From the UHGV virus genome UHGV-0242533: a stretch of DNA of 64,000 nucleotides; one strand, written 5' to 3'. Made by a program: the position numbers and the translations under genes. Below are positions 1 through 64,000 of the stretch, piece after piece. The notes beneath the pieces are model-generated. The model made no database searches and was not told where the DNA came from. It worked only from the letters and a program-made list of their open reading frames with translations. How positions within the stretch are numbered: the first letter of the stretch is position 1; the number at the start of each line of letters is the position of its first letter. The stretch comes from a virus.

Positions 1-1024
1 CCCCAGTACCACCTTTGGTAATAGGTACGATAGATTCAGTGGAAACCAAACCTAAACCGAGGTTAGTACGTGCTGCACTAGGTGTAATTGCTCCAGTTCC
101 TCCCTTAACTAGAGGGACAACATTCTCTACAGACACAGACCCCAGTCCAAGATTAGTTCGAGAGTTTTCAGGCGTTGTAGCTCCAGTACCCCCTTGTGAA
201 ACAGAGAGTGCTGTAGTGAGACCAGAAAGAGATGTAATGTCCGAGTTAGCACCACTCTTAGCTGCTCCTGTAATTTGGCCCACTTCGTAATCACCGGTCT
301 GTGCTACAATATCACCTGTACGATTGTTGAAACTGGATACAGAATTAAAAAATACATCCCCGGTCTGCTCTTCCCCTCCATTGATACTTATAGATCGGAT
401 AGAAGGGACTAAATTAGCAATGTCAGACATAGAAGCTCGGTACAAACCACCATTATCCTTATCCACATAGAAACCATAATCATCAGAAACTGGAACACCA
501 ACTGCCACACTTCCAATATCTGAAATCGTACCATCTGTTCCATCCCGGCCCGGCTGGCCTTCTGGGATACCAAAAGCAAAAACACCAGTAGAATTGTCAT
601 AAGACCCTGTTGCCATACTTCCCGGAGGGAGTAATGTAGTTTGTACTGTCATATTAGAAATTATATCTAACTGAGCAAGTACGTCTTGTGTAGCTTCTTT
701 GGACAGCTCTGTAGCAGCATTGGTGTTGTCAATTGCAGTGTTTGTGGATTGAATTAATCCTAACAGAACTTGTTCCTGTGCTTCAAAGTCTTCTTTAAGC
801 TGTTTAATATCCTCTTCAAGGAGATAACCTTGAGCATATAGACGCTCTACCTCAGCAAGGATATCCTCTACGGAGTTGTATTTAGTTTGGGATAGAAGTG
901 CCCAATACTTAGCGTCAGCTGCGTATTCAGCTGCTTGTTTGTAAGCTCCAATAGAACCTTCTGTTGCACCAAATTGACCTACATTGTTAACATTATTAGG
1001 TGCTTGGTTATTATAAACGATCAT
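1..1024 (-). CDS. Tail fibre-like protein, N-terminal part (start codon at 1022-1024; gene runs off the window start)
   Basis: Minus-strand frame is open from ATG at 1024 to position 1 with an AAGGAG SD upstream. Translation begins MIVYNNQAPNNVNNVGQFGATEGS and contains GQPGRDGTDG and repeated GGTG/NLGLG motifs typical of phage fibre proteins. Confidence 0.7.
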   Translation of the reverse strand, partial: MIVYNNQAPNNVNNVGQFGATEGSIGAYKQAAEYAADAKYWALLSQTKYNSVEDILAEVERLYAQGYLLEEDIKQLKEDFEAQEQVLLGLIQSTNTAIDNTNAATELSKEATQDVLAQLDIISNMTVQTTLLPPGSMATGSYDNSTGVFAFGIPEGQPGRDGTDGTISDIGSVAVGVPVSDDYGFYVDKDNGGLYRASMSDIANLVPSIRSISINGGEEQTGDVFFNSVSSFNNRTGDIVAQTGDYEVGQITGAAKSGANSDITSLSGLTTALSVSQGGTGATTPENSRTNLGLGSVSVENVVPLVKGGTGAITPSAARTNLGLGLVSTESIVPITKGGTG

Positions 1025-1033
1025 ATTATCTCC

Positions 1034-1786
1034 TTATACACGAGAAGTACGAATACCATAAATATCAGGCAAGCTGCTCTGAAGTCTAGTCATATTATTC
1101 GGAATTGCGATAGGTGAACCTGAGTACTCTTGTTTCTTATTCTGCTCTACCATTTCATCAAGGATAGCTTTTCCTAATGCTGACCATTTCTGAACTCCAT
1201 TATCATCTTGAACAAACAAGCAAGCGTGACGCAGAGTAAAATACAGAAGAAGTTCTGGTGCGATAGTAAGGATAGCACTGGTATCTGTATCTTCGTGGAA
1301 TTCCGGTGGGTCTGCATAATAACTAAGAATCACTGAGTTTTCTGCTGGGATCAGAGGGCTTCCATCATCAGGGTAGTGCGGAGTATCTGCTTCGATACTA
1401 GGATAGAAGATAAAACGACTCCCGAAACGAGCAAAGTTAACAGGTTGATTATTCCAGTGAGATGGGTTAATTGTTCCATGCTGCCTACGATAGCTAATCT
1501 CTTCAGGAGATGTTACTTGGAAGATTGTACCATCTTTGGCTCTCATCATCCATTGAGCTTCTAAGTAATCAGGGGGAATATAAGCCACTCCATCTTTGAT
1601 ATCTAAATAGACTTCTTTTTCCAGAGGAGGAATACGTAAGTTACGATAAATTTCTTTCTCTGCAAAGTTAATAAAGTTTGGAATTTGATTAACAAATTCA
1701 TCATCGTCCCTATCTGCCCAGAGGGCCACGGCCTTCTTTAGCCACCCATAGGTATTGATGGGGTATTGAACATCTGGCATTGCCAT
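1034..1786 (-). CDS. Hypothetical virion-associated protein (250 aa)
   Basis: ORF track; lies between capsid module and fibre gene; no recognisable motif. Confidence 0.55.
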   Translation of the reverse strand: MAMPDVQYPINTYGWLKKAVALWADRDDDEFVNQIPNFINFAEKEIYRNLRIPPLEKEVYLDIKDGVAYIPPDYLEAQWMMRAKDGTIFQVTSPEEISYRRQHGTINPSHWNNQPVNFARFGSRFIFYPSIEADTPHYPDDGSPLIPAENSVILSYYADPPEFHEDTDTSAILTIAPELLLYFTLRHACLFVQDDNGVQKWSALGKAILDEMVEQNKKQEYSGSPIAIPNNMTRLQSSLPDIYGIRTSRV

Positions 1787-1819
1787 AGGTTGTCCTCCTT
1801 GTTATATGTAGACAAAGAA

Positions 1820-1828
1820 TATACATTA
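1820..1828 (-). promoter_or_regulatory. TAATGTATA promoter-like element (minus strand), about 35 nt upstream of the 1786 start
   Basis: Exact 9-mer on minus strand; the same 9-mer recurs upstream of other genes (see findings). Confidence 0.4.
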
Positions 1829-1850
1829 CACACTGGCTTGTATAGGTCTT

Positions 1851-1880
1851 AAAACGAAAAAACCCCGCCCGAAGGCAGGG
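1851..1880 (-). terminator. Intrinsic terminator after capsid genes (minus strand)
   Basis: Minus-strand RNA hairpin CCCUGCC-UUC-GGGCGGGG followed by a U-run; pairing is good only on the minus strand (U-G wobble). Confidence 0.6.
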
Positions 1881-1887
1881 TCTAATT

Positions 1888-2430
1888 TTAAGCAGGTGTT
1901 ACACCAGTAAAAGTGCATGTTGCATTGATGGACGGGTCAGCTGTCAAACTAGCTTGAACAGTAACTTCGCCACTTGCAGCAGCATCTAATTTTAACGAAT
2001 TATTAGCGCTTATTGTACCAGCTTCTACGGGAGTTACAACAAGTGTGTAATCATCAGCAACAGAATTGGTTACAGTAAACATGGTGTTGAAGTTAGTGGT
2101 AGTACCACCTACTTTACCTGTAATTGGCCCACGACTCACAATAGTAGGAGCAGGAGCAACAATTTCAGAAATGGTTGCTGTACCAGAAACACCTTCTAAA
2201 GTTGCAGTAATGGATACATCAGTGGATTGAGACGCACTCGGAGCAGTATACAAACCAGACTGAGTGATAGAACCACCTCCTGTCACTGACCAAGTAAAGC
2301 CAGTTGTTTCGGTAGAACCATCACTTTTCTCCGCGCTTGCAGTGAACTGCCGAGTAGCCCCTGTCTCTAGACTTGCTAAAGACGCAGGGCTAACAGTCAC
2401 ACTGTCTACTGTTACGCCGCCACCTTTCCC
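1888..2430 (-). CDS. Capsid C-terminal extension with Ig-like domains, predicted to be expressed by -1 frameshift from the major capsid gene
   Basis: The ORF-track start at 2400 is GTG without SD; the frame stays open upstream into the capsid gene in the -1 frame. Product is Thr/Ser/Gly-rich with beta-sandwich-like repeats. Confidence 0.55.
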   Translation of the reverse strand, partial: GKGGGVTVDSVTVSPASLASLETGATRQFTASAEKSDGSTETTGFTWSVTGGGSITQSGLYTAPSASQSTDVSITATLEGVSGTATISEIVAPAPTIVSRGPITGKVGGTTTNFNTMFTVTNSVADDYTLVVTPVEAGTISANNSLKLDAAASGEVTVQASLTADPSINATCTFTGVTPA

Positions 2431-3470
2431 GCAGCAGTGAACAGAACGCCGGAAGCATACGGGTTGCGGTGACGCAGACCAACTTCCATTTCAATCATCC
2501 ACTTCTCGTAAGAACCGTCTTTAGCCAGTTCAGTACGTTTCGGAGCACGCAGAACCATCTGAGTCCAGTCAGCGCTACGGAAGAAGTAAACTGCATCGGT
2601 AGGCATCCAACGGTTAACGATGATTTTGTAGCTCTGGCCCAGCGGGTCAGTGATGCTGTTAACTTCGTAGATGAACTGCTTGGTGTTCTCAAAGATACGC
2701 TTACGTGAACCCTGAGTATTTTCTTGCAGGCCAGCGAAGATCTTAGCATGAGCCGGGTTAATCATGATGATATCAGCTTCAGAACCAGCGGTATACAGTT
2801 GCAGAGTCATATCAAAGATATCAGCTTCGTCGAAACCAATGTTAGTGGTCGGGTTAGAAGCATTCTGTGCAACTTTAACAGTTACTGCACCAGTATCCGG
2901 GTCAGCAGGACCATTCTTAGTCTTGTCAACAACGCCACCAGCCAGACCACCGTGAGCACACAGGAACTGGAATGCACCAGTCTTACGAGCTGCATGGGTG
3001 TCGTTCAGACCAACAACAGTAGGATCAGTTGCAGAGTTAGTCAGGTACTGGTCAGCCAGAACGTCGGTACGAGCCTGACCGGACAGAAGGATTTTCTCGA
3101 GGTCACGCTTGATCTCTTTACCTTTCTTCTCCAGCTGATACATCAGTTCACGACCACGACCGTAGTTAGCGGTGGTGTTAGCAGTATCAGAAACACGAAC
3201 AACCTTACGCAGAATCTGAGTAACGTTAGATTTGATAACAGTCGGTTTCATTTCGCCGTCTTCAGCACGAGAGCCTTCGACGTGTGCGTTATTAGCGTCA
3301 ACGCTTGCCAATGCATCGGTCTGCCAGCTAAAGATAGTCTGGTTGATAGACTCTTTGCCGGTCATGGATACGAACGGGGTATCCTGAGGGGACAGAACAG
3401 AAATCCAGTTAGCAAAAGAAAGTTTTTTACCATTCTGGTCATACGATACAAATAAAGTTGGATTAGCCAT
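2412..3470 (-). CDS. Major capsid protein (352 aa)
   Basis: Position after scaffold and portal, size, and downstream frameshift extension, as in T7 gene 10A/10B. Confidence 0.75.
   Translation of the reverse strand: MANPTLFVSYDQNGKKLSFANWISVLSPQDTPFVSMTGKESINQTIFSWQTDALASVDANNAHVEGSRAEDGEMKPTVIKSNVTQILRKVVRVSDTANTTANYGRGRELMYQLEKKGKEIKRDLEKILLSGQARTDVLADQYLTNSATDPTVVGLNDTHAARKTGAFQFLCAHGGLAGGVVDKTKNGPADPDTGAVTVKVAQNASNPTTNIGFDEADIFDMTLQLYTAGSEADIIMINPAHAKIFAGLQENTQGSRKRIFENTKQFIYEVNSITDPLGQSYKIIVNRWMPTDAVYFFRSADWTQMVLRAPKRTELAKDGSYEKWMIEMEVGLRHRNPYASGVLFTAAGKVAA
2424..2430 (-). other. Candidate -1 ribosomal frameshift heptamer G GGA AAG
   Basis: Plus-strand ctttccc, i.e. GGGAAAG on the coding strand, 4 codons before the capsid stop codon; canonical X XXY YYZ slippery site. 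Confidence 0.55.
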
Positions 3471-3510
3471 GTTATGTTAGCTCCTATACTATTAATAATT
3501 AATTTGTCGA

Positions 3511-4596
3511 TTAATCTACGAGGAATTTGAATGCGTCTTCGTGACTAACGCGACCCTCTGCGAATGCCTTGGCAACCTTAGCGTTGTCGGGCTTATTGGA
3601 AGTACGAGACTTTGCAGCATCAGACTTCACAACCTTGCGTGGAGCACCGGGACGTTTAATCTTAGCCATCACCTGTTGTTTACCTTTATCAAATTGGTAT
3701 GCTTTATGGAGAGCTAGGAAAATAGACGGACGGTTTTCCTTCAATACTTCTTCTTCAGTAGCACCTAAGTCAATTGCGTATTGCATTAAGTTTTGATATA
3801 AGTTTTCATCCCAATTTGGAATCTCACGTTTCAGAATATTAACACATTCAATGCTCTTGGCTTGGAAAGCTTCCTGCTCTTTAGCTGCTGCTTCCTGCTT
3901 AATACGGATTTGAGCCTGTTCAAGCTGTTGACGGCGAGCTGTGTACTTCTCTAGGAAACGTTTGTTTTCAACATACGCTTGAGGATCTTCTACTGCAAGC
4001 TTGTCCCAATCAAAACCGTTGTAATCTTCAATTACTCGATCTGCTTCTAAAGACGCTAATTCTAATACATCCTTCAAACCTACTACACGTTCCTCAAATG
4101 CTTCCATATGACGCTGAAGAGTTGATTCTCGTTCTGTCATATCAGCACCAGTAAGATAGCCATTAGAAAGTTCTTCAATAGTCATCTCACGTCCATCAGG
4201 AAGGGTGATAACGGTTTCGTAGTCTACATCAAAGACTTCACCTTCACCGTCAGCAGAATCATCTTCATATCCTGCATCGCTTGAGTCTTCCTCATCTGCT
4301 TCAGAGCTTTCGTCTGATTCATCAAATTCTTCCTCATCTTGTTCGACTTCGCCTTCCTCAGTATGATCTTCCCAACCATCTTCATCTTCGAACTTAAGCT
4401 CATTGCTTTCACCGAGAAGGTCGGTATCAAAGTCGAAATCGTCACCGTCTTTTTCCGGGAACTCATCGTCAATGTCCACTTCTGGTTCTTGTTCAGATTC
4501 TAATCGACCGAGTTCTTCTTTGAAAGAACCTTTCAGGTCATCTAGTTGGAGGAAAGATTTAAAATCGTTCGGGTCAATATAATTATCTTGTGGCAT
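3511..4596 (-). CDS. Scaffolding protein (361 aa)
   Basis: Highly acidic central region (D/E runs) with coiled-coil-like C-terminal half; located between portal and capsid genes. Confidence 0.6.
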   Translation of the reverse strand: MPQDNYIDPNDFKSFLQLDDLKGSFKEELGRLESEQEPEVDIDDEFPEKDGDDFDFDTDLLGESNELKFEDEDGWEDHTEEGEVEQDEEEFDESDESSEADEEDSSDAGYEDDSADGEGEVFDVDYETVITLPDGREMTIEELSNGYLTGADMTERESTLQRHMEAFEERVVGLKDVLELASLEADRVIEDYNGFDWDKLAVEDPQAYVENKRFLEKYTARRQQLEQAQIRIKQEAAAKEQEAFQAKSIECVNILKREIPNWDENLYQNLMQYAIDLGATEEEVLKENRPSIFLALHKAYQFDKGKQQVMAKIKRPGAPRKVVKSDAAKSRTSNKPDNAKVAKAFAEGRVSHEDAFKFLVD

Positions 4597-4832
4597 TATG
4601 AAACATCTCCTGCACTATTGATAGCAGCTTTTATGACCTCTTTTAAGCTACCAACCATTTTATACTTTTGATAACAATCTTCGCGTTTCTTATTCTCATG
4701 AGGTTCGGTTTGAACTATCTCGGTCATGAGTCTTTCTTTCAATGCCTCTAATGCTGCGTCAAGACTGCCGTTAAGATTGAGAGCCGCCAAAGCGGCGGCG
4801 TGCTCTTTATTGAATTGTTGTCTAATGTTCAT
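4596..4832 (-). CDS. Hypothetical protein (78 aa)
   Basis: ORF track; start overlaps upstream gene in operon context. Confidence 0.45.
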   Translation of the reverse strand: MNIRQQFNKEHAAALAALNLNGSLDAALEALKERLMTEIVQTEPHENKKREDCYQKYKMVGSLKEVIKAAINSAGDVS

Positions 4833-4841
4833 TCGACGTCC

Positions 4842-7085
4842 TTACTTTTTACTTCCAAGACGTTTGCCTGGAATCCGTGAATCTTTGAGAGAAGCTTGTT
4901 GCTCTTTCTTAGTTACATTAGCCTCTTTCTTTTGGAGTTCCAAAGTTTTATCCTGAACACGAGTTTGCTGAACAATCTTCTCTTGATCTACCTGATGAGA
5001 CATAACCATCTGCAATTCTTTCAGTACAGATTCATACTGACGGACCTGCTGTTGCATAAGAGCTAACTTGTGCTTAGCTTGTTCCAGAGTAGCATTGTTA
5101 TCTTCTTTACGGTTTTCCAGAGTCATTGCATCTGCTGCATTTTCTTGCTTGAACTGCAACTCTTCCTGACGCAGACTTAGTTCATCCGCAGCTTTTTGCT
5201 GTTCAAATGTAGTACGCTCACGTTGGTCGAATGCATCAGCAATCATCTTCTGAGAAGAAGCCTGTACGTTCTCAACCTGTGCTTTAGTCATCTCAAGCTG
5301 GAGGATTTCCATCGGAGAAGGTTCTGGCGGCTGATACTGTTCCAGAGGCAGAAGGTACTTGTGAGTGTCCTTAATACCCATCAACTCAAAGATCTGTGCA
5401 GTCATGTAACGGTCTTGCTCCAAACCAAAGAGAGGTGCTAACTGTGCATCTGCTGCAATAAGCTGTTTCAAGCTAATCAGTTTCTGTGCACGTTCTGCTT
5501 TCTCATTAGGAGAGATAGCTACAACAACTTGAAGATTGTGACGAGCTGGTAATTGTTTCGGATTTACCTGAATCATACCACGAGGGGTCTGTACCTCAAT
5601 AGGAACTTCACCATTCTCTCTGATAAGACTGTAAATACCACGCATCAATTCAACCATACCATTGTGAGCAATGTTACGACAGACCATACGGAGACGGTTC
5701 TGTGCAGCATTCATCATCAAGCCTACGGTTGCATAAGCGTTATCATTCTTAAACACATCAGGGTTGATACCCATGCCAAGTTTAGTTACACCTGTACGTG
5801 TCTCTTTAAGCTCCTCAGACATGCCTAGGAGGCCATCAATACCTTGAGGTAGGTTATGGTATGGGAACAGGTCAATAGCGTCTTGACGTTCCATTTCAAC
5901 CACTCCACCGGGACGGTTATCAAGCAGAGAGCGACGGTCGTATGCACCAACAAGAGCTTTGTATCGACCATAGTTAGCATTGTTGACGTTATCAATATAA
6001 CCACGAACTAACGCGGTACGTAAATCTTGAATATCTTTCGTAATGTCATAGACCGATTGACCATAGAAGGAACCCGGAATCGGATACGGGCAGAAGGTTA
6101 CAAACGGAATGTGAGTTACTTCTTCAGTGTGAAGGATATGCTCACCAGCTTGGATAACCTGATAGAGTTTAGACTCTTTATTCTTATCTAGAACACCAGT
6201 ACGAATGTAGTGCTCATAAACCCAAACCATAGAAGCAATATCTTCGGTATCTGTACCAATATCAGCATCAATATCCTGACGCCAGTCAGTACGAGACCAA
6301 GCAACTGTAGATTGAGTGGTATCCATCGTGTCTGTCCAGTCGTTGAATGCTTCAATCTCATCTTTAGGGAAACCCATAGCAACCAGATCTTCTTTAGAAC
6401 GACGTACACGATGACAAAAATATTGTGCATCTGCAAAAGAGGTAGCATGTTCATCAACAAAGATTTGCTCTGAAGGAACATATTCAACTTTCACACGTTT
6501 AACAGTTTGTTCGTAAGTAACTTTAACATCTACTGTACCGTCTTCATTTTCTTCAGTGAAGATTTCCAGATTCTTAAGTCCACCAGCTTCCAATCCCTGA
6601 ACGTATGCAGCCAATGCTTCCGGTGGTACACCTTCAGCTTCTTCAGTTTGAGTAGAAGTGTGCTCATCCCAATAATATTTGATAAAAGAGTTACGAGTAA
6701 CCAGACACTCTTGTGCAGCAGAAGAGATAATATTGTATCCCGGATTATCACGCAGAAGAATTTGGTTAACTAATTTAGTTGCTACATCAGCAGCATCAGA
6801 ATCCTGTTGGTTGTCAGCTACGAAAGTAACTGCTTCGTCACCAGAACAGAATACGTTAATAATATCTTGCAATGTACCGTTAACAGATTCCCAAACAGTA
6901 CGATCTACCCAACTAGAGCTGCCAGCAGTTACTGGTGCAGGTAAGTTACCATAGAAATATTCCCAAGCTTCACGAGCATAGCCCTTAACAGCTGTGTCTA
7001 CGTAACCTTGAGCGTAATTAAAACGACGTTGAAGGTCAACACGTAACTCGTCCAACACCTCTTCACTATATTTTTGCTTAGCCAT
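4842..7085 (-). CDS. Portal protein (747 aa)
   Basis: Large protein immediately downstream of terminase large subunit and upstream of scaffold and capsid; C-terminal coiled-coil tail. Call is positional. Confidence 0.65.
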   Translation of the reverse strand: MAKQKYSEEVLDELRVDLQRRFNYAQGYVDTAVKGYAREAWEYFYGNLPAPVTAGSSSWVDRTVWESVNGTLQDIINVFCSGDEAVTFVADNQQDSDAADVATKLVNQILLRDNPGYNIISSAAQECLVTRNSFIKYYWDEHTSTQTEEAEGVPPEALAAYVQGLEAGGLKNLEIFTEENEDGTVDVKVTYEQTVKRVKVEYVPSEQIFVDEHATSFADAQYFCHRVRRSKEDLVAMGFPKDEIEAFNDWTDTMDTTQSTVAWSRTDWRQDIDADIGTDTEDIASMVWVYEHYIRTGVLDKNKESKLYQVIQAGEHILHTEEVTHIPFVTFCPYPIPGSFYGQSVYDITKDIQDLRTALVRGYIDNVNNANYGRYKALVGAYDRRSLLDNRPGGVVEMERQDAIDLFPYHNLPQGIDGLLGMSEELKETRTGVTKLGMGINPDVFKNDNAYATVGLMMNAAQNRLRMVCRNIAHNGMVELMRGIYSLIRENGEVPIEVQTPRGMIQVNPKQLPARHNLQVVVAISPNEKAERAQKLISLKQLIAADAQLAPLFGLEQDRYMTAQIFELMGIKDTHKYLLPLEQYQPPEPSPMEILQLEMTKAQVENVQASSQKMIADAFDQRERTTFEQQKAADELSLRQEELQFKQENAADAMTLENRKEDNNATLEQAKHKLALMQQQVRQYESVLKELQMVMSHQVDQEKIVQQTRVQDKTLELQKKEANVTKKEQQASLKDSRIPGKRLGSKK

Positions 7086-7145
7086 CTATTCTCTCCCTCG
7101 GTTGATAGCTTAAATAAAAGAAGGGAGGACAAACCTCCCCTTACT

Positions 7146-8687
7146 TTAGTAACTCTGATTCCATCTGCTTACGTTTGCCTCATACAAAGAAGCACTTCCG
7201 TAGCTAACGTCATGTTTAGAGCGACCACGATGTGTAACAGAGCACGCTGAATAGCGCATTGCGTCCATTAAGTCATCATGTTCTTTAATAATCTTACCAA
7301 CCTTACGGTGATACCTAGCTTTCTCTTCGAATAGCTTAGCGTTAGCGGCTGTGTTAAAGACCTTAAAGCGTCCACTCATCATTCTTTCTCGGATATCTGT
7401 GATTCCCGGTTCTACAAAGAAGTTCTTTTTACCATCCATTCCAATTTTGTTGTAGAAGGTCTCACTCTGTACATTAACTCCTGCATTCTTATAGAATTGA
7501 GCAACAGATGAGCCACTACCTTTCTCAATATTGTCCGCATCGTGCGGCAGGATGACAGGAATCCACTGACCACGACCATTAATAGCTGGAGCATGATACA
7601 CTGGAGTAAAGCCACCTTCTTTATATGAGTCGTAAACATAGATAGTATCCGTGTTTGCATCGTAAGCTGTCCAAACAGCAGCAGTTGGGTGATCAATACC
7701 AATATCAATTGCACAGACACGTTTCCACGTATCAGGAATTTCGAATGGTTCACATTTAATTGTGTCATCCGATACATCATAAATCAAACCACTTCCTAAC
7801 AATGGCATACCTTTTGAACGCATTTCTAATTGCCACGCTGGAATACCTTCAGTCATATCTTTTATATCTTGGTCAGTGATATGTCCACCTAGGTCTGCAT
7901 GAGCATCCCACCAAGAAGCATTCTGGAAATATAGAGAACCTGTGTTCTCATCCCCTTCACCTTTCATAAATTTATCTACCAGTTCAGTTAAACCGTTCTC
8001 TGGTGTAGCCGTAATTGTAACTAGACCTTTAGTTGTGAGTGTACGTGTGACACACTGTGCGAATATAGCCATAGACTCGTATGGATCTTCTTCGTCTAAC
8101 CAAATGTAGTCAACTGTTGCACCCATCAATGTGTGTTCACCCTGTTGGGTTGAACGGAATTCTAATGTACTTAAACCGTCAAACTCTCCTCTTTCATTTT
8201 GATGTTTGATTTGTACGATTTGAAGTTTGTTACCATCTCGTTCTATCGTGTCAATGACGATAGCATCACGAGGAATGACACCTGTCCCTAATAAATTTGT
8301 ATCCTTTCCGATAGGTGTACCAAACAATTCCTTTTGCAATACTTTCCTTGTGGAATCCCCTGTAATACCAACTGCCCATGCTAAGATAGGTCTTTTAAAT
8401 TTATATCCTGTCCACCAAGTTGGGTAGCGACCTGTGACATGACAAGCAAACTCGTATGCCTCGCTATAAGATTTACCAACACGGTTCGCTGCACACAAGA
8501 ATCTAAAGCGATGCTTCAATCCTGCTGCATAAAATTTCTTTTGGAAGTCATACGCCTTGAAAGACAAAATCCTATTATACTTCCTCCATTGGTCACGCTC
8601 TTTCAACATATTCAATAGTGCTTTCTTTTCATCTACACTAAGGTTGTTACCAGTTAGAGCTTCATAAATTTGTTTATCTAATGACAT
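7146..8687 (-). CDS. Terminase large subunit (513 aa)
   Basis: N-terminal P-loop-like segment (AANRVGKS) and C-terminal acidic nuclease-like segment; size and position. Confidence 0.75.
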   Translation of the reverse strand: MSLDKQIYEALTGNNLSVDEKKALLNMLKERDQWRKYNRILSFKAYDFQKKFYAAGLKHRFRFLCAANRVGKSYSEAYEFACHVTGRYPTWWTGYKFKRPILAWAVGITGDSTRKVLQKELFGTPIGKDTNLLGTGVIPRDAIVIDTIERDGNKLQIVQIKHQNERGEFDGLSTLEFRSTQQGEHTLMGATVDYIWLDEEDPYESMAIFAQCVTRTLTTKGLVTITATPENGLTELVDKFMKGEGDENTGSLYFQNASWWDAHADLGGHITDQDIKDMTEGIPAWQLEMRSKGMPLLGSGLIYDVSDDTIKCEPFEIPDTWKRVCAIDIGIDHPTAAVWTAYDANTDTIYVYDSYKEGGFTPVYHAPAINGRGQWIPVILPHDADNIEKGSGSSVAQFYKNAGVNVQSETFYNKIGMDGKKNFFVEPGITDIRERMMSGRFKVFNTAANAKLFEEKARYHRKVGKIIKEHDDLMDAMRYSACSVTHRGRSKHDVSYGSASLYEANVSRWNQSY

Positions 8688-8756
8688 ACTTCCTCCAGTT
8701 TAAAAATAGAAAAGGGAAAGTCCCTTCGTCAAAGAACCTCCCCTTCTTTCCTTTAC

Positions 8757-9230
8757 TTAACTCTCGTCCGCTTCCTCCCCCTTTTCAGCGTCCTCAGAGT
8801 TGTCTTCTTCTGGAGGCATAACGTCAACACCAAGTGCTCCAGTCAAGAAGTCCTTGATTTGTGCATTCAATGATTCTTCGTTGATTACATTCTCTTCCTC
8901 AATCTTAACTTCAACAGAGGCCGCCTTAGGATATACCAGATCTGCAACTTTTGATGCAGCCTTGAATCTAAGATCAGGTGGAATATTAGGATCTTCGTAA
9001 ATTTGAATTAACACTTCATCAGGAGACAAATGACTTGCAGCAACACGGTCCAACATTAATTGTGTCAGTTTACCTCTACTACCTTTGGGTCGTCCGAATT
9101 TATTTCCCTTTTGAAACTTCCCATTGCTTGGGTTCATACCACGGCTTTCAAGTTCTTCCGTTACTCCGGGTAATCTTCCTGTAACCTCAGCTACCTGTGC
9201 AGGCGTGAGTTCTCCGTTTTCTCCAAACAT
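8757..9230 (-). CDS. Putative terminase small subunit (157 aa)
   Basis: Small basic/acidic protein directly upstream of the large terminase gene. Confidence 0.45.
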   Translation of the reverse strand: MFGENGELTPAQVAEVTGRLPGVTEELESRGMNPSNGKFQKGNKFGRPKGSRGKLTQLMLDRVAASHLSPDEVLIQIYEDPNIPPDLRFKAASKVADLVYPKAASVEVKIEEENVINEESLNAQIKDFLTGALGVDVMPPEEDNSEDAEKGEEADES

Positions 9231-9286
9231 TTTATACTCCTTCTACATTATCAACAACACAAAAAGCCTCCCAACGGAGGCAAATA

Positions 9287-9982
9287 TTACTTACAATCAC
9301 CAACGGACAGGTTAAACATCTTACCTAGAGCAATCGTCTCACCTTCCCACGGAAGTTCTGCACCCTTCTCTTCCTCTAAAAGAATAGAGCCGTCGACCAA
9401 AAATTTTTCGTAGTCTCGCAGTGCGTCGTCTACTAACTCACTCTTGTGAATCCACGTAATTGTTTCTGTACCATCCTCTTCGATTCGAACATCACGATGC
9501 CATTCATCTTTGGAGGTAATGTAATCATGGAGCATTTCATATTCAGCTTCTTCAATCATCTCAATCATTGCACGAGCATAGTCAGGGAGGTGATCATGTT
9601 TAGTAGATTCGTATTCAACTACTTCCAGAGTAGAAGGCTTAGCCCGTGCAACTTCTTCAAGTACTTTTGATCGATCTTTGTAGTAGTTCTCATATTTATC
9701 ACCAATAGTACCGACTTGAAGTCCACGGTATTGTTCTACTAAACTCATCATATCTTTCTTCTCCGTAATAGTTGGTTTAAGAATACTTCCACTATATAAA
9801 TCTTGTACAGCCAGTCCTGAAACATTTCCCATAGTTTCTAAATGTTGCAAGCTACAACCAGAACGACACAGCTGTGAATTGTAGTCAACCATGTCCATTG
9901 CTTTGATGTGGAAAGGAGAACCAGAAGGGAAACTACCTCCATAAACACCTTCCATGTTAACTGCGATTATTTTATTATTCAT
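9287..9982 (-). CDS. Hypothetical protein (231 aa)
   Basis: ORF track; operon context. Confidence 0.5.
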   Translation of the reverse strand: MNNKIIAVNMEGVYGGSFPSGSPFHIKAMDMVDYNSQLCRSGCSLQHLETMGNVSGLAVQDLYSGSILKPTITEKKDMMSLVEQYRGLQVGTIGDKYENYYKDRSKVLEEVARAKPSTLEVVEYESTKHDHLPDYARAMIEMIEEAEYEMLHDYITSKDEWHRDVRIEEDGTETITWIHKSELVDDALRDYEKFLVDGSILLEEEKGAELPWEGETIALGKMFNLSVGDCK

Positions 9983-10229
9983 TTGTATCTCCCTTGCTGT
10001 AATCTTTGTATGTTTCTACTTTGTAAGTGCGGAATGCTCTGAAGAAGAGCCAACCTAAGCTACTCACATCAATTGTGATATCGAAATCTGTATCATCATC
10101 TAAATCAACAAGACGACCTAAGCATGTAGCTTCCATCCCTTCTTCAGAGTCACTGTTGACTACGAAAGCGTATGTCTCAGTTCTGAACCGAGGCACCAAC
10201 TCTGATAAAAAGTCTAATACTAAATTCAT
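9975..10229 (-). CDS. Hypothetical protein (84 aa)
   Basis: ORF track; first gene of the minus-strand operon. Confidence 0.4.
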   Translation of the reverse strand: MNLVLDFLSELVPRFRTETYAFVVNSDSEEGMEATCLGRLVDLDDDTDFDITIDVSSLGWLFFRAFRTYKVETYKDYSKGDTNE

Positions 10230-10248
10230 AATTCTTCTCCTCTGAATA

Positions 10249-10392
10249 AAAGTATAAAGGGCACATCATAAGATCAACCCGTAAAGGCCACGTCATACCA
10301 ACAACCCGTGTACGCTGAAGTAAAGGGCATGTCATAAAGGGGACTTCATGTTAAGGCACCCTCACATTAAGGCCATGTCATTAGTCATACTT
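10249..10392. repeat. Array of about six degenerate direct repeats (AAAGGSCAYRTCAT-like)
   Basis: Read directly from the sequence: aaagggcacatcat, aaaggccacgtcat, aaagggcatgtcat, gggacttcatgt, aaggcaccctcacatt, aaggccatgtcat. Confidence 0.5.
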
Positions 10393-10769
10393 GATACACC
10401 TTGCTATAGAGAAGCAGATGAATAAACAGAAGACTATTACTAACCAGAATATCCATTCCATTAAGGTCTGTCCATCCATGTGCTGTGTTTAAGCTTACCA
10501 CATTTACTACATCTCCAAGTGGACTTATAAAGGGTGTGAACTCTTTCATCCCCGTAAGCTTTGTGTATCCGATAGTACTCATGATCACATTTGAATTGCT
10601 TAATGATTAACTTAATTTTCCACATAAATTCTCTTTCAACCTTATATATAAGAGTTTAAAATTCTGATTTGACCGAATGGGGCTAGCCGCTCGCCGCGCG
10701 TTTCCTAAAAAGGGGGAGTCCTCATTTAAAAAAGGGTTATTGGCAATGCCTTTACCTTCCCTTTACATG

Positions 10770-11340
10770 TTCCACCTTTCCCCGTGCCTACTCCCCGTAG
10801 TTATTCCCCCGTGTATCCACACCACATAAATGGTGGGGCATACTTTTATGCCTCTGTATACTACCCAATACATTACCTACCCGTTTATTTAGTTCCCCTT
10901 TAAAGAGTGGATGAGAGGCCAGCACTGTATAAAGGTCTGTATAATGATTAGATTAAGGCACTATGAATAAGCTAATAACACCCCCTAGTTACTACCCCAT
11001 TCCCCCCATAGTTTGATTGTAAATAGTTTCAATAGTTGTTATTATGAGTGCAATATATGATGGGTGCATGGAATGCACAGCTACGAAGTAGCGTTGTATG
11101 TATGTATTAATTAAGTGGAAAGATTGATACTTTCTTTTATGTTCTTTCTTTTTCAGCGTACCTGAGCGTAAGCGAAGGGTGAGTACGTAGTACGAACGGT
11201 CTTTGATGTTTGAGTAGATGATTTTGGTTAAGTGGTATATTACTACCGCACTATCTGGCTATCCTTCCCCGTGGTCTGTTCTGCGGTTGTGTGTTCCCCG
11301 TCCTATATAGATAGTAGAATTAATTCACCCGTGGTCTTGC
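10770..11340. repeat. ORF-poor region with recurring C-rich motif TTCCCCGTG(G)
   Basis: About six copies (tttccccgtgcc, actccccgtag, ttcccccgtg, ccttccccgtggtc, gttccccgtcc, tcacccgtggtc) between the divergent late and early blocks. Confidence 0.4.
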
Positions 11341-11559
11341 TTTCCTTATTAGGTAGTGGTAAATTGAATCTATCGATTGAGTGGTTGGAGTAGTAGAAAT
11401 GATTATCTTAGTAATGTTGGTGCTGGCTGTAGCGTTTCCTTTGCTTGCTCTGATTGTTTGTGAAGTGGTTGAGTTATTCACTGATAAAGGGTTAGAAGTT
11501 GTTGATAAACCAAGCAAATTTGATGGCGTGAAATTTAGTAAAAAAGTTGAAATTAGTTG

Positions 11560-11588
11560 TTGACATGTTAGGTAATAAGAAGTATAGT
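11560..11588 (+). promoter_or_regulatory. Sigma70-like early promoter
   Basis: TTGACA, 17 nt spacer, TATAGT. Confidence 0.5.
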
Positions 11589-11629
11589 TATCTCATTGAA
11601 ACGAAGTATACTAACTAAAGGGGTCAATC

Positions 11630-12106
11630 ATGAATAAGGCAAACTTTGTAATCGGTGCTCTGGTATTAACCTTCGGTAGTATGGCTATCGCTGACAAGAT
11701 TGCTAGCGCTCCAGTTGCTCAAGCTGCTGTAGTTATGACTGATGCTGCTGATACATTCGTTAGCAACGCTCCTAAAGGTTGGATGGTTTGTAAAGGATTG
11801 GATTCAGATAACGTCACTACGTTGATGAAAGTTAAATTATCTAACGTAACCAATCGTGGTATGATTTTGTCTACTCGTACACTTGACAATCAGAACAATG
11901 AGGATATTCTTCTTTCCCGTAAAGACAATGACCCTGAGTTGATTACCTTTGGCGATGTGCAGACTATCAAAGGTTCTAAAGTTGTGACTAATCTTGTAAC
12001 GTATGGTACAATGCAAGAAACCATGTTAGCCACTTCCGTTTATGCTGCTGATAACAGTATTTGGACGTTCCGCTTTCAGATGGGTGATTGTGTTAAAGCA
12101 AAATAG
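11630..12106 (+). CDS. Secreted protein with signal peptide (158 aa)
   Basis: N-terminal MNKANFVIGALVLTFGSMAIA signal-like segment; RBS aaagggg. Confidence 0.55.
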   Translation: MNKANFVIGALVLTFGSMAIADKIASAPVAQAAVVMTDAADTFVSNAPKGWMVCKGLDSDNVTTLMKVKLSNVTNRGMILSTRTLDNQNNEDILLSRKDNDPELITFGDVQTIKGSKVVTNLVTYGTMQETMLATSVYAADNSIWTFRFQMGDCVKAK

Positions 12107-12109
12107 TTG

Positions 12110-12138
12110 TTGACACGGTTATAGATTGGCAGTATTAT
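12110..12138 (+). promoter_or_regulatory. Sigma70-like early promoter
   Basis: TTGACA, 17 nt spacer, TATTAT. Confidence 0.5.
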
Positions 12139-12173
12139 TACTTCATCAAGACAACATTAAAGGAATCAAGACA

Positions 12174-12503
12174 ATGAAAACCCTAATCGCATCTGCTCTT
12201 TTATCTGTAGCTGTTCTTTCAACTGTTGGATGTTCTTCTTCTCCGCGTCCTAACGGTTGGTGTGCTCTGGAAGTTGAAGGCACTTGTGTGATGCGTTGGA
12301 AAGATGGCGTTAAGGTTCCTGCTGGTGAGATTGACATGAAGTACGAAGGTGCTAGCTGTTCTAATGGTGGGTCTGTTGATGAAAAAGCCTATCGTGAGCG
12401 TGATATGAAAACACAAGCCGATTGGAAGAAGTCAGATTTTATCTCCCGAGCAACTCATTGCGGTGGCAATACTTCCGTTAAGGGTAAAGAATGGGACATT
12501 TAA
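12174..12503 (+). CDS. Lipoprotein (start at internal ATG 12174 preferred over ORF-track 12126)
   Basis: MKTLIASALLSVAVLSTVGC lipobox-type signal; RBS aagga; paralog of the 21091 gene. Confidence 0.55.
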   Translation: MKTLIASALLSVAVLSTVGCSSSPRPNGWCALEVEGTCVMRWKDGVKVPAGEIDMKYEGASCSNGGSVDEKAYRERDMKTQADWKKSDFISRATHCGGNTSVKGKEWDI

Positions 12504-12607
12504 AAAGATTAGTTTGCAATACTAGTTCTAACGTACTATCTTTGATTTTCACCGTGATTGCTACTGCAATTGCTTACTATGTTCTTGTTGTTTTGGGAGT
12601 GTGACTT

Positions 12608-12871
12608 ATGACTAAAGAGTACAGCTACACTATTCCCACCCGTAACTATGGCGATATTGACTTTTCTTACACTGACACATCTGACAAGTGTTTAATCTTG
12701 TTCGTTAGTGGTGATAATATTAATGCGGTGGAGTTTCCTGCTGTTGCTCTAATCATGGATGACGTTAAAGCTGGTCATTATCTAGCGCAACGTGGGGTTC
12801 TTCTGTCACTGGAAGAAATTAAATTGCTTAGAGTATCACTCTTTGAAGGTAAAGGCAACGATGAAGAATGA
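12608..12871 (+). CDS. Hypothetical protein (87 aa)
   Basis: ORF track; RBS gggag. Confidence 0.45.
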   Translation: MTKEYSYTIPTRNYGDIDFSYTDTSDKCLILFVSGDNINAVEFPAVALIMDDVKAGHYLAQRGVLLSLEEIKLLRVSLFEGKGNDEE

Positions 12872-13442
12872 TTATTTTTGGCGGTGCTTGTTCATTGCTA
12901 CAGTGGTGCTATTCGTCGCTGATATGCTTTACTCTTACGTTCTTTAAGGCCTGAGTGTGCTGTTTTTGTTTGTGTTTGTCGTGGGCTTCATTTCTTTAAA
13001 TTATTTACTGATTGTTGCCGCTCTGGATATTCTTAATCTCAATACTAAAGGTTGATTGCTATGTGGTTTATTAAATTCTTAGGCTTAATCTTTCTTCTTT
13101 ATTGTGCCGTAGTCATGCCTATGGTCATAATTTATCTGATTCTATAATCCTTCCTGTAAGCCTCCTAGTGAGGCTTTTCTCGTTTCTAAGGTGATTGTAT
13201 GCCTTCCTCCCTTTTAGCTCGTTGTGATGCTTCTGAGAGCGTCAAATAGTGCTTTACAAGCCTGTTTTAGTGTGTTATTCGCGTGCGCGTTCCTTTATAC
13301 CTCCCTTCCCTGAAAAAATAATCGAAATAGGTGTTGCTTTCCTCTATCACTTCCACTATCATCTATTCATCGGTTAAGCAGTACCAAGTAGACAACCTGA
13401 TAAGTCGTACGAAAAACAGGTAATCGATAAGAAATAAAAAGA

Positions 13443-13470
13443 TTGACAAGGTATCCAAACGTAGTAAGAT
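13443..13470 (+). promoter_or_regulatory. Strong sigma70-like promoter P1
   Basis: A-rich UP-like tract, TTGACA, 16 nt spacer, TAAGAT. Confidence 0.6.
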
Positions 13471-13590
13471 GGGTATCAGAAACAAAGCAAGGAAACTTGC
13501 AAATGCTCTTTAAAAACTTATCATCTTGCCCTTTCGCAAAGATTCACGCGAGATAAGGGAAAGGAATTCAAAGAAGATGATAAAAAAGAG

Positions 13591-13618
13591 TTGACAAGGT
13601 AATCCAGTGAGTTATAAT
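13591..13618 (+). promoter_or_regulatory. Strong sigma70-like promoter P2
   Basis: A-rich tract, TTGACA, 16 nt spacer, TATAAT. Confidence 0.65.
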
Positions 13619-13766
13619 GGTTGCCAGTTAGCAGATACACAGCTAACATGTTCTTTAAAAATATGACCTGATTCACTAGCCTAGCCGCTTAGTAATCCTC
13701 AATCAAATATAGCTGATTGATATATCCTCCCAATAAAGGGAACGACGAAAAAGATTAAAAAGATGG

Positions 13767-13795
13767 TTGACAGGCACTGAGAGTTAGGGCATAAT
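13767..13795 (+). promoter_or_regulatory. Strong sigma70-like promoter P3
   Basis: A-rich tract, TTGACA, 17 nt spacer, CATAAT. Confidence 0.6.
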
Positions 13796-14716
13796 GAGCA
13801 CATTAGCTAAGGGAAACATTCCGAAGCGAAGCGAGACAACGGCTAACAGTTGCATAGCGTGAGCAAACACGCTGATAGATTTACCGCTCTTTAACAATAT
13901 AAACGTTCTTCTATATCGGTTGAATATGCTTGATGATAATAACCATCGGAAAGCATACCAGATAAAACGGTGTAAGACTCTCTAGACTATCAGAGGAAAC
14001 AGTCTTGCAATCCCTTACTGGAAACGTCACCACTGATAAATGGATTCACTGAGTGCACGCAAAGACTTAAGCTAATCGCCCACGGTTAAGGGTAGCGGCG
14101 GTCATCGCTAACAAGGCGCTACAGTGAAAGAAGTTAATCAGGGTAGACAAGTCCGACAAATTAACGCCCAATTGAGGGCGGCGGGGAGCGGTTAAAAAGT
14201 GGCAAATTGCTATTTAACAATAAGGTTTAGTGTGAACGTTTACGATGTGAACGGCTTGAGATTCGTCTTACGATGAAAGTACATAGTCGGTTTATGTAGT
14301 AAACTCGCTGAAAGATATCAAACGTCGGAATACTAGACGGTTAATGACTCTTTCGCAATAGTCTCCCGTAGTGGGCGATGGCTAGCGATTGAGAGTTAAT
14401 ACAAAAGGATAGGCGAGAGCGAAAGCAAAGTAGACGATATTGCCGACGGTTACAATAACGTAACTAATTAGAGTCGGACACACTGCCTTATTGTGATGAT
14501 TGATCATCGCTATCAGGTCGGCTTTGTTTATAGCGACTAATTAAAGATACCAGATGAAACATCACGGATAAGGAGGCGGCAAGGTTAACTCCTGATAAGA
14601 CCGCCTCACTTACCTGTAACTGCTCAATAATGAGTGGTTAGAGTTAAGTTAATAGTGACTTAAACAAGCTCATAGAGAGCGGGGCATAGTGCCCTAAACA
14701 TTAAAAGGTAAATATC

Positions 14717-15616
14717 ATGGCTAAGATCTTCACTCTGGTTAACGAATCTGGTTTTAACGCTCTGGCTAACAACATCCGCAGCAACAACGCAGCGATTAAG
14801 CAAGACGTTTCTAACTTCCTGTTAGGGCACTTGCAGCACTTCCGTAGCAACGGTAAAAAGCTGGACGTATTACAAGCGGCGGTTGACTTCCTGTTAACTG
14901 AACGCTTCCGCGATATGGATGTTATTGCTACCGCAATCACTTTCTTAACCCCTATCAAGTTTAACACTGATGCGGCGAATGGTCGTAAAAAGTGGATTAA
15001 TCTGGAAGGCGAAGCGAAAGCGAAAGAAGATGCGAAAGAAGCGCAAATTAAAACCAAAATGGAACAAAACCGTGCCCGCTGGTCAAACGCTTTCGAAAAC
15101 TTCGCGTTAGGTCGTGAAATTGAAGTTGATAACCCTAACTTCTACAAAGGTTGCAATGACAACGTAGCGGCACACCTGCAAATCCCGGCGAAAAACAAGG
15201 AAGACTTTAACCAAGATATTTACGCTTTGGTTGAACGCTTGAATGCAATCCGTATTGAAGCCAAATTACTGGCTGATGAGCGCAACGGCGCAACTAGCGA
15301 TAACACTATCGCCCTGAGTGAAGAAGTTGGGAAGGTTAAAAAGTCCTTTGATTCACTCATCAAGAAAGTCACGGCCTCAACGGTAGCGATCTCGGATGAT
15401 TATCTGATGAACGCATCAAGCAAGGAATTAGAATCACTCGATTCATACGCTGATGAAATGGAAAAGACTGTTGCAGCTATGCAGGAGAAGTTAGAAAGTC
15501 TGCGCGGTCGTATCTCTTCAACGGTTGCTACCCGTACCGAACAAGCGGCGAAAGCAGAAGAGGAAGAAGTATTGCGTAAAGCGGCTGAAATTATGGCGGC
15601 ACGTCAGGCGGCATAA
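14717..15616 (+). CDS. Early protein of unknown function (299 aa)
   Basis: First sizeable gene downstream of three tandem strong promoters and a roughly 0.9 kb leader; followed by a strong terminator. Confidence 0.6.
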   Translation: MAKIFTLVNESGFNALANNIRSNNAAIKQDVSNFLLGHLQHFRSNGKKLDVLQAAVDFLLTERFRDMDVIATAITFLTPIKFNTDAANGRKKWINLEGEAKAKEDAKEAQIKTKMEQNRARWSNAFENFALGREIEVDNPNFYKGCNDNVAAHLQIPAKNKEDFNQDIYALVERLNAIRIEAKLLADERNGATSDNTIALSEEVGKVKKSFDSLIKKVTASTVAISDDYLMNASSKELESLDSYADEMEKTVAAMQEKLESLRGRISSTVATRTEQAAKAEEEEVLRKAAEIMAARQAA

Positions 15617-15638
15617 GTAAGACAATTTGAATAAACAT

Positions 15639-15675
15639 AAGGCGCTATCTTAACGGGTAGCGCCTTTTCTTTTAT
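15639..15675 (+). terminator. Intrinsic terminator
   Basis: Hairpin aaggcgcta...tagcgcctt followed by a T-run. Confidence 0.7.
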
Positions 15676-15718
15676 CAGTGCATTGATTCAGTGCATTAAT
15701 CAAAGAATCTAATCAAAG

Positions 15719-15946
15719 GTGACGATCATGTTAATTACACATACCACGATTTATAGGAATCTTGTCAATGGTCAACATTACCGCCTATCTAAAAAGTATG
15801 GCGTTGAATGTAAATGTGTTATTACCGGTGAATGGTATCCGTCGCCAATGAAGATTGAAACGCTGGAACGTGAAGCGATCAGTTATATTATCACGCAAGA
15901 AACAACGTTAGGCCGTATCTTAAGAAAGCTGGGATTGAGAAAATGA
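15719..15946 (+). CDS. Hypothetical small protein (start GTG 15719 or ATG 15728)
   Basis: ORF track; RBS aaaggtga. Confidence 0.45.
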   Translation: MTIMLITHTTIYRNLVNGQHYRLSKKYGVECKCVITGEWYPSPMKIETLEREAISYIITQETTLGRILRKLGLRK

Positions 15947-16167
15947 TATTCAGTAGTAATTTTGGCAAGTGTCCTATTTGTGAGAAACATCGCAGCACGG
16001 GAAACCATCGCAAATGTAGTAAGATATTACAGCGCCAACGTGATAACAAACATTGGGATACTGTACACACTAACCAGCGTAAAGAAGAAGTTAGGAAAAT
16101 GGCTGTTAAAGCGTCATTTGCTCAATCAACCCGTATTGAACACATTCAAAGGTATCAAGCATCATGA
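15943..16167 (+). CDS. Small basic Cys/His-containing protein (74 aa)
   Basis: ATGA start/stop overlaps at both ends (translational coupling); CPICEKH...H motif. Confidence 0.5.
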   Translation: MIFSSNFGKCPICEKHRSTGNHRKCSKILQRQRDNKHWDTVHTNQRKEEVRKMAVKASFAQSTRIEHIQRYQAS

Positions 16168-16373
16168 TCACTAACATTTCAGAGTTTAAGAAAGCTCCCT
16201 CTCGTCTGTTAGGCCGTCGTGTAGTGTATCTTTATAGCAATAAAGGTAAATGTACAACCGGACGAATTACAACGGTGAGTAGTGCCAATAAGAAACTACT
16301 AAAATTATGTGTAACTATGGATGACGGTACAATCCTTCTACGTAGTTGGAAATCGTTTAGTTTACTTGATTAA
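16164..16373 (+). CDS. Hypothetical small protein (69 aa)
   Basis: ORF track; ATGA overlap with upstream gene. Confidence 0.45.
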   Translation: MITNISEFKKAPSRLLGRRVVYLYSNKGKCTTGRITTVSSANKKLLKLCVTMDDGTILLRSWKSFSLLD

Positions 16374-16442
16374 GTTATTTGTTCAAGCCTATCGCCTTGA
16401 TGGGCTTGCCCGATATAACTTATCACTGAAAGGAATAAGATT

Positions 16443-16886
16443 GTGGCTAAATCTAAAATCAGCATGAAGGGCGGGCGTTGTTTTGCTATCTCTGAACTAG
16501 AGAAAGAGAAACCGAAGGCAACTAATCACGTTAGTAAGCGTAGTTTAAAACGTCGTGCTGCAAAGGCTGAGGCTGAATCCCATGTTCCTTCCAGTGTGGC
16601 AAAGCGTGTAGGCCATCGTGTCCATCGGGCTGATGCGTTGTTGTTGGCTGATCATAAACGTTCTTTGTTAAAGAGCGGGGGAGCTAAAACAGAAGAGGAG
16701 AAGAAGTTAGAAATCTTCTGTAATGGTCGCACCCGTGGTAAACAGAAGTTTAAAGGTAGCACGAAAGACCCGCAGGCTTTCCCTAAGACAAGCCAGTGTG
16801 CACCTGATGTTTTCTACGCAGATAGTAAACACAAGTGGGGCGTTGAAAAATACATTGACCCCATCAAAGAGGCAAGGGTTAAGTAG
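16443..16886 (+). CDS. Highly basic protein (147 aa)
   Basis: Lys/Arg-rich; RBS aaaggaataag before GTG/ATG. Confidence 0.45.
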   Translation: MAKSKISMKGGRCFAISELEKEKPKATNHVSKRSLKRRAAKAEAESHVPSSVAKRVGHRVHRADALLLADHKRSLLKSGGAKTEEEKKLEIFCNGRTRGKQKFKGSTKDPQAFPKTSQCAPDVFYADSKHKWGVEKYIDPIKEARVK

Positions 16887-16900
16887 TAGGAATATAGCCC

Positions 16901-16921
16901 CCTCTTTTAGTACTATGACGC
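16901..16921 (+). promoter_or_regulatory. Conserved motif CCTCTTTTAGTACTATGACGC (copy 1)
   Basis: 17-mer core identical to a second copy at 23736-23756; partial third copy near 13206. Confidence 0.4.
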
Positions 16922-16966
16922 TCTTTCTGTAGCGTCGTGCCCTCTCCCCATTTGAAGCTTCCGCAT

Positions 16967-17020
16967 AGCCGCCTTTGAGCGGCTTTTTGCGTTACCGCCT
17001 CCTTAATTGGAGGCTTTTTT
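16967..17020 (+). terminator. Two tandem intrinsic terminators
   Basis: agccgc-loop-gcggct+TTTTT and gcctcc-loop-ggaggc+TTTTTT. Confidence 0.65.
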
Positions 17021-17046
17021 GTATCTATTATATAGGAAACCATGAA

Positions 17047-17769
17047 ATGAAAGCATTTGCATTGTCAGCTATTCTAGTTTTATCTGCCATTAGTGCCCCA
17101 TCCTTTGCTCATTCTGACAAATGCTCACACTCTAAACAGTGTGAAGTCCAGCAGGGGCCGAAAGGTGATAAAGGAGAACAGGGTATTCAAGGCGAACAAG
17201 GTCCGAAAGGTGACAAGGGTGATCGCGGAGAGCAGGGCTTAAAAGGTGATACTGGATCGGCTGGCATCAATGGTACTAATGGCATTGATGGTAAAGATGG
17301 CATTGATGGTAAAGATGGCGCTCAAGGTGAAAAAGGTGATTCTGGTGCAGATGGTAAGAAAGGCGAAACTGGCCTAACTGGTGCAGCAGGTTTGAATGGC
17401 GTTGACGGATTAAATGGCAAAAATGGTAAAGATGCAGATATGTCTGCCGTTAATGCTAACGCCAAATCTATCAAAGCTCTGGAACAATCCACCAACAAAC
17501 GTTTTGCTTCTTTGCAAAAACAAGTAGACCGTAACCGTGATCATGCCTCTGCTGGTATTTCTGGCGTGGCTGCAATGGCTAACATCCCGCAAGTAAGTCA
17601 AGGATCTGCTTTCTCTGTTGGTGCTGGGGTAGGTGCTTACGATGGTGAATCTGCTCTTGCTATTGGTGTTAGTGCTCGTTTCAATGAAAACGTAGTAACT
17701 AAAGCATCAGTGGCAATGACTTCAGAGAGTGACGCTGTTCTGGGCGCTGGTGTAAGTTACGAGTGGTAA
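17047..17769 (+). CDS. Collagen-like protein with signal peptide and YadA-like C-terminal anchor
   Basis: Start taken at internal ATG with RBS. Signal MKAFALSAILVLSAISAPSFA; long GXX collagen-like repeat run; C-terminus SAGISGVAAMANIPQV...SALAIGVS...VTKASVAMT...GAGVSYEW resembles the trimeric-autotransporter anchor. Confidence 0.6.
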   Translation: MKAFALSAILVLSAISAPSFAHSDKCSHSKQCEVQQGPKGDKGEQGIQGEQGPKGDKGDRGEQGLKGDTGSAGINGTNGIDGKDGIDGKDGAQGEKGDSGADGKKGETGLTGAAGLNGVDGLNGKNGKDADMSAVNANAKSIKALEQSTNKRFASLQKQVDRNRDHASAGISGVAAMANIPQVSQGSAFSVGAGVGAYDGESALAIGVSARFNENVVTKASVAMTSESDAVLGAGVSYEW

Positions 17770-17879
17770 GATAGTGCCTCTCCCGAAAGGGAGGGGTGTT
17801 TCTATAAGCATCTTTTCGAGGGTGTTTATTGAAACAACAAAACAGGAGGTAGCAAGTTCTGATAACAACGGCACAGCTA

Positions 17880-18269
17880 ATGTTGACATTGACTATTTAT
17901 TATGAGGCAGGGAATCAGCCAACCGCATGTAAGGCTTTAGTTGCGGATACCGTGATAAATAGAATGGCCCAACGAAAACTGACCGCTGAACAGGTGATAA
18001 GACAAAAGAACCAGTTTGAGTGGATTCCGGTACTATTAAAACAGGAGAAACCTTATAAACGTTATGTAAAGCTGATTCGTGATAAAAATCCGATGACTAA
18101 GCAAGCCATTGGAGAAAGCGAGCGGCTAGCTAAACGTGCCCTTAAGAAGAATTATGTTCCTCTGTACAGTGGGACTTACTTTCAGAGTAAGAGCGAAGGG
18201 GTGCCAAAATGGTATGCCAATCCTATGTATTGTGGTGATTTAGTGTTCGATAATAGCTCTAGGGAATAA
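17880..18269 (+). CDS. Putative SleB-like cell-wall hydrolase domain protein (129 aa)
   Basis: YYEAG...ALVADTVINR...QFEW resembles the SleB/Hydrolase_2 family; no good SD. Confidence 0.35.
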   Translation: MLTLTIYYEAGNQPTACKALVADTVINRMAQRKLTAEQVIRQKNQFEWIPVLLKQEKPYKRYVKLIRDKNPMTKQAIGESERLAKRALKKNYVPLYSGTYFQSKSEGVPKWYANPMYCGDLVFDNSSRE

Positions 18270-18468
18270 TCACTAGTGCCAGATTTGACAAACTAAATTC
18301 CTTTATAAACCAACCACTTAGTAAATTTATTGAAAAAGATGGTAGTATTCTGGGACTATGGGTAATGCTCTGTATATAGACCTTTGAAAATTTCTTAGAA
18401 AATAAGTTTACTAAATATAACTTACTTAAATAATATTACTTTTAATCTCTGATAAAGGGTAAAATGAT

Positions 18469-18765
18469 ATGACTTTAGAAGTATATAAATTCCTTTTTGT
18501 AAGCTGTTTAACTATCAGCGTTATAGGATTTATTGTTCTCAGAAACAAAGCAGCAAGCTGGGAGAGAATGTATAAATCTCTAGTACGAGTAGATGAGATG
18601 TATAATGAGAAGGTTAAAGCAACTCTTAACGATCTTATCATGCAAGTTGAAGACAGAAACAAGCGTCTTCAGAATCTCAACCATGAAGTATTACGCCTTG
18701 CTCGTGCTAATGAAGACTTGCGAGTGGCTATTGCTAAGCAGCAGGAGGTTAATAGTGAAGCATGA
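18469..18765 (+). CDS. Membrane/coiled-coil small protein (98 aa)
   Basis: N-terminal hydrophobic helix; RBS aaagggt. Confidence 0.5.
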   Translation: MTLEVYKFLFVSCLTISVIGFIVLRNKAASWERMYKSLVRVDEMYNEKVKATLNDLIMQVEDRNKRLQNLNHEVLRLARANEDLRVAIAKQQEVNSEA

Positions 18766-19012
18766 TATCAATACAGCACCTGTGGTTAAGCAGCTTAAAG
18801 ACCTAAGAGTGGGGGATGTTTTTGAAACTGTACCACATAAGAATAAGTTGTATCTTGTAGTAAAACTTGATTCTTCAACTGTTTATCAAGCCCAATGGAA
18901 ACCTGATAAAAAGGTAGTAGTAGATCTTACTTCAGATAAAGTAACAATGTTGGGAAAAGATACTGTTGTTCAGATAGTTGATAATGTTCGTCTTACTAAT
19001 AAGGTGGATTAA
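18755..19012 (+). CDS. Small protein of GDVF-motif family (GTG start with AGGAGG SD)
   Basis: Strong SD gcaggagg 6 nt before GTG; motif LRVGDVFETV...LYLVVKLD. Confidence 0.5.
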   Translation: MKHDINTAPVVKQLKDLRVGDVFETVPHKNKLYLVVKLDSSTVYQAQWKPDKKVVVDLTSDKVTMLGKDTVVQIVDNVRLTNKVD

Positions 19013-19014
19013 CA

Positions 19015-19248
19015 GTGAAAGTCAATATTAAGCATGATCATACAACGATTCGCTTAACTAACATGAAGCCTGGAGTTTTGTTTTCTTTCCGAGGCATTCT
19101 TTATATCAGAACAGATTCCACATCTGACTATCATGTTAAATGTGTTAATGTGGTATCCGGAACACTGACCGGTATCAACCGAGATGAAATCTGCCAAGTA
19201 CGCAGCGATCTCCACATAACTAACATAGAGACTAAAGATGAAGATTGA
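19015..19248 (+). CDS. Small protein, GDVF-family-like (77 aa)
   Basis: ORF track; motif PGVLFSF...YIRTD. Confidence 0.45.
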   Translation: MKVNIKHDHTTIRLTNMKPGVLFSFRGILYIRTDSTSDYHVKCVNVVSGTLTGINRDEICQVRSDLHITNIETKDED

Positions 19249-19489
19249 TCTTGAGTTTAAGAATCCAGAGCTGAAAGTGGGTGATTTGAAACTTGGAGAT
19301 GTATTCCAAGTGAAGGCAACATGTATTGACCATTACATGATTGTCCAGCTATACACACCACATGTGTCAGAGACTGATCTTCGGGAGGGTTGTGTGGTTC
19401 TTAGTTTACGTACTAATCAAGTGATGAAACTAGACTCAAACTTACCTGTTTCGGTTATCCATAATGTAGTAATTACCAATAAAGGTTAA
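19238..19489 (+). CDS. Small protein, GDVF family (83 aa)
   Basis: Motif LKLGDVFQVK. Confidence 0.45.
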   Translation: MKIDLEFKNPELKVGDLKLGDVFQVKATCIDHYMIVQLYTPHVSETDLREGCVVLSLRTNQVMKLDSNLPVSVIHNVVITNKG

Positions 19490-19491
19490 TT

Positions 19492-19812
19492 ATGTCAGTG
19501 TCCACTCGAATAACCTGTAAGCCTAAAGTGAGTATTCGTGCACAGCTTCAAAACTGTACAGGGGTAGTTCACTTGGAGTTTGAACACAGTGGAAGTCGGT
19601 ATAACGAAGGATTCACCGTAACCATCACCTCTGCATGGTTTAATTTGGTTCTCCTTCCTGATGAGGTATGCGCTGCAATTGGTGGTGTTAAGAAGGGTAG
19701 TTTAAACCTTATGTCAACCCCTGTAGGAAATGAATTGCTTTCTCTGGTTCAGAAAGGCGTATATAAAATGAACCTTATGTTAGATGCAATTACTGAAGAG
19801 AGTAAGGAGTGA
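19492..19812 (+). CDS. Hypothetical protein (106 aa)
   Basis: ORF track. Confidence 0.45.
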   Translation: MSVSTRITCKPKVSIRAQLQNCTGVVHLEFEHSGSRYNEGFTVTITSAWFNLVLLPDEVCAAIGGVKKGSLNLMSTPVGNELLSLVQKGVYKMNLMLDAITEESKE

Positions 19813-19816
19813 TTAA

Positions 19817-20035
19817 GTGGAAATTAAAGTAGTTGATTATCCTAAATATGCAAATGCAGAAGACGTTAAAGGTGGTGATGTTTTCTCTTACGATAGACGT
19901 TTCTGGCTGATGTTAGAAGATAAAACTCCTGATGGTTTGTGTAAGGCCGCCGATCTGAACAGTGGTTCTGTTGAAGTCTTTGGTCTATCAACAACTGTTA
20001 TGCCACGTCCTGATCTGTGTTTATCCCAAAAGTAA
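19817..20035 (+). CDS. Small protein, GDVF family (72 aa)
   Basis: Motif VKGGDVFSYDRRFWLMLED. Confidence 0.45.
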   Translation: MEIKVVDYPKYANAEDVKGGDVFSYDRRFWLMLEDKTPDGLCKAADLNSGSVEVFGLSTTVMPRPDLCLSQK

Positions 20036-20042
20036 CACCGAC

Positions 20043-20148
20043 TTATAGCCCTTGTGTTTATCAGAGGGCTATGTGAGGGTGTTCCTCATTAACTTATTAA
20101 TTCAGGCATATGCCACACCGCTAGGGAGAGCTTGCTCGAACATCCGGT
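20043..20148 (+). ncRNA. Conserved structured non-coding element, copy A (hairpin plus GCTAGGGAGAG...CTCGAACATCCG)
   Basis: Hairpin tagccct...agggcta then tgtgag; downstream ccgctagggagagcttgctcgaacatccggtg. A homologous element lies at 24293-24407. Confidence 0.35.
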
Positions 20149-20388
20149 GTTAGACTAAAACCTGTTAATTTTCGAAAGACTTTCTGATATGTAGGGGTAC
20201 GTATCGGTTTGGGATTCAGGAGACTTCCTAGGGGTAGGGAGTCTTCACCAGTTGGAATAAAAGGTAGCTCTAGAACCTGAACTCTTAGGCAGAGAAGGTC
20301 GGCAATGAATAGGCTACCAAGAAATTGGTGGCCTTTGTTGTTTTAATTAAGGGACAGCTCTTACTTAAACTAACAAGAGGAAGCTCAA

Positions 20389-20565
20389 ATGTCTAAGCAA
20401 ACAATCAAGAATACACAAGCTGGTTACTCTTATGTTAACTCTCCTTGCTGTGGTGCTCGTGTTAATCTGGTTAAGGAAGAGGTTCGTATCGTTCAGCGTG
20501 GCGCTACTGTTGTTCGTTCATGCTGTGTCTGTGGTAATGATATTTTTATCAAAGGTAAAGTATGA
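20389..20565 (+). CDS. Small zinc-ribbon protein (58 aa; below ORF-track cutoff)
   Basis: RBS aagagg; translation contains CC...CC...C clusters. Confidence 0.4.
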   Translation: MSKQTIKNTQAGYSYVNSPCCGARVNLVKEEVRIVQRGATVVRSCCVCGNDIFIKGKV

Positions 20566-20813
20566 AAAACTTTCAAGCTGCACCAATAACTAAAGTGATC
20601 GAAGTTGATGGTGTGATGATGACTGTTCCTCTGAACACTCGTTACATCGCAATTGACAAGATGGGTTATGTATGGGCTTGGAAGATTAAGCCTAGCTATA
20701 ACGCATTGTTTGATGAGTTTGTTTGTACTGGTACTTACAGTCCTACATTCTTAGGTTTGTTTGGAGAGTTTGATGGTAAGTATAAAATCATCACACTCCC
20801 TGCTTGTGCTTGA
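20562..20813 (+). CDS. Hypothetical protein (83 aa)
   Basis: ORF track; ATGA overlap with upstream ORF. Confidence 0.45.
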   Translation: MKNFQAAPITKVIEVDGVMMTVPLNTRYIAIDKMGYVWAWKIKPSYNALFDEFVCTGTYSPTFLGLFGEFDGKYKIITLPACA

Positions 20814-20820
20814 GGTTAGC

Positions 20821-20985
20821 ATGTTAAAGTGGTTTAAACGTCTATTCCATCTGCATGATTGGGAGACAATAAAAGAAATTCGTTTACACATATACAATGA
20901 GATCGGTCAAATAGAAGACACAGGTACTCGTTATATACTTCGATGTAAAACATGTGGTCATATCACCAAGAGAGATATGATCTAA
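20821..20985 (+). CDS. Small Cys/His protein (internal ATG of ORF 20761..20985)
   Basis: MLKWFKR...CKTCGH motif. Confidence 0.35.
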   Translation: MLKWFKRLFHLHDWETIKEIRLHIYNEIGQIEDTGTRYILRCKTCGHITKRDMI

Positions 20986-21090
20986 ATAGCTCTGCGCCGT
21001 TAGCTCAATTGTATAGAGCAGTTTCCTTCTAAGAAATTGGTTGGAGGTTAGAATCCTCCACGGTGCGCCAAATTGAATGAGAGGTGTGTT

Positions 21091-21390
21091 ATGTCATGGG
21101 GTGGTGTAATATCCTTAATCTGTATCTTCCTTGTCTGCATAGCCCTTACAGGCTGCGTACATAGCCGTCCTGATGGATGGTGTGCAGTAGCAGTGGAAGG
21201 TGTTTGTGTTTCTCGCTGGCATAAAGGTGAGAAGGTTCCTTCTGGTGAAATAGATATGCGCTGGAATGAAGCAACCTGTTCTAATGCTAACCCCTCTGTC
21301 AACGAAGAGAAATCTACACCGGATAATGTTGTGATTGATACAGCGTTGTGGTGTGGTGGCTCTGTAACAACAACCGGTAAGGAGTGGTGA
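21091..21390 (+). CDS. Lipoprotein, paralog of 12174..12503
   Basis: Signal plus lipobox ...CIALTGC; shared RPxGWCA-EG-CV-RW--G-KVP-GEIDM----A-CSN motif with the 12174 protein. Confidence 0.55.
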   Translation: MSWGGVISLICIFLVCIALTGCVHSRPDGWCAVAVEGVCVSRWHKGEKVPSGEIDMRWNEATCSNANPSVNEEKSTPDNVVIDTALWCGGSVTTTGKEW

Positions 21391-21391
21391 T

Positions 21392-21589
21392 ATGAATTAC
21401 ACATCTACAAAGGTGCTAATTGATTCGATTAATAGCTCCTCAGAAGCTGTACAGGAGCGTTTAATACAAGATGTTAGCAATGACATTAAGTTCTTTGTTA
21501 AGAGCCGACTGTTAGGTTCTAAGGCTTATTACAGAGCTAAAGCAGAGCTTACAAAGAGGGTGTTTCTTTTACATGGTTTGGTATATTAA
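21392..21589 (+). CDS. Hypothetical protein (65 aa)
   Basis: ORF track. Confidence 0.4.
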   Translation: MNYTSTKVLIDSINSSSEAVQERLIQDVSNDIKFFVKSRLLGSKAYYRAKAELTKRVFLLHGLVY

Positions 21590-21598
21590 GGAACTTAT

Positions 21599-21820
21599 AT
21601 GAAACTAGACTCTAAGCAGTCACTTAAAACCGTTGAGCTGTCCACGCTGCCAAACGGAAGTATTTTTGGTCATGATAAACACTTCTGGATTAAAACAGAC
21701 ATCATAGACGATGGATATATCACCTGTGTCAATCTTTGGAACGGCTCAGTGGATGGCTATCGCCCTAGCACAAAGGTGGTACCTCAGCCCGATGCAAAGG
21801 CTATAGGTTTAGTTTACTAA
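21599..21820 (+). CDS. Small protein, GDVF-like family (73 aa)
   Basis: Motif LPNGSIFGHDKHFWIKTD. Confidence 0.45.
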   Translation: MKLDSKQSLKTVELSTLPNGSIFGHDKHFWIKTDIIDDGYITCVNLWNGSVDGYRPSTKVVPQPDAKAIGLVY

Positions 21821-21829
21821 GGAGCCTGT

Positions 21830-22003
21830 ATGAGTTGTTTTGGTGGCGGTGAAATAGACGACGATTATGACATGGAATCTAACGGCACATGTCCTGACTG
21901 TGGGTGCGAAACATTTGATGGAGTGTCAGTATATCCTACCTGTAGTTATTCACCAGTGATCTGTAAAACATGTGGAGATCAACCTTGTGATGAGTCTTGT
22001 TAG
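21830..22003 (+). CDS. Small Cys-rich protein (57 aa; below ORF-track cutoff)
   Basis: RBS aaggag; CPDCGC...C...CKTCGDQPCDESC. Confidence 0.4.
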   Translation: MSCFGGGEIDDDYDMESNGTCPDCGCETFDGVSVYPTCSYSPVICKTCGDQPCDESC

Positions 22004-22232
22004 TGTGTTAATAGCCTATCTGATAGGATCAGTAGTATCAGGTGTTCTGATTAAGATTATAGATGTTAAAGGAAATCAGTGTTTCCGAGGTTGGGATGGT
22101 GAGCCAGACCTTGGAAAGATAGCAGCTATGGTTTTCTTGTGGCCTATTATTGCTGTACTATTTATAGCACTCGTAGCATGGGCTGCTCTTTGGGATTTCA
22201 TCCTTCCTAACAAAAAGTATGAGGACTCATGA
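21972..22232 (+). CDS. Small membrane protein (likely start at internal ATG 21990)
   Basis: Two hydrophobic helices. Confidence 0.45.
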   Translation: MEINLVMSLVSVLIAYLIGSVVSGVLIKIIDVKGNQCFRGWDGEPDLGKIAAMVFLWPIIAVLFIALVAWAALWDFILPNKKYEDS

Positions 22233-22650
22233 CTAAAGAATTTTTAGAGTGGTTTGGTGATACCTTCAAAGAGTATCTATTCTCTCCAGAAGACTTTGAA
22301 GAACTGAAAACCTACACTTGGTTGGCTTGGAGAGATAGCCGACGAGAGATGAATAAGTAATATCGTGAAGGATTCTTACGAGAGTCCTTTGAGATAGGAC
22401 TTCAGATCTCCTATCAAACTAACATTCATGTAACTAGCCCATAAGGGCGTTACCCTTTAATAACCCAGCCCACTAAGGGGGCGGGAGTTTAGTGCTGGAT
22501 TAGCATAACGCTTATTCCTACAAAGGCAACCGATTGTTAGATCTTACATGCAATATTAATTAATAGGATAAGGGAGGATTCGTCCCCTCCCCCTATTTTA
22601 TTGAATCTTTATCTAAGCAAGTCTTATATAAATGTTTAATTGGAGGATGT

Positions 22651-22962
22651 ATGAAAGCACGAAGAACTATATGGACTCCGATGCAGATTGAAAATCTTCG
22701 GAGACTAATCAAAGAGTACTCGGTTCAAGAGGTTGCTCAGATTATGAATGTAACGGAGAATGCAGTTAACACAGCTTGCACTAAATTCGGGATATCAAGA
22801 GCTTCAATCCGAGTTAAATGGTCTGAAGAAGAAGACCAGTTCCTTATCCGTAATGCTGGGTTCATGTCTATTCAGAGAATGGCTGACATGCTCGGTAGAA
22901 GTTATGCTGCTGTACAGAACAGGGCATGTATGCACCTTAATATTAGCCTGAAACTTAAATAG
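22651..22962 (+). CDS. Putative DNA-binding protein with two tandem HTH-like repeats
   Basis: Internal duplication: W-T-P-MQIENL...VQEVAQIM and W-S-EEEDQFL...IQRMADML. Confidence 0.4.
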   Translation: MKARRTIWTPMQIENLRRLIKEYSVQEVAQIMNVTENAVNTACTKFGISRASIRVKWSEEEDQFLIRNAGFMSIQRMADMLGRSYAAVQNRACMHLNISLKLK

Positions 22963-22970
22963 GAATCAAG

Positions 22971-23201
22971 ATGAATTTTGAGCTAGTACCAAAAAGCAAA
23001 ACACCCTCCAAGACTTTTTCTGACTTGGAGAATGGAGATGTTTTTCGTTTTACTGGTGACAATGTGGTCCCTAAATTCTGGATAAAAACAGGGGAACATT
23101 CTGCAATGTGTGTTCGGAACTCTAAAGATATTTTCTTTCCGGTCCCTCTGTCCAATACTGTTGATCTGTTCGAATCTAAACTTATTATTCAGGGTAAATA
23201 G
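22971..23201 (+). CDS. Small protein, GDVF family (76 aa)
   Basis: Motif LENGDVFRF...FWIKTGEH. Confidence 0.45.
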   Translation: MNFELVPKSKTPSKTFSDLENGDVFRFTGDNVVPKFWIKTGEHSAMCVRNSKDIFFPVPLSNTVDLFESKLIIQGK

Positions 23202-23202
23202 T

Positions 23203-23598
23203 ATGAAGATTACTCACAAGAAAGAAGAAGTGACTACGGTTGATCTCAACTCACTTCCCAGCGGAACTGTGTTTAAGTTTCCTGACAATGCAACCCTGTA
23301 TGTCAAAGGGTCTGTGTCTGCAAGCCCAAACGTTACCATCAACTCTGACAGAAGCACCATTAATATTAAAGTTAAGCATAAGAAAGAGAACATCCTCAGG
23401 GTTATGGATTTATTCAGAGCCGACGTCTTTACTTTAAAACAGTGTCCAACTTCCCATACCTACATGCTAACGAACCCGAGCAATGGTCTTAAGCCCGCTG
23501 GGGCGGTTAATCTGGGAACTGGAGAACTTCGGACAATTGCTGGTGATATGGTTGTTGATGAGAAGTTTAGTAAAGTCGAAATGATCTTAACTCCTTAG
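23203..23598 (+). CDS. Protein with N-terminal GDVF-like module (start at internal ATG 23203)
   Basis: Motif LPSGTVFKFPDNATLYVKGS; start 2 nt after upstream stop. Confidence 0.45.
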   Translation: MKITHKKEEVTTVDLNSLPSGTVFKFPDNATLYVKGSVSASPNVTINSDRSTINIKVKHKKENILRVMDLFRADVFTLKQCPTSHTYMLTNPSNGLKPAGAVNLGTGELRTIAGDMVVDEKFSKVEMILTP

Positions 23599-23735
23599 GA
23601 AAACAAATGAGACTTAAAGCATATTCTTATGACGATATGATTAACCAAAAAGGCTTCGGTCAACGACAGCCTGACGGTTCAATTATCTGGTTCGTAAACG
23701 GACAGAAAAAGGTAGCTAAATAAGCCCTCTTCTCT

Positions 23736-23756
23736 CCTCCTTTTAGTACTATGACG
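23736..23756 (+). promoter_or_regulatory. Conserved motif CTCCTTTTAGTACTATGACGC (copy 2)
   Basis: Shares the identical 17-mer with 16901-16921. Confidence 0.4.
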
Positions 23757-23830
23757 CCTCTCTGTGGGCAGCCCAATTTGCGTAGGGAATTCCCTCTACG
23801 CAGCCATGACTTTTTTAAGGAATTTCCCCT

Positions 23831-24064
23831 ATGTCTAAAGTAAGTGCAATTGATGCAATCCGTCAACCGTTCCAGTTCCAATCCAAATCAACCCAAACCT
23901 TCAGCGAACCTAAGCAAATTCGCTTGGGTGGAACAGAGAAAACTGTGTTCGATCTGGCTAAAAACAAGAGCGTTACCGTAGTTGATGGTGGCACTCTGGT
24001 TAACGTTTCTCATCGCATCCGCACTGGCAAAACTTCCAAAGATCGTGCTAAGAAAGGCGAGTAA
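23831..24064 (+). CDS. Hypothetical protein (77 aa)
   Basis: ORF track; downstream of conserved motif. Confidence 0.5.
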   Translation: MSKVSAIDAIRQPFQFQSKSTQTFSEPKQIRLGGTEKTVFDLAKNKSVTVVDGGTLVNVSHRIRTGKTSKDRAKKGE

Positions 24065-24279
24065 TGATAACGCTTGTGTCGATCGTTCACAGAATACACT
24101 ATCGTCTAGACAAAGGTAAAACCTATAAGTGCAAGAGTAAGACAGGCAATAGATGCTCTGTAGAAAACAACTCTGGTCAATGGGTGGATGTACCTTGTTG
24201 TTGGTTCAGGAAAGATTTGACTAACAAAGAAATTGACGAAATCCTTAGTGATGGTTTTGTAAAATCAAGTGATTTTTAG
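24064..24279 (+). CDS. Hypothetical protein (71 aa)
   Basis: ORF track; overlapping start/stop. Confidence 0.45.
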   Translation: MITLVSIVHRIHYRLDKGKTYKCKSKTGNRCSVENNSGQWVDVPCCWFRKDLTNKEIDEILSDGFVKSSDF

Positions 24280-24292
24280 TTGTAGTAACGCC

Positions 24293-24407
24293 TATAGCCT
24301 TCTTCGGAGGGCTATGTGAGTTATTCTGACTCAACTAACCTAATCTTAATATATTTCCCGTATGGGGCCGATGCTAGGGAGAGGAACATTCCTCGAACAT
24401 CCGTCGG
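24293..24407 (+). ncRNA. Conserved structured non-coding element, copy B
   Basis: Hairpin tagccttc-ttcg-gagggcta then tgtgag; downstream gatgctagggagaggaacattcctcgaacatccgtcgg. Confidence 0.35.
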
Positions 24408-24669
24408 ATAGATATTTTAAGAGCAGGTTATCCACAGATATTGGGTAATATCTTTTTGTATTTAAAGCTTGACTCTTTTCGGAGAGTCCTTTTTTAAATT
24501 CAACGAGAGGAAATATGTCTAAATTAGATTTAAAACTGCTAGCAGCAGCGATAGTGATTTGTGCACTAGCACTGGTAACGCAGAGAACATCTGGATTTAT
24601 TCAGTGTTTCTTTTCTGGGCAATCCACTTATCAGTGGGTTATTGACGAGTGTAAACAACAGGAGTAAGT

Positions 24670-25032
24670 ATGAATACACGTCCCATCAAGGGCAACGTTA
24701 ATATTGAAACTCTGAACAAGGTTGCATCAAACCTCGGTGGAATGTCCAACGATGAGCTTGAGCAAGAACTTGCTTGGATTGCAAATGGTATCAAAGTTGC
24801 TAAAGGTAAGATTGCTCGTGAGCAAAGCAACATGAAAGCTCACAAGTATGTCATCCGTCATGCAAACATGTTACCAGAACGGGTTGTACATCTTGCCCGT
24901 AAAAGCTACGCAGATGCAAAGAAAGCTCTGGAAGAAGCTACTTTCCAGAAGCATCAATTTATGAACAACTATCGAAACTTCCGAGATATTCTCTATATCC
25001 GTAAATCGATTGAGTTAATTAAAAACCAATAG
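24670..25032 (+). CDS. Hypothetical protein (120 aa), first gene of enzyme cluster
   Basis: ORF track. Confidence 0.5.
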   Translation: MNTRPIKGNVNIETLNKVASNLGGMSNDELEQELAWIANGIKVAKGKIAREQSNMKAHKYVIRHANMLPERVVHLARKSYADAKKALEEATFQKHQFMNNYRNFRDILYIRKSIELIKNQ

Positions 25033-25043
25033 AGGCTGGTATA

Positions 25044-26240
25044 ATGTTTCCAGTAACATTAGAAGATACTGAAGGTAATGTTTTAACGGTCAACCCTCCT
25101 TGTTATGGGTTCCTTCAACTTCGCAACTATAATGGTGGCGTTGATGAAGACGACGAAGATGATGACTACTTCGACCCTAACATGTATGAGGCAACTCATG
25201 GATGGAATATGCACGTTCGAGTGTGGCATGAAGAAGCTAACGTTCGTAGTGCTGATGGGGAAGAGTTCCTGTTAAGCCGAGAGATGGATATGTGTAAAAT
25301 CAAGCATATCTGGAACTCTGGAACTCATATGAAGATGTTAGGTTTTAGACGTTGGCGTGATGAAAAGCATGTAGCTGAAGCTTTAAGTTGGTGTTCGTAT
25401 GAAGATGAAGACACGCCCCCTAAGAATAACATTGAACGTTGGAACGACAAAAATCCTGAACATCAAACCACACCTCGTGCTGTACTGGAAGCTATGGAAG
25501 CATTTGTGGACAAAGATCGTCCCTCCTGTTTACGCTGGCACGATAAAGGTTTTATGGGGGTAGCAACTGAAAATGTTCCTGCTGATCGTTGTCTATTCTA
25601 TTTGATGTTAGATCGAACCTTCTATTGTGAAGATGAAGAGAGTCAAGTTGAAACCTTCCTCCACAAATGGTTGGTTGAAGGCTGGACAATCCTTCAGGCT
25701 TATGTTTACTCACGAATGGTTAGCACTTACACTAACCTCTTAGGGGAAACGAAAGCAACTCTGGTTGGTAATGATTGGGATGCTTGTATCTTCCCAGCGT
25801 CGCTGTTTACAGTCGGCATGGCTGATAAATACGCTGAAGCATTTCAAGTGCCTTGGCGTCAACAGTCATACAGAGATGGATGCGGTCACTTTCGTGATGA
25901 AGACTTTAAGTGGATTCATTATGAGAACGACGAAACAGCAGAATTGCGAGTTAACAACTCAATGTTCTTGCCAGTGATGCACCCCGATCTAGTAAAAGAT
26001 GGGTCAGAGATACTTAAAGGTGATAATCTTTTGGTTAACTTTACCCGTCGCGTGTCTAAAAATGAGAGAACAGCTAACAGGTTAATCTACGGCATTCGTG
26101 CCGAGGCTAAAGACCTGTTCAACATCTACAACATTGTTCAGCGATTTAGTAGTGGAACTCTGGACCAAAGTTCGGAGTATTCAGTGATTCCGTCCTCTGA
26201 GTGGGATGGTATTATGAGCGGATTATATTTAGGAAAATAA
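25044..26240 (+). CDS. Hypothetical protein (398 aa) in amidoligase cluster
   Basis: ORF track; acidic N-terminal stretch; no recognised motif. Confidence 0.55.
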   Translation: MFPVTLEDTEGNVLTVNPPCYGFLQLRNYNGGVDEDDEDDDYFDPNMYEATHGWNMHVRVWHEEANVRSADGEEFLLSREMDMCKIKHIWNSGTHMKMLGFRRWRDEKHVAEALSWCSYEDEDTPPKNNIERWNDKNPEHQTTPRAVLEAMEAFVDKDRPSCLRWHDKGFMGVATENVPADRCLFYLMLDRTFYCEDEESQVETFLHKWLVEGWTILQAYVYSRMVSTYTNLLGETKATLVGNDWDACIFPASLFTVGMADKYAEAFQVPWRQQSYRDGCGHFRDEDFKWIHYENDETAELRVNNSMFLPVMHPDLVKDGSEILKGDNLLVNFTRRVSKNERTANRLIYGIRAEAKDLFNIYNIVQRFSSGTLDQSSEYSVIPSSEWDGIMSGLYLGK

Positions 26241-26250
26241 AAGGTTAGTT

Positions 26251-27222
26251 ATGTCAATCTCCACAACGATCGTACCTCTTAATCTTCAACAAGATTTAGG
26301 GGAACAGAAGTTCTTAGGTCGTGGGTGCTTCGGTATCCACAACTACATGCAAGGCCAGTGTGTAAATGACATTAATGGTGAAGTTATCACGGAAGAAGGG
26401 CGCTATCGTCGCTTCAACCGCGATATCAACTTGCAACTGGAGATGTTGAATTACTGGACTCACTCTTTTCATGGTCATGTTACATCTGATATTGAAAAGA
26501 ATTTGGTTGAAACAGCAGACATTATGAACTCCATGTCTTGCTATCGTGACGTATTTACGATCACTTCAGCGAATAGTGTTGCTGTCAACCTTCGTGAGCA
26601 TCCAGCAGATCAGATCTTCACAGGACTTATGCTTTTCCGTAGCATTCTGGAAGGGCAGTATCGTGGAATGGATTTCCTATCAGAAGGAATTGAAGACAGG
26701 GAAGAGTGGCTGAAGCGTAAACGCATCGGCATCGCTCTAGTGTTAGCTGGGTTGGGTCGTGACTTCTTCGGTGGATGGTCTCAACGAGGAAGAGCCAATG
26801 GGAGTAGCGAGAGCACCTCTATTGTTATTAACAACAATATGTCAGCAGCAGCATTCCTTCCTTTGGTTGTAGACTCTGATGAATACACGAAGCAAGTATG
26901 GGTTCAAAACCCCTTCGGTGTTGGCGACAACGAGAATGGTTATGTTCGTAACCATAACCAAGATGCCTTACGAAGATTTGCTCGTGCTAAAGATCAAGAC
27001 CCGGACGAGTATGAAACAATGTCAGAGTGGTTAAGACTCTGGTCCAACTGTTATGGTCACAAACGTGAAGCAATAGACGACAAGTTGGGAAACATTACAG
27101 TACAAAACTTTACAGCCCGACTGATTCAAAGAACTGGAGCAGATTCCGGTCTTACTCTTGAAGAAGTTGGTAACACAATCTCATCTCTCTTTTCTGAACT
27201 AGTGGAGTATTACAATGACTAA
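26251..27222 (+). CDS. Hypothetical protein (323 aa) in amidoligase cluster
   Basis: ORF track. Confidence 0.55.
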   Translation: MSISTTIVPLNLQQDLGEQKFLGRGCFGIHNYMQGQCVNDINGEVITEEGRYRRFNRDINLQLEMLNYWTHSFHGHVTSDIEKNLVETADIMNSMSCYRDVFTITSANSVAVNLREHPADQIFTGLMLFRSILEGQYRGMDFLSEGIEDREEWLKRKRIGIALVLAGLGRDFFGGWSQRGRANGSSESTSIVINNNMSAAAFLPLVVDSDEYTKQVWVQNPFGVGDNENGYVRNHNQDALRRFARAKDQDPDEYETMSEWLRLWSNCYGHKREAIDDKLGNITVQNFTARLIQRTGADSGLTLEEVGNTISSLFSELVEYYND

Positions 27223-28021
27223 GCGCAAATTCCTTATCGGCTCTGACCCTGAAATGTTTGTTCGTACTAGCAATGGTATCATCACTTCTGTAGCCGGTTT
27301 ATTAGGCTGCTCTAAGGACGATAAGATCGCTCTGGCTAAGGATGTTCGTCTCCAAGAGGACAACGTACTGGCTGAGTTTGATATTGACCCACAGAGCGGT
27401 TTTGAAGCGTTTAACGATAACATGCAACGTGGTATTGATCTCACCAATAATGTCCTGAACAAACTGGACATGGAAACAGCTCCGGGTGTTAGCTCTCACA
27501 TCTTCACTGAAGAAGAGATGAAGACCTTTAATGAATCAGCGTTCATCTTCGGGTGCACTCCTGATTTCAACGCCTTCACTGGTCAGAAAAACCCATCCCC
27601 GACTTCTCAGAATAAGGGACTTCGTACTGCCGGTGGTCACGTACATCTTGGCGTAGTTGGTGCTTTGGATATCACTCTGCAAACTCAGATGATGCTGGGT
27701 GTGTTGTGTGACTACTTCCTGTCTCTCCCAGCAGTAATTATGGACAAAGATACTCGCCGTAAAGAACTCTACGGTAAAGCATCTGCAATCCGTTATAAAG
27801 ACTATGGTATTGAATACCGTTCTCTGTCTAACTTCTGGATTAGTGATCGTGAAAACCGTAAGTTTGTTTACGATCAGGTTGACAAGGTTGTTCAGCAGTG
27901 TGATATGTCCACCCTGATGGCATTGCACTCTCGCCTTCCGATTGAGAAGCTTCATGAAATCATTAACGGGAACAACGTTAAAGAAGCTGACCAGCAGATC
28001 AAACTCCTTCAGGTAGCATAA
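27215..28021 (+). CDS. Putative carboxylate-amine ligase (GCS2/amidoligase-like), 268 aa
   Basis: N-terminal GSDPEMFV acidic motif and GGHVHLG motif, reminiscent of the glutamine-synthetase-like carboxylate-amine ligase fold; weak. Confidence 0.35.
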   Translation: MTKRKFLIGSDPEMFVRTSNGIITSVAGLLGCSKDDKIALAKDVRLQEDNVLAEFDIDPQSGFEAFNDNMQRGIDLTNNVLNKLDMETAPGVSSHIFTEEEMKTFNESAFIFGCTPDFNAFTGQKNPSPTSQNKGLRTAGGHVHLGVVGALDITLQTQMMLGVLCDYFLSLPAVIMDKDTRRKELYGKASAIRYKDYGIEYRSLSNFWISDRENRKFVYDQVDKVVQQCDMSTLMALHSRLPIEKLHEIINGNNVKEADQQIKLLQVA

Positions 28022-28030
28022 GAGGTTATC

Positions 28031-28648
28031 GTGAGCTTAGTAGCTGATTTTTCTCATTACTATAATGGTACATGGATTGCTAAACGAGCAGGCAATATCA
28101 ACCTTCCGTGTTTTGTGATTGGTGTTGAGCAGAGCGGTAACTTCCGCAGCGATGACTTCTCGCATGAAGCAGAACAGGCTCTGTATTTTGTTGTAGAGCA
28201 GTGGTACAAGAACGAGCATGGGAATCTCCGAAACACTACGATGAATATTCCAGTGTTCGACCCAACCTTGATTCTCGAATCACCTGATGTTGGTTATCTG
28301 TTCCATAACGGTAACACTGTAAGCTGGACTCATATCAATCCTGTTCGTCAGAGAGCGAAGGGTTTGATGGGTAACAAGATTCGAAACGCTCCGGGGATTG
28401 GTCGTTCGATCTCTGGTGAAATGGTTTACAGTCTGTTCAATCCTGAATTTGATGGATTGGTTACTCGTTATATTTACATCAATCCTACAGATGGTAAAGT
28501 GCATTATAAAGGTGCACTGGTAGGTCAGGTAGATCTGGAAGCGCCTCGTGACTCTTACGGTCAACAACCGATGCGACTTCTGGAACATTTTCATCACATC
28601 TCTGAAAACCTTAGCAATTATAATATTACGTTGGTGGATTCGTTATGA
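28031..28648 (+). CDS. Hypothetical protein (205 aa)
   Basis: GTG start with RBS agaggt. Confidence 0.45.
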   Translation: MSLVADFSHYYNGTWIAKRAGNINLPCFVIGVEQSGNFRSDDFSHEAEQALYFVVEQWYKNEHGNLRNTTMNIPVFDPTLILESPDVGYLFHNGNTVSWTHINPVRQRAKGLMGNKIRNAPGIGRSISGEMVYSLFNPEFDGLVTRYIYINPTDGKVHYKGALVGQVDLEAPRDSYGQQPMRLLEHFHHISENLSNYNITLVDSL

Positions 28649-29748
28649 CAACTGTAGCGCAAACTTTTGGATATCGAGAAGGTCGTTTAACTGAGGCGCA
28701 TAGTTCAATTGCACTTCAGTGCGGTGTCGGTATTGAACTTGAACTCGAAGGTTCTGAACATATCGAAGCAGATATGTGGGATTGCACAGAGGATGGTTCC
28801 CTGCGTAACGGTTGTGAAATGGTATGTTCACGACCTTACAACGGACAGGAGTTGTTAGACGCTATCAACAACCTGAGTGAAGCAGTAGCTGAATCGCACG
28901 CCGAGGGGACTTGGCGTTGCTCTACTCACGTTCATATGGATATGAGGGATGCTGATAGTAATATCCTCAAGAAGACCATCCTTGCTTGGACCTTCTATGA
29001 AAAGATGCTGTTCAAGTGTTCAGGCTACCATCGTTACCGTAGCAATTTCTGCCCTGCGTTTGCAGTGGTACAAGCACAGGTAATGAATGCCTCTGACGCA
29101 TTTAACTACGATGGTGAAGAATTCTTCAACCGTCTGGTTCGTTCATGGGATAAATATACATCTCTGAACCTTCTGCCACTTGCCCAATACGGTTCAATTG
29201 AGTTCCGTATCAGTGAGCCTAAGTGGAAACGTGGTCAACTTCTCAATCTGGTTAACCGCTTCTTGATGTTGAAGAAGCTGGCTTTAGATAACGCAGATAT
29301 GAGCAATGATCAGTTTATTGAGCACTTAAATACTGTACGATTTGCCCCAATGCTTCCCTACCTTCCTCTGGATTACAATCTGGATGAATCTGATTTGCAT
29401 TCAGGATATTGTATGGCCCGTGATGTTTTGTATTGCCGTTCTCATGAAGTAGAACAGTCTGGTCGTATTCGTTTACGTAGAACTAACTCCAACGGAGATG
29501 TTCTTGTTGACTTACGTCATATGTCAGACTTCTACGGATTCCTTGGATATGTCCGAGGGAACGCTAACAATTTGTACCAAGAGATTCTGGTTATGCTTCG
29601 TACAGCAGACCTATCTCAAGTAAGACACGCTCCAGAACAGCGTATCCGTGCTATTTTTGACTTACTGCGTGAGTCAGGTCACAGTGATAGCAATATCACA
29701 GGGTACATTCCAGACCATCTGGAAAATCAGTTAGAGCAAGCGCTGTAA
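28645..29748 (+). CDS. Putative amidoligase / carboxylate-amine ligase, 367 aa
   Basis: GIELELEG and STHVHMDM motifs, parallel to the upstream ligase-like protein; weak. Confidence 0.35.
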   Translation: MTTVAQTFGYREGRLTEAHSSIALQCGVGIELELEGSEHIEADMWDCTEDGSLRNGCEMVCSRPYNGQELLDAINNLSEAVAESHAEGTWRCSTHVHMDMRDADSNILKKTILAWTFYEKMLFKCSGYHRYRSNFCPAFAVVQAQVMNASDAFNYDGEEFFNRLVRSWDKYTSLNLLPLAQYGSIEFRISEPKWKRGQLLNLVNRFLMLKKLALDNADMSNDQFIEHLNTVRFAPMLPYLPLDYNLDESDLHSGYCMARDVLYCRSHEVEQSGRIRLRRTNSNGDVLVDLRHMSDFYGFLGYVRGNANNLYQEILVMLRTADLSQVRHAPEQRIRAIFDLLRESGHSDSNITGYIPDHLENQLEQAL

Positions 29749-29827
29749 TCAATGGGTGCCTCTGACAAAGGGGCACAATTTAAAGGTTAATTAGATGAAA
29801 GGGTTTACCCTTCAGGTGGATTAGAAA

Positions 29828-31858
29828 ATTTGTGGCATCGTATTAGCTGGCGGTAATCTGTCAAGCACTGATTTAGACGTATTCAACCAACTCTTTTATG
29901 CTGGAGTATTCCGAGGACAACATTCCTCCGGCATCTTTGGTCAGCGTAAAAGCACTAAGGAAGTCTTCACTTATAAAGAAGCTCTTCCTTCTTTCGCATT
30001 CATCCTACAAGATGAGTACAAGAAGCATACCACTGGTGAAACAGCTTACACTGTAGCACCTTCATGGATTGTTGGTCACAGTCGTCATGCAACGAAAGGT
30101 GCAGTTAACGCCAAGAACGCCCATCCTTTCCAACATGGTAACATCACTCTGGTTCATAATGGAACCTTGATGGACCAAGACCTGTTACCTGACAGTAAAA
30201 ACTTCGAGGTAGACAGTGAGAACATCTGCCACTCTATTAACACTATTGGTGCAGCAGAGACTATTCAAAAGCTGGATGGTGCTTTCACCTTAATCTGGCA
30301 TGATGCTTCTGATAACCGTCTTCATATCATCCGTAACGAAGAGCGTCCATTCCATCTCGCACGTTGTAACAGAGATTGGTTTGGTGCTTCTGAAGAAGAC
30401 ATGTTGATGTGGATTCTGAAGCGTTCTAGATCTCACAAGAACCGTATTGATGAGCATTTTGAATGTAAAGTTGGTACAGAATATATCTTTGATATGTCAA
30501 ACAACAGCATGACTCTGGTTGAAGAGGTCGCCCACGAGCTTCCGGTTTTTACGGTAATCAATCGTTGGGGCAATTACTACTCGAACAACTACAGCCAAAG
30601 CAACTATCAAAGTTCCTCAAAAAGCAATACAAGCAATCCTTACGACACGAAGCCGGGAGTGACAGCGGCAGACGTTCGTCGAAGAAACGCAGTGGTAAGT
30701 CAAAACAAAATCGCAAGCGATCGAAACATTGATATTCGCCGTGATATGACTGTGGAAATCACACCACATGAGTTTGTTCCTTATGCAGCTGCTGGTGCTG
30801 TTCCTTCTCGTGGTAAGATGATCGGTTATATCTACGATGAGAAGTCTCAAGAGTATATCGAAGGTGATGTTCATAATGTAGACATTAAGGCTTATCAGGA
30901 TGCACTGAAAGACCCTAAAATTGTTTACCGTGGAACAGTATCCTGCATCTCCGAAGTTAATGCTATGGTTCGTTTAGTGATCACAGCAGGTCGTTTTGTT
31001 GACCCATCTCTGGAGAAAAAGGAGCCTGAGTCTACTACTGCTGACTTTGATGATGATATCCCTTTTGACATGAATGATAGTTTCGTCAACAAGAATGGCG
31101 TTACTATCACTCGTAAATTCTGGGAAGCACACTCTCATGGTGACTGTGGTGGTTGTGACAAACACATTGATTGGAAGGACGCACCTAAAGCAGTCTTCGC
31201 ATATCAGTGCTACTGGCATCCTGAATGTCTGGAAGGTTTGACTAAACCTAAAGAGGAAGAAGAGGAGGAAACTCCTATTGGTGTTTGTGAAATCTGCGGT
31301 GAAGTTAAAACAGAGAATGAGTTCGATGATGAACTTAGTCGTCTTCGTGGTGAAGATATCTGTAAAGTCTGCGCTGTAGAAGTAAAGAAGAAAGTATCTA
31401 ATGCTACGATCAAAGATGGTTATGTATGGATTAAAGCAACAGATACAACAAACGCCCGTCGTCCTGAATTTGCTTTACGTGTAACTGAAGATATGATTGG
31501 TCGTATGACTGTATTACCTTCCTCAGCGAAACAGACAGGCATCACTCTGGAGGATGTTGTTGATGCTTATGTTGAGAAACGTAGCAACAGTATTTTTGCA
31601 ATCTCAACTAAGCCAAAAAAGGAGGAACCTGCTGAGAAAGCAGGTGTGTTTCCTGAATCACGAACAGCTCTCCGAAAAACTGTTGTCAGCTTCGACGGAA
31701 ACCGAAGCACTGACTTCACCAAAGCCATGTGGTCAACCCTCGGATACTGCTCAGAGTGTTTTAAGCAGATTCCGTGGCGCGATGCTGAAAGTTGTACGCT
31801 TGGTTCTATGAATCAAGTTTATTGTAATTCTCCTAAATGTTCATTGAATAGAGGTTAA
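29828..31858 (+). CDS. Class-II (Ntn) glutamine amidotransferase domain fused to C-terminal multi-zinc-ribbon domain; probable AUU start
   Basis: Translation from 29828: (I/M)CGIVLAGG...FRGQHSSGIFG...VGHSRHATKGAVNAKNAHPF...ITLVHNGTL, matching PurF/GlmS-type motifs. An in-frame TAG at 29822 leaves ATT as the only start that exposes the Cys; SD AGGTGGA is 7 nt upstream. C-terminal half has several CxxC pairs. Confidence 0.7.
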   Translation: MCGIVLAGGNLSSTDLDVFNQLFYAGVFRGQHSSGIFGQRKSTKEVFTYKEALPSFAFILQDEYKKHTTGETAYTVAPSWIVGHSRHATKGAVNAKNAHPFQHGNITLVHNGTLMDQDLLPDSKNFEVDSENICHSINTIGAAETIQKLDGAFTLIWHDASDNRLHIIRNEERPFHLARCNRDWFGASEEDMLMWILKRSRSHKNRIDEHFECKVGTEYIFDMSNNSMTLVEEVAHELPVFTVINRWGNYYSNNYSQSNYQSSSKSNTSNPYDTKPGVTAADVRRRNAVVSQNKIASDRNIDIRRDMTVEITPHEFVPYAAAGAVPSRGKMIGYIYDEKSQEYIEGDVHNVDIKAYQDALKDPKIVYRGTVSCISEVNAMVRLVITAGRFVDPSLEKKEPESTTADFDDDIPFDMNDSFVNKNGVTITRKFWEAHSHGDCGGCDKHIDWKDAPKAVFAYQCYWHPECLEGLTKPKEEEEEETPIGVCEICGEVKTENEFDDELSRLRGEDICKVCAVEVKKKVSNATIKDGYVWIKATDTTNARRPEFALRVTEDMIGRMTVLPSSAKQTGITLEDVVDAYVEKRSNSIFAISTKPKKEEPAEKAGVFPESRTALRKTVVSFDGNRSTDFTKAMWSTLGYCSECFKQIPWRDAESCTLGSMNQVYCNSPKCSLNRG

Positions 31859-31860
31859 GT

Positions 31861-32094
31861 ATGGAAATTCGTAAGATGATGCTGGATAATGTTGTAACTA
31901 CTCGACGTATCCCGATGACGAGCACAGGATGTGACAACCTTCGTGCAATCCAGAAGTGGATGCAAGCTGGTATTGGTCAAGTACTTGAAACACAGGTTGA
32001 GGTTCCTTTCCCAACGGTGATCAACAACGTGCTTGCTGATTATGTAAAAATCAAAGGCATTAAGGTAGAACCTCATGTCAAATCTGGTTCCTAA
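31861..32094 (+). CDS. Hypothetical protein (77 aa)
   Basis: ORF track. Confidence 0.45.
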   Translation: MEIRKMMLDNVVTTRRIPMTSTGCDNLRAIQKWMQAGIGQVLETQVEVPFPTVINNVLADYVKIKGIKVEPHVKSGS

Positions 32095-32299
32095 GAAACC
32101 AAAGATCACTCTCCTACAGTATTACATGGGAGTTCATATCGAATTAGTAACGGAGCAGCGAAAGCTGTATCCGTTCGCTTTCGGTCTGATTGATGCACCA
32201 TCCGATGAAGTAGAGAACGATGCGTTCAACGACTACTTCGAAATTGAAGCTCAGATTCAAAAAACTCGTAACGAAATTCTTAAACTTAAAGGTATCTAA
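32075..32299 (+). CDS. Hypothetical protein (74 aa)
   Basis: ORF track. Confidence 0.4.
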   Translation: MSNLVPKKPKITLLQYYMGVHIELVTEQRKLYPFAFGLIDAPSDEVENDAFNDYFEIEAQIQKTRNEILKLKGI

Positions 32300-32301
32300 C
32301 A

Positions 32302-33495
32302 ATGACTACTCGTATCCGTGTTCTTCCTTATGGTCCTTCTGATTCAGTTCGTGAACTTACTTCTGCAATTAACACTAAGATTCAGGAACTTCGCTTAAAC
32401 GCTAACGTAATGTCTCTGGTATCAGAAGGCTCTCGTTATCGTTCTCGAGTTGGTGATATTGTTGTCAACTATGGAAACCGTCGATACAATGATTCTTTCT
32501 TTGGTGGGGCAACTGTATTGAACTCTGTGGTTGCCTTGAACCGAGCAGCTAATAAGATTGCAGCATTTAACGCATTGCGTTTAGCTGAAGTTAAAACTGT
32601 TGAATACACCACTGATCGTGAATTAGCTCTGAACTGGAACCAGAACGAAATTGTTTACGAACGTGCAACATTAACTGGTCACTCTGGTGAAGGTATCACT
32701 GTTCGTCTTCCGACAGAAGGTGTTGCAGATGCCCCTCTATACACCAAAGGTATTCAAGGCCCACGTCGTGAATGGCGTGTTCATGTATTTGAAGGTGTTA
32801 TCACTTACGTTCAGAAGAAGATTCGTCGTAATGGATACCGTGATCTGTCAACCTATCGTGAAGACATTCGCAATCACCATACTGGTTGGGTTTATTCCTC
32901 AAACTTCCAAGATGCACCACCTCCTCAAGTATTGATTCAAGCTCACAAAGCTGTAGAAGCTCTTGGATTGAACTTTGGTGCTGTTGATCTAATAAGCAAA
33001 GTTTCTAACGCTTGGGTTCTGGAAGTAAATACTGCTCCTGGGCTGACTGGTACAACTCTGGAAACTTACACTCATAATATTGTTGAGTTTGTTAAGAGCT
33101 TCTCTGGAGTTGATCCTGATTATCGTGTTGCTTACGAACTGCCTGTTGAAGAAGTGGAAGAGTTTGCTGAATCAGCAGATGACGAGAACTTTGCATTGAC
33201 AGCTGAACCAGTTGTTGAAGAGTCTTCGGAGCCTGTTCCTGAAACAATGCAAGTGGAAGAACAAGGGTTAGAGATCAACCCTGTCACCCGTCGTACTTTA
33301 CGTCGTGGTTATTACATCGCTAATATCAAGCACCCTGAGAATGGTTCAACTGTAGCAAGTAATGTGATCTTGTTCTTCTGTGGTCGTAACTTCTACCGCT
33401 CTGGGTGGAACGCACCGATTAGTGATCGCCAGCTTGGTCGTGTGTTGCAGATTAACAGTCTTACTCTGAATGATGGCACTGTTGTAAACTACTAA
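32302..33495 (+). CDS. ATP-grasp family ligase (397 aa)
   Basis: C-terminal motif AWVLEVNTAPGLTG (ATP-grasp E-x-N signature) plus RimK-like core. Confidence 0.6.
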   Translation: MTTRIRVLPYGPSDSVRELTSAINTKIQELRLNANVMSLVSEGSRYRSRVGDIVVNYGNRRYNDSFFGGATVLNSVVALNRAANKIAAFNALRLAEVKTVEYTTDRELALNWNQNEIVYERATLTGHSGEGITVRLPTEGVADAPLYTKGIQGPRREWRVHVFEGVITYVQKKIRRNGYRDLSTYREDIRNHHTGWVYSSNFQDAPPPQVLIQAHKAVEALGLNFGAVDLISKVSNAWVLEVNTAPGLTGTTLETYTHNIVEFVKSFSGVDPDYRVAYELPVEEVEEFAESADDENFALTAEPVVEESSEPVPETMQVEEQGLEINPVTRRTLRRGYYIANIKHPENGSTVASNVILFFCGRNFYRSGWNAPISDRQLGRVLQINSLTLNDGTVVNY

Positions 33496-33501
33496 GGATA
33501 T

Positions 33502-33750
33502 ATGGATATGTTTTCATTGGAAGATCTAGTACAAAATGGAATGATGGAACAAAAAGAGCCTCTTATTGTAGGCTCTCGTAAAGAGTTGCGTAAATTGTGC
33601 GAGGAGTGGGGTATTACTAATCAGCGAATGGTTGGTAATCAATTCTCTGCAATTGTAACTTTCCTAAAACGTGGTGATAAATACTCTATGGAATGTGTAG
33701 AACGTATCATCACTGAAGCACAACAAGACAAAGGAGTAACATATCTATGA
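33502..33750 (+). CDS. Hypothetical protein (82 aa)
   Basis: ORF track. Confidence 0.45.
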   Translation: MDMFSLEDLVQNGMMEQKEPLIVGSRKELRKLCEEWGITNQRMVGNQFSAIVTFLKRGDKYSMECVERIITEAQQDKGVTYL

Positions 33751-33932
33751 ATAAGTATAAAGTTCTGTTTAAAGATACCAATGCCGCTGGTGAAATGCGA
33801 GCTATGGACCTAGATGCTGACATGTTTAACTTCTCTGATGGCAAAGTGGCCTTCTTTCAAGGAAGTGAAGCCGTTGCAGTGTTTGAGAGTGCAGCAATCT
33901 GTGGTGTAATCAAAATCTTTATTACAGAGTAA
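33747..33932 (+). CDS. Hypothetical protein (61 aa)
   Basis: ORF track; overlapping start/stop. Confidence 0.4.
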   Translation: MNKYKVLFKDTNAAGEMRAMDLDADMFNFSDGKVAFFQGSEAVAVFESAAICGVIKIFITE

Positions 33933-33986
33933 TCTGCTTTAGCCTCTTCGAAAGAGGGGGCTAGTTTGGATAAACTGGAGAATATA

Positions 33987-34166
33987 TGAAACTTTTTGAT
34001 GAAAAACACAAAAAGCAAATGGAAGACAACTCTAAGAAGTTGGAATCCAATCTTCGTAAACGTGTAGCCCAAGGCTCGGATGGTTCTCTGTTCGGAAATA
34101 TCGGATACTCTTTTGCCAAGAATCTTTTACATAGTATGGAAACCAGAAAAGTGATAAAGAAATAAA
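33987..34166 (+). CDS. Small hypothetical protein (59 aa; below cutoff)
   Basis: ATG with upstream purine-rich region; own translation. Confidence 0.3.
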
Positions 34167-34224
34167 ACAGTTTTCTTTATCTACAACTCATGAACAAATT
34201 ATTTAACATAGAAAGGTATTTAAA

Positions 34225-34644
34225 ATGTCAGAAGTAATTTACGTAGCAACTTATGGTTCTCTTCGTCGTGGTCAAGCTAACTATTTAGTTAATGATCGAG
34301 CTGGTGCTAAGTCTATTGGCGAGGGTTGGACTGAAGATAACTTCGATCTGTTCCGTTACGGTGGTTCCTACTTCCCGAGCATCTCTCTCGCACACAGCAA
34401 TAGCAATAAGCCTGTTCGTGTAGAAGTGTTTGCTACTGACAAAGCAGGTCTGGAAGGTCCATATGACCGACTGGAAGGTTACAACAAACGTAGCCCTGAA
34501 GACAGCTTCTATCAGCGTACTCAGATTGCTGTTAAGATGGACTCAGGTGAAACTGTTATCGCTTGGATTTATCACATTGACGAAGAACAAGATGTTCTGG
34601 TCGAATCTGGCGACTGGTCAGAGTATCTGAAAAGTGAATCTTGA
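34225..34644 (+). CDS. Gamma-glutamyl cyclotransferase-like (AIG2/GGCT fold) protein
   Basis: N-terminal YVATYGSLRRG motif and size of about 140 aa. Confidence 0.55.
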   Translation: MSEVIYVATYGSLRRGQANYLVNDRAGAKSIGEGWTEDNFDLFRYGGSYFPSISLAHSNSNKPVRVEVFATDKAGLEGPYDRLEGYNKRSPEDSFYQRTQIAVKMDSGETVIAWIYHIDEEQDVLVESGDWSEYLKSES

Positions 34645-34837
34645 GAAAAGACAGGCTCTTCGGAGACTTGAAGCCAAGTATTTAATGCTACGGTGCAAAA
34701 TCAACCGACATGAACGTTTCGTTGAAGCTGCACAATCTAAAAACTTTGAATCATCAGTGGAGATGTTCAAGACCCAACTTTCTTTTTATAGGAAAGAACA
34801 GGAACAAGTGTGGGATGAAATTCGTTCGTTCTACTAA
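34634..34837 (+). CDS. Hypothetical protein (67 aa)
   Basis: ORF track. Confidence 0.4.
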   Translation: MNLEKRQALRRLEAKYLMLRCKINRHERFVEAAQSKNFESSVEMFKTQLSFYRKEQEQVWDEIRSFY

Positions 34838-34863
34838 GCTCAAGGATTCCAAGGAGGAAGAGC

Positions 34864-36354
34864 ATGTCAAAGATCATTTTGGGAGACACAGGTTGTAAGG
34901 AATGTATCTCTCATGGTCGTGATAAAACCCACAACCACATGATTCTCTTCCGTAACGAAGAGACAGGTGAGGAGTGGGGGAGTTGTAACCGTTGTGGGAA
35001 TTACGAAGTGTTCGAAAAGGGCACTACACCTACTCCAAACGAGAAGAAAGAGCTATCCCCTGAAGAGTTAAGAGAAGTCTTAGACGATTGCTTAGAGCTT
35101 CCTCAGGGTGAACTTACTCGACGTTTAATCCCTAAAGCCGTATCAGAGCGTTTTGAGTGTCGAATTGGTCTAAGTCAGACTGATGGTCAGACTCCAGACA
35201 GCTACTTCTTTCCTCGTGAACGTGATGGAAACATTGTCGGTTATGAGGTTAAGCTGCTTGACAGTAAGAAGTTCTATTACGTTGGCAGTGTGAAAGAAGC
35301 AGATTTATTTGGTATGGCACAGGCTCAGCGTGGAGATGTGTACAACAAGAAGCTGTTCATTTTTGAAGACCCGCTATCCTGTATGTCAGGTTTCCATGTC
35401 CTTACAGCTTTTACAAATGCAACAAACATTAAACCAGCATGTGTTTCTTTACCGTTCGGTGCAGGTTCAATCTCTTCTGTGTTGTCTCGTAATCGAGACT
35501 TCGTAAATGGTTTTGAGGAGGTTGTGCTCTGCATGGACAATGACGATGCAGGTGAGATAGCTTTAACAAAAGGTCGTTCTTTATTCCCTCATGTCAAGTT
35601 TGCTCGTATTCCTAAAGGAACCTTCCCATACAACGGTGTGGAGAAAGAGATTAAGGATGCGAATGACATGCTTCTGTCTGGTCGTGGTCAGGAGTTATTC
35701 AACATTCTCAAGTATTCAGCAAAGCGAGAATCTCCTGCTGGCGCTGTAACAATCTTTGATTGCCTTGATGATGCTCTGAAGAAAGCGGAGTGGGGTATTC
35801 CATATCCGTGGAAGACTCTGAATGAGATGACCTTTGGTATTCGATGGGGAGAGGTGGTAGCAATCGGTGGTGGTGTAGGTAGTGGTAAGACACTAATTGC
35901 TCACGAGCTGGTTGCTCATCTGTGCTTAGAGCATGGTTTTAATGGGGGTGGCTTCTTCTTGGAAGAGAAGGTAGGCATGTCTGTTAAGAACATCGCTGGT
36001 AAGTCAGCATCAATTCCTTTCCACCGACCTGATGTTGAATATGATGAGGAGGATTTGCGTAATGAAGCACTTCGTTATGCAGACAAATTCTTCTTGTATG
36101 ACAACTTCGGACAGAATGAATGGGAAGACATTAAACAGTGTATCCGTTTCTGGGTAGTTGAAAACCAGTGTAAGTTCATCATCCTTGATAACATTACCGC
36201 TCTGGTATCTCATTTAACACCTTCAGAGATTAACACTGAAATCAGTAAGATTGCTTCAGAGCTTGCTGGTATGTGTAAAGAGTTAGACTTTACCGCTTTC
36301 GTTCTATCTCACCTTAATGCTCCGGCAGGTGGTGCTCCTCATGAAGAGGGTAAG
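34864..36354 (+). CDS. T7 gp4-like primase-helicase, exon 1
   Basis: Zn-ribbon CKEC...CNRC, Toprim-like VVLCMDNDDAGE, Walker A GGGVGSGKT; ends at SHLNAPAGGAPHEEGK then stop, matching the T7 gp4 H3 region. Confidence 0.75.
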
Positions 36355-37147
36355 TAACAAGCCCTCTATAAATTCTGTGAACTCAGGGGAACTCTAGAAC
36401 AGACAATCCTGAGCTAAGCCTAGTAATAACCCTCCTATAAGGAGGTAATATGAAACAGTATCTTGGAAAATATACGGTTCATAAAGATGGACGAATAATC
36501 AGTCACTATAACGGGAAGCCTTTAACCATCTCTCTTTACAAACCAAATAAACAGGGTAAGAAGATTGTTTATCCTAGAGTTAGGCTCTGTATTGACGGGA
36601 AAGGTAAATGGTTTGCACTACACAGGATTATAGCTGAATGCTATATCCCAAATCCAGAAAATCTTCCACATATAAACCATAAAGATGGAAACAGATTGAA
36701 TAACTCTGTTGAAAATCTTGAATGGTGCAGTCATCTACAGAATATACGGCATGCCCAAGAACACAACCTCAACCCTAAAGGAGAGAGGCAAGGTATTGCA
36801 GTTGCAACTGAAGAGATTGTAAGGAGAATTAGAAGTTTAAGAAGGGGTGGTATGTCTTATAAAGATATCGCTGAGCTTGTTAAACTTAAGAGAAGAACAG
36901 TCGAAGCTATTGGTTCTTATCAAAACTGGAAACACATAGAGTGAGTGGTTATTACTAGGAAAGTGCAACGACTAGGGTGGGCGTAAGCCCGAAGTACAGC
37001 CAAGCGGTGTCATTAACATTGACTTAAATGGAAGCGCAGAACCTTCAAATTGAAGTGAAGATATAGTCTGGTCTACATGGGGACATGTAGCAGTTCAGAG
37101 ATAGAACCTGAACGGGGTGTGATTAGCGATCACATCTGAACACAACG
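36352..37147 (+). mobile_element. Putative group I intron carrying an HNH endonuclease ORF (boundaries approximate, +/- 3 nt)
   Basis: Helicase frame interrupted by a stop; the downstream in-frame segment continues the gp4 homology; U at the 5' junction and G at the 3' end fit group I splice-site rules. Confidence 0.55.
36450..36944 (+). CDS. HNH homing endonuclease (164 aa), intron-encoded
   Basis: HINHKDGNRLNNSVENLEWCSHLQN motif; strong SD taaggaggt. Confidence 0.75.
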   Translation: MKQYLGKYTVHKDGRIISHYNGKPLTISLYKPNKQGKKIVYPRVRLCIDGKGKWFALHRIIAECYIPNPENLPHINHKDGNRLNNSVENLEWCSHLQNIRHAQEHNLNPKGERQGIAVATEEIVRRIRSLRRGGMSYKDIAELVKLKRRTVEAIGSYQNWKHIE

Positions 37148-37450
37148 GGACAGGTACGTGAAGTACAGTTCACTGGCTCTCGTTCTCTTATGCGTTGGTG
37201 TCAGTGTATCATTGGCTTTGAGCGTGACAAGCAAGCTGACGGCTTAGCTAAGAACCTCTCAGTCATTCGATTACTGAAAGAACGTAACTACGGTCAGACA
37301 GGTGTTTGTTATACTAAGTATATCAGTGAAACCGGTAGACTTGTAGAAAGGGAAGACTTTGAAGTTGATGAAGATAATCCATTCGTTTTAACTAACGGAG
37401 AGGATGCAGCTTCTCTCGTCAACCAAGCAGATGGAGCTTCACCGTGGTAA
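37148..37450 (+). CDS. Primase-helicase exon 2 (C-terminal helicase segment and acidic tail)
   Basis: In-frame translation from about 37148: [29 protein letters not shown]...[15 protein letters not shown]...YISETGRL..., colinear with the T7 gp4 C-terminus. Confidence 0.6.
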
Positions 37451-38001
37451 AGAAAAAGAAGAAAGTGTTTGCATTCGATATCGAGAGTAATGCACTGTAC
37501 GATGACATAACTAAAGTATGGTGTATTTATATCTTTGATGTTGAAACTGGTGAAAGGTGGGGCTATCGGCCTCACCAAATTGAAGATGGGATTCATAAAC
37601 TTACAGAAGCAGATGTGCTCGTGGGTCACAATATTATTGACTTCGACCTTTGTGCTCTGAAGAAAATGTATCCCAATCTAATTGAATATCGTTTTAACGT
37701 CTTTGACACTTTATGTCTTAGTCGATATCTTAAACCTGACCGTATTGGTGACAGTCCTGAGTATCCGAAAGGCGACCCTAGACATGGCCCAAGAGGTCAT
37801 GGCTTGAAGCAATGGGGTGAGTTCTTAGGGGAACTTAAAGGTGATTACGGTGAGCAAGAGGAAGCATGGGATGCTTTCACTGAAGATATGTTTACTTATT
37901 GTGAACAGGACGTTAACTTAACTGTTAAGGTTTATCTTTTCTTGTGTGAACTCACGGGATTTGACCCTTACGACCCACCTTCATTATATTGGAAAATGTA
38001 A
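37444..38001 (+). CDS. DnaQ-like 3'-5' exonuclease domain protein, separate from the polymerase gene
   Basis: Exo motifs FAFDIES, HNIIDFD, YCEQDV. Confidence 0.6.
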
Positions 38002-38002
38002 A

Positions 38003-39373
38003 ATGATTGTTATCCCGATTAACCGAATTGAAGATAAGGTTGCTCAACAACCTGATATTGCTGTTGGTCGTCACTTCATTGAACAGTTGATTAACAACAA
38101 CTTGGTTCCAGACGGTATCTGTCCCATCATTACTGGTGGGGCTGTTCGAGATGCTGTGCTTAATAACACAGCTCCACATGACATTGATATCTTTATTGTC
38201 AGAGGACAAACACCAAGAACTCAAAACACATTCATCCCAACTGATCGTTGGCAAGCTCTTGGAAGAGAGATTGAAAGTAATGTGAAGGAATGGCTAGAGT
38301 CACAAGATATCGAATATGCATCCCTTCTTGCTGAAGCTACAAACGAATCCTATGCTGGGGGTTCTCAATTAACATTCACTGATATTATTGAGTTTCAGTG
38401 GAATGGAACCCGCATTCAATTCATGTTTAATTATCCTACTTCTATTGAAGAGGTATTGGATAATTTTCCTATGATGTGCCGTGGTGCGATAACTCTTGAC
38501 AGCTTATTCATGACCCCTCATGGATATTTAGCTATGACCGCTCCTTGCCCTGTGGTTGTTTCTAGTCGTGAAATCAGATACGTTCACAAGAAGTGGCCTA
38601 ATTCACAGGTATTAAGATTCTCCGCTCCATCTGTTGCATATCAATATATGGCACAAACTCGATACCTTCCTACACCTCAACCAGTTAGTCATCTGGTCAA
38701 CGAACGAGGTCAGGTTGCTCCTGTTGAGGATACAACAAGTGCTCAATATTGTGTTAACCGAGACATGAGTCGATTCTTTGGAATCCCTTACGAAGAAATT
38801 CAGTTAATGTCAAGTGTTCATGGCTCTGGTCAGATTCGTGCGTATTGGTCTGAAGGGTTGACGAATTTAACAACTAATACAGGAGGGGATCTCCTTGGTC
38901 GAGAAGAGGAACCTAACCGACACAATGCAATTGAAGGGGTGTTTGTAGCCCCTGCAATGCGTCGAGCACAAGAGTCACGAAGAGTAAGCCCTACTCGTAG
39001 AACATCTTTTGAAGAGGCTCTTGGTGTTACTAGCGATTCATTTGAGCAGTGGTTGTCTAGACGTTCTAATGGTCTGTCAAATGGTTTGACTGCTAGCCGT
39101 CACCAGTTCTCTGGTCAGGGTTTTGCTGTTGGTGATATTGACCAAGCTGCTCGTGTTATATGGACTGATGAAGCATCTGCTCAAGATGTGGTTAATAATC
39201 TCGCCGATCTTGATATTCCTTCTCATGGCGAGCTAGCTGAGACTGTCAGTCGTAGTCTCGCTGATCGCTTTGTTGCTGATAACCCTGAAGTATTAGAGCC
39301 TCAAACCAATACAATTAGTGTTGCTGACGTAGTTGGTGATGGATTCTCTTTTTACGCACGAACAAATAACTAA
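38003..39373 (+). CDS. Nucleotidyltransferase of the CCA-adding / poly(A) polymerase family (456 aa); internal ATG chosen
   Basis: N-terminal GGAVRDAVL...HDIDIFIV matches the GGxVRD...DxD head-domain signature. Confidence 0.5.
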   Translation: MIVIPINRIEDKVAQQPDIAVGRHFIEQLINNNLVPDGICPIITGGAVRDAVLNNTAPHDIDIFIVRGQTPRTQNTFIPTDRWQALGREIESNVKEWLESQDIEYASLLAEATNESYAGGSQLTFTDIIEFQWNGTRIQFMFNYPTSIEEVLDNFPMMCRGAITLDSLFMTPHGYLAMTAPCPVVVSSREIRYVHKKWPNSQVLRFSAPSVAYQYMAQTRYLPTPQPVSHLVNERGQVAPVEDTTSAQYCVNRDMSRFFGIPYEEIQLMSSVHGSGQIRAYWSEGLTNLTTNTGGDLLGREEEPNRHNAIEGVFVAPAMRRAQESRRVSPTRRTSFEEALGVTSDSFEQWLSRRSNGLSNGLTASRHQFSGQGFAVGDIDQAARVIWTDEASAQDVVNNLADLDIPSHGELAETVSRSLADRFVADNPEVLEPQTNTISVADVVGDGFSFYARTNN

Positions 39374-39382
39374 GGAATAAGA

Positions 39383-39916
39383 ATGAGTTTACTAGGAAGT
39401 GTTGAACTGCATGATGTAATTGACAATGGCTATCTGGATGCGGAGCATAAGTATGTTAACGCTGCTAGTGTGGATATCCGTATTGGTGATACTATCCTTG
39501 TTGAAGAACAGGCTGATGGCATCGTTGATATTGATGCGAAAGAGAATCTTCAGTGGAAGGAAGTAAAGATTCCTGAAGAGGGTTTGGTTATCACTCCGGG
39601 TCAGTTCTTCTTGGCTCACTCTATGGAAGAGTTTAATCTTCCAGATAACATCTCAAGTCTGTTTGTCCTGCGTTCGTCTATGGCTCGTTGTGGTTTGAAC
39701 CACCTTCACGCCGGTTGGGCAGATGCAGGATTTAATAGCAGTAAGCTGACATTTGAATTCCATAACGTAACCAAGCACCACAGTTTACGAGTTCGTGCTG
39801 GTATGCGTGTAGGTCAGATGGTAATGTTTGAGCACTCTCATGCAGGGGAACACTCCTATGCAGTGAAGGGTCGTTATAATAACTCTGAAGGTGTAGTTGC
39901 ATCTAAAGGTGTGTAA
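39383..39916 (+). CDS. dCTP deaminase / dUTPase superfamily protein
   Basis: ASVDIRIG and GWADAGFN motifs; 177 aa. Confidence 0.65.
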   Translation: MSLLGSVELHDVIDNGYLDAEHKYVNAASVDIRIGDTILVEEQADGIVDIDAKENLQWKEVKIPEEGLVITPGQFFLAHSMEEFNLPDNISSLFVLRSSMARCGLNHLHAGWADAGFNSSKLTFEFHNVTKHHSLRVRAGMRVGQMVMFEHSHAGEHSYAVKGRYNNSEGVVASKGV

Positions 39917-40114
39917 ATGAAAAAATGGATTGTTCGTGTACATGATAACACGACTGGAGAGTTAGTAGCTGTAGATTTTGTTAAGACTCGAGAGCACGCA
40001 CGTAGAGTCAAAAATCAATACAAGTCTACTTTTAGACTTAACAAGGTTACATTAGGAAGGGCTATTGTGAATAGCGAAGGTGCTTTTATTGCCAACAGTA
40101 AGGTTTATTATTAA
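39917..40114 (+). CDS. Small basic protein, paralog 1 of 3
   Basis: 65 aa; shares TREHAR/TRQQAR/TRKEAR and C-terminal KV-YY with the next two ORFs. Confidence 0.5.
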   Translation: MKKWIVRVHDNTTGELVAVDFVKTREHARRVKNQYKSTFRLNKVTLGRAIVNSEGAFIANSKVYY

Positions 40115-40323
40115 TGAGACCGATCACTATGAGACAATTTTGGTTAGCAAAGATCAAGTGGGCATCAGGTGGCATGACTATGACTGCACTACCCACTCGC
40201 CAACAAGCTCGAGATTTTAAAAAGACTATGCTTACTGGTGACGTGGTCAATAGTATCAGTATCCATAAGGCCAAGGAGTATTCTTCTGGTCGTATTTATA
40301 TCAGCGGAAAGGTGCATTACTAA
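40114..40323 (+). CDS. Small basic protein, paralog 2 of 3
   Basis: 69 aa; tandem paralog. Confidence 0.5.
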   Translation: MRPITMRQFWLAKIKWASGGMTMTALPTRQQARDFKKTMLTGDVVNSISIHKAKEYSSGRIYISGKVHY

Positions 40324-40532
40324 TGAAAAAGATGTGGGCTATTCGTGTTGTCTGGGAACAGAAACAACACTTAGGTAAAGATAATATCAAACTGTTTAAC
40401 ACTCGCAAAGAGGCTCGTGTCGCTAAAAAGAATATGAAAGCTCTAATAGGAACTGTTAAAAGTGCTGACATTCATCGCTGGTATGAAGACCCTAGCTCGG
40501 GTTCTTTTATGTCTAAAGTAATTTATTACTGA
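40323..40532 (+). CDS. Small basic protein, paralog 3 of 3
   Basis: 69 aa; tandem paralog. Confidence 0.5.
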   Translation: MKKMWAIRVVWEQKQHLGKDNIKLFNTRKEARVAKKNMKALIGTVKSADIHRWYEDPSSGSFMSKVIYY

Positions 40533-40558
40533 TTGGTAGTAGATATGGTAACTCTCAA

Positions 40559-40567
40559 ATGTATATA
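40559..40567 (+). promoter_or_regulatory. Near-match to TAATGTATA element (AAATGTATA)
   Basis: About 40 nt upstream of the 40605 start. Confidence 0.3.
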
Positions 40568-40604
40568 GAGTACAATAAGAATTTGTATTTTACAGGAGAG
40601 AGTT

Positions 40605-40934
40605 ATGTTAGATTTGAGTAAAGTGGCCCCGCCCACTGAAGAGATTACAAAATCCAAGGTGATGCAACAGTTTTATCATCGTGATATGCTTGGTCGCTTT
40701 ATCAAGAATCGTGATGTTGTTGCTTGGTCTATTGGTAATCAGGGATATCTGTTGAAGGTTCTTCAGGTTACAGGTTCAACTGCTAAGCGAGTTAAGGTGT
40801 ATGACCCTGAAATGGGGCGTTCTAAGTCAGTAGACCCACAGAACTGCATCGTAATTACCCAGCAGGTAATGGATAATATTGCACGTAACGTTGCTAACTC
40901 AGTTGAACTTGATGGAGAAAACCCAAATGCATAA
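40605..40934 (+). CDS. Hypothetical protein (109 aa)
   Basis: ORF track; RBS ggagagag. Confidence 0.5.
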   Translation: MLDLSKVAPPTEEITKSKVMQQFYHRDMLGRFIKNRDVVAWSIGNQGYLLKVLQVTGSTAKRVKVYDPEMGRSKSVDPQNCIVITQQVMDNIARNVANSVELDGENPNA

Positions 40935-41490
40935 GAATGTTTTTGATTTACCTGATATTGGTCGTTCAGAATATAACATGTTAGACCGGTCTGAGCTTTC
41001 AATCTCTCGCCTTGAAACAATGCAGGGTATGATTAGTGGAAACAGCCTAGAACACATCCTGAGCTGCTTGCAAGCTAACATGGAACTCTTGCATATCAAA
41101 GCTAAAAACTACCACTGGAACGTCTCTGGTGCAGGATTTCAGGGTGTTCATGGTATGTTTGACGAGCTGGAAGATTACGCACGACAGGTAGGAGATCGTA
41201 TTGCTGAACGTATGCGTTACCACTGTGTTAAAGTGGACGCTACAGCAGCTAACTACCTCTCTCATGCTTGGTTCTCAGAGGGTAACGCTGATCTAGACAT
41301 GGACGGTATGCTCTCTGATATGTGCATGACCTTGATGTGTATTATTGAGAAGATGGATGAGTTTGATGGCGATTTAGCCACTTACCCTGTCGATCAGAGT
41401 ATGCTTCAAGAAATTAATGAAGGTCTTGGCAAGTATTGCTACTTCGTCAAGAGCAACATGTCCCATTCAAGTGGTGACGTGTCTTACTAA
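40927..41490 (+). CDS. Dps / ferritin-like protein (187 aa; internal ATG chosen)
   Basis: LQANMELLHIKAKNYHWNVSGAGFQGVHGMFDELEDYARQVGDRIAERM parallels the Dps helix A/B signature (YHWNV.G..F..LH..F.E.Y...D.IAER). Confidence 0.55.
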   Translation: MHKNVFDLPDIGRSEYNMLDRSELSISRLETMQGMISGNSLEHILSCLQANMELLHIKAKNYHWNVSGAGFQGVHGMFDELEDYARQVGDRIAERMRYHCVKVDATAANYLSHAWFSEGNADLDMDGMLSDMCMTLMCIIEKMDEFDGDLATYPVDQSMLQEINEGLGKYCYFVKSNMSHSSGDVSY

Positions 41491-41550
41491 AACCTCCGCC
41501 CTGTCTCCTAACCCGAGGTGGGGCGAACTTATTTATAAGGATATAGATAT

Positions 41551-41730
41551 ATGTTATCAGCAATCGTATGGGGTATTTGGGCTATCTTTATCGGTGGTGG
41601 TATTTATTGGGCTTCTGGTAAGCTTATTGAAGAAACTCCTGATAAGAAAGGTGAGATTCAAACAGCATCAACCATCATGGTTATCGTAGCTGTTGTTATC
41701 CCGTTCCTGCTTCACCTCCTGACTGCATAA
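41551..41730 (+). CDS. Small membrane protein (59 aa; below cutoff)
   Basis: Two hydrophobic helices; ATG with RBS region. Confidence 0.35.
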   Translation: MLSAIVWGIWAIFIGGGIYWASGKLIEETPDKKGEIQTASTIMVIVAVVIPFLLHLLTA

Positions 41731-41738
41731 GGATTTAC

Positions 41739-42014
41739 ATGTCTAAAGTAATTAAGTTTTATAGTGATCAGTGTGCTCCATGTAAAGCAATGGCTCCTAC
41801 CTTTGAGAAGGTTGTTAAGGAGTTTGATGTAGAAGTGGAAGAGATTAACATCCTTGAAGGTGATGGTCGTGAACAAGCTGTTAAGTATGGTGTACGAAGC
41901 ATCCCTGCTTTCGTTGTGCCTGACCGTAACAGTGGTGCACACTACAGCCTCTCTGGTATGCAGACTGAAGCAAACCTGAAAGCATTTTTGGACACAGCCC
42001 TGAGCAATAAGTAA
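41739..42014 (+). CDS. Thioredoxin/glutaredoxin-fold protein (CxxC)
   Basis: CAPC active-site-like motif near N-terminus, SIPAFV cis-Pro-loop-like motif; 91 aa. Confidence 0.55.
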   Translation: MSKVIKFYSDQCAPCKAMAPTFEKVVKEFDVEVEEINILEGDGREQAVKYGVRSIPAFVVPDRNSGAHYSLSGMQTEANLKAFLDTALSNK

Positions 42015-42029
42015 TAAGGATATTCACGG

Positions 42030-42686
42030 ATGAATGAACAACTACAAGCAACATTAATCGAAGCTATGGGAAGCGATCGTAGCGTAGTAAACGCAGCTCG
42101 AGTTTCCTTTGGCGTAACCCGTGAAGGTGATTTAAATGAACGTGATGAACGTCTCATCAACTTCCTCGCAAGAGAGAAGCATGTTACCCCATTCCGACAT
42201 CCGCAAGTCAGTTTCCGATGCAAAGCACCTATCGCAATTGCGAGACAGTTGGGCAAGCATCAGGTTGGATTCTCGTGGAACGAAATGTCCCGGCGGTATA
42301 AAGATGGAGAAGTTGAAGTCTTCATCCCTAAAGAGATTTTTGCGAGACCTTCGGACCTCCATGCAGGTTCAGGGACACAGCTCATCGACGGAGAACGAGC
42401 TGAAGCATTAATGTTGATTAACGATGCATATGAAGCTTCTCTAGCAGCATATGACAAGTTGATTGAGTTTATTGCACCAGAGCAAGCTCGATTTGTTCTT
42501 CCTCAGGGAATGATTACTGAGTGGGTGTGGACTGGTTCTTTGTATGGATGGTTTGAGTTGTGCCGTCAACGACTCTCCTCTCATGCTCAGTATGAAGTTC
42601 GAGTGTTTGCTAAATCCTTAGATGAAGAAATGGCTAAACTCTACCCAATCTCATGGGCAGCTCTGAAGAAAACCTTGGAGAATTAA
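42030..42686 (+). CDS. thyX: ThyX-family flavin-dependent thymidylate synthase-like protein with variant motif
   Basis: F-RHPQVSF...KHQVGFSWNEMSRRY aligns with the ThyX RHR...S.SQ.S.RY region; the canonical RHR is KHQ here. Confidence 0.6.
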   Translation: MNEQLQATLIEAMGSDRSVVNAARVSFGVTREGDLNERDERLINFLAREKHVTPFRHPQVSFRCKAPIAIARQLGKHQVGFSWNEMSRRYKDGEVEVFIPKEIFARPSDLHAGSGTQLIDGERAEALMLINDAYEASLAAYDKLIEFIAPEQARFVLPQGMITEWVWTGSLYGWFELCRQRLSSHAQYEVRVFAKSLDEEMAKLYPISWAALKKTLEN

Positions 42687-42831
42687 TATTGGAAGAAGAT
42701 GATGATGTGTTCTGCACTAAATGTGGGATGACAGTTGAGGATGCATATGACCCAAGTGTAGAAATTTGTCCATGTTGCGGAGTATGTGAATATTGCTGTT
42801 CCAACAACTCAGAGGATTAGCAGGAGAAAGA

Positions 42832-43017
42832 ATGGATAAGAAAGTGTGCAGCTTCTGTAAGAAAGAGAAGCCTATCGCCAACTTTAAGTTTAATCCTGTA
42901 ACCGGTTTGACTCATGTCATGTGTCACTCTTGCAGGATATACCTTGAAACAAAGCACACCATTAACAGGTTGCACTATTATCACCCAACAACATTCAAAT
43001 TTAAGGTTGTGAAATGA
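42832..43017 (+). CDS. Small zinc-ribbon protein (internal ATG with AGGAG SD)
   Basis: CSFC...CHSC. Confidence 0.4.
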   Translation: MDKKVCSFCKKEKPIANFKFNPVTGLTHVMCHSCRIYLETKHTINRLHYYHPTTFKFKVVK

Positions 43018-43343
43018 TTGACAGTAATACATTTAGGACTTCAAATGGAAGTGAGATAAGTCCCGCTGAAGTAATTAATCGGCACAGAAGGCAATTGATC
43101 ATCCATTCCTATTTGTATTACTGGTTGGATGACCCTATCTGGTCTGACGATAAATGGCAACAAGTTGCTAATGACCTAGTGGAGCTGCAAGCCCTGTATC
43201 CAGAGCCTACTGGAGTCTTTGACAATGAATTCAAAGATTGGGATGGTTCTACAGGGATGCACTTCCCACACAATGAGGCTGTTGCTTGTATGGCGACAGC
43301 TGTTTACAGGATTCATAAAGATATGAACCATGAAGTGCTCTAG
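43014..43343 (+). CDS. Hypothetical protein (109 aa)
   Basis: ORF track. Confidence 0.45.
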   Translation: MIDSNTFRTSNGSEISPAEVINRHRRQLIIHSYLYYWLDDPIWSDDKWQQVANDLVELQALYPEPTGVFDNEFKDWDGSTGMHFPHNEAVACMATAVYRIHKDMNHEVL

Positions 43344-43515
43344 ATGTGAAGGAACAAACCTTCATTTAAGTAACAAGGTTATCAGAGAGCTTGCCAAAGG
43401 CTCTCCAACCAAAGGGAAGAACAAACGATTTACTAACGTCAGGGTTTATACAGCAATCTGTAAAGACTGCTTAACCACTGAGTGTCATTACGAAGAAATT
43501 GGAGAGCGTAAATGA
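43330..43515 (+). CDS. Small zinc-ribbon protein (61 aa)
   Basis: CSRC...CKDC. Confidence 0.4.
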   Translation: MKCSRCEGTNLHLSNKVIRELAKGSPTKGKNKRFTNVRVYTAICKDCLTTECHYEEIGERK

Positions 43516-44249
43516 GTCGTCGTCAATCACGGAAAGAATCACGGAAAGACCTTCGTCGGGAAGCACTTGTTACTCGTAAGGGTAAGCGAGAGTATGAAGA
43601 GGTGGTTTTAGCAAAGCCTGTAGTCCCTCAGAACCAGTTTCAGTCTGAGCTACTCAATGCTATTAAGACTAAACAAGTTGTGTTCACAGACGCTCCTGCG
43701 GGCTGTGGTAAGACCTTTGTAATCACTTCCACGGTTATCGATGCACTGAAGAGTGGTAAGATTCAGAAGATCATCCTGAGTCGACCTTCAGTTGGCATGG
43801 GTAACTCTCTTGGGTTACTTCCGGGAGGAATGCGTGAGAAGTTTGAACCATACCTGATGCCTATCATTGATGTTATTACTCAGCGATACGGTAAGGGATT
43901 CTATGAATGCCAAATCGGAAATGGTAACATTGAATTTGTACCTCTGGAATATCTCCGTGGTCGCTCTTTCAATGATGCCATTGTTATCGTAGATGAGTTC
44001 CAGAACACAACTAAGGATGAAGCCTTCTCCATCATGACTCGATTGGGAGAAACCTCTCAATTGTTCTGTATGGGTGATACAAACCAGCATGATATGCGTG
44101 GTCGCGAGAGTGGTCTAACTTGGGCTACTAACTTTATTGATGAACACGATCTGTATGAGTTTGCTGAGATTGTAGATGGTGAATCAGATGATATTGTTCG
44201 TTCTGGTTTCTGTAAGGCGATTGTTAAAGCAATGGAAAAGAAAGCTTAA
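43512..44249 (+). CDS. phoH: PhoH-like ATPase
   Basis: Walker A APAGCGKT, then ILSRP..., Walker B IVIVDEFQN. Confidence 0.75.
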   Translation: MSRRQSRKESRKDLRREALVTRKGKREYEEVVLAKPVVPQNQFQSELLNAIKTKQVVFTDAPAGCGKTFVITSTVIDALKSGKIQKIILSRPSVGMGNSLGLLPGGMREKFEPYLMPIIDVITQRYGKGFYECQIGNGNIEFVPLEYLRGRSFNDAIVIVDEFQNTTKDEAFSIMTRLGETSQLFCMGDTNQHDMRGRESGLTWATNFIDEHDLYEFAEIVDGESDDIVRSGFCKAIVKAMEKKA

Positions 44250-44260
44250 ACAGTAACTTA

Positions 44261-44269
44261 TAATGTATA
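44261..44269 (+). promoter_or_regulatory. TAATGTATA promoter-like element
   Basis: Exact 9-mer about 37 nt upstream of the 44306 start. Confidence 0.4.
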
Positions 44270-44305
44270 CTCCTTAGTGTACACTGATATATTAAGGAGT
44301 TCTAA

Positions 44306-44623
44306 ATGGCAGACCATGTAGGAAAGAGAGATTATGCACAAGAAAGACGTACCGCAATTGCCCGTGGTGAAACAGGCGTTGGGAGCAAGAGCGGAGATGC
44401 TCAGCGCCACCGTGCACGTCGCATCGTTGAAAAGCGCGATGGAAAAGCTGCTGTCAGAGGTAAAGACGTTGGACACAAACGAGCTGTCAAGTCTGGAGGC
44501 TCTAATGCGTCAAGCAACTTACGTGTTGAATCAGTCAGCTCAAACCGTTCAAACGGCGGCAAAAGTGGTGATCGAGCTGGAAAAGCAGCTGGAGCACGCA
44601 AAGGGGCTTTAAGCTCATCGTAA
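44306..44623 (+). CDS. Basic Arg/Gly/Lys-rich protein (105 aa)
   Basis: Strong SD aaggag 7 nt upstream; chosen over the overlapping ORF 44334..44612. Confidence 0.45.
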   Translation: MADHVGKRDYAQERRTAIARGETGVGSKSGDAQRHRARRIVEKRDGKAAVRGKDVGHKRAVKSGGSNASSNLRVESVSSNRSNGGKSGDRAGKAAGARKGALSSS

Positions 44624-44627
44624 TATG

Positions 44628-44660
44628 AGGCTACCCAAATGGGTGGCCTTTTCTTTTATA
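44628..44660 (+). terminator. Intrinsic terminator
   Basis: aggctaccc-aaat-gggtggcct followed by TTTTCTTTT. Confidence 0.65.
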
Positions 44661-44691
44661 TAAACCAAAATAAACTTCTTAGGTAATAAAT

Positions 44692-44946
44692 ATGTCTATT
44701 GTAAAAATCGTAAATATTTTTGATGTAACCAGAGATGGCAAGATTGTTAAGTGGACTTTCACTAACCACCACAACAAATCAAACAAGATCATCGAACGGA
44801 TGATTGAGATTAACCCAAAAACAGCTCGCACTAACGTACTCCTTCGCGGAGCTGATGGAAAATTTATCTCTTATAAGAATAAGAACGTAGAAAAATCTTT
44901 CCGTGTTGCAGTAGAAAATCTCATCCCATTCCCTAAAGGAGTTTAA
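44692..44946 (+). CDS. Small protein, tandem paralog A (84 aa)
   Basis: Shares KTARTNV(L/M)LR...GKFISY...PFP(K/R)G with the next ORF. Confidence 0.5.
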   Translation: MSIVKIVNIFDVTRDGKIVKWTFTNHHNKSNKIIERMIEINPKTARTNVLLRGADGKFISYKNKNVEKSFRVAVENLIPFPKGV

Positions 44947-44947
44947 T

Positions 44948-45232
44948 ATGAATAAGTTAGCTATGGTTCAAATTCGGGACACATACACTAACCGCCCGGA
45001 GCAGAAACCGCGTACTTGGTCTTATCTGTTGGCTGAAAGTAAGACTATTGACAAATACGCTGTAGGGATTGATACTATTCCAACTAGTGTCACATTACTC
45101 CCTCACAAAACAGCCAGAACTAATGTGATGTTACGTGATAGCAAAGGTAAGTTTATCTCTTATCGTGATTCAAGAATCAATAATGAAATTAAATCTGCTG
45201 TGGAATTTTTGATGCCATTCCCAAGAGGTTGA
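44948..45232 (+). CDS. Small protein, tandem paralog B (94 aa)
   Basis: As above. Confidence 0.5.
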   Translation: MNKLAMVQIRDTYTNRPEQKPRTWSYLLAESKTIDKYAVGIDTIPTSVTLLPHKTARTNVMLRDSKGKFISYRDSRINNEIKSAVEFLMPFPRG

Positions 45233-45235
45233 GTT

Positions 45236-45649
45236 ATGCCATTACCAGCTAGACACCAAAACCGTTTCCTAGTTCTAAAGTGGGATGATATTGAAATGAA
45301 TCTCACTGAGCACGAACTAGATTTGTTCCATGAATTATTATCAGAGATTCGCTCTGGTATTCCTGAACGTCAGTATGTTGTTATCAGTGATAAACACCCT
45401 CAAGAGTTTGAAGAAGCTTGGGGCATGAAGCTGGCCTACATTCAGAGAGCTATTAGAGAAAGAGAAGAAGTTGCTAATCAGAGGGTTGTGGCCCATCTGG
45501 TACGAGAGCAGCCTCGTGGGGTTAGGTCTTCTTATTCTCCATCTACTTGGGCACAAACAAATGCAGCAATGAGATCATATGCTGTTGATTCCACATCATT
45601 GGATGTAGTAGAAGATAACCAAGCATTTACAGATTTACTTTACCAATAA
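45236..45649 (+). CDS. Hypothetical protein (137 aa)
   Basis: ORF track. Confidence 0.5.
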   Translation: MPLPARHQNRFLVLKWDDIEMNLTEHELDLFHELLSEIRSGIPERQYVVISDKHPQEFEEAWGMKLAYIQRAIREREEVANQRVVAHLVREQPRGVRSSYSPSTWAQTNAAMRSYAVDSTSLDVVEDNQAFTDLLYQ

Positions 45650-45665
45650 TTTAAAGGAGTATAAA

Positions 45666-47510
45666 GTGAGCAACCCGGACGCTCTTCCATTTTTGACAGA
45701 GATGACTGTCGCTGATATAATCTCTAAGCAAGCAAAGCACGGAGTGAGTTTCAACCGAAGAAATGCTCGGTGGTATGTTCACCTCCTTAAAGAGATTATT
45801 GTTAATATTGACAGAGAGTTGATTCCTCTCTTACCTAAGATGAGATTAGATGGCTCTACTTACATGAAGCCGTTTAAGAAGTCTGGAGCTTTACAGAAGT
45901 GGCCTCAAGCCTATTGTGATAGGGTTGGGCTGAAGAGAGAAGATATTGGTGGAGCTTTCACCTGTGTCGAATACGTAGACTTTGACCCATCGAAAGATGC
46001 ACGAGTTAAAGAAGCTCTTATGGATGAGGGCTTTCTTCCTCCAGAGTTTAACGTATCTAAGAAGCCTTGGAATACTTTCGAAATTAAGAAAGATATGAGA
46101 AAGTATGGAACATACCAAGCATGGTATACTGCTTGGATGCGAGGTAATGCTAAGCAAAAACAGACAGCCGAGATGGTTGACGCTGATATTAAGAAGTTCT
46201 TAGAAAAGCATTTCAGGTTTAAGACTAAGAATTACATGAAGGCTTACGTATTTGGTTTGGGGTTGAACCCTAATCGCCGTAATCCTGTAACGTTTGATGA
46301 GATTAAGAAAGCACTAGCCACATCAAACAAGTGGCCTACAGCTCCTACAAACCTCGAGGAGACTCTTGAAGAAGGGTTAGGGGGTGAGCTAGGGAGTGTC
46401 GGAAGTTTGCTTAAGAAACGCGTTGTAGCGGCTCACAGGCTAGGTCTTATCAGTGGACTCATAGCAAAGGAGCGCGAAGATGGTAAACTTTCGGCAGAAG
46501 CTAACAGCTGCGCTACGCCGACTTTTCGATTCAAACATCGTATCGTGGTTAATATTCCCTCCCGTGGTCTGTTTGGTCACGAGTGTCGCAGTTTGTTTGA
46601 GTCTGACTATAACTCAGACAGTGATCACTCTCGTCCTTTCGTTATTACTAACGTTGTTCCTGATGGTTGTTATATACGAAAGGGTACTAACGTAATTTAC
46701 GAGAAAGGTAAGCCGGGGAAGAAAGACAAACCTGTAGGTGCTTACAAATATTACATACCCGCTGGTAAAGAAGTATTCTTAGGGTATGATGGTTCTGGAC
46801 TTGAACTTCGTATGCTCGCTCACTACCTCATCAAAGAGTGTAGAGATATGCTTGCTGAAGCAATCGAAGAGAACAATCCAGCTAAGAAAGCTCTGGCAGA
46901 ACGCGGTCTAGCTTCTGCTATTATGTATCGTGATATTCTCCTTGAAGGTGATATCCACTCCCACAACCAGAAACTTGCTGGTCTTCCTACTCGTGACAAT
47001 GCTAAGACATTTATCTATGCATTCAACTACGGTGCTGGTGATGCTAAGCTTGGTTCAATTGTAGGTGGTGGGGCTGACGAAGGTTCAGTGATGCGAGCAC
47101 GTTTCTTAGCAGAGAACCCATGTATTGCAATCCTCATTGATCGCATGACAGAGAAAGCTGCTCAAGGATACTTGATTGGTGTTGATGGTCGTAAGATTAC
47201 AATGAGACGAGATGCCACTGGTAAAGTTATGGTTCATAAAGCCCTTAATACACTCCTGCAATGTGCTGGTGCTGTTGTTATGAAATATGCTATGATGTTC
47301 CTTAACAAGTGGATTGAGAAGGATGGGGTTCGTTGTGCTAAGGTAATTGATATGCACGATGAAGGCCAGTTCTCAGTGAATCGTAATGATGTACAGAAAC
47401 TCAAAGAGCACACTGAGCTTTGTGTTAAGAAGGCTGGTGAGTACTTGAACATGGAATGTCCTCTGGCTTCTGATTGTCAGATTGGATTAAATTGGATGCA
47501 TACGCACTAA
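45666..47510 (+). CDS. Family A (T7-like) DNA polymerase, polymerase domain only (614 aa)
   Basis: Motif A GYDGSGLELRMLAHY, motif B-like RDNAKTFIYAFNYGAG, motif C VIDMHDEGQF; no exonuclease motifs in this ORF. Confidence 0.8.
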   Translation: MSNPDALPFLTEMTVADIISKQAKHGVSFNRRNARWYVHLLKEIIVNIDRELIPLLPKMRLDGSTYMKPFKKSGALQKWPQAYCDRVGLKREDIGGAFTCVEYVDFDPSKDARVKEALMDEGFLPPEFNVSKKPWNTFEIKKDMRKYGTYQAWYTAWMRGNAKQKQTAEMVDADIKKFLEKHFRFKTKNYMKAYVFGLGLNPNRRNPVTFDEIKKALATSNKWPTAPTNLEETLEEGLGGELGSVGSLLKKRVVAAHRLGLISGLIAKEREDGKLSAEANSCATPTFRFKHRIVVNIPSRGLFGHECRSLFESDYNSDSDHSRPFVITNVVPDGCYIRKGTNVIYEKGKPGKKDKPVGAYKYYIPAGKEVFLGYDGSGLELRMLAHYLIKECRDMLAEAIEENNPAKKALAERGLASAIMYRDILLEGDIHSHNQKLAGLPTRDNAKTFIYAFNYGAGDAKLGSIVGGGADEGSVMRARFLAENPCIAILIDRMTEKAAQGYLIGVDGRKITMRRDATGKVMVHKALNTLLQCAGAVVMKYAMMFLNKWIEKDGVRCAKVIDMHDEGQFSVNRNDVQKLKEHTELCVKKAGEYLNMECPLASDCQIGLNWMHTH

Positions 47511-47887
47511 ATTCAGAACTGAAAGACCGGAACACAAATGAACTAGTCTTATTGAGTAGTTCATCATAAGGAGATTGAAGTGGAAGAGATGCCATCGGAT
47601 TGGTGTTATCGTCAAAGCGCCATCTGTAGTGAACAAGGACGTGCTGATGAAGCACAATACTATTTAGAATTAGCTGAATTATGGAAAGAGAGAGAGGAAA
47701 AGAATGACTGCAACTGAACTAAAAGAAACCCTATCAACTGAAGAAGGTAAAGCTTTCTTCTTATCTCAAGTACACTCTATGGGTAAAGATGCCCTTCGCC
47801 AAGCAGTCGTTGAGTTAACTGGTGTAGTGATTGATTTGAGTATTGAAAATGAGACACTTGAAGCTAAAGTGAATAATTAAATAAGAA

Positions 47888-47912
47888 GCTGCCTTAGGGC
47901 GGCTTTTCTTGT
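47888..47912 (+). terminator. Intrinsic terminator (moderate)
   Basis: gctgcc-ttag-ggcggc followed by TTTTCTT. Confidence 0.45.
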
Positions 47913-47926
47913 CTAAAGGATTTGAC

Positions 47927-48319
47927 ATGAATATTGGTTTAGATTATGATGACACTTACACAGCAGATAGACGTCTGTGGAGAGATGTGATAGGCTTGAT
48001 GAAAGAGTACGGACATGATGTAAGATTCGTGACTTTCCGTTTCTCAGAGCCTAATGGTTATGATAATGTAGATATCCTCTACGATGCAGAAACCCTGCAA
48101 ATTCCTGTCATCTTTTGTAATGGTGTGCAGAAGGATGAGGTATGTCGACAGTTAGGTTTCTTTGTAGATATCTGGATTGACGACTTCCCTGTTGGAATCC
48201 CCAAAAAGGACCACCTAGATGGGATGCTGAAGGGAGTAAGACTTAACGACCTTAGGGCAGCACCTCCTGTAGAAATACCCGCCCCTGTGTACTCTGAAGA
48301 GCCGTTGGTGATACGTTAA
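47927..48319 (+). CDS. HAD-superfamily phosphatase-like protein (candidate nucleotidase)
   Basis: N-terminal IGLDYDDT (DxDxT motif I) and DIWIDD; RBS aaagga 6 nt before ATG. Confidence 0.45.
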   Translation: MNIGLDYDDTYTADRRLWRDVIGLMKEYGHDVRFVTFRFSEPNGYDNVDILYDAETLQIPVIFCNGVQKDEVCRQLGFFVDIWIDDFPVGIPKKDHLDGMLKGVRLNDLRAAPPVEIPAPVYSEEPLVIR

Positions 48320-48468
48320 TAAGGAAGAAGAATGATTTGGGTTCACACATATAAGATTGGAAAGAAAGAGATGACCGTTGTACATCACTCCGAAGAAAGC
48401 GCTAATGCTTCCAAGGTAATCCTTAAGGGAGAAGTTAAAGTATACGCTGAAGTAAAAGGAACAGAAAA

Positions 48469-48657
48469 ATGATCAATAAAATTAAAGATAATGAATACAT
48501 ACTTAATTCTTCTATTTTAGATAATGGAAATATTATTGATTTCATTACTCTTTCAGAGCTAAAAGAGTTAGTAGATTCTTTATACTCAGAGGAACAAAAT
48601 CGCTTGTTACAAGAGTCTCTCAGTGGGGACTATGTTTGTGATGGTTGTTTAATTTAA
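48469..48657 (+). CDS. Hypothetical protein (62 aa)
   Basis: ORF track. Confidence 0.4.
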   Translation: MINKIKDNEYILNSSILDNGNIIDFITLSELKELVDSLYSEEQNRLLQESLSGDYVCDGCLI

Positions 48658-48945
48658 CTTTCTTTATATTAGGTAATAAGTAATGAGTATTTATAAGAAG
48701 TTTCTTATCTTTGTTTCAGTCTGTTTAGTGTTAGATATAATAATTATTTATTCTTTTAAATAGAGAATCAAAGTCCCTAGGAGTCCCTACAACCTAAATC
48801 AAGGATTCCTTAATTCTCTATTTTTATCTCGCAGGTGGCTCCTGCCCTTCCGGTAGTCTCTCAATTTCTTACAAACTTATGAGAGGTTGTCGTCTGCGCC
48901 TTATCGTCGTCAGTCCCGTGCAATAACTTTATCAGCTATACAATA

Positions 48946-48954
48946 TATACATTA
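48946..48954 (-). promoter_or_regulatory. TAATGTATA element on minus strand within AT-rich intergenic region
   Basis: Plus strand reads tatacatta. Confidence 0.3.
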
Positions 48955-49017
48955 CTAGTGTGTTATATCTACTACCAAAGATACTTATATTATATAGTAC
49001 TCTTATCGGTATAAGCA

Positions 49018-49026
49018 TAATGTATA
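49018..49026 (+). promoter_or_regulatory. TAATGTATA promoter-like element
   Basis: Exact 9-mer about 60 nt upstream of the 49085 start, in an AT-rich region with inverted repeat at about 48760-48830. Confidence 0.4.
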
Positions 49027-49084
49027 CTATACATAACCGCTCAAAGAGAGCAACAATCTTTCAAATTAAATAAGGAAATTAGTA

Positions 49085-49831
49085 ATGAGCATGATTCCAA
49101 CTATCGCAACTTCTTCCCGTAAGTCCAACTACGATGTAATCCCTGATGGTGAGTACGAAGCACGTATTGTTCGTGTAGTAGGTTTGGGTGTTCACAATCG
49201 TGACCCTTGGATTGACCCGAAGACCAAAGCAGTAACTCCTAAGAATCCAGCTTTCCGTATGGATTTAGCTTTCGAGCTGATTGGTGTTGATGCTACTGGT
49301 AAAGATTCCGATGGTAAGGCATTAGAACCACGTCCGGCTTGCCAGTTCAAGAGCTATGATGTAAACCCACGAGCTAAGAACTCTGGTATTCTTGATCTTT
49401 GCAAGATGATTGACCCAAGTATTCAAGCACTGAAAGGTGATCTGTCTTGGTTCAAGGATGTTCTGTTAGGACAGCCTGTTAACATTCTGGTTAACTCTTA
49501 CACTAACAAAGCTGGTGAAGTTAAAAACTCCATCAAAACCATTTCTCCAATCCCAACCAAATATCGTGCAGCAGTTGGTGAAGCTCGTAGTCCTCTGGTA
49601 TTCTTCGAACCGTATGCTGAAACCGATGAGAACGTAGCATCCTATCAACTGATGTTCCCGTTCCAGCGCAACCTGCTTACCCAAGCTAATGACGCTAAGA
49701 ACATGCCTCTGGCTGGTCGTGAAATTACTCGTGCTTCTGAGACAGAACAGAAAGAAGCTACTCCTTCAATCCCTACGATTGATAAAGAGCCTGCTTCTAC
49801 TTATGAAGACGACAACGATTCGCCTTTTTGA
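49085..49831 (+). CDS. Putative single-stranded DNA-binding protein (acidic C-terminal tail)
   Basis: C-terminus ...STYEDDNDSPF resembles the SSB acidic tail (DDDIPF type); call rests on the tail motif only. Confidence 0.4.
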   Translation: MSMIPTIATSSRKSNYDVIPDGEYEARIVRVVGLGVHNRDPWIDPKTKAVTPKNPAFRMDLAFELIGVDATGKDSDGKALEPRPACQFKSYDVNPRAKNSGILDLCKMIDPSIQALKGDLSWFKDVLLGQPVNILVNSYTNKAGEVKNSIKTISPIPTKYRAAVGEARSPLVFFEPYAETDENVASYQLMFPFQRNLLTQANDAKNMPLAGREITRASETEQKEATPSIPTIDKEPASTYEDDNDSPF

Positions 49832-49840
49832 GGATAAATA

Positions 49841-50254
49841 ATGGAAGAAATCTGGAAAGATCACCCCCATCACGATTTCCTTTCCGTATCATCTTTTGGT
49901 AGAGTTAAGATTAAGCCTTTCACAGCCATAACAAATAATGGTGGAGTCAGGCTTTTCGTAGGAAAACCATACAGCGGATACAGAGAGAAAGATGGAAGGA
50001 TGGTATTTATAAACAGGAAAAGGAAGTTTAGGAAAAGGGTTCATATCTTAGTGTGTGAAACTTTTCATGGTGAGAAACCTTTCCCTAGAGCTGTTGTGAT
50101 GCATCTGGATGATAATCCGAGCAACAATAGAGCAGATAATCTTCAGTGGGGTTCCCAAAAAGATAACCTCAATACTGAATCTTTTATCGCCTACTGCAAA
50201 TCGAGAGTTGGTGATGATAACCCTCGTATCAAAGGTATGCAGAAATTCATATAA
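49841..50254 (+). CDS. HNH endonuclease (137 aa)
   Basis: HLDDNPSNNRADNLQW motif. Confidence 0.7.
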   Translation: MEEIWKDHPHHDFLSVSSFGRVKIKPFTAITNNGGVRLFVGKPYSGYREKDGRMVFINRKRKFRKRVHILVCETFHGEKPFPRAVVMHLDDNPSNNRADNLQWGSQKDNLNTESFIAYCKSRVGDDNPRIKGMQKFI

Positions 50255-50276
50255 ATAACTCTCCTTGTTATAACTT

Positions 50277-50299
50277 AGCCACCTCCGGGTGGCTTTTTT
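50277..50299 (+). terminator. Intrinsic terminator
   Basis: agccacc-tccg-ggtggct followed by TTTTTT. Confidence 0.7.
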
Positions 50300-50547
50300 C
50301 GTTGGAGACAACATGCAAAACACATTAAGTGATAACTTAGGGTTTATCATTTTCTCAGCTCTTGTATTCTTTGGTGGTATGAAGTTTAACGAATATCAAA
50401 CAGACAGCAGTAATCTGGACAAAGAGAAGCACCAGCAAGAGTTAGAGATTGAAAGAAATAGAGCAGCTGATGAAGTTGCTCAGAGGGTTCTTACTGGTTT
50501 ATCTAACTGGAAGAAGAACACGGAAACTGTTTATAAAGAGATGCACT

Positions 50548-51452
<905 letters not shown>

Positions 51453-51522
51453 GAAGTCAGAATAAACCAGCAATACTCCTTACTAAGAAAGTAGATAAAG
51501 CAGATATGGAAATCACTGGAGA

Positions 51523-52137
51523 GTGAAAATGATTAGTGAGTCTAAACCTTTAGTAGTAATTCTCAATGGACCTCCGGGTTGTGGTAAAGATACGATAGCC
51601 GAAGAATGGTTACTAAAATCCCACATTGCATCTTATTCTCGTTATGTTAAATCCTTTAAAGAACCTATGTACAAAGTAGCCTCCGCAGCATTAGGTTTGC
51701 AGTTGGAGGATTTTCTGGAATTATATAAAGACCGAGACTGGAAAGAAAAGGCTAGACCTGAATGGGGAGGTAGATCTGTTAGGGATTTAATGATTTCCAC
51801 AAGTGAGGATTACTTAAAACCTATGTTTGGTGAGAACTACATGGGAACCCAAGCAGTAAATAGTATCAAGTCAGAAGGAAGGAATCACAATGATGTTATC
51901 CTGTTTACAGATGGTGGGTTTGAAGCAGAGATAAGAGAATTAGAGAAGTCTTTCAATGTAGTAGTAGTTCAAGTCAGTAGAGATGGATGTGATTTTTCTG
52001 GAGATTCTAGGAATTATATAGAAGGAAATCAGTTAGAAACTTGCAGATTGTCAAATAACCGGACTATTTCGGAAGCTCGATATTACTTGGATTGGATTAT
52101 TGCTCAAGTTAGGGATGATATTTATGGAAGAAGTTAA
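51523..52137 (+). CDS. P-loop kinase (dNMP-kinase-like)
   Basis: Walker A GPPGCGKDT at N-terminus; 204 aa. Confidence 0.5.
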   Translation: MKMISESKPLVVILNGPPGCGKDTIAEEWLLKSHIASYSRYVKSFKEPMYKVASAALGLQLEDFLELYKDRDWKEKARPEWGGRSVRDLMISTSEDYLKPMFGENYMGTQAVNSIKSEGRNHNDVILFTDGGFEAEIRELEKSFNVVVVQVSRDGCDFSGDSRNYIEGNQLETCRLSNNRTISEARYYLDWIIAQVRDDIYGRS

Positions 52138-52942
52138 GCTCCCTGAAGTTGCTCTAGTGGATGCTGACGTTCTTCGATACGAGGTAGGTGCTCTTACTCA
52201 GGAGCATCCCTTCCTTGACACAGGACGTGTTCCAGTTGATTATAATTTCATGATTGAACGACTTCAGTATAAGATTGATACAATCATAGCTCGCTCAGGT
52301 TGTAGTAATGTTGTGTTCTACTTCAGCGAAGGTGGTAACTTCCGTTTCGATATTGCTAAGCAACAAGATTATAAAGGTAATCGGGCGATATATGAGAAAC
52401 CCTTCCACTGGAAAGCGGTCGGAGATTACATCAAAGAGCACTATGAGTATGTTGACGTCTTTGGTAGAGAAGCGGATGACGCTCTAGCTGAGAGGCAGCG
52501 TAGAGACAAGAACACTATCATTTGTACTAGAGACAAAGATTTATTAATAACCCCCGGATGGCACTATCGCTGGGCTTGTGGAGAAAGGCAGAAAGAGGTT
52601 CCCCCTCACTATGTATCTGATTTAGTCTCATGGCAAAACTTCTTCTATCAAATGTTGATTGGAGATGGTACGGATAATATCCCCGGATGTGGGGAACGTA
52701 AAGAAGTTATGTGGGGCGGTAAGCTTCAGCTTCGACGTCAAGGCATAGGGAAGAAGGCAGCAGCTAAGTTACTGGCTGATGTTACAGATAAGTGGACCAT
52801 GTATCATATAGTACGAATGGAATATTATAAGAAGTTCGATACTGAAGATGAAGAGAAAATGCTTGAGAATGCTCGGCTGCTCTTTGTTGGTCAGACTCCT
52901 GAAGACCTGTTCGACTGGACATGGTTAGATAAATCTTGGTAA
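52124..52942 (+). CDS. 5'-3' exonuclease / flap endonuclease
   Basis: YKGNR and GDGTDNIPG motifs typical of T5 D15 / T7 gp6-type FEN. Confidence 0.75.
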   Translation: MEEVKLPEVALVDADVLRYEVGALTQEHPFLDTGRVPVDYNFMIERLQYKIDTIIARSGCSNVVFYFSEGGNFRFDIAKQQDYKGNRAIYEKPFHWKAVGDYIKEHYEYVDVFGREADDALAERQRRDKNTIICTRDKDLLITPGWHYRWACGERQKEVPPHYVSDLVSWQNFFYQMLIGDGTDNIPGCGERKEVMWGGKLQLRRQGIGKKAAAKLLADVTDKWTMYHIVRMEYYKKFDTEDEEKMLENARLLFVGQTPEDLFDWTWLDKSW

Positions 52943-53121
52943 TAAGGATATTATAATGGGTAAATTTGATTATCGTTCATATGATGAAAACTCCTCCAAT
53001 CGTGAATCTCGTAAAGACCAAAAGATCAAACATCAACTGTTTGATCAGCGGACTGGTCGTATTCCTCGTGAGGGAAAAGTGAGCCATCGTGTAAACAAAC
53101 GAGTTTGGGAAGAAGCTGATT

Positions 53122-53523
53122 ATGGCGAAGTCTGAGAAGACACGCTGTAGTGGAACGTGGACTGAAGCTCGTTATAACTCTTTCATCAAGTCAGGGATTC
53201 GTTCTCTGACTAGAAAGTGGAAGCCCATGTTCGATGCACTAGCAGACGCCAAGACAGAGCAGAAGATTAATCCAAAGACAGGTAGACTGGCAATGCACTT
53301 TAAGTGTGCCATGTGTGGTTCTGACCACCCTGTAAAGGACATGGCTATCGACCATATAAATCCTATCGTACCTCTTGACCATGAAGCAACTTGGGATGAA
53401 ATAATCTCTCGTGCTCTGTGTGAGAAAGAGGGTTTTCAGGTTCTGTGTAAAGACCCTTGTCATAAACTAAAAACTAAGACGGAAAATGATGCAAGAAAAC
53501 AATTCAAAAAAGGAAAAGAGTGA
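53122..53523 (+). CDS. HNH-motif nuclease (133 aa)
   Basis: CAMCGSDHPVKDMAIDHINPI ... CHKLKT (C-x2-C ... H ... C-H). Confidence 0.5.
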   Translation: MAKSEKTRCSGTWTEARYNSFIKSGIRSLTRKWKPMFDALADAKTEQKINPKTGRLAMHFKCAMCGSDHPVKDMAIDHINPIVPLDHEATWDEIISRALCEKEGFQVLCKDPCHKLKTKTENDARKQFKKGKE

Positions 53524-53743
53524 TGATCAAAAATATACGCAACAAGTGCTTCGCTTTCGCTATCGTAATTGGAGAGGCGAGGTTGCTGACCGGTCCGTTA
53601 TTCCACTCCGAACCTCCGTTGCTAGCTCCCGTTTTCATAACGGTGGCAAACCTTGTTGGATTATGACAGCGATTGATGTAGATAAAGATGAGATTCGAGA
53701 GTTCAAGCTCTCAGATATTATTCAATACTACGATTTGATTTAG
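53486..53743 (+). CDS. Hypothetical protein (85 aa); start uncertain
   Basis: ORF track. Confidence 0.35.
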   Translation: MMQENNSKKEKSDDQKYTQQVLRFRYRNWRGEVADRSVIPLRTSVASSRFHNGGKPCWIMTAIDVDKDEIREFKLSDIIQYYDLI

Positions 53744-54005
53744 GAGGAAATATGATCTATAATCAAGATATTCTAGACGAATTGCTTAAAATGGCAAATC
53801 GCCTTACAGCTATTATTGAAGAAATAAAAGCCAGAGAAGAGTCTTACTTGGCAGCCGAGGAAAATTGGGATGTATGAGGATGAATTTGATGGATTTTGAA
53901 AAGATAAAACAGAGCAAAATTGATATGATGAAAAAGTTCAAAGCGGCTTATGATAAAGCTGTTAAAGAAGGAACTATCACTTACAAGAAAATCTAGAAAT
54001 AAATA

Positions 54006-54040
54006 AAGCCCTCTTGGATTGCTCCTTGAGGGCTTTTTCT
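54006..54040. terminator. Bidirectional intrinsic terminator between convergent blocks
   Basis: aagccctc-loop-gagggctt flanked by T-runs on both strands. Confidence 0.65.
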
Positions 54041-54044
54041 TTTA

Positions 54045-57000
54045 TCACTCCTTAGGTCGAACTCTTACACGGAGTCTTGATTGACGCTTACTGCGTTCAA
54101 GCTTCTCTGACAATGAGCCACGTTTAATCTTCGGCTTCCCTTCGTCATTAAACTTCTCCAAGAACTGCAAGTACTCAGTACGATTCGTTGTCTTGTAAGA
54201 AGGAATCTTAATATCAGGGTTCTCTTCAATCACACGTCTCATCTTCGCTACATCATCCCTACCAAGCAACTTACTCTTAGCCTGTTCAGCTGTAGAACCA
54301 AAGATCTTCTCCAGTGCTCTGGATTTGTTACCACCTGCGGAAGAAGCACCAAGTTTAGCAATGGCAGAATAATCATCAGCACTAAACCAAGCTACTGGAT
54401 TATCACCATACTTCTTCTTGTTTTCAGCAGCAGTCTGCAATGCACGTACAAAGCGACGGTTGTTACCAGCCTTATCTGCACCATGAACTCTGTCTAAAAC
54501 TTCAGCCACACTGACTAACTCATCCAAGCTTTTCCCACTCAAGAAAGCTTTCTCTACTTTATCAGCAAAGACCTCTTCCTGTTGTTTAATGCTTTCCAAG
54601 ATATCAGAACTTGCTTGAGATCTTTCATCATCAGGCAGAGCAGAACGAATCTTCTCCATCTCCAATTCTTCCTCTTGCAGTTTCTTAATATCAGAGTCAA
54701 CCTTCTGAGCTTCCTCAATAGCCTTCCTAGTATCCGCATCCAAGTTATCAAGCCTGCCTTCAGTATCTCCAGTAACTTTAACAATCTCTTTCTCGATAGG
54801 AGTCATTGATTCATACTTCTTAGCGAATTTCTCAACATCAGCTTCGATACGAGAGCGAGCATTCTGATGTTCAGTCGGAGTCATAGGCTTCTCAAGAAGT
54901 GCATAACGGTTATCCATATAGGAACCAGCAAATGCTTCAGCATCCTCTCTAGATATGCCCTTATCTTCCATAGTACGCATCAGGCGGCGATGAATGTCAT
55001 CACGTTGACGTTGTACTGCCATAAGGTCATTCTCACGCTCTTGGGCTGCTTTAAGCTCTTCACTGCGCTTAACTCTCTTGTCCACATCAAACTTACGATT
55101 CATCTCTTCCGCTTGCTCATACATCTTGTTCCACTTAGCCTGACGAGCATCTTCCTCTGCATCAGTTAAACGACGCTGACGATCAAGGTAATCTGACTCG
55201 GCGTTATGGATACGTTCAATGTAACTACGGAACTTCTCTGGAGGAACTGGAGAGTTCTTATCATGGTGAGCAGCCAACTGTTTCAATGTACGAGATTCCT
55301 GAGCCTCACGAACAGGTTTAGGTAAACCTTCCATCATCTTCTCAATCTCACTCTTCTGAGCTGCAATAGCCTCGAGAGTTTTACGTTCATTCTCAACAGC
55401 AGCCTTAGCATCTGAACGAGCCTGAGCTTTATTTTTCAGAGTAGCAAGACGTTCTTCACGAGCCTGTATGTGTTTAGCAAAAGCTTCGTACTGAGAATTC
55501 TTGTTAGCTCTGTTGAAGGCATTCACTTCTCTGTTATAGGTATTAATAAACCCATCCCAAATATCCTTCATCTGACCAACTTCCAAAGCCTCTTCCCTAC
55601 CAGCCTTCTCTGAAGATTTAAACTTCCCATCTACAAAGTCATTCATCAGCTTACGCATAGCATCTTTCTGAGCAGGACGTAAAGGTTCTGAATCAATCAA
55701 AGCATCAATCTCAGACTGAAGTTCTTTCTTCTGGTCAACCAGTTTAGGAGCATCTTTCTTATCAAAAGCTTTGTTCTCTTCTAGAGCTTGTTGATACAGC
55801 CTATCAAACTCATCCTCACGCTGCTTCTGATACAACCTTTCTGCACGACGTTTCAGACTATCCAAGTTAGTTACGTTCCCACCTAAACCTTTCTCTTCAG
55901 CACGTAATGCCTTAGTAGCAATGTCTTCTGGTAGGCCACGTGCCTTAACCCATTCAGCAAAATTAGTTCGTACAGTATTATTCTTAGCAGTAGCAATGCC
56001 TTGCTGAGAAGCTAGCTGATTACGAGCCATTTCTTCATGACGTTCAGTGTTGATAGCATTGTCTTCCTGACGAATACGACGCATCAATTCCTTAGGGTCA
56101 CCTTTATAAGCCAAGAAGTTTTCAGCAGTAGCTTTAGCCTTAGCAGCCTTAGAGTACAGAGAACGAGCAAAGCGTTCTGCACGATCTTTAGTAGCCTGAC
56201 GAGCAGCACTAGACATAGCAGCTAAACGTTCTACACCACTTGCCGGTTTAACGTCCTGTACAGCTTCCTTAGGAGCTTTAGGAGCACGGGCAGGTAATGG
56301 CTCAGCTTTGATTGTTGGTTCCTCTACGGTCGATTCTGGAGCTTGTGCGGCCTCTTCTTGAGCACGACGCTGTTCCACCTGTTTAACTGCACGTCTTTGA
56401 GCAACTAAATCACGAGCCGTAAGAGGGGCTTCTTGAGGAGCAGAAGAAGGAAGATTTTCTTCCGTCACAGTACTAGAAGAAGGCTCCCGAACCGGTTCGG
56501 TTTCTACGTCATTTTGCGTCTTAAATTTAATGTCATCAACAACTGGTTCTTCTTCCATCTTAGCACGAGCTTCATCAGCAGCAGATTTAGCACGAGCAAC
56601 TTCCAAATCACCACGAGCAAGAGAGCGGATAGCTTCACTGTTAGATTCTTGTTGCTTAACACGTTGGGAACGAGCACGCTGGGAAGAGAAGCGATTCAGA
56701 GCATATTTAGCAGCACCCAGTGTGTTCATGACCAGACTAGGTGAAGAAGCCTCACGGAAGCCATCATCAGTCAGGGAAGTCCAGCCACGATCTTGGTTGC
56801 TCATGAACTTAGCTGTATTGTTCAGAGTGTAAGCATCTTGGATAGGATTAAAACCTTCAGGCATACCTTTCAGTTTCTTCAACCCACCGATAGCTTTCTT
56901 CATCTCTGGAGAAACATTATCAGCCATCTTCTGTAGTTCAGCAGCTTTCTCTACAAAGTTATTAAAGTCTTCACCATCACGAGCTTTGAATCGATTTGCT

Positions 57001-58352
57001 TCATTGTAGAAAGTCTTGTAGGCATCAATGAAGTCACGGTCAGCTTGTGTACGATTCTTAATATCGATCGGACTACCAGTAAAATCACCAGAAGCTCGGA
57101 GAGAAGTTAATTCACGATCTAGGTTATCCAGAACATCTGTAAGAGCTTTCGTGTTGTCTTTGGTGTAGTCAGCCATTGCATCCTTCATAGCAACAGCCTG
57201 CTTCTGGTTGTGCTCATTATCAGCGAAGGCTTTACCACGAGTCTTAGCCGGAGAAGCTAAAGGGTTAAGGCCCGGAATGTTGGAATGTTCTTTCTGAACA
57301 GAAGCAGCTTTCTCAGCACGAGCTTGGTCAGTATTAAGAATACGCTGAGCAGCAGGAGAATCTACAGCAACAGCATCTGTGATACGGAATCCGTTCTCGT
57401 CGAGAAGGTTCAGAGCAGAAGCAGCATTAGCAGTTTCAGCTTTAGAGTAAGCCTCTTTCAATTCATCAATATTTTTAGCACTACGAATCAGTTCGTCATC
57501 AGCAGCAATATCAGTCTTCGCATACTCTGGAGTGTTCTTGAAGACAGCAGAATTCGGACGGCTAATCAAACCATGAACACCACCAACTGCACCACCAAAT
57601 GCAGCACCCATAGCCCCTTCTTCGATAACACCTTCCAATGTCTTAGCTAGATCATTGTCATCACCATACTTGTTCTGAACTTCAGCAGCACCAACAAGAG
57701 CACCGCCTTTAGCACCAGCAACTGCGTTACTAGCAACGTTCTGACCAATACGACCAAGAGCTGATTCAGCTGTCCCAACAGCACCCGGAAGGATTCTTTG
57801 AGCTGCATAGTTAGCACCACCAACTAAGGCTGCATCTAGAACAGACTTACCTTCTCCCTCTTCAGGGGTTTGGTCTGCATACGCACGACCGGTCTCACGA
57901 CCTGCGATGATAGCAGCGGCAGCTAATGGGTTAGCAACTGTCAGACCAATGTCGGCAACCACCCCAGCATACTGACCAGCAGATTTACCAATCCCATCCT
58001 CAATCTTATCCATACGTTCTTTCAAGAGATTTTGAGCGTTCTCTTGCATACGCTTCCCGTAACCGGTTTGTGCTCCAGTTAGATCTTCACCAATCTCAAC
58101 TAAGCCTCCAATACCCCTAGCAAGATTAGCAGAGATGTTAGCACTGCCGGACTGAAGAGCATTTGACACACCTTGAGCAAACTCACCTATAGCACCACGT
58201 TCTTCTTGTTGTGGTTGTGCTACTGGCTGTTCCTCAGGAATAGAGCCACCTGCTGCCTTATATTGTTCTCTCATTCGAGCTTGTTGCTCCGGAGAGGCAT
58301 TCAGATACGCAGGAGCTTTGGAAGCTTCTTCCCACGGTTTAATGTTAGCCAT
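54045..58352 (-). CDS. Very large virion internal / tape-measure-like protein (about 1435 aa; start at internal ATG with AAGGAG SD)
   Basis: Gly/Ala-rich N-terminal region then about 1000 aa of charged coiled-coil-like sequence; minus-strand TAATGTATA element at 58391-58399. Confidence 0.6.
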   Translation of the reverse strand: MANIKPWEEASKAPAYLNASPEQQARMREQYKAAGGSIPEEQPVAQPQQEERGAIGEFAQGVSNALQSGSANISANLARGIGGLVEIGEDLTGAQTGYGKRMQENAQNLLKERMDKIEDGIGKSAGQYAGVVADIGLTVANPLAAAAIIAGRETGRAYADQTPEEGEGKSVLDAALVGGANYAAQRILPGAVGTAESALGRIGQNVASNAVAGAKGGALVGAAEVQNKYGDDNDLAKTLEGVIEEGAMGAAFGGAVGGVHGLISRPNSAVFKNTPEYAKTDIAADDELIRSAKNIDELKEAYSKAETANAASALNLLDENGFRITDAVAVDSPAAQRILNTDQARAEKAASVQKEHSNIPGLNPLASPAKTRGKAFADNEHNQKQAVAMKDAMADYTKDNTKALTDVLDNLDRELTSLRASGDFTGSPIDIKNRTQADRDFIDAYKTFYNEANRFKARDGEDFNNFVEKAAELQKMADNVSPEMKKAIGGLKKLKGMPEGFNPIQDAYTLNNTAKFMSNQDRGWTSLTDDGFREASSPSLVMNTLGAAKYALNRFSSQRARSQRVKQQESNSEAIRSLARGDLEVARAKSAADEARAKMEEEPVVDDIKFKTQNDVETEPVREPSSSTVTEENLPSSAPQEAPLTARDLVAQRRAVKQVEQRRAQEEAAQAPESTVEEPTIKAEPLPARAPKAPKEAVQDVKPASGVERLAAMSSAARQATKDRAERFARSLYSKAAKAKATAENFLAYKGDPKELMRRIRQEDNAINTERHEEMARNQLASQQGIATAKNNTVRTNFAEWVKARGLPEDIATKALRAEEKGLGGNVTNLDSLKRRAERLYQKQREDEFDRLYQQALEENKAFDKKDAPKLVDQKKELQSEIDALIDSEPLRPAQKDAMRKLMNDFVDGKFKSSEKAGREEALEVGQMKDIWDGFINTYNREVNAFNRANKNSQYEAFAKHIQAREERLATLKNKAQARSDAKAAVENERKTLEAIAAQKSEIEKMMEGLPKPVREAQESRTLKQLAAHHDKNSPVPPEKFRSYIERIHNAESDYLDRQRRLTDAEEDARQAKWNKMYEQAEEMNRKFDVDKRVKRSEELKAAQERENDLMAVQRQRDDIHRRLMRTMEDKGISREDAEAFAGSYMDNRYALLEKPMTPTEHQNARSRIEADVEKFAKKYESMTPIEKEIVKVTGDTEGRLDNLDADTRKAIEEAQKVDSDIKKLQEEELEMEKIRSALPDDERSQASSDILESIKQQEEVFADKVEKAFLSGKSLDELVSVAEVLDRVHGADKAGNNRRFVRALQTAAENKKKYGDNPVAWFSADDYSAIAKLGASSAGGNKSRALEKIFGSTAEQAKSKLLGRDDVAKMRRVIEENPDIKIPSYKTTNRTEYLQFLEKFNDEGKPKIKRGSLSEKLERSKRQSRLRVRVRPKE

Positions 58353-58390
58353 AACGTCTCCTTTTATAAATAAAAATGTCCTACCCCCTA

Positions 58391-58399
58391 TATACATTA
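58391..58399 (-). promoter_or_regulatory. TAATGTATA promoter-like element (minus strand)
   Basis: Plus strand tatacatta, about 40 nt upstream of the 58352 start. Confidence 0.4.
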
Positions 58400-58419
58400 T
58401 AGAAGGCAGGACTTAGGTC

Positions 58420-60075
58420 TTATTGAGTGAACCAGCTAGTGTCTTCGACAGCCGATAAAGCACCATTAAGCTTAGGATTGGTTGCTGCACCACCAACAGA
58501 TTCTTCTGCTTGTTCAGAGAAAACACCGAGTGGGTCATAGAAACCGCCAGAAGGGATTGCACGGTTGACCAATGCAGTAGCCCTCTTCTTATCCATACCA
58601 GAACCGATGTACGCTTCGATAGTAGCTTTCTTAGCATCAGCAACACCTTTCATTGCAGAGGTGTGACCAACGTTAGCCTGCTTACGAGCATAAGAAAGAG
58701 CAGCATCAGTAGGACGCCATCCTGACTTCAGCGCAAACTTGTTACCAACACGAACAAAGATTGATGGGTCTTCTGCAAAATGTCCCAAGTCTTCTTCAGT
58801 AAGAGAACGAGTAGCACCGATTTCAGCCCTTGCGGAGTTCATGATAGCCTGCATGTAAGCAGAGCGAGCTGTCTGATAGTCTTTCTCTTTAACTGCTTTG
58901 TCAGCCAAATCCAAGTCTTTGTTGGACTGGTTAAACAGACCACCTTTCTCTGCCCACTGCTTAGCAACTGTGCCTTCAGCTGTGTTCTGAGCAAGACGAA
59001 CTTCTTTCGGGTTAAAGTTAAAACTCTGAGCAGCTTGTTCAGCACGTTCAGCCTTAACCTTATCACGATAACTAATCAACTCTTTCTGACGTTCAAAGTT
59101 CATGTCAGCCCTCTTTTCAGCGGCACGACGAGTTTCATCAGCACGCTCACGCATAGTTTGCTCTTGAATCTGTTGACGTCTATCCCATTCAGCATTTTGT
59201 CGTTCTTCACGAGCAGCATACAGCGCTTCTTTCTGAGCAGGGTCTACAGCTCTCATCTTCAGTAGAGATGGGTCTCCGTTAGCAATAGCAGCTGCAATTG
59301 AGTCTTGAGAGAAGCCTTGTTCAATCAAAGCATCACGGTTAGCTTCCAGTTGCTTCTTAGTCTCATCTTGATTAGCCATTCCCTGACCGATCTGGAAAGC
59401 TTCGATAGGAGACTTACCTGACATGATTGAAAGACCTACACCCATCAAACCTGTATAGAAGCTAGAGTTCTGATAGAAAGGCTCTTTCTGTAGTTTATTC
59501 CAAGCTTCTGAAGGGTCTTTAGCTTTCGCAACTTGCAAGATATCGTTGTTAACACGTTCCTGATCTTTAGCACGAGTAGCAGCAGCCATCCCATCACCAG
59601 TGTCTTGTCCTTGAGCAAGAGTGTTAATCACACCCTGTGCCTGTTCCACCTGAGAAGGAGTAAACTCCATAGGACCAGCTTCTAACGGTTTAGTAGGAGG
59701 TGTTACCGGAAGAGGGTCACTAGGCATAAGCCCAGCATCCTGTAAACCTTGATCAGTGGATAGGTTAGGGTTAGACGCTACAGGGGCCGGTGCTCCAATA
59801 TCAATACCCTGAAGACTGGTAGAAGTTCCTTGATTCTGCTGTTCCATAAGACGTTGCTGAAATCCCGGATTAACCATAGCATTCTGATCTTCTTCTGCCT
59901 GAGAGACAAGACCCGCAAGAGATGAAGGTACAGCAGGACGTTGATACATAGAAATATCTGCTGTCTGAGTTGGTCTAGCCATATAAGGAGAGGCCGAAGC
60001 CGCTCCCGGATTAACACCATAGAAAGTATTTCTCGGGTCACGACTTCTGACCTGAGCGTAAGTTGTCTGTTGCAT
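58420..60075 (-). CDS. Virion protein (551 aa), probable internal/ejection protein
   Basis: ORF track; operon position. Confidence 0.5.
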   Translation of the reverse strand: MQQTTYAQVRSRDPRNTFYGVNPGAASASPYMARPTQTADISMYQRPAVPSSLAGLVSQAEEDQNAMVNPGFQQRLMEQQNQGTSTSLQGIDIGAPAPVASNPNLSTDQGLQDAGLMPSDPLPVTPPTKPLEAGPMEFTPSQVEQAQGVINTLAQGQDTGDGMAAATRAKDQERVNNDILQVAKAKDPSEAWNKLQKEPFYQNSSFYTGLMGVGLSIMSGKSPIEAFQIGQGMANQDETKKQLEANRDALIEQGFSQDSIAAAIANGDPSLLKMRAVDPAQKEALYAAREERQNAEWDRRQQIQEQTMRERADETRRAAEKRADMNFERQKELISYRDKVKAERAEQAAQSFNFNPKEVRLAQNTAEGTVAKQWAEKGGLFNQSNKDLDLADKAVKEKDYQTARSAYMQAIMNSARAEIGATRSLTEEDLGHFAEDPSIFVRVGNKFALKSGWRPTDAALSYARKQANVGHTSAMKGVADAKKATIEAYIGSGMDKKRATALVNRAIPSGGFYDPLGVFSEQAEESVGGAATNPKLNGALSAVEDTSWFTQ

Positions 60076-60088
60076 ATTTATCTCCTAA

Positions 60089-61057
60089 TTAAGTACTAGC
60101 CAACCCACCGATTACACCCCCAGCTAATGCACCCCAAGGCCCAAAGGAAGAGCCAGCTGCTGCACCACTCATAGCTCCACCAAGGAAACCACCTTTGCCA
60201 CCAGATGTTTTAGTAGTTGTAGTTTGTCCGAGAGCACCATTAAGTACACCTGCTGCACCGAGTTGGTTATTGATATCTTGCCATCCCCAGTTAGCTGCGT
60301 TCTGAGCATTCTGGTAGGCATTATCATATTCATTCTGTTGTTGCTGTTGTTGCTGCAACCCTGCATTCCATTGATTCATCATTTGTTGTTGAGACAAATT
60401 AGCACCCTGCTGACCTAGGTTAGAAAGGTTAGAACCAATATTGGAAAGACCAGAGAGAGCAGCTGCCTGATTCTGTCTATTACCAGAGAGAATGCTTTCA
60501 GCTTGGCTGATAGCCGAGTTGTAGGCACTGTTGGTAATGTCTGTTGCTTGACCTTGCATCTGATTCAGAGCATCACCTTGGGCAAAAGACTTAGCCATAC
60601 GAGCACCTGAGCCTTGTTGACCAGCAAACTGTTGAGCTAATTGAGGAAGAGCATTACGTGCCAAGTTCTGTTGAACCTGCTCGTTATTAGCTGTAATAGC
60701 TGCTTGCACAGCGTCATCATCATACAGCTGACCAGCGAGAGCACCAATTTGTTCTCCAGTAATCCCACCTTGTCCAGAGAGGCTCTGATAGCCTTTATAG
60801 GCATTATCTAGATAACCCAAGCCTTGACCTGCTGCATCCATATATTGCTGTGAGAGAGTACCTAGGGCGCCAGATTGTGCTAAGTTGCTAAGTGCCTCTG
60901 TCTGGTTGTTATTAAACCCTACATTATCTCGATAAACATAATCCCCTGAACTGGTATTACCAATCTGCTTATTGAGTTGGTCAATATACTGTTGAATGTA
61001 TTCAGGGCGAATCATTTGGGAAGTAGTTTTACTTCCGCCTCCACCAAAAAGTGACAT
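60089..61057 (-). CDS. Gln/Asn/Gly-rich low-complexity virion protein (322 aa), paralog of next gene
   Basis: N-terminus MSLFGGGGSKTT...; poly-Q tracts. Confidence 0.5.
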   Translation of the reverse strand: MSLFGGGGSKTTSQMIRPEYIQQYIDQLNKQIGNTSSGDYVYRDNVGFNNNQTEALSNLAQSGALGTLSQQYMDAAGQGLGYLDNAYKGYQSLSGQGGITGEQIGALAGQLYDDDAVQAAITANNEQVQQNLARNALPQLAQQFAGQQGSGARMAKSFAQGDALNQMQGQATDITNSAYNSAISQAESILSGNRQNQAAALSGLSNIGSNLSNLGQQGANLSQQQMMNQWNAGLQQQQQQQNEYDNAYQNAQNAANWGWQDINNQLGAAGVLNGALGQTTTTKTSGGKGGFLGGAMSGAAAGSSFGPWGALAGGVIGGLAST

Positions 61058-61069
61058 AGATATTCTCCT

Positions 61070-62122
61070 TTAGTTTGCTCCAAATGCCCCTAAGACACCA
61101 CCTAAGATATTACTACCTGCTGTGGATAACCAGTTAGACTGACCTCTCTGTTGAGAAAGATTAGAACCTCCAATCATAGGACCAGCCATGCCAGATTGCC
61201 CACCTGAGTTGTTATAGGAACTCCAAGCATTCTGAGTCTGTTGGTTAGGAGAGAAAGCGCCCATACGACCTGCAATACCTAAACCAGTGATACCAGCACC
61301 TAGGAGCTGTTGTCCTACGTTAACGCCCGGAGCGGCATTCTTAATTGTATATCCAGCCATTGGACTTACACTATTTAATACATTAAGTTGGTTGTTAAGC
61401 TGATTCCATCCATACTGCTGAGAGCCAATAGCGTTCTGCCAATTGATATCAGCTTGTGCTTGAGCCTGTTGCTGTTGTAGATTGCCAGCCATAAGTTGAT
61501 TCTGAATAGCTTGTTGAGTTGCCTGAACACCTTGAGCACCAAGATTGAGATTCTGTCCAGCTAGACCAGACTGAGCACCAAGCAAACCTCTCTGGAAGTT
61601 CTGGTCTTGTTGCAGGGCACTGATTCCCATATTCTTGCCACTGATAGTACGAGCTAAGTTTGTATTAGCACCGTTCAGAGCAGCACCTTGAGCAGCAGCC
61701 CTACGGAGAGAACCTGAGTCAGAACCATTTCCGAGAGATACATTAGAAGCTGCTTTACTAGTTGCTTGAGCAAGAGCAGAATTATTTAACCCTTTACTGA
61801 AGTTATTAACACCCTCGGCTGTCACTCCACCACCATTGACAATATTCTGATACTGCTGGGCAAGGGAATTCAGTTGGTCCAAACCTTGCTGCGTGCGAGG
61901 TGTGTACATGTCAGCCAATTGCTTTTGAGTTGTAGAAGAAGCTAGGTTATTCAGAGCACCCTGTTGGTTACTGTTAAACCCAGCCAGTTGTTGGGAAATA
62001 AATCCCTGATCATTGTTCTGCATCTTCTGAGCATTAGCAACAATCTGCTTCAGCAATGCATCAACCTGAGAGGAAGGAGCCACTGTGGTTTTGCTAGAAG
62101 CTGATTTTCCAAATAAAGACAT
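61070..62122 (-). CDS. Gln/Asn/Gly-rich low-complexity virion protein (350 aa)
   Basis: N-terminus MSLFGKSASSKTT...; same composition. Confidence 0.5.
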   Translation of the reverse strand: MSLFGKSASSKTTVAPSSQVDALLKQIVANAQKMQNNDQGFISQQLAGFNSNQQGALNNLASSTTQKQLADMYTPRTQQGLDQLNSLAQQYQNIVNGGGVTAEGVNNFSKGLNNSALAQATSKAASNVSLGNGSDSGSLRRAAAQGAALNGANTNLARTISGKNMGISALQQDQNFQRGLLGAQSGLAGQNLNLGAQGVQATQQAIQNQLMAGNLQQQQAQAQADINWQNAIGSQQYGWNQLNNQLNVLNSVSPMAGYTIKNAAPGVNVGQQLLGAGITGLGIAGRMGAFSPNQQTQNAWSSYNNSGGQSGMAGPMIGGSNLSQQRGQSNWLSTAGSNILGGVLGAFGAN

Positions 62123-62141
62123 AAGTCCTCCTTAAAGATTA

Positions 62142-62924
62142 TTACTTTACACCAATGCTAGCCAAACGTCTGAGCACTGCTTGTGTTTGTGGACTGTACT
62201 GAGAACCTGCTGCATGTGGTGCACTTGCCCTCTGAACTGTTTGAGAAGTAGGGGGCTTACCAGCAAGCATAGCAGCTACTCCTAATACTGCATTACCAAA
62301 GTTCTGTTGAGGCTTCTGGTCTTCTCCTTCCTGCACTTCATCAGAGTAGAACTCTACCGGATTACCTCCTAAAGCTCCCGTCTTAGAAGCAGTAATCTCC
62401 GCCTGAGTTGAAGCTTGTGCAGCTTTCTCTCTGTCTAGTAAGTCAGGACTAAACTGATTGACTGGTTGGACAGCTTGTAAAGCTCCAATAGGGTTAGCAA
62501 TCTGAGAAGCTGCATCACCATAGAAAGGAAGGAAGTGTTTGTTGTTCATAGAGTCAAGGGCCTGAGGAGTAAACCCCCTTTTACCAGCGAACATCTGCTT
62601 AGCTCCACCAATACCTTCTGAATAACCAACCATTGCTTTCTTAACATCACCATTAAAAGCTTTAAGGTTGTCTCTGATATAGCGAGCACCCATGTCGATA
62701 TTCTTGGCTGGGTCAAGCCTGTCTTCTAGTTTATAACCATAATCTTTAGCTAACCCTTTACTGATCTGCATCAAACCAACAGGACCAGTTCCGGAAGCCA
62801 CCTTAGGACGACCACTAGACTCTCTTTGAATTACAGCATGAATCAAAGCAGCTGGGATTCCATACTTCTTTGAAGCCTGTTGAACCATCGGGTCTAGTTC
62901 TTCTATACCCATTCTAATTGTCAT
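62142..62924 (-). CDS. Lytic transglycosylase (SLT domain) virion protein
   Basis: Motifs AVIQRESSGRP and GLMQI near the N-terminus. Confidence 0.75.
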   Translation of the reverse strand: MTIRMGIEELDPMVQQASKKYGIPAALIHAVIQRESSGRPKVASGTGPVGLMQISKGLAKDYGYKLEDRLDPAKNIDMGARYIRDNLKAFNGDVKKAMVGYSEGIGGAKQMFAGKRGFTPQALDSMNNKHFLPFYGDAASQIANPIGALQAVQPVNQFSPDLLDREKAAQASTQAEITASKTGALGGNPVEFYSDEVQEGEDQKPQQNFGNAVLGVAAMLAGKPPTSQTVQRASAPHAAGSQYSPQTQAVLRRLASIGVK

Positions 62925-62933
62925 AAGTTCTCC

Positions 62934-63968
62934 TTATTGTATGCTTCTAAAAATCTTCCTAGCATCTAGGACTGGAATTTGAAGGGAGATAGCCCCACCA
63001 CCACCCATATCGTAGTTCCTATCCCACTGGAACATATATCGACCATACCCTGTACTAAAAGAAGACCCATTCATTATATGAGACCTTGCGTGTTGGAAAT
63101 ACCAACTACCAGCTTGACCTCTAATTGAACCAGCCCCACTAGTCAGAGGAATCATGGGGTACGTAAGCGTGGTGTTTCCACCGCTCATAGGCATAAATCG
63201 GTCAACCATAAAAGGTGTTCTGTAAGTAGAGAATACACACTGAGACCCGTTAGGTGAGTAAATATTCAATCCACCATTGTGAGTAGGAACTCCAGCTCCA
63301 TTACAAAACACGGCAATCCTTACGTTATTGATTGTTCCTGTCTGGTTATTGTTTCCGTTATCATATGTTCTATTTTGGTAAACACTAATAGTACGACTTC
63401 CTGAGTCATATAGAAGTCCCTGACCTCCAGACCAGTTAGCAAACACAGAAGCTCTTGACATATCAAAACCACTGATTGCTGGAATTTGCATAGAACCATT
63501 AATGTTTCCTTCCCAAGCCCAAATACATTGACCAACAACTCCAGCATCTGATATAGAGAAGTAATCAGCTGTGTTTGAAAAGGTTATCCCGTAGTTCCTA
63601 TTAGCTCTAGGCCATATTTGATATACGTTGAAAGCTACATCAAACAGTGGATTACTTCCGGGATCCATGTTTATACTAACCCTGAAAGTGGTATTGTTCA
63701 CAACACTGATGTTACTTACAACATACACATCAGGGACAAGGTTAGGAGGGACTTCCCATTGCCAACACAAAGACCCGGTTGGGACTATAATGATTTGGCC
63801 TGAGCCATCCCATCCAGAAATAGGGAAATCTCTACTACCTCCATTAAAGTTATAATTGCCACTAACCCTGTTTTTAAATTGAGGGAAAGTAGAATCACTG
63901 TCAATAAAAAGCTCAGCCGGAGAAGCTGGTCCCGGTCCGACTGGCGTTGTCCATATTCCATATGCCAT
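62934..63968 (-). CDS. Hypothetical structural protein (344 aa)
   Basis: ORF track; Gly/Asn/Ser-rich, beta-rich composition. Confidence 0.5.
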   Translation of the reverse strand: MAYGIWTTPVGPGPASPAELFIDSDSTFPQFKNRVSGNYNFNGGSRDFPISGWDGSGQIIIVPTGSLCWQWEVPPNLVPDVYVVSNISVVNNTTFRVSINMDPGSNPLFDVAFNVYQIWPRANRNYGITFSNTADYFSISDAGVVGQCIWAWEGNINGSMQIPAISGFDMSRASVFANWSGGQGLLYDSGSRTISVYQNRTYDNGNNNQTGTINNVRIAVFCNGAGVPTHNGGLNIYSPNGSQCVFSTYRTPFMVDRFMPMSGGNTTLTYPMIPLTSGAGSIRGQAGSWYFQHARSHIMNGSSFSTGYGRYMFQWDRNYDMGGGGAISLQIPVLDARKIFRSIQ

Positions 63969-64000
63969 ATTACCAACTCCCTATTCTAATACGGAGTGTA

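Follow-up and report, generated by a model that had tools for sequence, protein, structure and literature searches.

We find that the 3' end of the major capsid protein gene in UHGV virus genome UHGV-0242533, analysed as a 64,000-nt stretch of DNA (hereafter the window), very probably directs a programmed -1 ribosomal frameshift, predicted to yield a minor, extended capsid protein with Ig-like domains. A stimulatory RNA structure aside, the sequence bears out what is expected of a programmed -1 frameshift that would append Ig-like domains to the capsid protein, and we establish here the slip site and its register, the open -1 frame, conservation across relatives, coding selection, how the extension is predicted to fold and that it has no start of its own. 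A preliminary description of this DNA framed the fusion as a new prediction, which it is not, as a GGGAAAG capsid frameshift is already known from publications on phiEco32, SU10, YF01 and Privateer. Mirzaei et al. 2014 (PMC4281155) reported that GGGAAAG in SU10 joins the Ig-like CDS10 to the head protein "as in phage phiEco32", Corban and colleagues (PMC7881722) annotated and discussed the Privateer frameshift, with two gel bands and MS, and the YF01 paper (PMC9965538) describes a Kuravirus-like capsid protein in two forms through GGGAAAG. Literature searches on Kuravirus slippage and on WFI101126 proteomics found nothing further.

Megablast of positions 1800..3600 (minus strand) matched 126 phage records, the top match being Escherichia phage FS2B (98.9%), with phiEco32 at 96.9% nucleotide identity across 1.8 kb and SU10 at 96.2%. 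Thus, the window belongs to a phiEco32-like Kuravirus, an E. coli phage with a prolate C3-type podophage head. Genes on the minus strand are ordered large terminase, portal, small ORF, scaffold, major capsid protein, Ig ORF, terminator and adaptor. The capsid gene (2412..3470, minus strand) is preceded by the Shine-Dalgarno (SD) sequence AGGAG (3481..3485, minus strand; anti-SD duplex energy -6.5 kcal/mol), and its zero frame encodes 352 aa up to the stop TAA at 2414..2412. The product, labelled major head protein by PHROG, is 99% identical to phiEco32-like capsid proteins and falls in the SU10-type HK97-fold major capsid protein family by its HMM match to Pfam PF17236 SU10_MCP (E 4.1e-77, 260 bits against a cutoff of 24.1). 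With an orthologous capsid gene and an identical junction, the window is a member of the Kuravirus/phiEco32 capsid-Ig frameshift group. A strong intrinsic terminator (1850..1883, minus strand; 10-bp stem, 6 GC pairs, T-rich tail) directly adjoins the extension stop, and the capsid gene and extension therefore close a transcription unit. T7 also has a terminator after its capsid gene, with gene 10 and T-phi likewise ending a transcription unit. The SU10 GenBank record also annotates a terminator at the position equivalent to 1850..1883.

The slippery heptamer G GGA AAG lies at 2424..2430 (minus strand) in X XXY YYZ register, the zero frame reading GCG GGA AAG (2430..2424). As the capsid gene ends ...TTC ACT GCT GCG GGA AAG GTG GCG GCG TAA, the AAG of the heptamer is the fourth codon ahead of the stop, just as the preliminary description had placed it. 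Restarted at G2424, the -1 frame reads GGGVTVDSVTVSPAS... / GGGVTVDSVTVSPASLASLETGATR..., overlaps the slip site, passes the zero-frame stop and continues for 178 codons to a TAA at 1890..1888 (extension 1888..2424, minus strand); about 175 codons had been proposed, so that the open continuation holds and the exact length is slightly greater. Its codons GGT GGC GGC (2416..2424, minus strand), read solely in the -1 frame, encode a Gly-Gly-Gly linker. Together, 3470..2424 and 1888..2424 encode a predicted fusion of 527 aa and 55.9 kDa, compared with 38.7 kDa for the plain capsid protein. This gain of 17.2 kDa is close to the 18 kDa or so anticipated earlier, and the anticipated junction ...AAGK-GGGVTVD... 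is exact in the translated sequence. Thr, Ser and Gly make up 43% of the extension, in agreement with its earlier characterization as rich in these residues.

GGGAAAG is not enriched in the window, with 10 copies against 7.5 +/- 2.8 expected by chance, and we rejected heptamer frequency alone as evidence because this count is not above chance. The non-random aspect of the motif is its context, not its count: only the copy at 2424..2430, one of the ten, sits in register within a long ORF and has a long open -1 frame behind it, and 349 zero-frame codons lie upstream of the slip site. The same protein product could also arise from a frame change at the RNA level, through transcriptional slippage by RNA polymerase. 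Transcriptional slippage requires long homopolymeric A or T runs, however, and the longest run at the site is three bases, while the motif matches, in proper register, the textbook heptamer for tandem slippage. With no homopolymer run at the site, we rejected transcriptional slippage, which we regard as extremely improbable.

We compared capsid loci from GenBank phages and from IMG/VR, where a scan gave 12 loci. The sequence CTGTTCACYGCTGC-GGGAAAG-G is invariant in 14 of 14 distinct Kuravirus-like junctions, which include phiEco32, ShigP1, SU10, YF01, KBNP1711, Bas92/93, EP335, SR02, Bas86, E20-1 and PE006, and the window junction is identical to that of phiEco32 from -40 to +147. The heptamer and its 5' flank are fixed, whereas the bases just 3' differ by 3-nt, in-frame indels; the linker in the -1 frame is GSGG, GGS, VGSA or GGSG in relatives and GGG in the window. 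Among Kuravirus-like phages, SU10 excepted, the open -1 frame runs for 172 to 543 codons. Conservation of the slip site reaches divergent homologues: in Proteus phage Privateer, at 57% capsid identity, the last sense codons form this heptamer and a -1 ORF of 169 codons follows, and in more distant lineages the equivalent position carries related ..A AAG sites. Extension length varies at the YF01 locus (L009, 3547-5175) and at loci L027, L028, L029 and L030 (from 2097).

Codon substitution patterns indicate that the -1 frame is under purifying, protein-level selection from the heptamer onward, ahead of any start codon. Across the 100 nt following the linker in 12 Kuravirus-like sequences, 15 of 26 variable codon columns were purely synonymous in the -1 frame, compared with 1 of 26 and 0 of 24 in the other frames. 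No stops occur in the -1 frame of these 12 sequences, compared with 7-8 columns with stops in the other two frames. A conserved peptide, TVD[ST][VI]TVSP, starts before the GTG that opens the ORF in the window, and codon changes there are synonymous.

That GTG (2398..2400, minus strand), chosen by ORF callers as the start of an 'Ig domain protein', is probably an internal Val codon. The preliminary description noted that it lacks an SD, and its anti-SD duplex energy of -1.7 kcal/mol is indeed at background level (mean -2.1), whereas the genuine starts of six neighbouring genes reach -6.1 to -11.4. Initiation at GTG 2400, either de novo or by termination-reinitiation, would make the Ig ORF a separate gene and its product a free, 170-aa Ig-like decoration protein attached non-covalently to the capsid. 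Most GenBank records annotate the locus in this way, the SU10 cryo-EM authors regarded gp10 as a possible minor capsid protein, and the GTG lies only 11 nt beyond the capsid stop. We nevertheless consider a separate gene very improbable, given that the codon, besides its background SD complementarity, is GTA or ATA in nine relatives (YF01, KBNP1711, L014, L015, PE006, EP335, SR02, Bas86 and E20-1), and that the codons from the heptamer to the GTG change synonymously and preserve the peptide TVD[ST][VI]. Additionally, a beta-strand predicted by AlphaFold2 (AF2) at extension residues 6-12 spans the GTG (residue 9), so that a start there would truncate the strand. The first candidate start in relatives lies 9 to 61 codons past the slip site (61 in Privateer, 47 in KBNP1711), almost none with SD complementarity, and independent initiation would therefore cut into Ig domain 1. 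The -1 frame thus lacks initiation signals of its own, as expected of an extension reached by frameshifting. The GenBank records of this locus are inconsistent, mostly giving a separate 'Ig domain containing protein' or 'hypothetical protein' with differing, non-homologous starts; among the records fetched, a joined, frameshifted CDS is annotated only in YF01 and Privateer.

Pfam returned no meaningful match for the window extension even at E up to 10, and hence no gathering-score HMM match to Big_2 (PF02368); the Ig assignment is therefore drawn from AF2, Foldseek and homologues. With a 24-sequence alignment, AF2 predicted two all-beta domains in the extension (pLDDT 96.6). The first Foldseek match against the PDB was to the tandem Big_2 domains of Leptospira LigA (E 8e-11), and lower matches included the phi29 prohead chain 8f2n_E, the SU10 nozzle protein through its Ig-like domains, and further proteins with tandem Ig domains. 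Compared with the extension of YF01, that of the window shows 61% identity over the first 175 YF01 residues, and the YF01 segment aligned at this identity matches Pfam Big_2 (E 3.6e-9) in its first domain; the PHROGs label for the extension is Ig domain-containing protein. Thus, by its predicted Ig-like beta-sandwich fold and by homology to Big_2-positive relatives, the extension groups with Big_2, and we confidently predict that it forms two tandem Ig-like domains, in keeping with the beta-sandwich-like domains that the preliminary description had suspected in the -1 frame. Domain 1 (Big_2-type; extension residues about 5-88; 2161..2412, minus strand) is assigned from AF2, Foldseek and YF01 homology, and domain 2 (an Ig-like beta-sandwich; residues about 92-178; 1891..2151, minus strand) from AF2 and Foldseek. 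In YF01, domain 2 is tandemly repeated several times, which accounts for the longer isoforms of that phage.

SU10 is the exception within the group. At about 2700-2712 of its locus (L007), a 1-nt insertion (GACACTGTCTACTG compared with GACAGTGT-GACTG) closes the -1 frame after 11 codons and shifts the Ig ORF to the capsid zero frame, behind a TAA and a TAG. SU10 cryo-EM showed neither extra capsid density nor an extra band, because this SU10-specific insertion closes the frame; the YF01 paper (PMC9965538), which likewise records the insertion, explains the lack of a long form in SU10. In the SU10 MS data the fusion entry had 50.3% coverage with 22 peptides, against 78.1% and 23 peptides for the plain capsid protein (PMC4281155), and therefore needs no extension peptides. 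We infer that plain-capsid peptides alone could explain the fusion entry, which makes it weak evidence, and this fits both the closed -1 frame and the cryo-EM result.

The SU10 case raises the question of whether the heptamer and downstream ORF are an inactive remnant in the window as well, giving no meaningful extended capsid protein, as apparently in SU10. The absence of the extended form from SU10 virions and of a canonical stimulator among the structures found at the window site would agree with this. However, the window -1 frame is intact over 178 codons and its junction is identical to that of phiEco32, purifying selection on the -1 frame extends across the group, the disrupting insertion is carried only by SU10, and the identical heptamer of lambda shifts about 4% of the time. 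On this evidence a remnant is very improbable, and we favour a functional frameshift.

A search for stimulatory RNA structure downstream of the heptamer, as the preliminary description had proposed, gave candidate hairpins at +1/+9 and +23 nt with z about -1, and neither folding nor covariation established a canonical stimulatory structure 5-9 nt downstream. Folding energy z-scores around and after the site were -0.6 to -1.2 in Kuravirus-like sequences. An invariant hairpin (2409..2444, minus strand), predicted by folding and with all columns invariant, places the heptamer in its apical loop, and Mirzaei et al. (PMC4281155) noted a hairpin around the SU10 heptamer. A conserved downstream hairpin 23 nt past the heptamer (2342..2400, minus strand) is a candidate element, with helix pairing of 94-99% in 13 sequences, z -1.0 and two covarying pairs (UA/GC/AU, GC/UG), these pairs coming from closely related sequences from which the structure itself was derived. 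RNA folded from +1 forms an irregular hairpin around UAACAGU/ACUGUUA. In the window (2390-2444), UAACAGU, which holds the capsid stop, is complementary both to an upstream CUGUU and to the downstream ACUGUUA. These pairings are mutually exclusive hairpins between which a translating ribosome would switch, and all columns involved are invariant.

Under the frameshift mechanism, most ribosomes would read GGA AAG GTG GCG GCG TAA and release the 352-aa capsid protein, and a minority would slip back one base on G GGA AAG by tandem -1 slippage. In these ribosomes tRNA-Gly would leave GGA and re-pair with GGG, and the only tRNA-Lys of E. coli would move likewise from AAG to AAA. Such ribosomes would then read the Gly-Gly-Gly linker and the two tandem Ig-like domains, giving the 527-aa, 55.9-kDa capsid-Ig fusion. 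G_GGA_AAG has been reviewed as highly shift-prone in E. coli, and by analogy with lambda G/GT, which has the same heptamer, slip efficiency would be a few percent. We infer that the fusion is incorporated into virions with an adhesive role: it would join the prolate head as a minority subunit and present its Ig-like domains on the surface, where they would probably provide weak adhesion to carbohydrates or surfaces. Weak adherence to carbohydrates or mucus has been ascribed to Ig-like domains displayed on phage capsids, and it may bear on how these phages behave in the gut. We did not accept the mucin and heparan binding of ES17 as functional evidence for the extension, as its authors credit the tail fibre and not capsid Ig domains.

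Compared with known systems, the window does not differ in substance from the phiEco32-type phages: phiEco32 gp11/gp12 and the Kuravirus-like isoforms (SU10 CDS9+10, YF01 gp8) share the gene, the GGGAAAG, its position and the type of extension. At 366-543 codons, the extensions of YF01 and its relatives are longer, owing to domain 2 repeats that were compared in YF01 only, and SU10 differs in having lost the open -1 frame. Privateer is alike in carrying GGGAAAG at the 3' end of its capsid gene and in the I-set and Big_2 domains of its -1 extension (169 codons), but differs in that the heptamer abuts the stop codon, capsid identity is 57% and Pfam recognises the domains of its extension and not those of the window. 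The preliminary description likened the system to T7 10A/10B, and the parallel stands for mechanism and position: the capsid gene 10A/10B of the podophages T7 and T3 likewise has a -1 frameshift close to its end, giving a minority of longer subunits. It fails for content, the extension being Ig-like in T3 but short and not Ig-like in T7 10B; the slippery sequence also differs from that of T7 and T3, and the capsid families are unrelated at sequence level. Atkins et al. review how frameshifting can append Ig-like domains, T3 gene 10 being one example.

Other systems share part of this arrangement. Lambda G/GT has the identical GGGAAAG and a zero-frame stop just downstream, with the zero frame kept about 96% of the time, but it encodes a tail assembly chaperone and not a capsid protein, and its product is not a virion component. 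In Listeria phages A118, A500 and PSA and Lactobacillus phage A2 (Fraser et al. 2006), recoding adds C-terminal Ig-like domains to a fraction of the structural proteins, although the phages and slip sites are different and the direction in PSA is +1. Phi29 gp8 and the second capsid paralogs of Salmonella 7-11-type phages are likewise capsid proteins with a C-terminal Big_2 domain, but these are in-frame fusions for which recoding is unneeded, and the ratio of plain to extended capsid protein in 7-11-like phages would depend on two separate genes.

Related phages reach a similar capsid protein by another route. No slip site was found in the capsid gene of SeKF_80, BUCT695, GAP52, ECO319P1 or Vp_R1, and the first three of these phages each have a further capsid paralog in which SU10_MCP and Big_2 are fused in frame. 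The -1 extensions of relatives carry Pfam Big_2 or I-set domains. Thus, capsid proteins that end in an Ig-like domain are a real architecture of the family, obtained by recoding here and by gene duplication there, and the gene-duplication route leads to the same two-isoform outcome. Two-paralog loci are found in BUCT695 (L002, 3549-4781), SeKF_80 (L003, 1484-2422 and 2501-4270) and GAP52 (L005, 3529-4629), and further ones at L031 (2181-3266) and L023 (2501-3817), the longer paralog of L023 giving no Ig match. In the Grimontviridae-type relatives without a slip site, which have two capsid paralogs, the homologous Lys codon is AAA, not AAG.

Beyond the published frameshift, we offer two tentative and rather doubtful wider readings, one in which this capsid family uses interchangeable routes to an Ig-bearing minority subunit and one of a ribosome-driven hairpin switch in Kuravirus. 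The routes may comprise G_GGA_AAG, single-tRNA A_AAG sites (G_GUA_AAG, A_GUA_AAG), the dnaX-type A_AAA_AAG and a duplicated capsid gene fused in frame. The single-tRNA A_AAG route may operate in KSP100 and in Lahexavirus-like phages, where the sites carry no annotation and some are followed at 6 nt by a GC-rich hairpin. In Kuravirus, the 3' arm UAACAGU could re-pair with the downstream ACUGUUA after the ribosome unwinds the 5' arm, and such a switch, if real, would tune the ratio of the two capsid forms. Alternation of frameshifting with gene duplication in one capsid family shows how phages set the stoichiometry of capsid decoration. There are also consequences for annotation, since most GenBank records, including those of therapy candidates such as ES17, give a separate Ig protein with arbitrary starts.

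Distant capsid relatives (53-66% identity) without GGGAAAG carry G GTA AAG, A GTA AAG or A AAA AAG, which fall at a homologous Val-Lys, 1-2 codons ahead of the stop. These sites lie at about 3412-3440 in loci L018, L019 and L020, about 3412-3425 in L004 and L021, about 3286-3298 in L006 and at 3421-3427 in L024. Behind most of them the -1 frame stays open for 88-169 codons and encodes Big_2 or I-set domains; that of L024 is only about 40 codons long, with no Pfam match. Known single-tRNA A_AAG sites, for example G_CGA_AAG of IS1222, resemble those of the distant relatives. None of these sites is annotated as a frameshift, and the downstream ORF is recorded as a 'tail protein' (LAh_9) or a 'major tail subunit' (KSP100). 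In loci L018-L020, a GC-rich, 6-bp tetraloop hairpin lies 6 nt past the site.

Follow-up and report, generated by a model that had tools for sequence, protein, structure and literature searches.

The 64-kb window (the whole stretch of DNA that was analysed) can be assigned to a phiEco32-like Kuravirus, all of the 98 phage records matched by positions 9000-12000 in megablast searches being phiEco32-like coliphages (Kuravirus, Gordonclarkvirinae). The plus strand of phiEco32 corresponds to the minus strand of the window, and its position 1 aligns at ~10920. Terminal repeats (DTRs) of the SU10/phiEco32 type are blunt and 192-193 bp long (PMC4281155), that of YF01 is likewise ~193 bp (PMC9965538), and the genome annotation of Paul gives a 193-bp DTR; from this length and the phiEco32 alignment, the window would therefore cross one collapsed DTR copy, with a ~43-bp insertion. 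By homology the left genome end corresponds to ~10920; the ends themselves have been mapped in relatives, and the DTR boundaries given here and for the outgroups are placed by homology. Late genes run leftward on the minus strand and early genes rightward on the plus strand, the latter preceded by a TTGACA-17-TATAGT promoter at 11560-11588 (sigma-70 scan). The features of this left end are the following:

~10685-10920, no strand assigned: DTR, single collapsed copy, by homology to the 193-bp DTR of phiEco32
10461-10625, minus strand: 'gp0.1', a conserved 54-aa basic Cys/His (CxH...CxxC) ORF, Zn-ribbon-like
10461-10475, minus strand: degenerate copy 0 (seventh), ATGGACAGACCTTAA, overlapping the stop of the 54-aa ORF
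10367-10381, minus strand: array copy 1, first in late-gene direction, ATGACATGGCCTTAA (plus strand TTAAGGCCATGTCAT)
10351-10365, minus strand: array copy 2, GTGAGGGTGCCTTAA (plus strand TTAAGGCACCCTCAC)
10335-10349, minus strand: array copy 3, ATGAAGTCCCCTTTA (plus strand TAAAGGGGACTTCAT)
10321-10335, minus strand: array copy 4, ATGACATGCCCTTTA (plus strand TAAAGGGCATGTCAT), with one base common to copy 3
10297-10320, minus strand: spacer with companion boxes CTTCAGCG and ACGGGT
10282-10296, minus strand: array copy 5, ATGACGTGGCCTTTA (plus strand TAAAGGCCACGTCAT)
10255-10269, minus strand: array copy 6, ATGATGTGCCCTTTA (plus strand TAAAGGGCACATCAT)
9975-10229, minus strand: phi32_4 homologue (gp4), 84 aa, acidic
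9287-9982, minus strand: phi32_5 homologue (gp5), 231 aa, acidic
9266-9281, minus strand: predicted intrinsic-terminator hairpin, closing a small left-end transcription unit
9242-9250, minus strand: late promoter element P6 (gp36 sigma), TAATGTAGA, fitting tAATGTAtA
8757-9230, minus strand: phi32_6 homologue, candidate small terminase (TerS) by a PaP3-type profile match
7146-8687, minus strand: large terminase (Terminase_6N/6C)

The late-gene order is DTR, a block CGGTCAAATCAGAATTTTAAACTCTTATATATAAGG, gp0.1, the array, the phi32_4 and phi32_5 homologues, the terminator, P6, the phi32_6 homologue, the large terminase gene (terL) and the portal gene, with ~300-430 bp between the array and the inner DTR boundary. 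The frame of gp0.1 differs from that of the annotated phi32_1, and its last codons and stop are supplied by the degenerate copy 0, at whose position most relatives carry a full motif match (ATGGATAGGCCTTAA). No Pfam, NCBIfam or PHROG function was found for gp0.1, gp4 or gp5, the array's neighbours, and the database label 'ABC transporter' of the phi32_5 homologue was discarded as unsupported; this protein has no Walker motif and no family match. Terminators are annotated at the equivalent place in WFI101126, Paul and 4E8. The P6 element conforms to the consensus of the gp36 sigma factor, a 9-bp element located 6-8 bp upstream of the start site, and six gp36 promoters have been mapped, at genes 6, 13, 26, 40, 58 and 68 (PMC8948821). 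Because two genes, a terminator and P6 precede the phi32_6 homologue, the array lies within, or before, a separate small unit at the left end. An earlier note on this DNA had put it just upstream of the terminase genes, as the head of their operon, which is not its place in this phage; such a location does apply in more distant relatives.

Read on the minus strand, the repeat unit is a 15-mer, RTGR-N4-SCCTTWA, with six matches in the 64-kb window, all of them on one strand between 10255 and 10381; 200 shuffles, scored on both strands, gave a mean expectation of 0.475 and a maximum of 3, and no match was found on either strand of the window outside the six array positions. The consensus proposed in the earlier note is present with at most two mismatches in five copies and nowhere else in the window. 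Seven same-strand 7-bp cores lie within 232 bp, for which the window-wide core density gives a Poisson probability of ~1e-12. The note had described six copies within 10249-10392 between two minus-strand ORFs, and these were indeed recovered there, flanked by the 54-aa ORF and the phi32_4 homologue, together with the degenerate seventh copy at 10461-10475; its spacing of 17-30 nt has to be corrected, as starts are 16, 16, 14, 39 and 27 nt apart in late-gene direction (27, 39, 14, 16 and 16 nt by ascending coordinate), with gaps of -1 to 24 nt. Copy 6 lies 40 nt ahead of the ATG of the phi32_4 homologue.

Several explanations of these repeats were tried and set aside. An RNA element was rejected, with no Rfam match at E <=1 and no stable fold (z-score of the array fold +0.76). 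Host-factor targets (DnaA, PhoB/OmpR/ArcA/CpxR-type repeats and Chi) were considered as well, but the motif matches none of their consensus sequences and follows the phage lineage, not the host. Satellites or plasmids mimicking the site were searched for in 5,426 E. coli genomes and in PLSDB, with no match.

By its own standard the earlier note would have been refuted by a lack of the repeats in related phages together with the absence of protein binding or a genome terminus nearby, and the comparison does not refute it. Twenty-seven distinct loci spanning Kuravirus, Suseptimavirus and Nieuwekanaalvirus were compared, and the repeats were conserved in every one of these Gordonclarkvirinae loci, as 4-7 forward CCTTWA cores in the interval that runs from the stop of gp0.1 to the start of gp4, with a single inverted core overall; a terminus is also close by, at a few hundred bp, in the form of the 193-bp DTR mapped in phiEco32, SU10, Paul and YF01. 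A site profile was built from 162 copies, representing 100 distinct 24-mers. In columns outside the core used for selection, the A/T/G/R at -9 to -6 reach 0.94/1.42/1.54/0.79 bits and the S at -1 reaches 0.98, whereas the four-base middle of the site holds just 0.2-0.4 bits per column (100 distinct 24-mers); with informative flanks and an uninformative middle, the site is therefore bipartite, its halves lying about one helical turn apart. Copy number varies among phages, and so do unit spacings (14/16, 25-27, 37-58, 94 and 182 nt); in phiEco32 a 182-bp stretch divides the array. In many Kuraviruses the last copy stands exactly 40 nt ahead of the gp4 ATG, and in SGF2, rybdy3, PE006, MN05 and NJ01 the array is shifted by ~132 bp from gp4 (from -40 to ~-172). 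This variation in copy number and spacing therefore rules out both a conserved reading frame and a promoter architecture of rigid geometry.

In blastn comparisons with SU7, NC-B and 101114UKE3, from the most distant genera, the window was matched across the array alone, and the identity of the array to other genera was 76-90%, a figure somewhat inflated by the repeats, vs 66-77% for the flanking genes. In 13 of 25 loci, those in which the conserved DTR block could be located, the distance from this block to the start of the array is 221-353 bp. Altogether the array can be regarded as conserved under selection. Absence of any function, that is, a chance cluster, a recent local duplication or unrecognised coding sequence, could be argued from the phiEco32 annotation, which runs ORFs phi32_1 to phi32_3 across the array, and from locus L056, where five copies lie in frame within a called ORF. 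Against it stand the conservation in three genera and, with an altered site, between families, the bipartite information pattern, indels that are not multiples of three and the lack of conservation of the overlapping ORFs, and this explanation is effectively refuted.

A total of 135 phage records contain homologues of the candidate TerS, among them Salmonella 7-11, Cronobacter GAP52, Proteus Privateer and Aeromonas/Vibrio phages, while homologues of gp0.1 and gp4 did not extend beyond the Escherichia/Shigella group; the distant relatives, some metagenomic contigs among them, lack these flanking genes. Unbiased repeat finding upstream of terS detected same-strand arrays in these outgroups as well, and direct-repeat arrays lie between a DTR-type block and terS in 12 of the 13 more distant TerS-bearing loci examined (7-11, GAP52, Privateer, ECO319P1, CsaP_009, LAh_8, L039, L044, L045, L056, L057 and L060); the thirteenth, L059, has a reduced array of 3-4 degenerate copies. 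At a further locus, L058 (TerS 62%), no clear array was seen upstream of terS. The sites are as follows, TerS percentages being identity to the window protein:

7-11: TerS 46-52%; ATGA-N4-SCCATCWA, 5 copies
GAP52 and ECO319P1: TerS 46-52%; ATGACCTCSCATC
Privateer and CsaP_009: TerS 46-52%; 7-11/GAP52-type site, 4-5 copies
L044: TerS 48%; ATCACCTCCCATCAA
LAh_8: TerS 52%; TATGA-N4-GSCATG
L045: TerS 43%; ATGACYNTCCCTGAA
L060: TerS 50%; ATGACCTYCCACGR
L039: TerS 67%; AAGAYAGCCATTCA, 4 tandem copies
L056: TerS 76%; SCCTTTA retained
L057: TerS 71%; SCCTTTA retained
L059: TerS 87%; reduced array

The left half-site, ATGA(C), is constant across lineages. The right half is CCTTTA where TerS is >=71% identical and differs in each diverged TerS lineage, being CCATTCA (67%), CCATCWA (46-52%), GCATG (LAh_8), CCACGR (50%) and CCCTGAA (43%), contrasts that are not phylogenetically independent. 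Boxes of the form T(T/A)TCAG(T/C/A)G follow array units in every lineage examined, and a GAGGA(C/T)...CCCCCTTTT block, homologous to the inner Kuravirus DTR, precedes the outgroup arrays. Judged from the compared sequences, the constant order is DTR block, array and terS, with accessory genes inserted at differing points: Gordonclarkvirinae have gp0.1 ahead of the array and gp4-gp5 behind it, and L039, L056 and L057 have a gp5-like gene ahead of theirs. The array can thus be said to track the terminase module and not its immediate neighbours. Of these neighbours, gp0.1 had been considered as the binder on account of its adjacency and basic charge, and was rejected since outgroups in which the array persists lack it. 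The GAP52-type site is carried by ECO319P1, an Escherichia/Shigella phage, so that the motif follows phage lineage and not host, which argues for a phage-encoded binder.

The phi32_6 homologue, the candidate TerS, lies directly upstream of terL, and a profile of six phi32_6 sequences matched the TerS of PaP3 (6w7t, E=0.0026) and of NV1 (7joq, E=0.0083), the same HHM similarity to small terminases that has been reported for YF01 (PMC9965538). The AF2 model of the homologue has a pLDDT of 68, and a Foldseek search of this model against PDB returned nothing significant, PaP3 TerS being at rank 8 with E=2.4. Overall, modest confidence can be placed in the TerS assignment. Across the three genera with an invariant motif this protein is 92-99% identical, vs 57-68% for gp0.1 and gp4.

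The array can be described as a lineage-conserved, strand-specific cluster of 15-bp bipartite predicted protein-binding sites. Being strand-specific, multi-copy, bipartite and changing with lineage, and lying between the DTR and the terminase genes, it would therefore bear the signature of a phage-encoded, sequence-specific DNA-binding protein, and TerS is favoured as its reader because phages of this kind must have a terminase recognition site near the DTR. Our preferred, if tentative, interpretation, to which we give a little less than an even chance, is that the array constitutes a pacB/cosB-like recognition site for the small terminase, possibly with an autoregulatory role as well. On concatemeric DNA, the head-to-tail sites would be occupied by an oligomer of the PaP3-type TerS (product of 8757-9230), and the bound TerS would bring the large terminase into place for a cut at the DTR boundary, packaging then proceeding from the left end; the complex of TerS and array may also damp or modulate adjacent transcription, as in SPP1. 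The head-to-tail register of 14-16 bp would suit the successive HTHs on a TerS ring (PMC7672466). The main early sigma-70 promoters lie at the opposite genome end; this end is probably the first to enter the cell and the last to be packaged, so that packaging would start at the array end. That TerS is the binder, that packaging runs in this direction and that the array takes part in cleavage are put forward here as components of this model.

Our confidence is held at that level because the co-variation of array and TerS is confounded by phylogeny, and any conserved phage protein would show such a pattern; because the cut sites are far away, the distance from the array being long for a pac site and variable through insertions (up to ~900 bp for the terS-proximal cluster in L056/L057); and because the nearly invariant DTR block competes, as it may be an alternative or additional terminase site. 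A further reason is that in most relatives outside Kuravirus the array sits where a regulator of the late promoter would. The sites could accordingly bind a phage transcription factor, or TerS as a pure regulator, whose target would be the gp4-gp5 unit in Kuravirus and, in the relatives, the late promoter of terS. A GTAAtg-N16-aCTA late promoter directly adjoins the last units in 7-11 and GAP52, and the array of L039, L056 and L057 lies 60-190 bp ahead of terS; for these five, a transcriptional role would suit the position equally well. The distance of exactly 40 nt to the gp4 ATG in many Kuraviruses would also suit an operator or upstream activator. A regulatory role of such sites has a precedent in SPP1, where TerS represses its own synthesis and the sites to which it binds, pacL and pacR, overlap late promoters of the terS gene (PMC6316719). 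This precedent therefore covers a pac site beside a late promoter, as in 7-11 and GAP52, which could be dual-purpose.

Regulation as the sole role of the array seems unlikely to us, nevertheless. In Gordonclarkvirinae the array is fully conserved, yet ~1 kb, two genes and a terminator separate it from P6; its distance to gp4 jumps from -40 to ~-172 in several phages, it can be split by 182 bp, and it survives in phages without gp4 and gp5. A sigma-70 scan of the array predicted no promoter, and a cluster of such promoters was rejected on this basis, ATGACA being -35-like but without a -10 partner. Nor do the units qualify as gp36 promoters or decoys, since they share at most TAATGT with the consensus (two copies) and GCCTTTA is foreign to it; no gp36 element (tAATGTAtA) has been reported at gene 4 (PMC8948821). 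A link to gp36 is further opposed by the constancy of the ATGA half although the sigma factors of phiEco32 and 7-11, at 15% identity, and their promoter consensus are unrelated (PMC8948821). No gene for such a regulator was identified.

Some other function of the genome end, such as processing of concatemer junctions, duplication of the DTR, end protection or a signal for ejection or entry, would fit a terminal 700 bp that is packed with strand-specific repeats. Inside the window DTR there are strand-specific ACGGGK repeats (4-6 copies in DTRs and none reversed; ~11 in L060), a clade-wide block GAGGACTCCCCCTTTTTAGGAAACGCGCG and two to three inverted SCCTTWA cores on the plus strand (10748, 10759 and 10896), to which the TCAGNG boxes add. 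Across families the array keeps its place beside the DTR, and the terminal repetition of T7, flanked by arrays of short repeats, is a possible analogue. We regard such a function as improbable, since neither its mechanism nor its binder can be named, and the lineage-specific right half argues for a phage protein of evolving specificity, the defining property of TerS.

The earlier note had called the array iteron-like and had offered a replication origin, a packaging site or clustered operators as its role. The first term is apt for its appearance, in that tandem direct repeats would be bound many times by one protein, as in the iterons of lambda ori, P1, P4 and R6K-type origins; the hallmarks of an iteron origin were not found. 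Some observations do agree with an origin bound by a phage initiator. The direct repeats lie in a non-coding stretch at which GC skew and the direction of transcription both switch, clusters of DnaA boxes occur in the non-coding regions of outgroups (3x TTATCCACA in GAP52 and three DnaA-like boxes in 7-11), and AT-rich stretches separate the array halves in 7-11 and Privateer. However, the 15-bp unit and its irregular 14/16/27/39 spacing differ from the 17-22-bp, helically phased iterons; within 10 kb of the array the window has no DnaA box TTATNCACA, array and spacers are not AT-rich, and no AT-rich unwinding element was found. There is no Rep-like initiator gene nearby, the neighbours being acidic proteins and the Zn-ribbon-like gp0.1; the replisome, which includes a DnaB-type helicase and a family-A polymerase, resembles that of T7; and the skew switch coincides with the change in transcription direction. 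Gordonclarkvirinae show no plasmid-like persistence either, and a partition cassette (centromere plus NTPase) was rejected given the absence of such a persistent state and of any Walker motif or family in gp5. An origin is thus very improbable in our view. Of the three roles in the note, the comparison favours packaging over the origin, with the operator option standing alongside.

Taking the packaging interpretation further, the array might be the first defined pac signal of the C3-morphotype podophages with short DTRs (Gordonclarkvirinae, Grimontviridae and metagenomic relatives), written in a two-part code whose ATGA half is invariant and whose other half co-evolves with TerS; the 14-16 bp register would then fit DNA wrapped around, or interdigitated with, the TerS ring. 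We consider this stronger claim possible but doubtful. The kind of element is well known, namely repeats beside a phage terminus that bind TerS or another protein, and the design found here is half constant and half variable.

T7 has many short same-strand repeats in and beside its terminal repeat, as does the array region of the phiEco32-like phages. In T3 and T7, pacB is found at the opposite (right) end and is linked to a promoter of the phage RNAP. In lambda, cosB comprises the gpNu1 sites R3-R2-R1 between cosN and the Nu1 gene, and packaging starts from the left end. The likeness to lambda lies in the succession of a cut site, multiple TerS sites of ~15-16 bp (for the array, as proposed) and then terS and terL; lambda differs in its cohesive ends, which are not DTRs, and in R sites of mixed orientation that depend on bending by IHF, whereas the phiEco32-like array has 5-7 head-to-tail sites and accessory genes between the elements. 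With T7 and T3 these phages share the condition of short-DTR podophages that package from concatemers, and a recognition element just outside the terminal repeat, apart from the cut sites (PacC in T7/T3); the T7 TerS, gp18, recognises PacB in concatemers (PMC9860248), and TerS as reader is what is proposed here. There is no sequence similarity, however, and the terminase here is of the PaP3/T4 type and not of the T7 type; moreover, the phiEco32-like phages lack a phage RNAP and their array adjoins the terminase-gene end. The pac region of SPP1 (pacL-pacC-pacR) is similar in that TerS boxes overlap its own late promoters, with autoregulation (PMC6316719), and this dual role would reconcile the packaging and operator readings of the array. 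SPP1 differs as a headful packager with cleavage inside pac, a TerS of another family and an unrelated sequence.

A literature search found no pac site, iterons, repeats of this kind or any further cis-acting element of the termini described for phiEco32-like phages; the primary phiEco32 papers fell outside its coverage, so that an earlier description may exist. As therapeutic coliphages, Kuraviruses have been isolated widely, and phiEco32 serves as a model of phage transcription. If the array marks a DNA-binding regulator, this factor would be conserved across two phage families. If it is the terminase recognition site, it would account for the mis-annotated small ORFs phi32_1 to phi32_3, offer a sequence-defined substrate for a PaP3-type TerS, and give a handle for transducing particles or packaging-deficient contained phages, as for T7. 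The two-part code, if true, would make packaging specificity predictable and re-programmable, and its variants would be a natural substrate on which competing models of TerS-DNA recognition may be compared.

Two open reading frames of the window were noted:

10461-10625, minus strand: gp0.1, a basic 54-aa ORF upstream of the array, with a CxH...CxxC pattern (MWKIKLIIKQFKCDHEYYRIHKAYGDERVHTLYKSTWRCSKCGKLKHSTWMDRP).
16975-17769, plus strand: early-region ORF with collagen triple-helix repeats and a YadA-like membrane-anchor domain.

The first of them is kept in 97 phage records, with identities of 58-98%, and its final codons serve also as one copy of the array motif. As annotated, phi32_1 (locus L001, 296-496) is in a different frame from gp0.1 and extends into the array; the phi32_1, phi32_2 and phi32_3 annotations look like miscalls. 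The label 'ABC transporter', given by RefSeq and PHROGs to the phi32_5 homologue (window 9287-9982, minus strand), also appears to be spurious: the protein is acidic, ranges from 133 to 231 aa among relatives, and has neither a Walker motif nor a Pfam or NCBIfam match. For the ORF in the early region, the Pfam matches to collagen and to the YadA-like anchor had E values of 2e-19 and 4e-17, respectively; its product is trimeric-autotransporter-like, which is unusual for an early gene of a lytic phage.

Directly inside the boundary of the direct terminal repeat (DTR), a block was found in all relatives (CGGTCAAATCAGAATTTTAAACTCTTATATATAAGG; window 10590-10685, minus strand), nearly invariant from Kuravirus through the relatives L058 and L039. 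Two roles are conceivable for this block: it may drive transcription of the left-end unit, since the annotation of phage 4E8 places a promoter there, or it may belong to the signal for end cleavage. The DTR itself (window ~10685-10920) holds four to six copies of A[CT]GGG[GT], all on one strand and none reversed; two further copies are located in the array spacers. The metagenomic relative L060 (1450-1870) has around 11 copies. Two or three SCCTTWA cores (window 10748, 10759 and 10896, plus strand) are in the opposite orientation, facing the array. Relative to phiEco32, the DTR carries an insertion of ~43 bp (window ~10810-10860) that includes a DnaA-box-like TGTGGATAC as well as a small inverted repeat; the DTR of this phage would measure ~236 bp, if the boundaries were the same as in phiEco32. 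Another insertion, of ~78 bp (window 10385-10460), separates the gp0.1 stop from the first full array copy. WFI101126, SGF2, IMEP8, 4E8 and others have this insertion too (spacing 94), and phiEco32, Paul and SU7 lack it.

The metagenomic locus L056, whose small terminase is 76% identical to that of the window, has two arrays, one on either side of a single gene: a gp5-like ORF, called with 269 aa, contains five motif copies (2136-2262) in frame in its 5' part, where they encode P-L/P-F repeats, and a second cluster of three (2886-2946) lies shortly upstream of terS. Three perfect DnaA boxes, ACTTATCCACAGG, are present in GAP52 (L031 462-633), and three DnaA-like boxes, TGTATGGATAG/A, in 7-11 (L030 907-963). 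Both sets are located in the long non-coding region that runs from the early promoters to terS. In Grimontviridae they may indicate an origin or another signal related to DnaA.

Follow-up and report, generated by a model that had tools for sequence, protein, structure and literature searches.

A predicted genome-terminus region with a length-variant terminal repeat and arrays of C-rich boxes in a phiEco32-like coliphage

The phage and the genes that border the non-coding gap

The stretch of viral DNA analyzed here (64 kb, hereafter the window) contains a gap of 773 bp (10626-11398) in which no credible gene is found. The gap separates two divergent blocks, a leftward one with the terminase and structural (late) genes and a rightward one with the early genes, as a preliminary description of this DNA had it; that description put the ORF-free region at about 1 kb, somewhat more than the gap proves to span. 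The cumulative GC skew reaches its minimum near 11000, where its sign flips, and because the direction of transcription switches at the same place, no origin is needed to explain the change.

Megablast searches with 10200-12200 and 11000-34999 returned about 95-110 records each, and the sole matches were Kuravirus (Gordonclarkvirinae) phages of Escherichia and Shigella, among them phiEco32, SU10, NJ01 and ES17. Judged by this similarity, with 97 related records, the window phage is a Kuravirus, i.e., a phiEco32-like coliphage. The minus-strand genes, a series with ORFs of 54/67, 84, 231 and 157 aa and a 513-aa large terminase, match phiEco32 genes 1-7 one for one and in the same order; relative to phiEco32, the window is thus read as the reverse complement. 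The early genes form a different mosaic from those of phiEco32, with ORFs of 54 and 158 aa in place of phi32_128.

On its left, the gap is bounded by the first left-arm gene (10461-10625, minus strand), which encodes a 54-aa, zinc-ribbon-like product with a CxH...CxxC pattern in its translation. This ORF, annotated as SU10_01 in SU10 and ES17_1 in ES17 (CDS1), fits better than the overlapping phiEco32 ORF1 call. On the right, the first early gene (11399-11563, plus strand) encodes a small hydrophobic, predicted membrane protein of 54 aa that matches phrog_7482 (E 1.4e-9). The ORF is kept in PGN6866, 172-1, NJ01, O18-011, Bas93 and LAMP, with differences that are mostly synonymous or conservative. 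Listed earlier as only a possible membrane peptide, it is, on the evidence of the family match and of the pattern of changes, a real and conserved gene.

Promoter-like elements of the sigma-70 type point in both directions, and to this extent the earlier label of a control region holds in part. Rightward, a consensus scan predicts a conserved sigma-70-like promoter that faces the early genes (11017-11045, plus strand; TTGTAA-17-TATTAT with an upstream TG); it lies in a block (11011-11055) with 69% invariant columns, and a T-rich tract of variable length is found at 11120-11155. Two sequence variants that occur singly in relatives follow each other in tandem at 11160-11195 of the window. The right limit of the region is set by a near-consensus sigma-70 early promoter (11560-11588, plus strand; TTGACA-17-TATAGT, matching the consensus at 11 of 12 positions) with a twin, also near-consensus, at 12110-12138; comparable early promoters are given in the SU10 promoter table. 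Leftward, the conserved left-arm flank (10626-10684, minus strand; 58% invariant columns in 11 phages) may contain a sigma-70 promoter for the first left-arm gene: SU10 Table S2 gives the homologous sequence as a potential sigma-70 promoter for CDS1, and a sigma-70 consensus scan picked up no promoter in this flank.

The right arm also contains two conserved inverted repeats. In the near-invariant GTGGTA-N6-TACCGC (11232-11249, plus strand), identified with RNAalifold, five of the six pairs are identical in 10/10 sequences and LAMP breaks one; since nearly all pairs are identical, they leave no covariation to test. An invariant hairpin, CCGTGG-N6-CTGCGG, follows at 11269-11286. RNAalifold analysis of 11046-11310 in 10 relatives gave only invariant or near-invariant hairpins, with none of the 21 predicted pairs compensatory, and Rfam returned no match over 10200-12200 at E up to 1. 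A reading of the region as a structured or non-coding RNA is thus unsupported both by Rfam and by covariation.

The terminal repeat, its boundaries and its private insertions

Kuravirus genomes end in direct terminal repeats (DTRs) that have been established experimentally (PMC9965538; PMC6787329; PMC4281155). The ends of phiEco32 were determined with a combination of restriction profiles, primer walking and subcloning (Savalia et al. 2008, summarized in PMC9965538), those of Paul by PhageTerm and those of YF01 from full-length nanopore reads (PMC9965538; PMC6787329). DTRs of about 190 bp, with a highly conserved stretch at nt ~130-170, have been found by similarity in 30 Kuravirus phages (PMC9965538).

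The two ends of the phiEco32 record are an exact repeat of 193 bp, which aligns to 10685-10920 of the window with 95-97% identity in the conserved parts. Multiple alignments that cover 16 relatives place the annotated DTRs of YF01 and Paul in the same interval; the equivalent of 10685 (query position 97) is the last position in the linear records of phiEco32, SU10 and YF01, and that of 10920 is the first in the ES17 record. The repeat is placed as elsewhere in the genus, with the CDS1/terminase module of the left arm on one side and the early genes of the right arm on the other, and its boundary sequences are conserved. The window holds a single copy, with no second one anywhere in its 64 kb, as would be expected of an assembly that collapsed the two ends as if the genome were circular. 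The earlier proposal that this region harbors the physical genome ends or terminal repeats is supported by homology, and the ends of the present phage very likely lie here, given their alignment with the mapped ends of relatives.

Between the homologous boundaries, the repeat measures 236 bp and falls outside the 192-193 bp reported for the 30 members because of a 43-bp insertion at 10812-10854; this makes it a length variant and is not evidence against homology. The repeat belongs to the known Kuravirus class, and from phiEco32 one could have predicted that it exists, where it lies and roughly how far it extends.

The predicted cut on the left-arm side, GGCT/AGC (10681-10687, with the cut, marked by a slash, between 10684 and 10685), coincides with the ends of the phiEco32, SU10 and YF01 records and corresponds to the right physical end of virion DNA in the phiEco32 orientation. 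Of 15 sequences (the window and its relatives), 13 have GGCTAG at this boundary. The predicted cut on the right-arm side, GGCC/AGC (10917-10923, between 10920 and 10921), coincides with the starts of the phiEco32 repeat and of the ES17 record and corresponds to the left physical end; the phiEco32 repeat begins with AGCCTTTC, the reverse complement of ...GAAAGGCT, which runs up to the cut. Here the window, MN03 and ES17 have GGCC/AGC and most relatives have GGCT/AGC. In the wider contexts, GGGGCT/AGCC on the left-arm side and AAGGCT/AGCA on the right-arm side (GGCC/AGCA in the window, MN03 and ES17), the string GGCT/A(G) is common to both boundaries across 15 genomes. Both boundaries would therefore sit in one short GGCT/AGC-like palindrome, with the cleavage positions inferred by homology.

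The first block of the repeat is rich in G+C. The GC-rich stretch noted earlier at about 10681-10700 (GGCTAGCCGCTCGCCGCGCG, 17 of 20 G+C) ties for the highest value of any 20-mer in the window, its sole equal being 540-559. Within it, 10685-10700 is the reverse complement of the phiEco32 3' end (...GCGCGGCGAGCGGCT); since the phiEco32, SU10 and YF01 records end at 10685, this island would form the last ~16 bp of virion DNA. Its sequence differs between lineages, with GC-richness retained. A near-invariant core of 50 bp follows (10706-10755, TAAAAAGGGGGAGTCCTCATTTAAAAAAGGGTTATTGGCAATGCCTTTAC; 76% invariant columns) and corresponds to the segment (nt ~130-170) described as highly conserved in the 30 Kuravirus DTRs (PMC9965538). 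A variable spacer of ~20 bp separates the core from three C-rich boxes, described below, and a conserved distal block (10878-10908, plus strand; 81% invariant columns) contains a weaker box, ACCCGT, at 10879-10884. A promoter for gp36, the phage sigma factor, was considered at 10867-10875 (TAATGTATT, minus strand) and rejected: the AATGTA core is missing in half of the lineages, and the gp36-type motif is not enriched window-wide (23 found vs 19 expected).

Three insertions are private to this phage, and all are associated with duplicated TGTAT. The one at 10812-10854, recognized from the alignment with relatives, has duplicated TGTAT flanks and two adjacent hairpins (folding z about -2.5); it is absent from all 15 relatives that cover the position, and EcK-vB is identical to the window on both sides of the insertion and lacks the insertion itself. 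A second insertion, of ~39 bp, lies in the right arm (11056-11100) beside duplicated TATG/TGTAT; it consists of two perfect hairpins with 3-nt loops, GTGCAT-GGA-ATGCAC (11064-11078) and GCTAC-GAA-GTAGC (11080-11092), and is absent from the 16 relatives examined. The third, 12 bp near 10926-10937, is just outside the DTR, also at duplicated TGTAT. No match was found for the 43-bp insertion in INPHARED phages, complete E. coli genomes or IMG/VR, nor for the ~39-bp insertion in INPHARED or IMG/VR, and neither has a second copy elsewhere in the window. Their source could be a miniature hairpin element that targets TGTAT; alternatively, they could stem from error-prone, hairpin-primed repair at nicks during duplication of the repeat. 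That an undescribed site-specific process, distinct from ordinary slippage, has left these marks on phage terminal DNA is conceivable at long odds.

The C-rich boxes

The C-rich motif, of which about six copies had been reported, was recovered as two exact copies of TTCCCCGTG (10778 and 11265), two that differ from it at one position (10805 and 11294) and two looser ones, CTCCCCGTA (10792) and TTCACCCGTGGTCT (11324-11337). Its core, CCCCGT, occurs six times on the plus strand of the 64 kb (10550, 10780, 10793, 10807, 11267 and 11296) and is absent from the minus strand of the 10550-11296 region. Five of these copies fall within 560 bp, where 0.05 would be expected (Poisson P ~3e-9); the remaining one, at 10550, is inside the first left-arm gene and encodes AYGDE there. 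The shorter CCCGT is similarly clustered, with 10 of its 35 plus-strand copies located in 10250-11350 (P ~1e-9). The excess is only marginal for the 9-mer with one mismatch allowed (13 vs 6.8 in shuffles).

The boxes form two clusters, both on the plus strand. In the DTR, three tandem boxes (10777-10813; CCCCGT at 10780, 10793 and 10807) are spaced by 13-14 bp and have 86% invariant columns, vs 14% in the preceding 21 bp and 5% in the neighboring coding sequence; they are present in 16/16 relatives, with YCCCGTG as the core in the more distant Bas93 and LAMP. In the right arm, 350-420 bp from the DTR, the boxes TTCCCCGTGGTCT (11265), TTCCCCGTC (11294) and TTCACCCGTGGTCT (11324) are spaced by ~30 bp (11265-11337). 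The first of them, which the hairpin at 11269-11286 overlaps, is conserved in 16/16 relatives, and 11226-11290 has 77% invariant columns; the later boxes differ in number and position. The preliminary description had named absence of the motifs from related genomes as evidence against its reading; instead, they are present and nearly invariant in all 16 relatives examined, where they belong to the region's best-conserved blocks. A scan of IMG/VR for the box pair retrieved only phiEco32, NJ01 and one metagenomic contig.

A packaging junction and its alternatives

As a whole, 10626-11398 is probably best explained as the genome-terminus region of a Kuravirus, i.e., a concatemer junction of the T7-like kind. 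By homology to the mapped genomes, virion DNA would start at 10920 and run leftward into the terminase and structural genes; the early genes and then another copy of the repeat would come last, with the end at 10685. Fixed ends and a short repeat in the genus imply packaging from concatemers, as in T7 (PMC9965538; PMC7881722): replication would yield head-to-tail concatemers with one repeat per junction, terminase would cut or nick at both GGCT/AGC boundaries, and strand-displacement synthesis would duplicate the repeat to leave one copy at each end of the packaged genome. The early promoters lie at the right end, which therefore probably enters the cell first, and packaging would accordingly start from the left end, beside the terminase genes.

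The DTR boxes are placed where lambda has its cosB R sites, and for this reason all six, the three in the DTR and the three in the right arm, are taken as candidate recognition sites for the small terminase, comparable to T7 pacB or to the R sites of lambda cosB. This assignment, made by analogy, is tentative; its support is indirect and comes from the conservation and single orientation of the arrays and from a putative small-terminase gene close by. The right-arm cluster, which might serve as a second recognition or termination element, fits the model less well: it is far from the cut (350-420 bp) and overlaps a conserved hairpin that possibly acts in transcription.

The candidate for the protein that would bind the boxes is a putative small terminase (TerS) of 157 aa, encoded directly upstream of the large terminase gene (8757-9230, minus strand). 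A family profile matches the small terminases of NV1 (7JOQ, E 0.0013) and PaP3 (6W7T, E 0.043), the homologue in YF01 is annotated as small terminase, and DUF5681 is matched by 15 of the 37 aligned family members (36 homologues and the window protein, which itself has no match). Single-sequence searches with the 157-aa protein against PDB, Pfam and NCBIfam were empty, and an AlphaFold2 model built from 37 sequences (mean pLDDT 69) retrieved nothing significant from PDB with Foldseek, PaP3 TerS appearing only at rank 9 (E 3.5). The assignment, drawn from profile matches and gene position, is accordingly weak. Co-variation of boxes and TerS is uninformative because TerS identity is as high as 97%, across the 128 N-terminal residues compared, in Bas93, whose boxes are slightly different. 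In Salmonella phage 7-11, with a TerS that is 50% identical, a left non-coding region of 1.75 kb carries different repeats (CYGTRTGGATA, four copies), which may be cited as an analogy only.

The boxes and the AT/T-rich tract might instead constitute a replication origin, with CCCCGT iterons for an initiator of the phage or the host, with transcription from the promoter at 11017-11045 activating it as at the primary origin of T7, and with the terminal repeat no more than a neighbor. The boxes are indeed direct repeats in a single orientation with regular spacing, the conserved promoter-like block is followed by the variable T-rich tract (11120-11155), and the cumulative GC skew has its minimum, with a change of sign, near 11000. 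The skew, however, switches where the direction of transcription does, and the three boxes of the terminal repeat are ~66-100 bp from a genome end, a position typical of terminase-binding sites; the neighboring genes encode small unknown proteins and terminase rather than an initiator, and no origin has been mapped for the genus in the accessible literature. An origin is therefore rated an unlikely reading of the boxes. So is early gene control, in which they would act as operators, bound by a phage or host regulator that recognizes CCCCGT and times the early promoters or pauses DNA entry, or at the RNA level as an attenuator, the first right-arm box and the hairpin at 11269-11286 ending a leader transcript that starts at ~11052. 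Sigma-70-type promoter-like elements facing both ways would suit such control, as would the entry of the right end, with the early genes, into the cell first, which is expected from the layout, and the invariant hairpin CCGTGG-N6-CTGCGG, followed by TTGTGTGTT, was flagged as terminator-like. Yet this hairpin, which includes two G-T pairs and is followed by a poor T tail, is weak, no Rfam family or compensatory change in RNAalifold speaks for an RNA element, and the gp36-type motif at 10867-10875 is confined to some lineages. The DTR boxes, moreover, are 200 bp upstream, on the far side of the promoter at 11017-11045, and thus outside its transcript. Regulation by the boxes is on balance improbable.

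A more radical alternative would regard the locus as a divergent intergenic region and nothing else, with the ends of the phage elsewhere, or its DNA circularly permuted, and with the similarity to the phiEco32 repeat a relic. The ends of this phage are placed here by homology, the 43-bp insertion is unusual, and one boundary has a one-base change; but phages with mapped ends are highly similar to this one in terminase, in putative small terminase and over the whole junction, the same boundary variant is found in MN03 and ES17, and every functional block of the repeat is intact. Such a relic is very improbable, and the terminus reading is retained.

Relation to known packaging signals and implications

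The junction shares with the repeats of phiEco32 and other Kuraviruses (SU10, Paul and YF01 included) homologous sequence, position, boundaries, core and the three boxes; it differs by the 43-bp insertion, one changed base at the right-arm boundary and the two further private insertions in the right arm. In lambda cosB (R3-R2-R1, bound by gpNu1) and SPP1 pacL/pacR, several copies of a short motif are located within ~50-170 bp of the cleavage site, adjoining the terminase genes, on the side where packaging begins. The DTR boxes, 108-140 bp from the 10920/10921 cut in the window and 66-98 bp in phiEco32 coordinates (i.e., without the insertion), have a cosB-like layout, with at least three motif copies within ~200 bp of the cut on the side of the terminase genes and with binding putative. 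By contrast, the right-arm cluster, 350-420 bp off, has no clear counterpart in lambda or SPP1 and at most loosely resembles lambda cosQ. Both phages make cohesive ends or headful cuts and have no terminal repeats.

T7, too, has arrays of short repeats beside its terminal repeat. With the junction of T7 and T3 (a 160-bp repeat; gp18 acting at pacB and gp19 at pacC), that of the window has several features in common: it belongs to a podovirus with defined ends, its terminal repeat is short and exact, the substrate is a concatemer, and a split between a recognition element and cleavage sites is proposed (PMC9860248; PMC7881722); in T7, pacB is recognized by TerS and pacC is cleaved (PMC9860248). 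The two have no sequence similarity, and in the window the array is partly inside the repeat and both cut sites are in one palindrome. T7 also relies on a phage polymerase, whereas Kuraviruses use the host RNA polymerase with a phage sigma factor; consequently, the T7 requirement for transcription across the junction by the phage polymerase cannot apply as such. The putative small terminase resembles those of PaP3 and NV1 (6W7T, 7JOQ) in a match to the oligomerization core, a length of ~155 aa and an acidic C-terminal tail (PMC7672466), although the match has weak E-values (0.0013 and 0.043), nothing significant came out of the fold search, and PaP3 has been classed as a cos phage.

That the genus has this repeat, and where it lies, was already established, and the gain is therefore incremental. 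The box arrays, the shared cut palindrome, the invariant 50-bp core and the TGTAT insertions are unmentioned in the accessible literature on phiEco32-like phages, the SU10 promoter table included and the original phiEco32 paper excepted; all of them but the core count as modest new details. For annotation, the genome should open with the left end at 10920, reading leftward, and close with the right end at 10685, and the true genome would be 236 bp longer than the circular assembly suggests. Kuraviruses, ES17 and SU10 among them, are in development for phage therapy, and their packaging signal may be useful for engineering or for transducing particles, which have already been built with the T7 pac site. 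More generally, the junction provides a compact, testable model of the packaging signal of a podovirus that has terminal repeats and transcribes with the host RNA polymerase.

Repeat boundaries and private insertions

The direct terminal repeat (DTR) is present in the window as a single collapsed copy at 10685-10920, and its two predicted boundaries share the palindromic context GGCT|AGC (10681-10687 and 10917-10923), which is kept, with one-base variants, in 15 genomes. Occurrence at both boundaries and conservation across these genomes suggest, at the level of sequence, that GGCT|AGC is a common candidate motif for nicking or cleavage.

Comparison with relatives reveals three insertions private to this phage, at 10812-10854, 10926-10937 and 11056-11100. 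Each is located at a TGTAT pentamer, duplicated on either side, and two of the three are made up of paired small hairpins; no further copies were found in any place searched. The DnaA box consensus is TTATCCACA, and the 43-bp insertion starts with an 8/9 match to it, GTATCCACA (10812-10822), a likeness that is probably due to chance.

Tandem modules and the early genome end

At 11160-11195, two alternative modules, GAGCGTA-GCGAA and GAGTACGNAGTACGAA, stand side by side in tandem, whereas relatives carry one or the other alone. In several phages, the GAGTACGNAGTACGAA module forms a GTAC-GNA-GTAC mini-hairpin; in the folding test, the 11160-11195 segment folded no better than shuffled sequence.

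The early genome end differs in its mosaic from that of phiEco32. The early-region ORF at 12174-12503 (plus strand) matches a phage lipoprotein family (Pfam PF24052, E = 1.7e-30), and the 158-aa ORF next to it (11630-12106) aligns with the C-terminal half of phrog_36409, a PHROG profile of 290 positions. A single tRNA-Arg gene (anticodon TCT), on the plus strand at 20994-21070, agrees with what has been reported for other kuraviruses.

Candidate control elements of the left arm

Four copies of the 15-mer TWAAGGSCAYRTCAT, all on the plus strand, begin at 10255, 10282, 10321 and 10367 (span 10255-10381), between an 84-aa ORF (9975-10229) and the first ORF of the leftward terminase/structural block (the left arm); the 64-kb window holds no other copy. 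Among 13 relatives checked, 12 have one to three copies at the equivalent place, and no exact match was found in SU10, one of the 13. The array may serve as an operator or promoter array of the late left-arm operon. A theme analogous to that of the CCCCGT boxes in and beside the DTR is seen in the distant relative Salmonella phage 7-11, whose small terminase (TerS) is 50% identical: within its 1.75-kb non-coding left end, at 907-990, the short sequence CYGTRTGGATA recurs as a direct repeat in four copies, at a spacing of 17-29 bp. These repeats differ from the CCCCGT boxes, and homology between the two arrays could not be shown.

Further into the left arm, TAATGTAGA (9242-9250, minus strand) lies immediately upstream of the putative small-terminase gene and matches one of the late promoters listed for SU10, 'gttgataatgtagaagg...', which is placed there between CDS3 and CDS4. 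This element is likely a late promoter dependent on gp36, the phage sigma factor.

Follow-up and report, generated by a model that had tools for sequence, protein, structure and literature searches.

Two lipoprotein genes in a Kuravirus genome

The window (the whole 64,000-nt stretch of DNA that was analysed) is a phiEco32-like podovirus genome of the genus Kuravirus, an E. coli phage. The original prediction had described a pair of paralogous early lipoproteins in it, and both open reading frames (ORFs) lie where it placed them, on the + strand and complete to a stop codon. They are referred to here as LipoA (109 aa) and LipoB (99 aa). The features at the two loci are as follows.

12110..12138, + strand: sigma-70-type promoter-like site (TTGACA-17 nt-TATTAT, 11/12), directly 5' of LipoA
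12174..12503, + strand: LipoA prolipoprotein, Rtp45 family (PF24052), from Pfam, PDB match and AF2/Foldseek
12491..12604, + strand: 37-aa ORF with a basic N-terminus and one predicted transmembrane helix, overlapping the end of LipoA
20994..21070, + strand: tRNA-Arg(tct), a conserved landmark directly 5' of LipoB and of phiEco32 gp106
21091..21390, + strand: LipoB prolipoprotein, Rtp45 family (PF24052), from Pfam, PDB match, AF2/Foldseek and synteny

LipoA and LipoB are 40% identical over 105 columns (BLASTP, E 3e-24); the likeness is therefore not by chance, and the two are paralogs, as had been claimed. The core motif reported for the pair (RP-GWCA..EG-CV-RW..G-KVP-GEIDM....A-CSN) was recovered in both. 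The claim of a common signal peptide held in part: each protein has one with a lipobox Cys, but the two sequences are dissimilar (5/16 identical). In LipoA the signal peptide spans residues 1-19, the predicted lipid-modified residue is Cys20 (codon 12231..12233), with C30/C38 as the core disulfide pair; in LipoB the predicted lipid-modified residue is Cys22 (codon 21154..21156) and the core pair is C31/C39. The lipoboxes read LSTVG-C20 followed by S in LipoA and IALTG-C22 followed by V in LipoB, and neither has Asp at +2. A third lipoprotein copy was not found by tblastn across the window.

By its position, just after tRNA-Arg, LipoB is orthologous to phiEco32 gp106 (annotated 'putative phage lipoprotein'). 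The ATG of LipoB at 21091 opens the MSWGG.. start common to all orthologs and is preceded by a GAGAGG ribosome-binding site. The backbone of gp106 and its Kuravirus orthologs is the same as that of LipoB, which shares approximately 76-78% identity with P0005 (the near-identical cluster representative for gp106) and 92% with P0004, the nearest allele found. No assigned function for gp106 was found in the literature searched. In phiEco32, the cluster with transcription opposite to the late genes was determined to be early by experiment (PMC8948821). LipoB lies in the gene cluster corresponding to this early class, so that the early status proposed for the pair is supported by synteny for LipoB and agrees with the promoter-like site 5' of LipoA. 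Other envelope-directed early genes near the lipoprotein genes encode a YadA-like autotransporter, a cell-wall hydrolase and a secreted 158-aa protein.

Unlike gp106 and LipoB, LipoA is an extra copy at another locus. It is held, together with its near-consensus sigma-70 promoter, in a ~500-bp insertion (12107..12607) that is absent from Bas89. A second two-copy genome was identified (L009), in which the promoter-like site is also present. Each of the 60 best-matching published records (58 of them Kuravirus) has one lipoprotein copy, and an additional copy at the LipoA locus was seen in 0/60. The whole window contains six 11/12 promoter-like sites, all on the + strand and four of them within 11560-13795; shuffles gave 1.85, both strands together. 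The LipoA start was placed at ATG 12174, downstream of the promoter-like site, as the alternative TTG at 12126, which would lengthen the ORF, lies inside it. The 37-aa ORF, part of the same insertion, is conserved in L009, where its transmembrane half differs by seven synonymous changes and a single V->A substitution, with the stop still in frame.

Homology to Rtp45 and the loop at the hairpin tip

An HMM search, proposed in the original prediction as a check, placed both proteins in PF24052 (Phage_lipoprotein) over their full length (all 80 model positions). With the cut-off at 27 bits, LipoA scored 105.3 bits (E 1.7e-30) and LipoB 116.7 bits (E 4.3e-34); Rtp45 itself scored 128 bits. This family is essentially limited to phage-sized contigs. 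Its core, RP(D/N)GWC-x7-C, VP(A/S)GE(I/V)D and a C-terminal G-(K/R)EW, is present in LipoA and LipoB. No variation was seen in the two core Cys across alignments of 19 and 75 sequences, and little or none in the other motif residues. A lipobox-like sequence with its Cys was kept in 75/75 collected members (71/75 by a stricter search pattern), and Asp at +2 in 0/75.

The siphophage Rtp lipoprotein Rtp45 (PDB 9RPS, chain D) was solved bound to LptDE/LptM at the periplasmic outer-membrane interface; it has a Cys30-Cys38 disulfide, and its hairpin, inside the LptD lumen, displaces loop EL4 (PMC12685063). Binding to LptDE from the periplasm and prevention of receptor-protein binding or infection are known for Rtp45 alone (PMC12685063). 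By phmmer against the PDB, Rtp45 (9rps_D) was matched by LipoA at E 5.3e-21 and by LipoB at E 5.8e-13. The AF2 models (mean pLDDT 83.5 for LipoA and 81.9 for LipoB) matched 9rps_D in Foldseek with a probability of 1.00 and target-normalised TM scores of 0.80 and 0.77, respectively, and neither model retrieved any other structure at E<=1. According to the structure's authors, AF3 mispredicted both free Rtp45 and its complex (PMC12685063), so the AF2 models taken alone weigh little. Judged by sequence, LipoA and LipoB are clear homologs of Rtp45, and their predicted folds agree.

The likeness to Rtp45 extends to the signal peptide, the lipobox Cys20, the RPDGWC...C core with C30-C38, the VPAGE(I/V)D strand, the C-terminal G-KEW strand and the long beta-hairpin. 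C20, C30 and C38 of LipoA occupy positions identical to those in Rtp45, and the core that contacts LptD (residues 20-61) is 62% identical. The differences lie in the hairpin and in the gene arrangement. Rtp45 (76 aa) has three Cys and a tight hairpin turn, whereas LipoA and LipoB have five Cys and, at that turn, a loop of 33 or 24 residues predicted to be bracketed by a disulfide; rtp45 is directly 5' of the receptor-protein gene rtp44, whereas LipoA and LipoB are two genes in a podovirus early region. The loop modules, delimited from alignments and AF2 models, are as follows.

12357..12461, + strand: LipoA variable loop module, C62 to C96, 33 residues between
21277..21354, + strand: LipoB variable loop module, C63 to C88, 24 residues between

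In the models, each loop is inserted at the tip of a long beta-hairpin, formed by strands 51-64 and 94-106 in LipoA and by strands 52-65 and 86-98 in LipoB (loop pLDDT 52-70 in the LipoB model). C62 and C96 of LipoA are cross-strand partners (62+96 = 64+94). The LipoA loop is 74% identical to that of P0008/Bas86-type alleles, whose remaining backbone is of LipoB type, and P0003 has a LipoA backbone carrying a different loop. gp106 of phiEco32 likewise differs from LipoB in the loop, with 18 residues versus 24 in LipoB and 33 in alleles of the Bas86/NC-B/SU7 type. From the allele sequences, the loop is exchanged as a module. The family thus gains a loop-bearing variant with two predicted disulfides, in which the loop appears to be swapped like a specificity cassette. 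In Rtp45 it is the corresponding hairpin that enters the LptD lumen, and the extra Cys-bracketed loop forms its tip in LipoA and LipoB; an insertion of 24-33 residues at the part that engages LptD could change the target.

A DUF6453 gene in the same genome

62934..63968, - strand: late gene, 344-aa DUF6453 product orthologous to SU10 gp19, from tblastn, Pfam and PDB match

This gene comes just after the tail-needle gene, and its product is homologous to Rtp44 and RBP-Oekolampad, receptor proteins that bind LptD and whose genes accompany those of the PF24052 lipoproteins in siphophages. A tblastn search of the window with Rtp44 gave E 2.6e-11 over 302 aa at this position, and the product matched Pfam PF20051 (E 8e-25, 88 bits vs a cut-off of 25) and PDB 9rpt_C (E 1.8e-9). 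It is 69% identical to SU10 gp19, with the neighbouring gp20-24 at 94.5-98.8%.

In 23 of 27 non-Kuravirus IMG/VR loci the DUF6453 gene directly follows the lipoprotein gene, and in three more it is ~10 kb away; the arrangement was also found in Rtp, EC3a and one Queuovirinae-like contig. In one siphophage contig (L045), a five-Cys, loop-bearing family member is directly 5' of the DUF6453 gene. Resistance to seven BASEL siphophages with this lipoprotein/DUF6453 module maps to lptD (PMC8594841), and the lipoprotein of one of these (TheodorHerzl) is 56% identical to LipoA residues 1-75. The same-genome pairing of PF24052 and DUF6453 seen here is shared with the Oekolampad SE lipoprotein (bas18_0026) and the BASEL LptD-type RBP module. 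In the window the two genes co-occur, but the DUF6453 gene is 41-50 kb from LipoA and LipoB and on the other strand. In small siphophages a single operon downstream of gpJ contains both genes, and the central tail fibre is capped by the receptor protein; the two genes of Kuravirus, by contrast, belong to different temporal classes, and the DUF6453 protein is undetected in virions. SU10 gp19 was not among the virion proteins by gel-band MS (PMC9509320 Suppl. Table 1), nor did it appear in a shotgun MS analysis in which gp16-18 and gp20-24 were seen (PMC4281155). Because it is missing from both virion studies, a cognate virion receptor protein is not established. Loop type showed no simple tracking with gp19 allele among the matches listed.

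Kuraviruses are reported to depend on O-antigen as a first receptor, their terminal receptor is unidentified and no protein receptor is known for them (PMC11990801). Their short tail fibres are presumed to bind LPS core by analogy with T-even phages (PMC11990801). The DUF6453 homolog hints that LptD matters for Kuravirus entry, and LipoA and LipoB may work together with its product. The receptor-protein and exclusion families of the siphophage LptD module are in this way both found in a podovirus lineage employed in work on phage therapy (ES17, SU10 relatives).

Proposed function and competing explanations

LipoA and LipoB are probably superinfection-exclusion lipoproteins of the Rtp45 type, with LptD as the predicted target, on the basis of homology and genome context together with fold similarity. 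The kind of function proposed is the one documented for Rtp45, because of the sequence homology and the matching predicted folds. By analogy, their most likely role would be to shield the infected cell from LptD-binding phages. This reading does not imply that LptD is the receptor of Kuravirus itself. It offers a testable function for a conserved Kuravirus early gene until now labelled only as a putative lipoprotein (phiEco32 gp106), and would extend the LptD-type exclusion lipoprotein beyond small siphophages.

Under the proposed mechanism, host RNA polymerase would transcribe both genes early, LipoA from its own near-consensus sigma-70 promoter and LipoB within the early operon. The precursors would be exported, lipid-modified at the lipobox Cys, cleaved and sorted to the outer membrane. 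DsbA-type oxidation would make the core disulfide (C30-C38 in LipoA, C31-C39 in LipoB), and a second disulfide (C62-C96 and C63-C88, respectively) would staple the base of the inserted loop. Like Rtp45, the mature proteins would bind LptDE at the periplasmic rim of the translocon and push the long beta-hairpin up the LptD lumen, displacing the extracellular loops of LptD and thereby blocking docking of DUF6453-type receptor-binding proteins. The infected cell and its debris would then no longer adsorb LptD-targeting phages, namely small siphophages of the same host and possibly this phage itself. LipoA and LipoB would differ mainly in the hairpin-tip loop, the cassette exchanged among alleles, and having two copies would most likely allow more receptor-binding-protein variants or LptD states to be blocked. 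If unrelated LptD-dependent phages were excluded by them, this would bear on phage cocktail design. LptD is essential and conserved, and phage proteins binding to either side of it are of interest both for phage steering and as starting points for inhibitors of LptD.

A further step, which we regard as possible but on balance doubtful, is that Kuraviruses use LptD at terminal adsorption or DNA delivery through the fast-evolving DUF6453 protein (SU10 gp19; 62934..63968), with LipoA and LipoB as the cognate self-exclusion factors and the swapped loops and divergent gp19 as traces of an arms race. In a variant of this proposal, a truly non-virion gp19 would be a released LptD-binding protein for competition between phages. 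With both halves of the module present in one genome, the question of the Kuravirus terminal receptor becomes directly testable.

Alternatively, the inserted loop may have retargeted the Kuravirus Cys-loop subfamily to another outer-membrane component (the real terminal receptor or entry site), with LptD abandoned. The hairpin tip, the part of Rtp45 that contacts the receptor interior, is where the 24-33 residues are inserted; the lipoprotein genes are not coupled to a receptor-protein gene, and Kuravirus has no known protein receptor (PMC11990801). We nevertheless consider retargeting unlikely, given the 62% identity of LipoA and Rtp45 in the LptD-contacting core, the DUF6453 homolog kept in the Kuravirus genome, and the loop-bearing member directly 5' of a DUF6453 gene in L045, which argues that this loop type is compatible with an LptD-type module.

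Binding to LptD could instead serve host takeover, in that a plugged translocon would halt export of new LPS and O-antigen and so alter the surface or weaken the envelope, exclusion being a by-product. The Rtp45 hairpin fills the LptD lumen in the structure (PMC12685063), O-antigen is the first receptor of Kuravirus (PMC11990801), and the envelope-directed early genes noted above (autotransporter, hydrolase, secreted protein) would fit such a role. This was judged very unlikely: LPS already on the surface would stay through one latent period, the tight linkage to the receptor-binding-protein gene in siphophages argues that receptor masking is the selected function, and the available part of the structural report mentions no effect of Rtp45 on LPS transport (PMC12685063).

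The receptor blocking suggested in the original prediction, 'as with T5 Llp', is supported as to its kind (superinfection exclusion) by the homology and fold shared with Rtp45; Llp, however, is an analog and not a homolog, and the predicted target is LptD and not FhuA. T5 Llp, a small lipoprotein made early, acts from the periplasmic face of the outer membrane and alters the extracellular loops of the phage receptor (PMC9586334), a way of working similar to that proposed for LipoA and LipoB. Its target is FhuA, on which it acts allosterically via the plug, whereas Rtp45 acts by steric displacement through the lumen (PMC12685063). Cor (T1/phi80/N15) is annotated as a small lipoprotein that is encoded near tail-tip genes and excludes phages with the same receptor; it is FhuA-linked and falls outside PF24052. 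That LipoA and LipoB are themselves FhuA-blocking lipoproteins of the Llp/Cor type is highly implausible: they too are small early phage lipoproteins, but the Llp structure (PDB 8A60) was unmatched by either protein in phmmer and Foldseek (both E<=10), and the weak PF24052 match of T1 Cor (17.7 bits) is below the cut-off of 27, with hhalign aligning only residues 1-21 (signal peptide and lipobox).

There is next to no likelihood that these small lipoproteins are outer-membrane spanin subunits (Rz1-like lysis lipoproteins), since the one match in that direction (LipoA to an Rz-like spanin PHROG, E 0.42) covers only the signal peptide, the phage has its own o-spanin at 50548..50805 (92% identical to the curated NJ01 o-spanin), and both genes are in the early cluster, away from the lysis genes, neither overlapping nor adjoining an i-spanin gene. 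In phiEco32, the spanin pair is at 35.3-35.8 kb of the genome.

Two lipoproteins of the PF24052 family

By DNA identity (90-95%), the window matched the phiEco32-like podoviruses of Kuravirus (Gordonclarkvirinae). Both of its ends carry late genes on the minus strand, and the plus strand between ~11.6 and 53 kb carries the early and middle genes. Two lipoprotein open reading frames (ORFs) were confirmed as complete at the coordinates originally given:

12174..12503, plus strand: LipoA, 109 aa, complete ORF
21091..21390, plus strand: LipoB, 99 aa, complete ORF

The pair had been described as paralogous early lipoproteins sharing a signal peptide, a lipobox Cys and a conserved core. Paralogy was borne out (40% identity, E 3e-24), the core motif was recovered in both proteins, and no third copy was found in the window by tblastn. 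Each protein has a lipobox at the end of a hydrophobic N-terminus (TVG-C20 in LipoA, LTG-C22 in LipoB) and lacks Asp at +2; the signal peptide with its lipobox Cys is a common feature, but the signal-peptide sequences themselves are dissimilar. By position, LipoB is the ortholog of phiEco32 gp106 (annotated as ‘putative phage lipoprotein’), directly 3' of tRNA-Arg, and its gene cluster belongs to the early class of phiEco32 established by experiment (PMC8948821), in agreement with the predicted timing. An exact-sequence look-up returned no record for LipoA.

Both proteins matched Pfam PF24052 (Phage_lipoprotein) over their full length in the HMM search that had been proposed (105 bits for LipoA and 117 bits for LipoB, cut-off 27), and both also matched PHROG 4281. 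When all PDB chains were searched using phmmer, 9RPS chain D was matched by LipoA (E 5.3e-21) and LipoB (E 5.8e-13). Models were built with AF2 from a 75-sequence alignment (mean pLDDT 83.5 for LipoA and 81.9 for LipoB), and the sole significant Foldseek match in the PDB was 9rps_D (probability 1.00; target-normalised TM 0.80 and 0.77, respectively). Single-sequence searches recovered only 3 and 9 homologous proteins, and 73 family homologs were reached only by alignment-based search. Membership of the Rtp45-type family PF24052 is near certain, and the kind of protein is already known, having both a prototype (Rtp45) and a Pfam family.

9RPS chain D is Rtp45, a lipoprotein that serves siphophage Rtp in superinfection exclusion; cryo-EM showed it bound to LptDE/LptM on the periplasmic side of the outer membrane (PMC12685063). 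It contains a disulfide between Cys30 and Cys38, and its long hairpin rises inside the LptD lumen and pushes aside extracellular loop EL4, so that the phage receptor-binding protein is unable to bind. LipoA has Cys at the identical positions 20, 30 and 38.

A bacterial or prophage origin was considered and rejected: a one-genome-per-species scan (185,579 species) gave one match, on a 46.7-kb phage-sized contig, and all database homologs lay on contigs ≤ 100 kb.

A variable loop at the hairpin tip

The 3-Cys form, which is the 76-81-aa, Rtp45-like siphophage type, accounts for 47 of 75 family members, and the 5-Cys form for 22. The 5-Cys, loop-bearing variant, with loops exchanged in a cassette-like manner, is new; it differs from the Rtp45 type in that its long hairpin, instead of turning tightly, holds an insertion between two extra Cys. 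Hairpin strands were modelled at residues 51-64 and 94-106 in LipoA and 52-65 and 86-98 in LipoB, and the extra Cys are cross-strand partners in these models (62+96 = 64+94 in LipoA; 63+88 = 65+86 in LipoB). Such pairing fits a second disulfide that would staple the loop base. The stretch enclosed by the two extra Cys spans 33 residues in LipoA and 24 in LipoB, against 18 for phiEco32-type alleles and 8-16 for others.

Compared by sequence, the loop behaves as a cassette. The LipoA loop is 74% identical to that of the P0008/Bas86-type alleles, which occupy the gp106 locus and have the LipoB backbone outside the loop, and another allele (P0003) combines a LipoA-type backbone with an unrelated loop. 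The LipoA core is 72% identical to alleles of distant SU10-portal-type phages versus ~62% to LipoB, and is equally near LipoB and Rtp45 (~62% each).

A 5-Cys PF24052 lipoprotein was also observed in distant phages with SU10-type portals, at 10001..10264 in L042 and L043 and at 10001..10285 in L044. In L042 and L043 it is close to the beginning of the early region, a LipoA-like position, and the early regions of these distant phages also carry TerB/TerC/TerD and NAD-salvage genes.

The DUF6453 receptor-protein family and the proposed exclusion of phages

The lipoprotein gene directly precedes a DUF6453 gene, in convergent orientation to gpJ, in Rtp, in EC3a and in a Queuovirinae-like contig. 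The DUF6453 family includes Rtp44, the LptD-binding receptor protein of Rtp, and the Oekolampad receptor protein, the structure of which was solved on LptDE (9RPT). Of 32 IMG/VR loci surveyed, 27 were non-Kuravirus; the DUF6453 gene was directly downstream of the lipoprotein gene in 23 of these and ~10 kb away in 3 (Webervirus-like loci). Resistance to the seven BASEL siphophages with the lipoprotein/DUF6453 module maps to lptD (PMC8594841). A homolog of the LptD-binding Rtp44 and RBP-Oekolampad was located in the window by using tblastn with Rtp44:

62934..63968, minus strand: DUF6453 protein, 344 aa, late gene (DUF6453 E 8e-25; 9rpt_C E 1.8e-9)

This protein is the ortholog of SU10 gp19; its gene comes right after the tail-needle gene and is found in Kuraviruses generally. 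The co-occurrence of PF24052 lipoproteins with a DUF6453 homolog in Kuravirus is new, and LptD is therefore a candidate terminal receptor for Kuravirus. Also new is a PF24052 lipoprotein in a podovirus early region, uncoupled from the receptor-protein gene. A search for literature linking Kuravirus to LptD or DUF6453 found none in the library covered.

Identity to SU10 gp19 was only 69%, versus 94.5-98.8% for the next five genes (gp20-24), and the DUF6453 gene is therefore a divergence hot spot. Loop type (short, medium or long) showed no simple correspondence with gp19 allele among the listed rows, a comparison short of a proper phylogenetic test: in Paul, 1-6af and Ptacy1532, Paul-type gp19 is paired with the short loop, and in the window with medium and long loops. 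The reading of LptD as a receptor for this phage itself is limited by published data. SU10 gp19 is tabulated as neither a virion protein nor detected by MS (PMC9509320 Suppl. Table 1), and it was absent from the 34 proteins found by shotgun MS of SU10, with gp16-18, gp20-24 and even the terminase present (PMC4281155). Kuravirus infection is O-antigen-dependent, with the cell surface or LPS core as the presumed target of the short tail fibres.

In the best-supported account, which we consider more likely than not, LipoA and LipoB would be synthesised early, exported, lipidated and Lol-sorted to the outer membrane, where they would bind LptDE with the hairpin inserted, after the Rtp45 model, and phages bearing DUF6453 receptor proteins would no longer adsorb. 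The differing tip loops of the two copies may give broader coverage. Rtp45 itself reportedly has an exclusion phenotype in vivo. The loop-bearing subfamily, with its altered hairpin tip, may instead have been retargeted, which is unlikely, and it is less likely again that plugging of LptD serves host takeover. Receptor blocking as by T5 Llp had originally been suggested; an FhuA block of the Llp/Cor type is highly improbable, given that Llp (PDB 8A60) was missed by both phmmer and Foldseek and that T1 Cor fell under the Pfam cut-off and aligned by its signal peptide only. A spanin role can be dismissed almost entirely, as the phage o-spanin is a separate gene at 50548..50805.

LipoA as an inserted copy and its early-region surroundings

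LipoA is an inserted second copy. Homologs of the 158-aa gene (11630..12106) and the 87-aa gene (12608..12871) abut in Bas89, whereas ~500 extra bases separate them in the window, and the LipoA segment had no counterpart in relatives by megablast. Two further features were found inside the insert:

12110..12138, plus strand: promoter-like TTGACA-17-TATTAT, at least 11/12 match
12491..12604, plus strand: 37-aa ORF, MGHLKRLVCNTSSNVLSLIFTVIATAIAYYVLVVLGV, one predicted TM helix, overlapping the LipoA end

Only six sites in the window matched a promoter at 11/12 or better (1.85 in shuffles), all on the plus strand and four within 11560-13795; a search for LipoB's own promoter found none. The 37-aa ORF is conserved, with mostly synonymous changes, in L009, a 74-kb Logan contig with the same two-copy architecture, and probably encodes a genuine small membrane protein, inserted together with LipoA. 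It had no tblastn match in phages, probably owing to its shortness and hydrophobicity. Matches in the phage collection fell in 379 records at 380 places; the best 60 of these records had one copy each, and all but two were Kuravirus. The rare two-copy state, arisen by a promoter-bearing insertion, is new.

The 158-aa protein adjoining LipoA (11630..12106, plus strand) has a signal-peptide-like N-terminus and its own 11/12 sigma-70-like promoter-like site (11560..11588). It was found in ~94 Kuravirus records at identities never > 50% and is a further fast-diverging early protein, probably exported. Downstream, 12950..14716 is ~1.7 kb without an ORF ≥ 60 aa, likewise unannotated in phiEco32 and EcP-vB, with near-consensus sigma-70 promoters at 13591..13618 (12/12) and 13767..13795 (11/12) and no Rfam match; across 10000..22500, Rfam returned nothing besides the tRNA. 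Pfam was uninformative for the small early neighbour proteins apart from a YadA/collagen protein and a Hydrolase_2 protein. The former (16975..17769, plus strand) has a trimeric autotransporter architecture of signal peptide, collagen triple-helix repeats and YadA-type membrane anchor; phiEco32 records label it ‘agglutinating adhesin’ or ‘tail protein’, and it is missing in the otherwise syntenic L009. The latter (17880..18269, plus strand) is a SleB-like cell-wall hydrolase, followed by a 98-aa protein (18469..18765, plus strand) whose N-terminal TM segment and coiled-coil-like C-terminal part recall an i-spanin; the two lie well away from the lysis genes and from the real spanins at about 50.5 kb. 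Around LipoB are five plus-strand paralogs of ~72-85 aa (18755..19012, 19015..19248, 19238..19489, 19817..20035 and 21599..21820), none with a Pfam match, linked pairwise by BLASTP at E 1e-9 to 2e-7.
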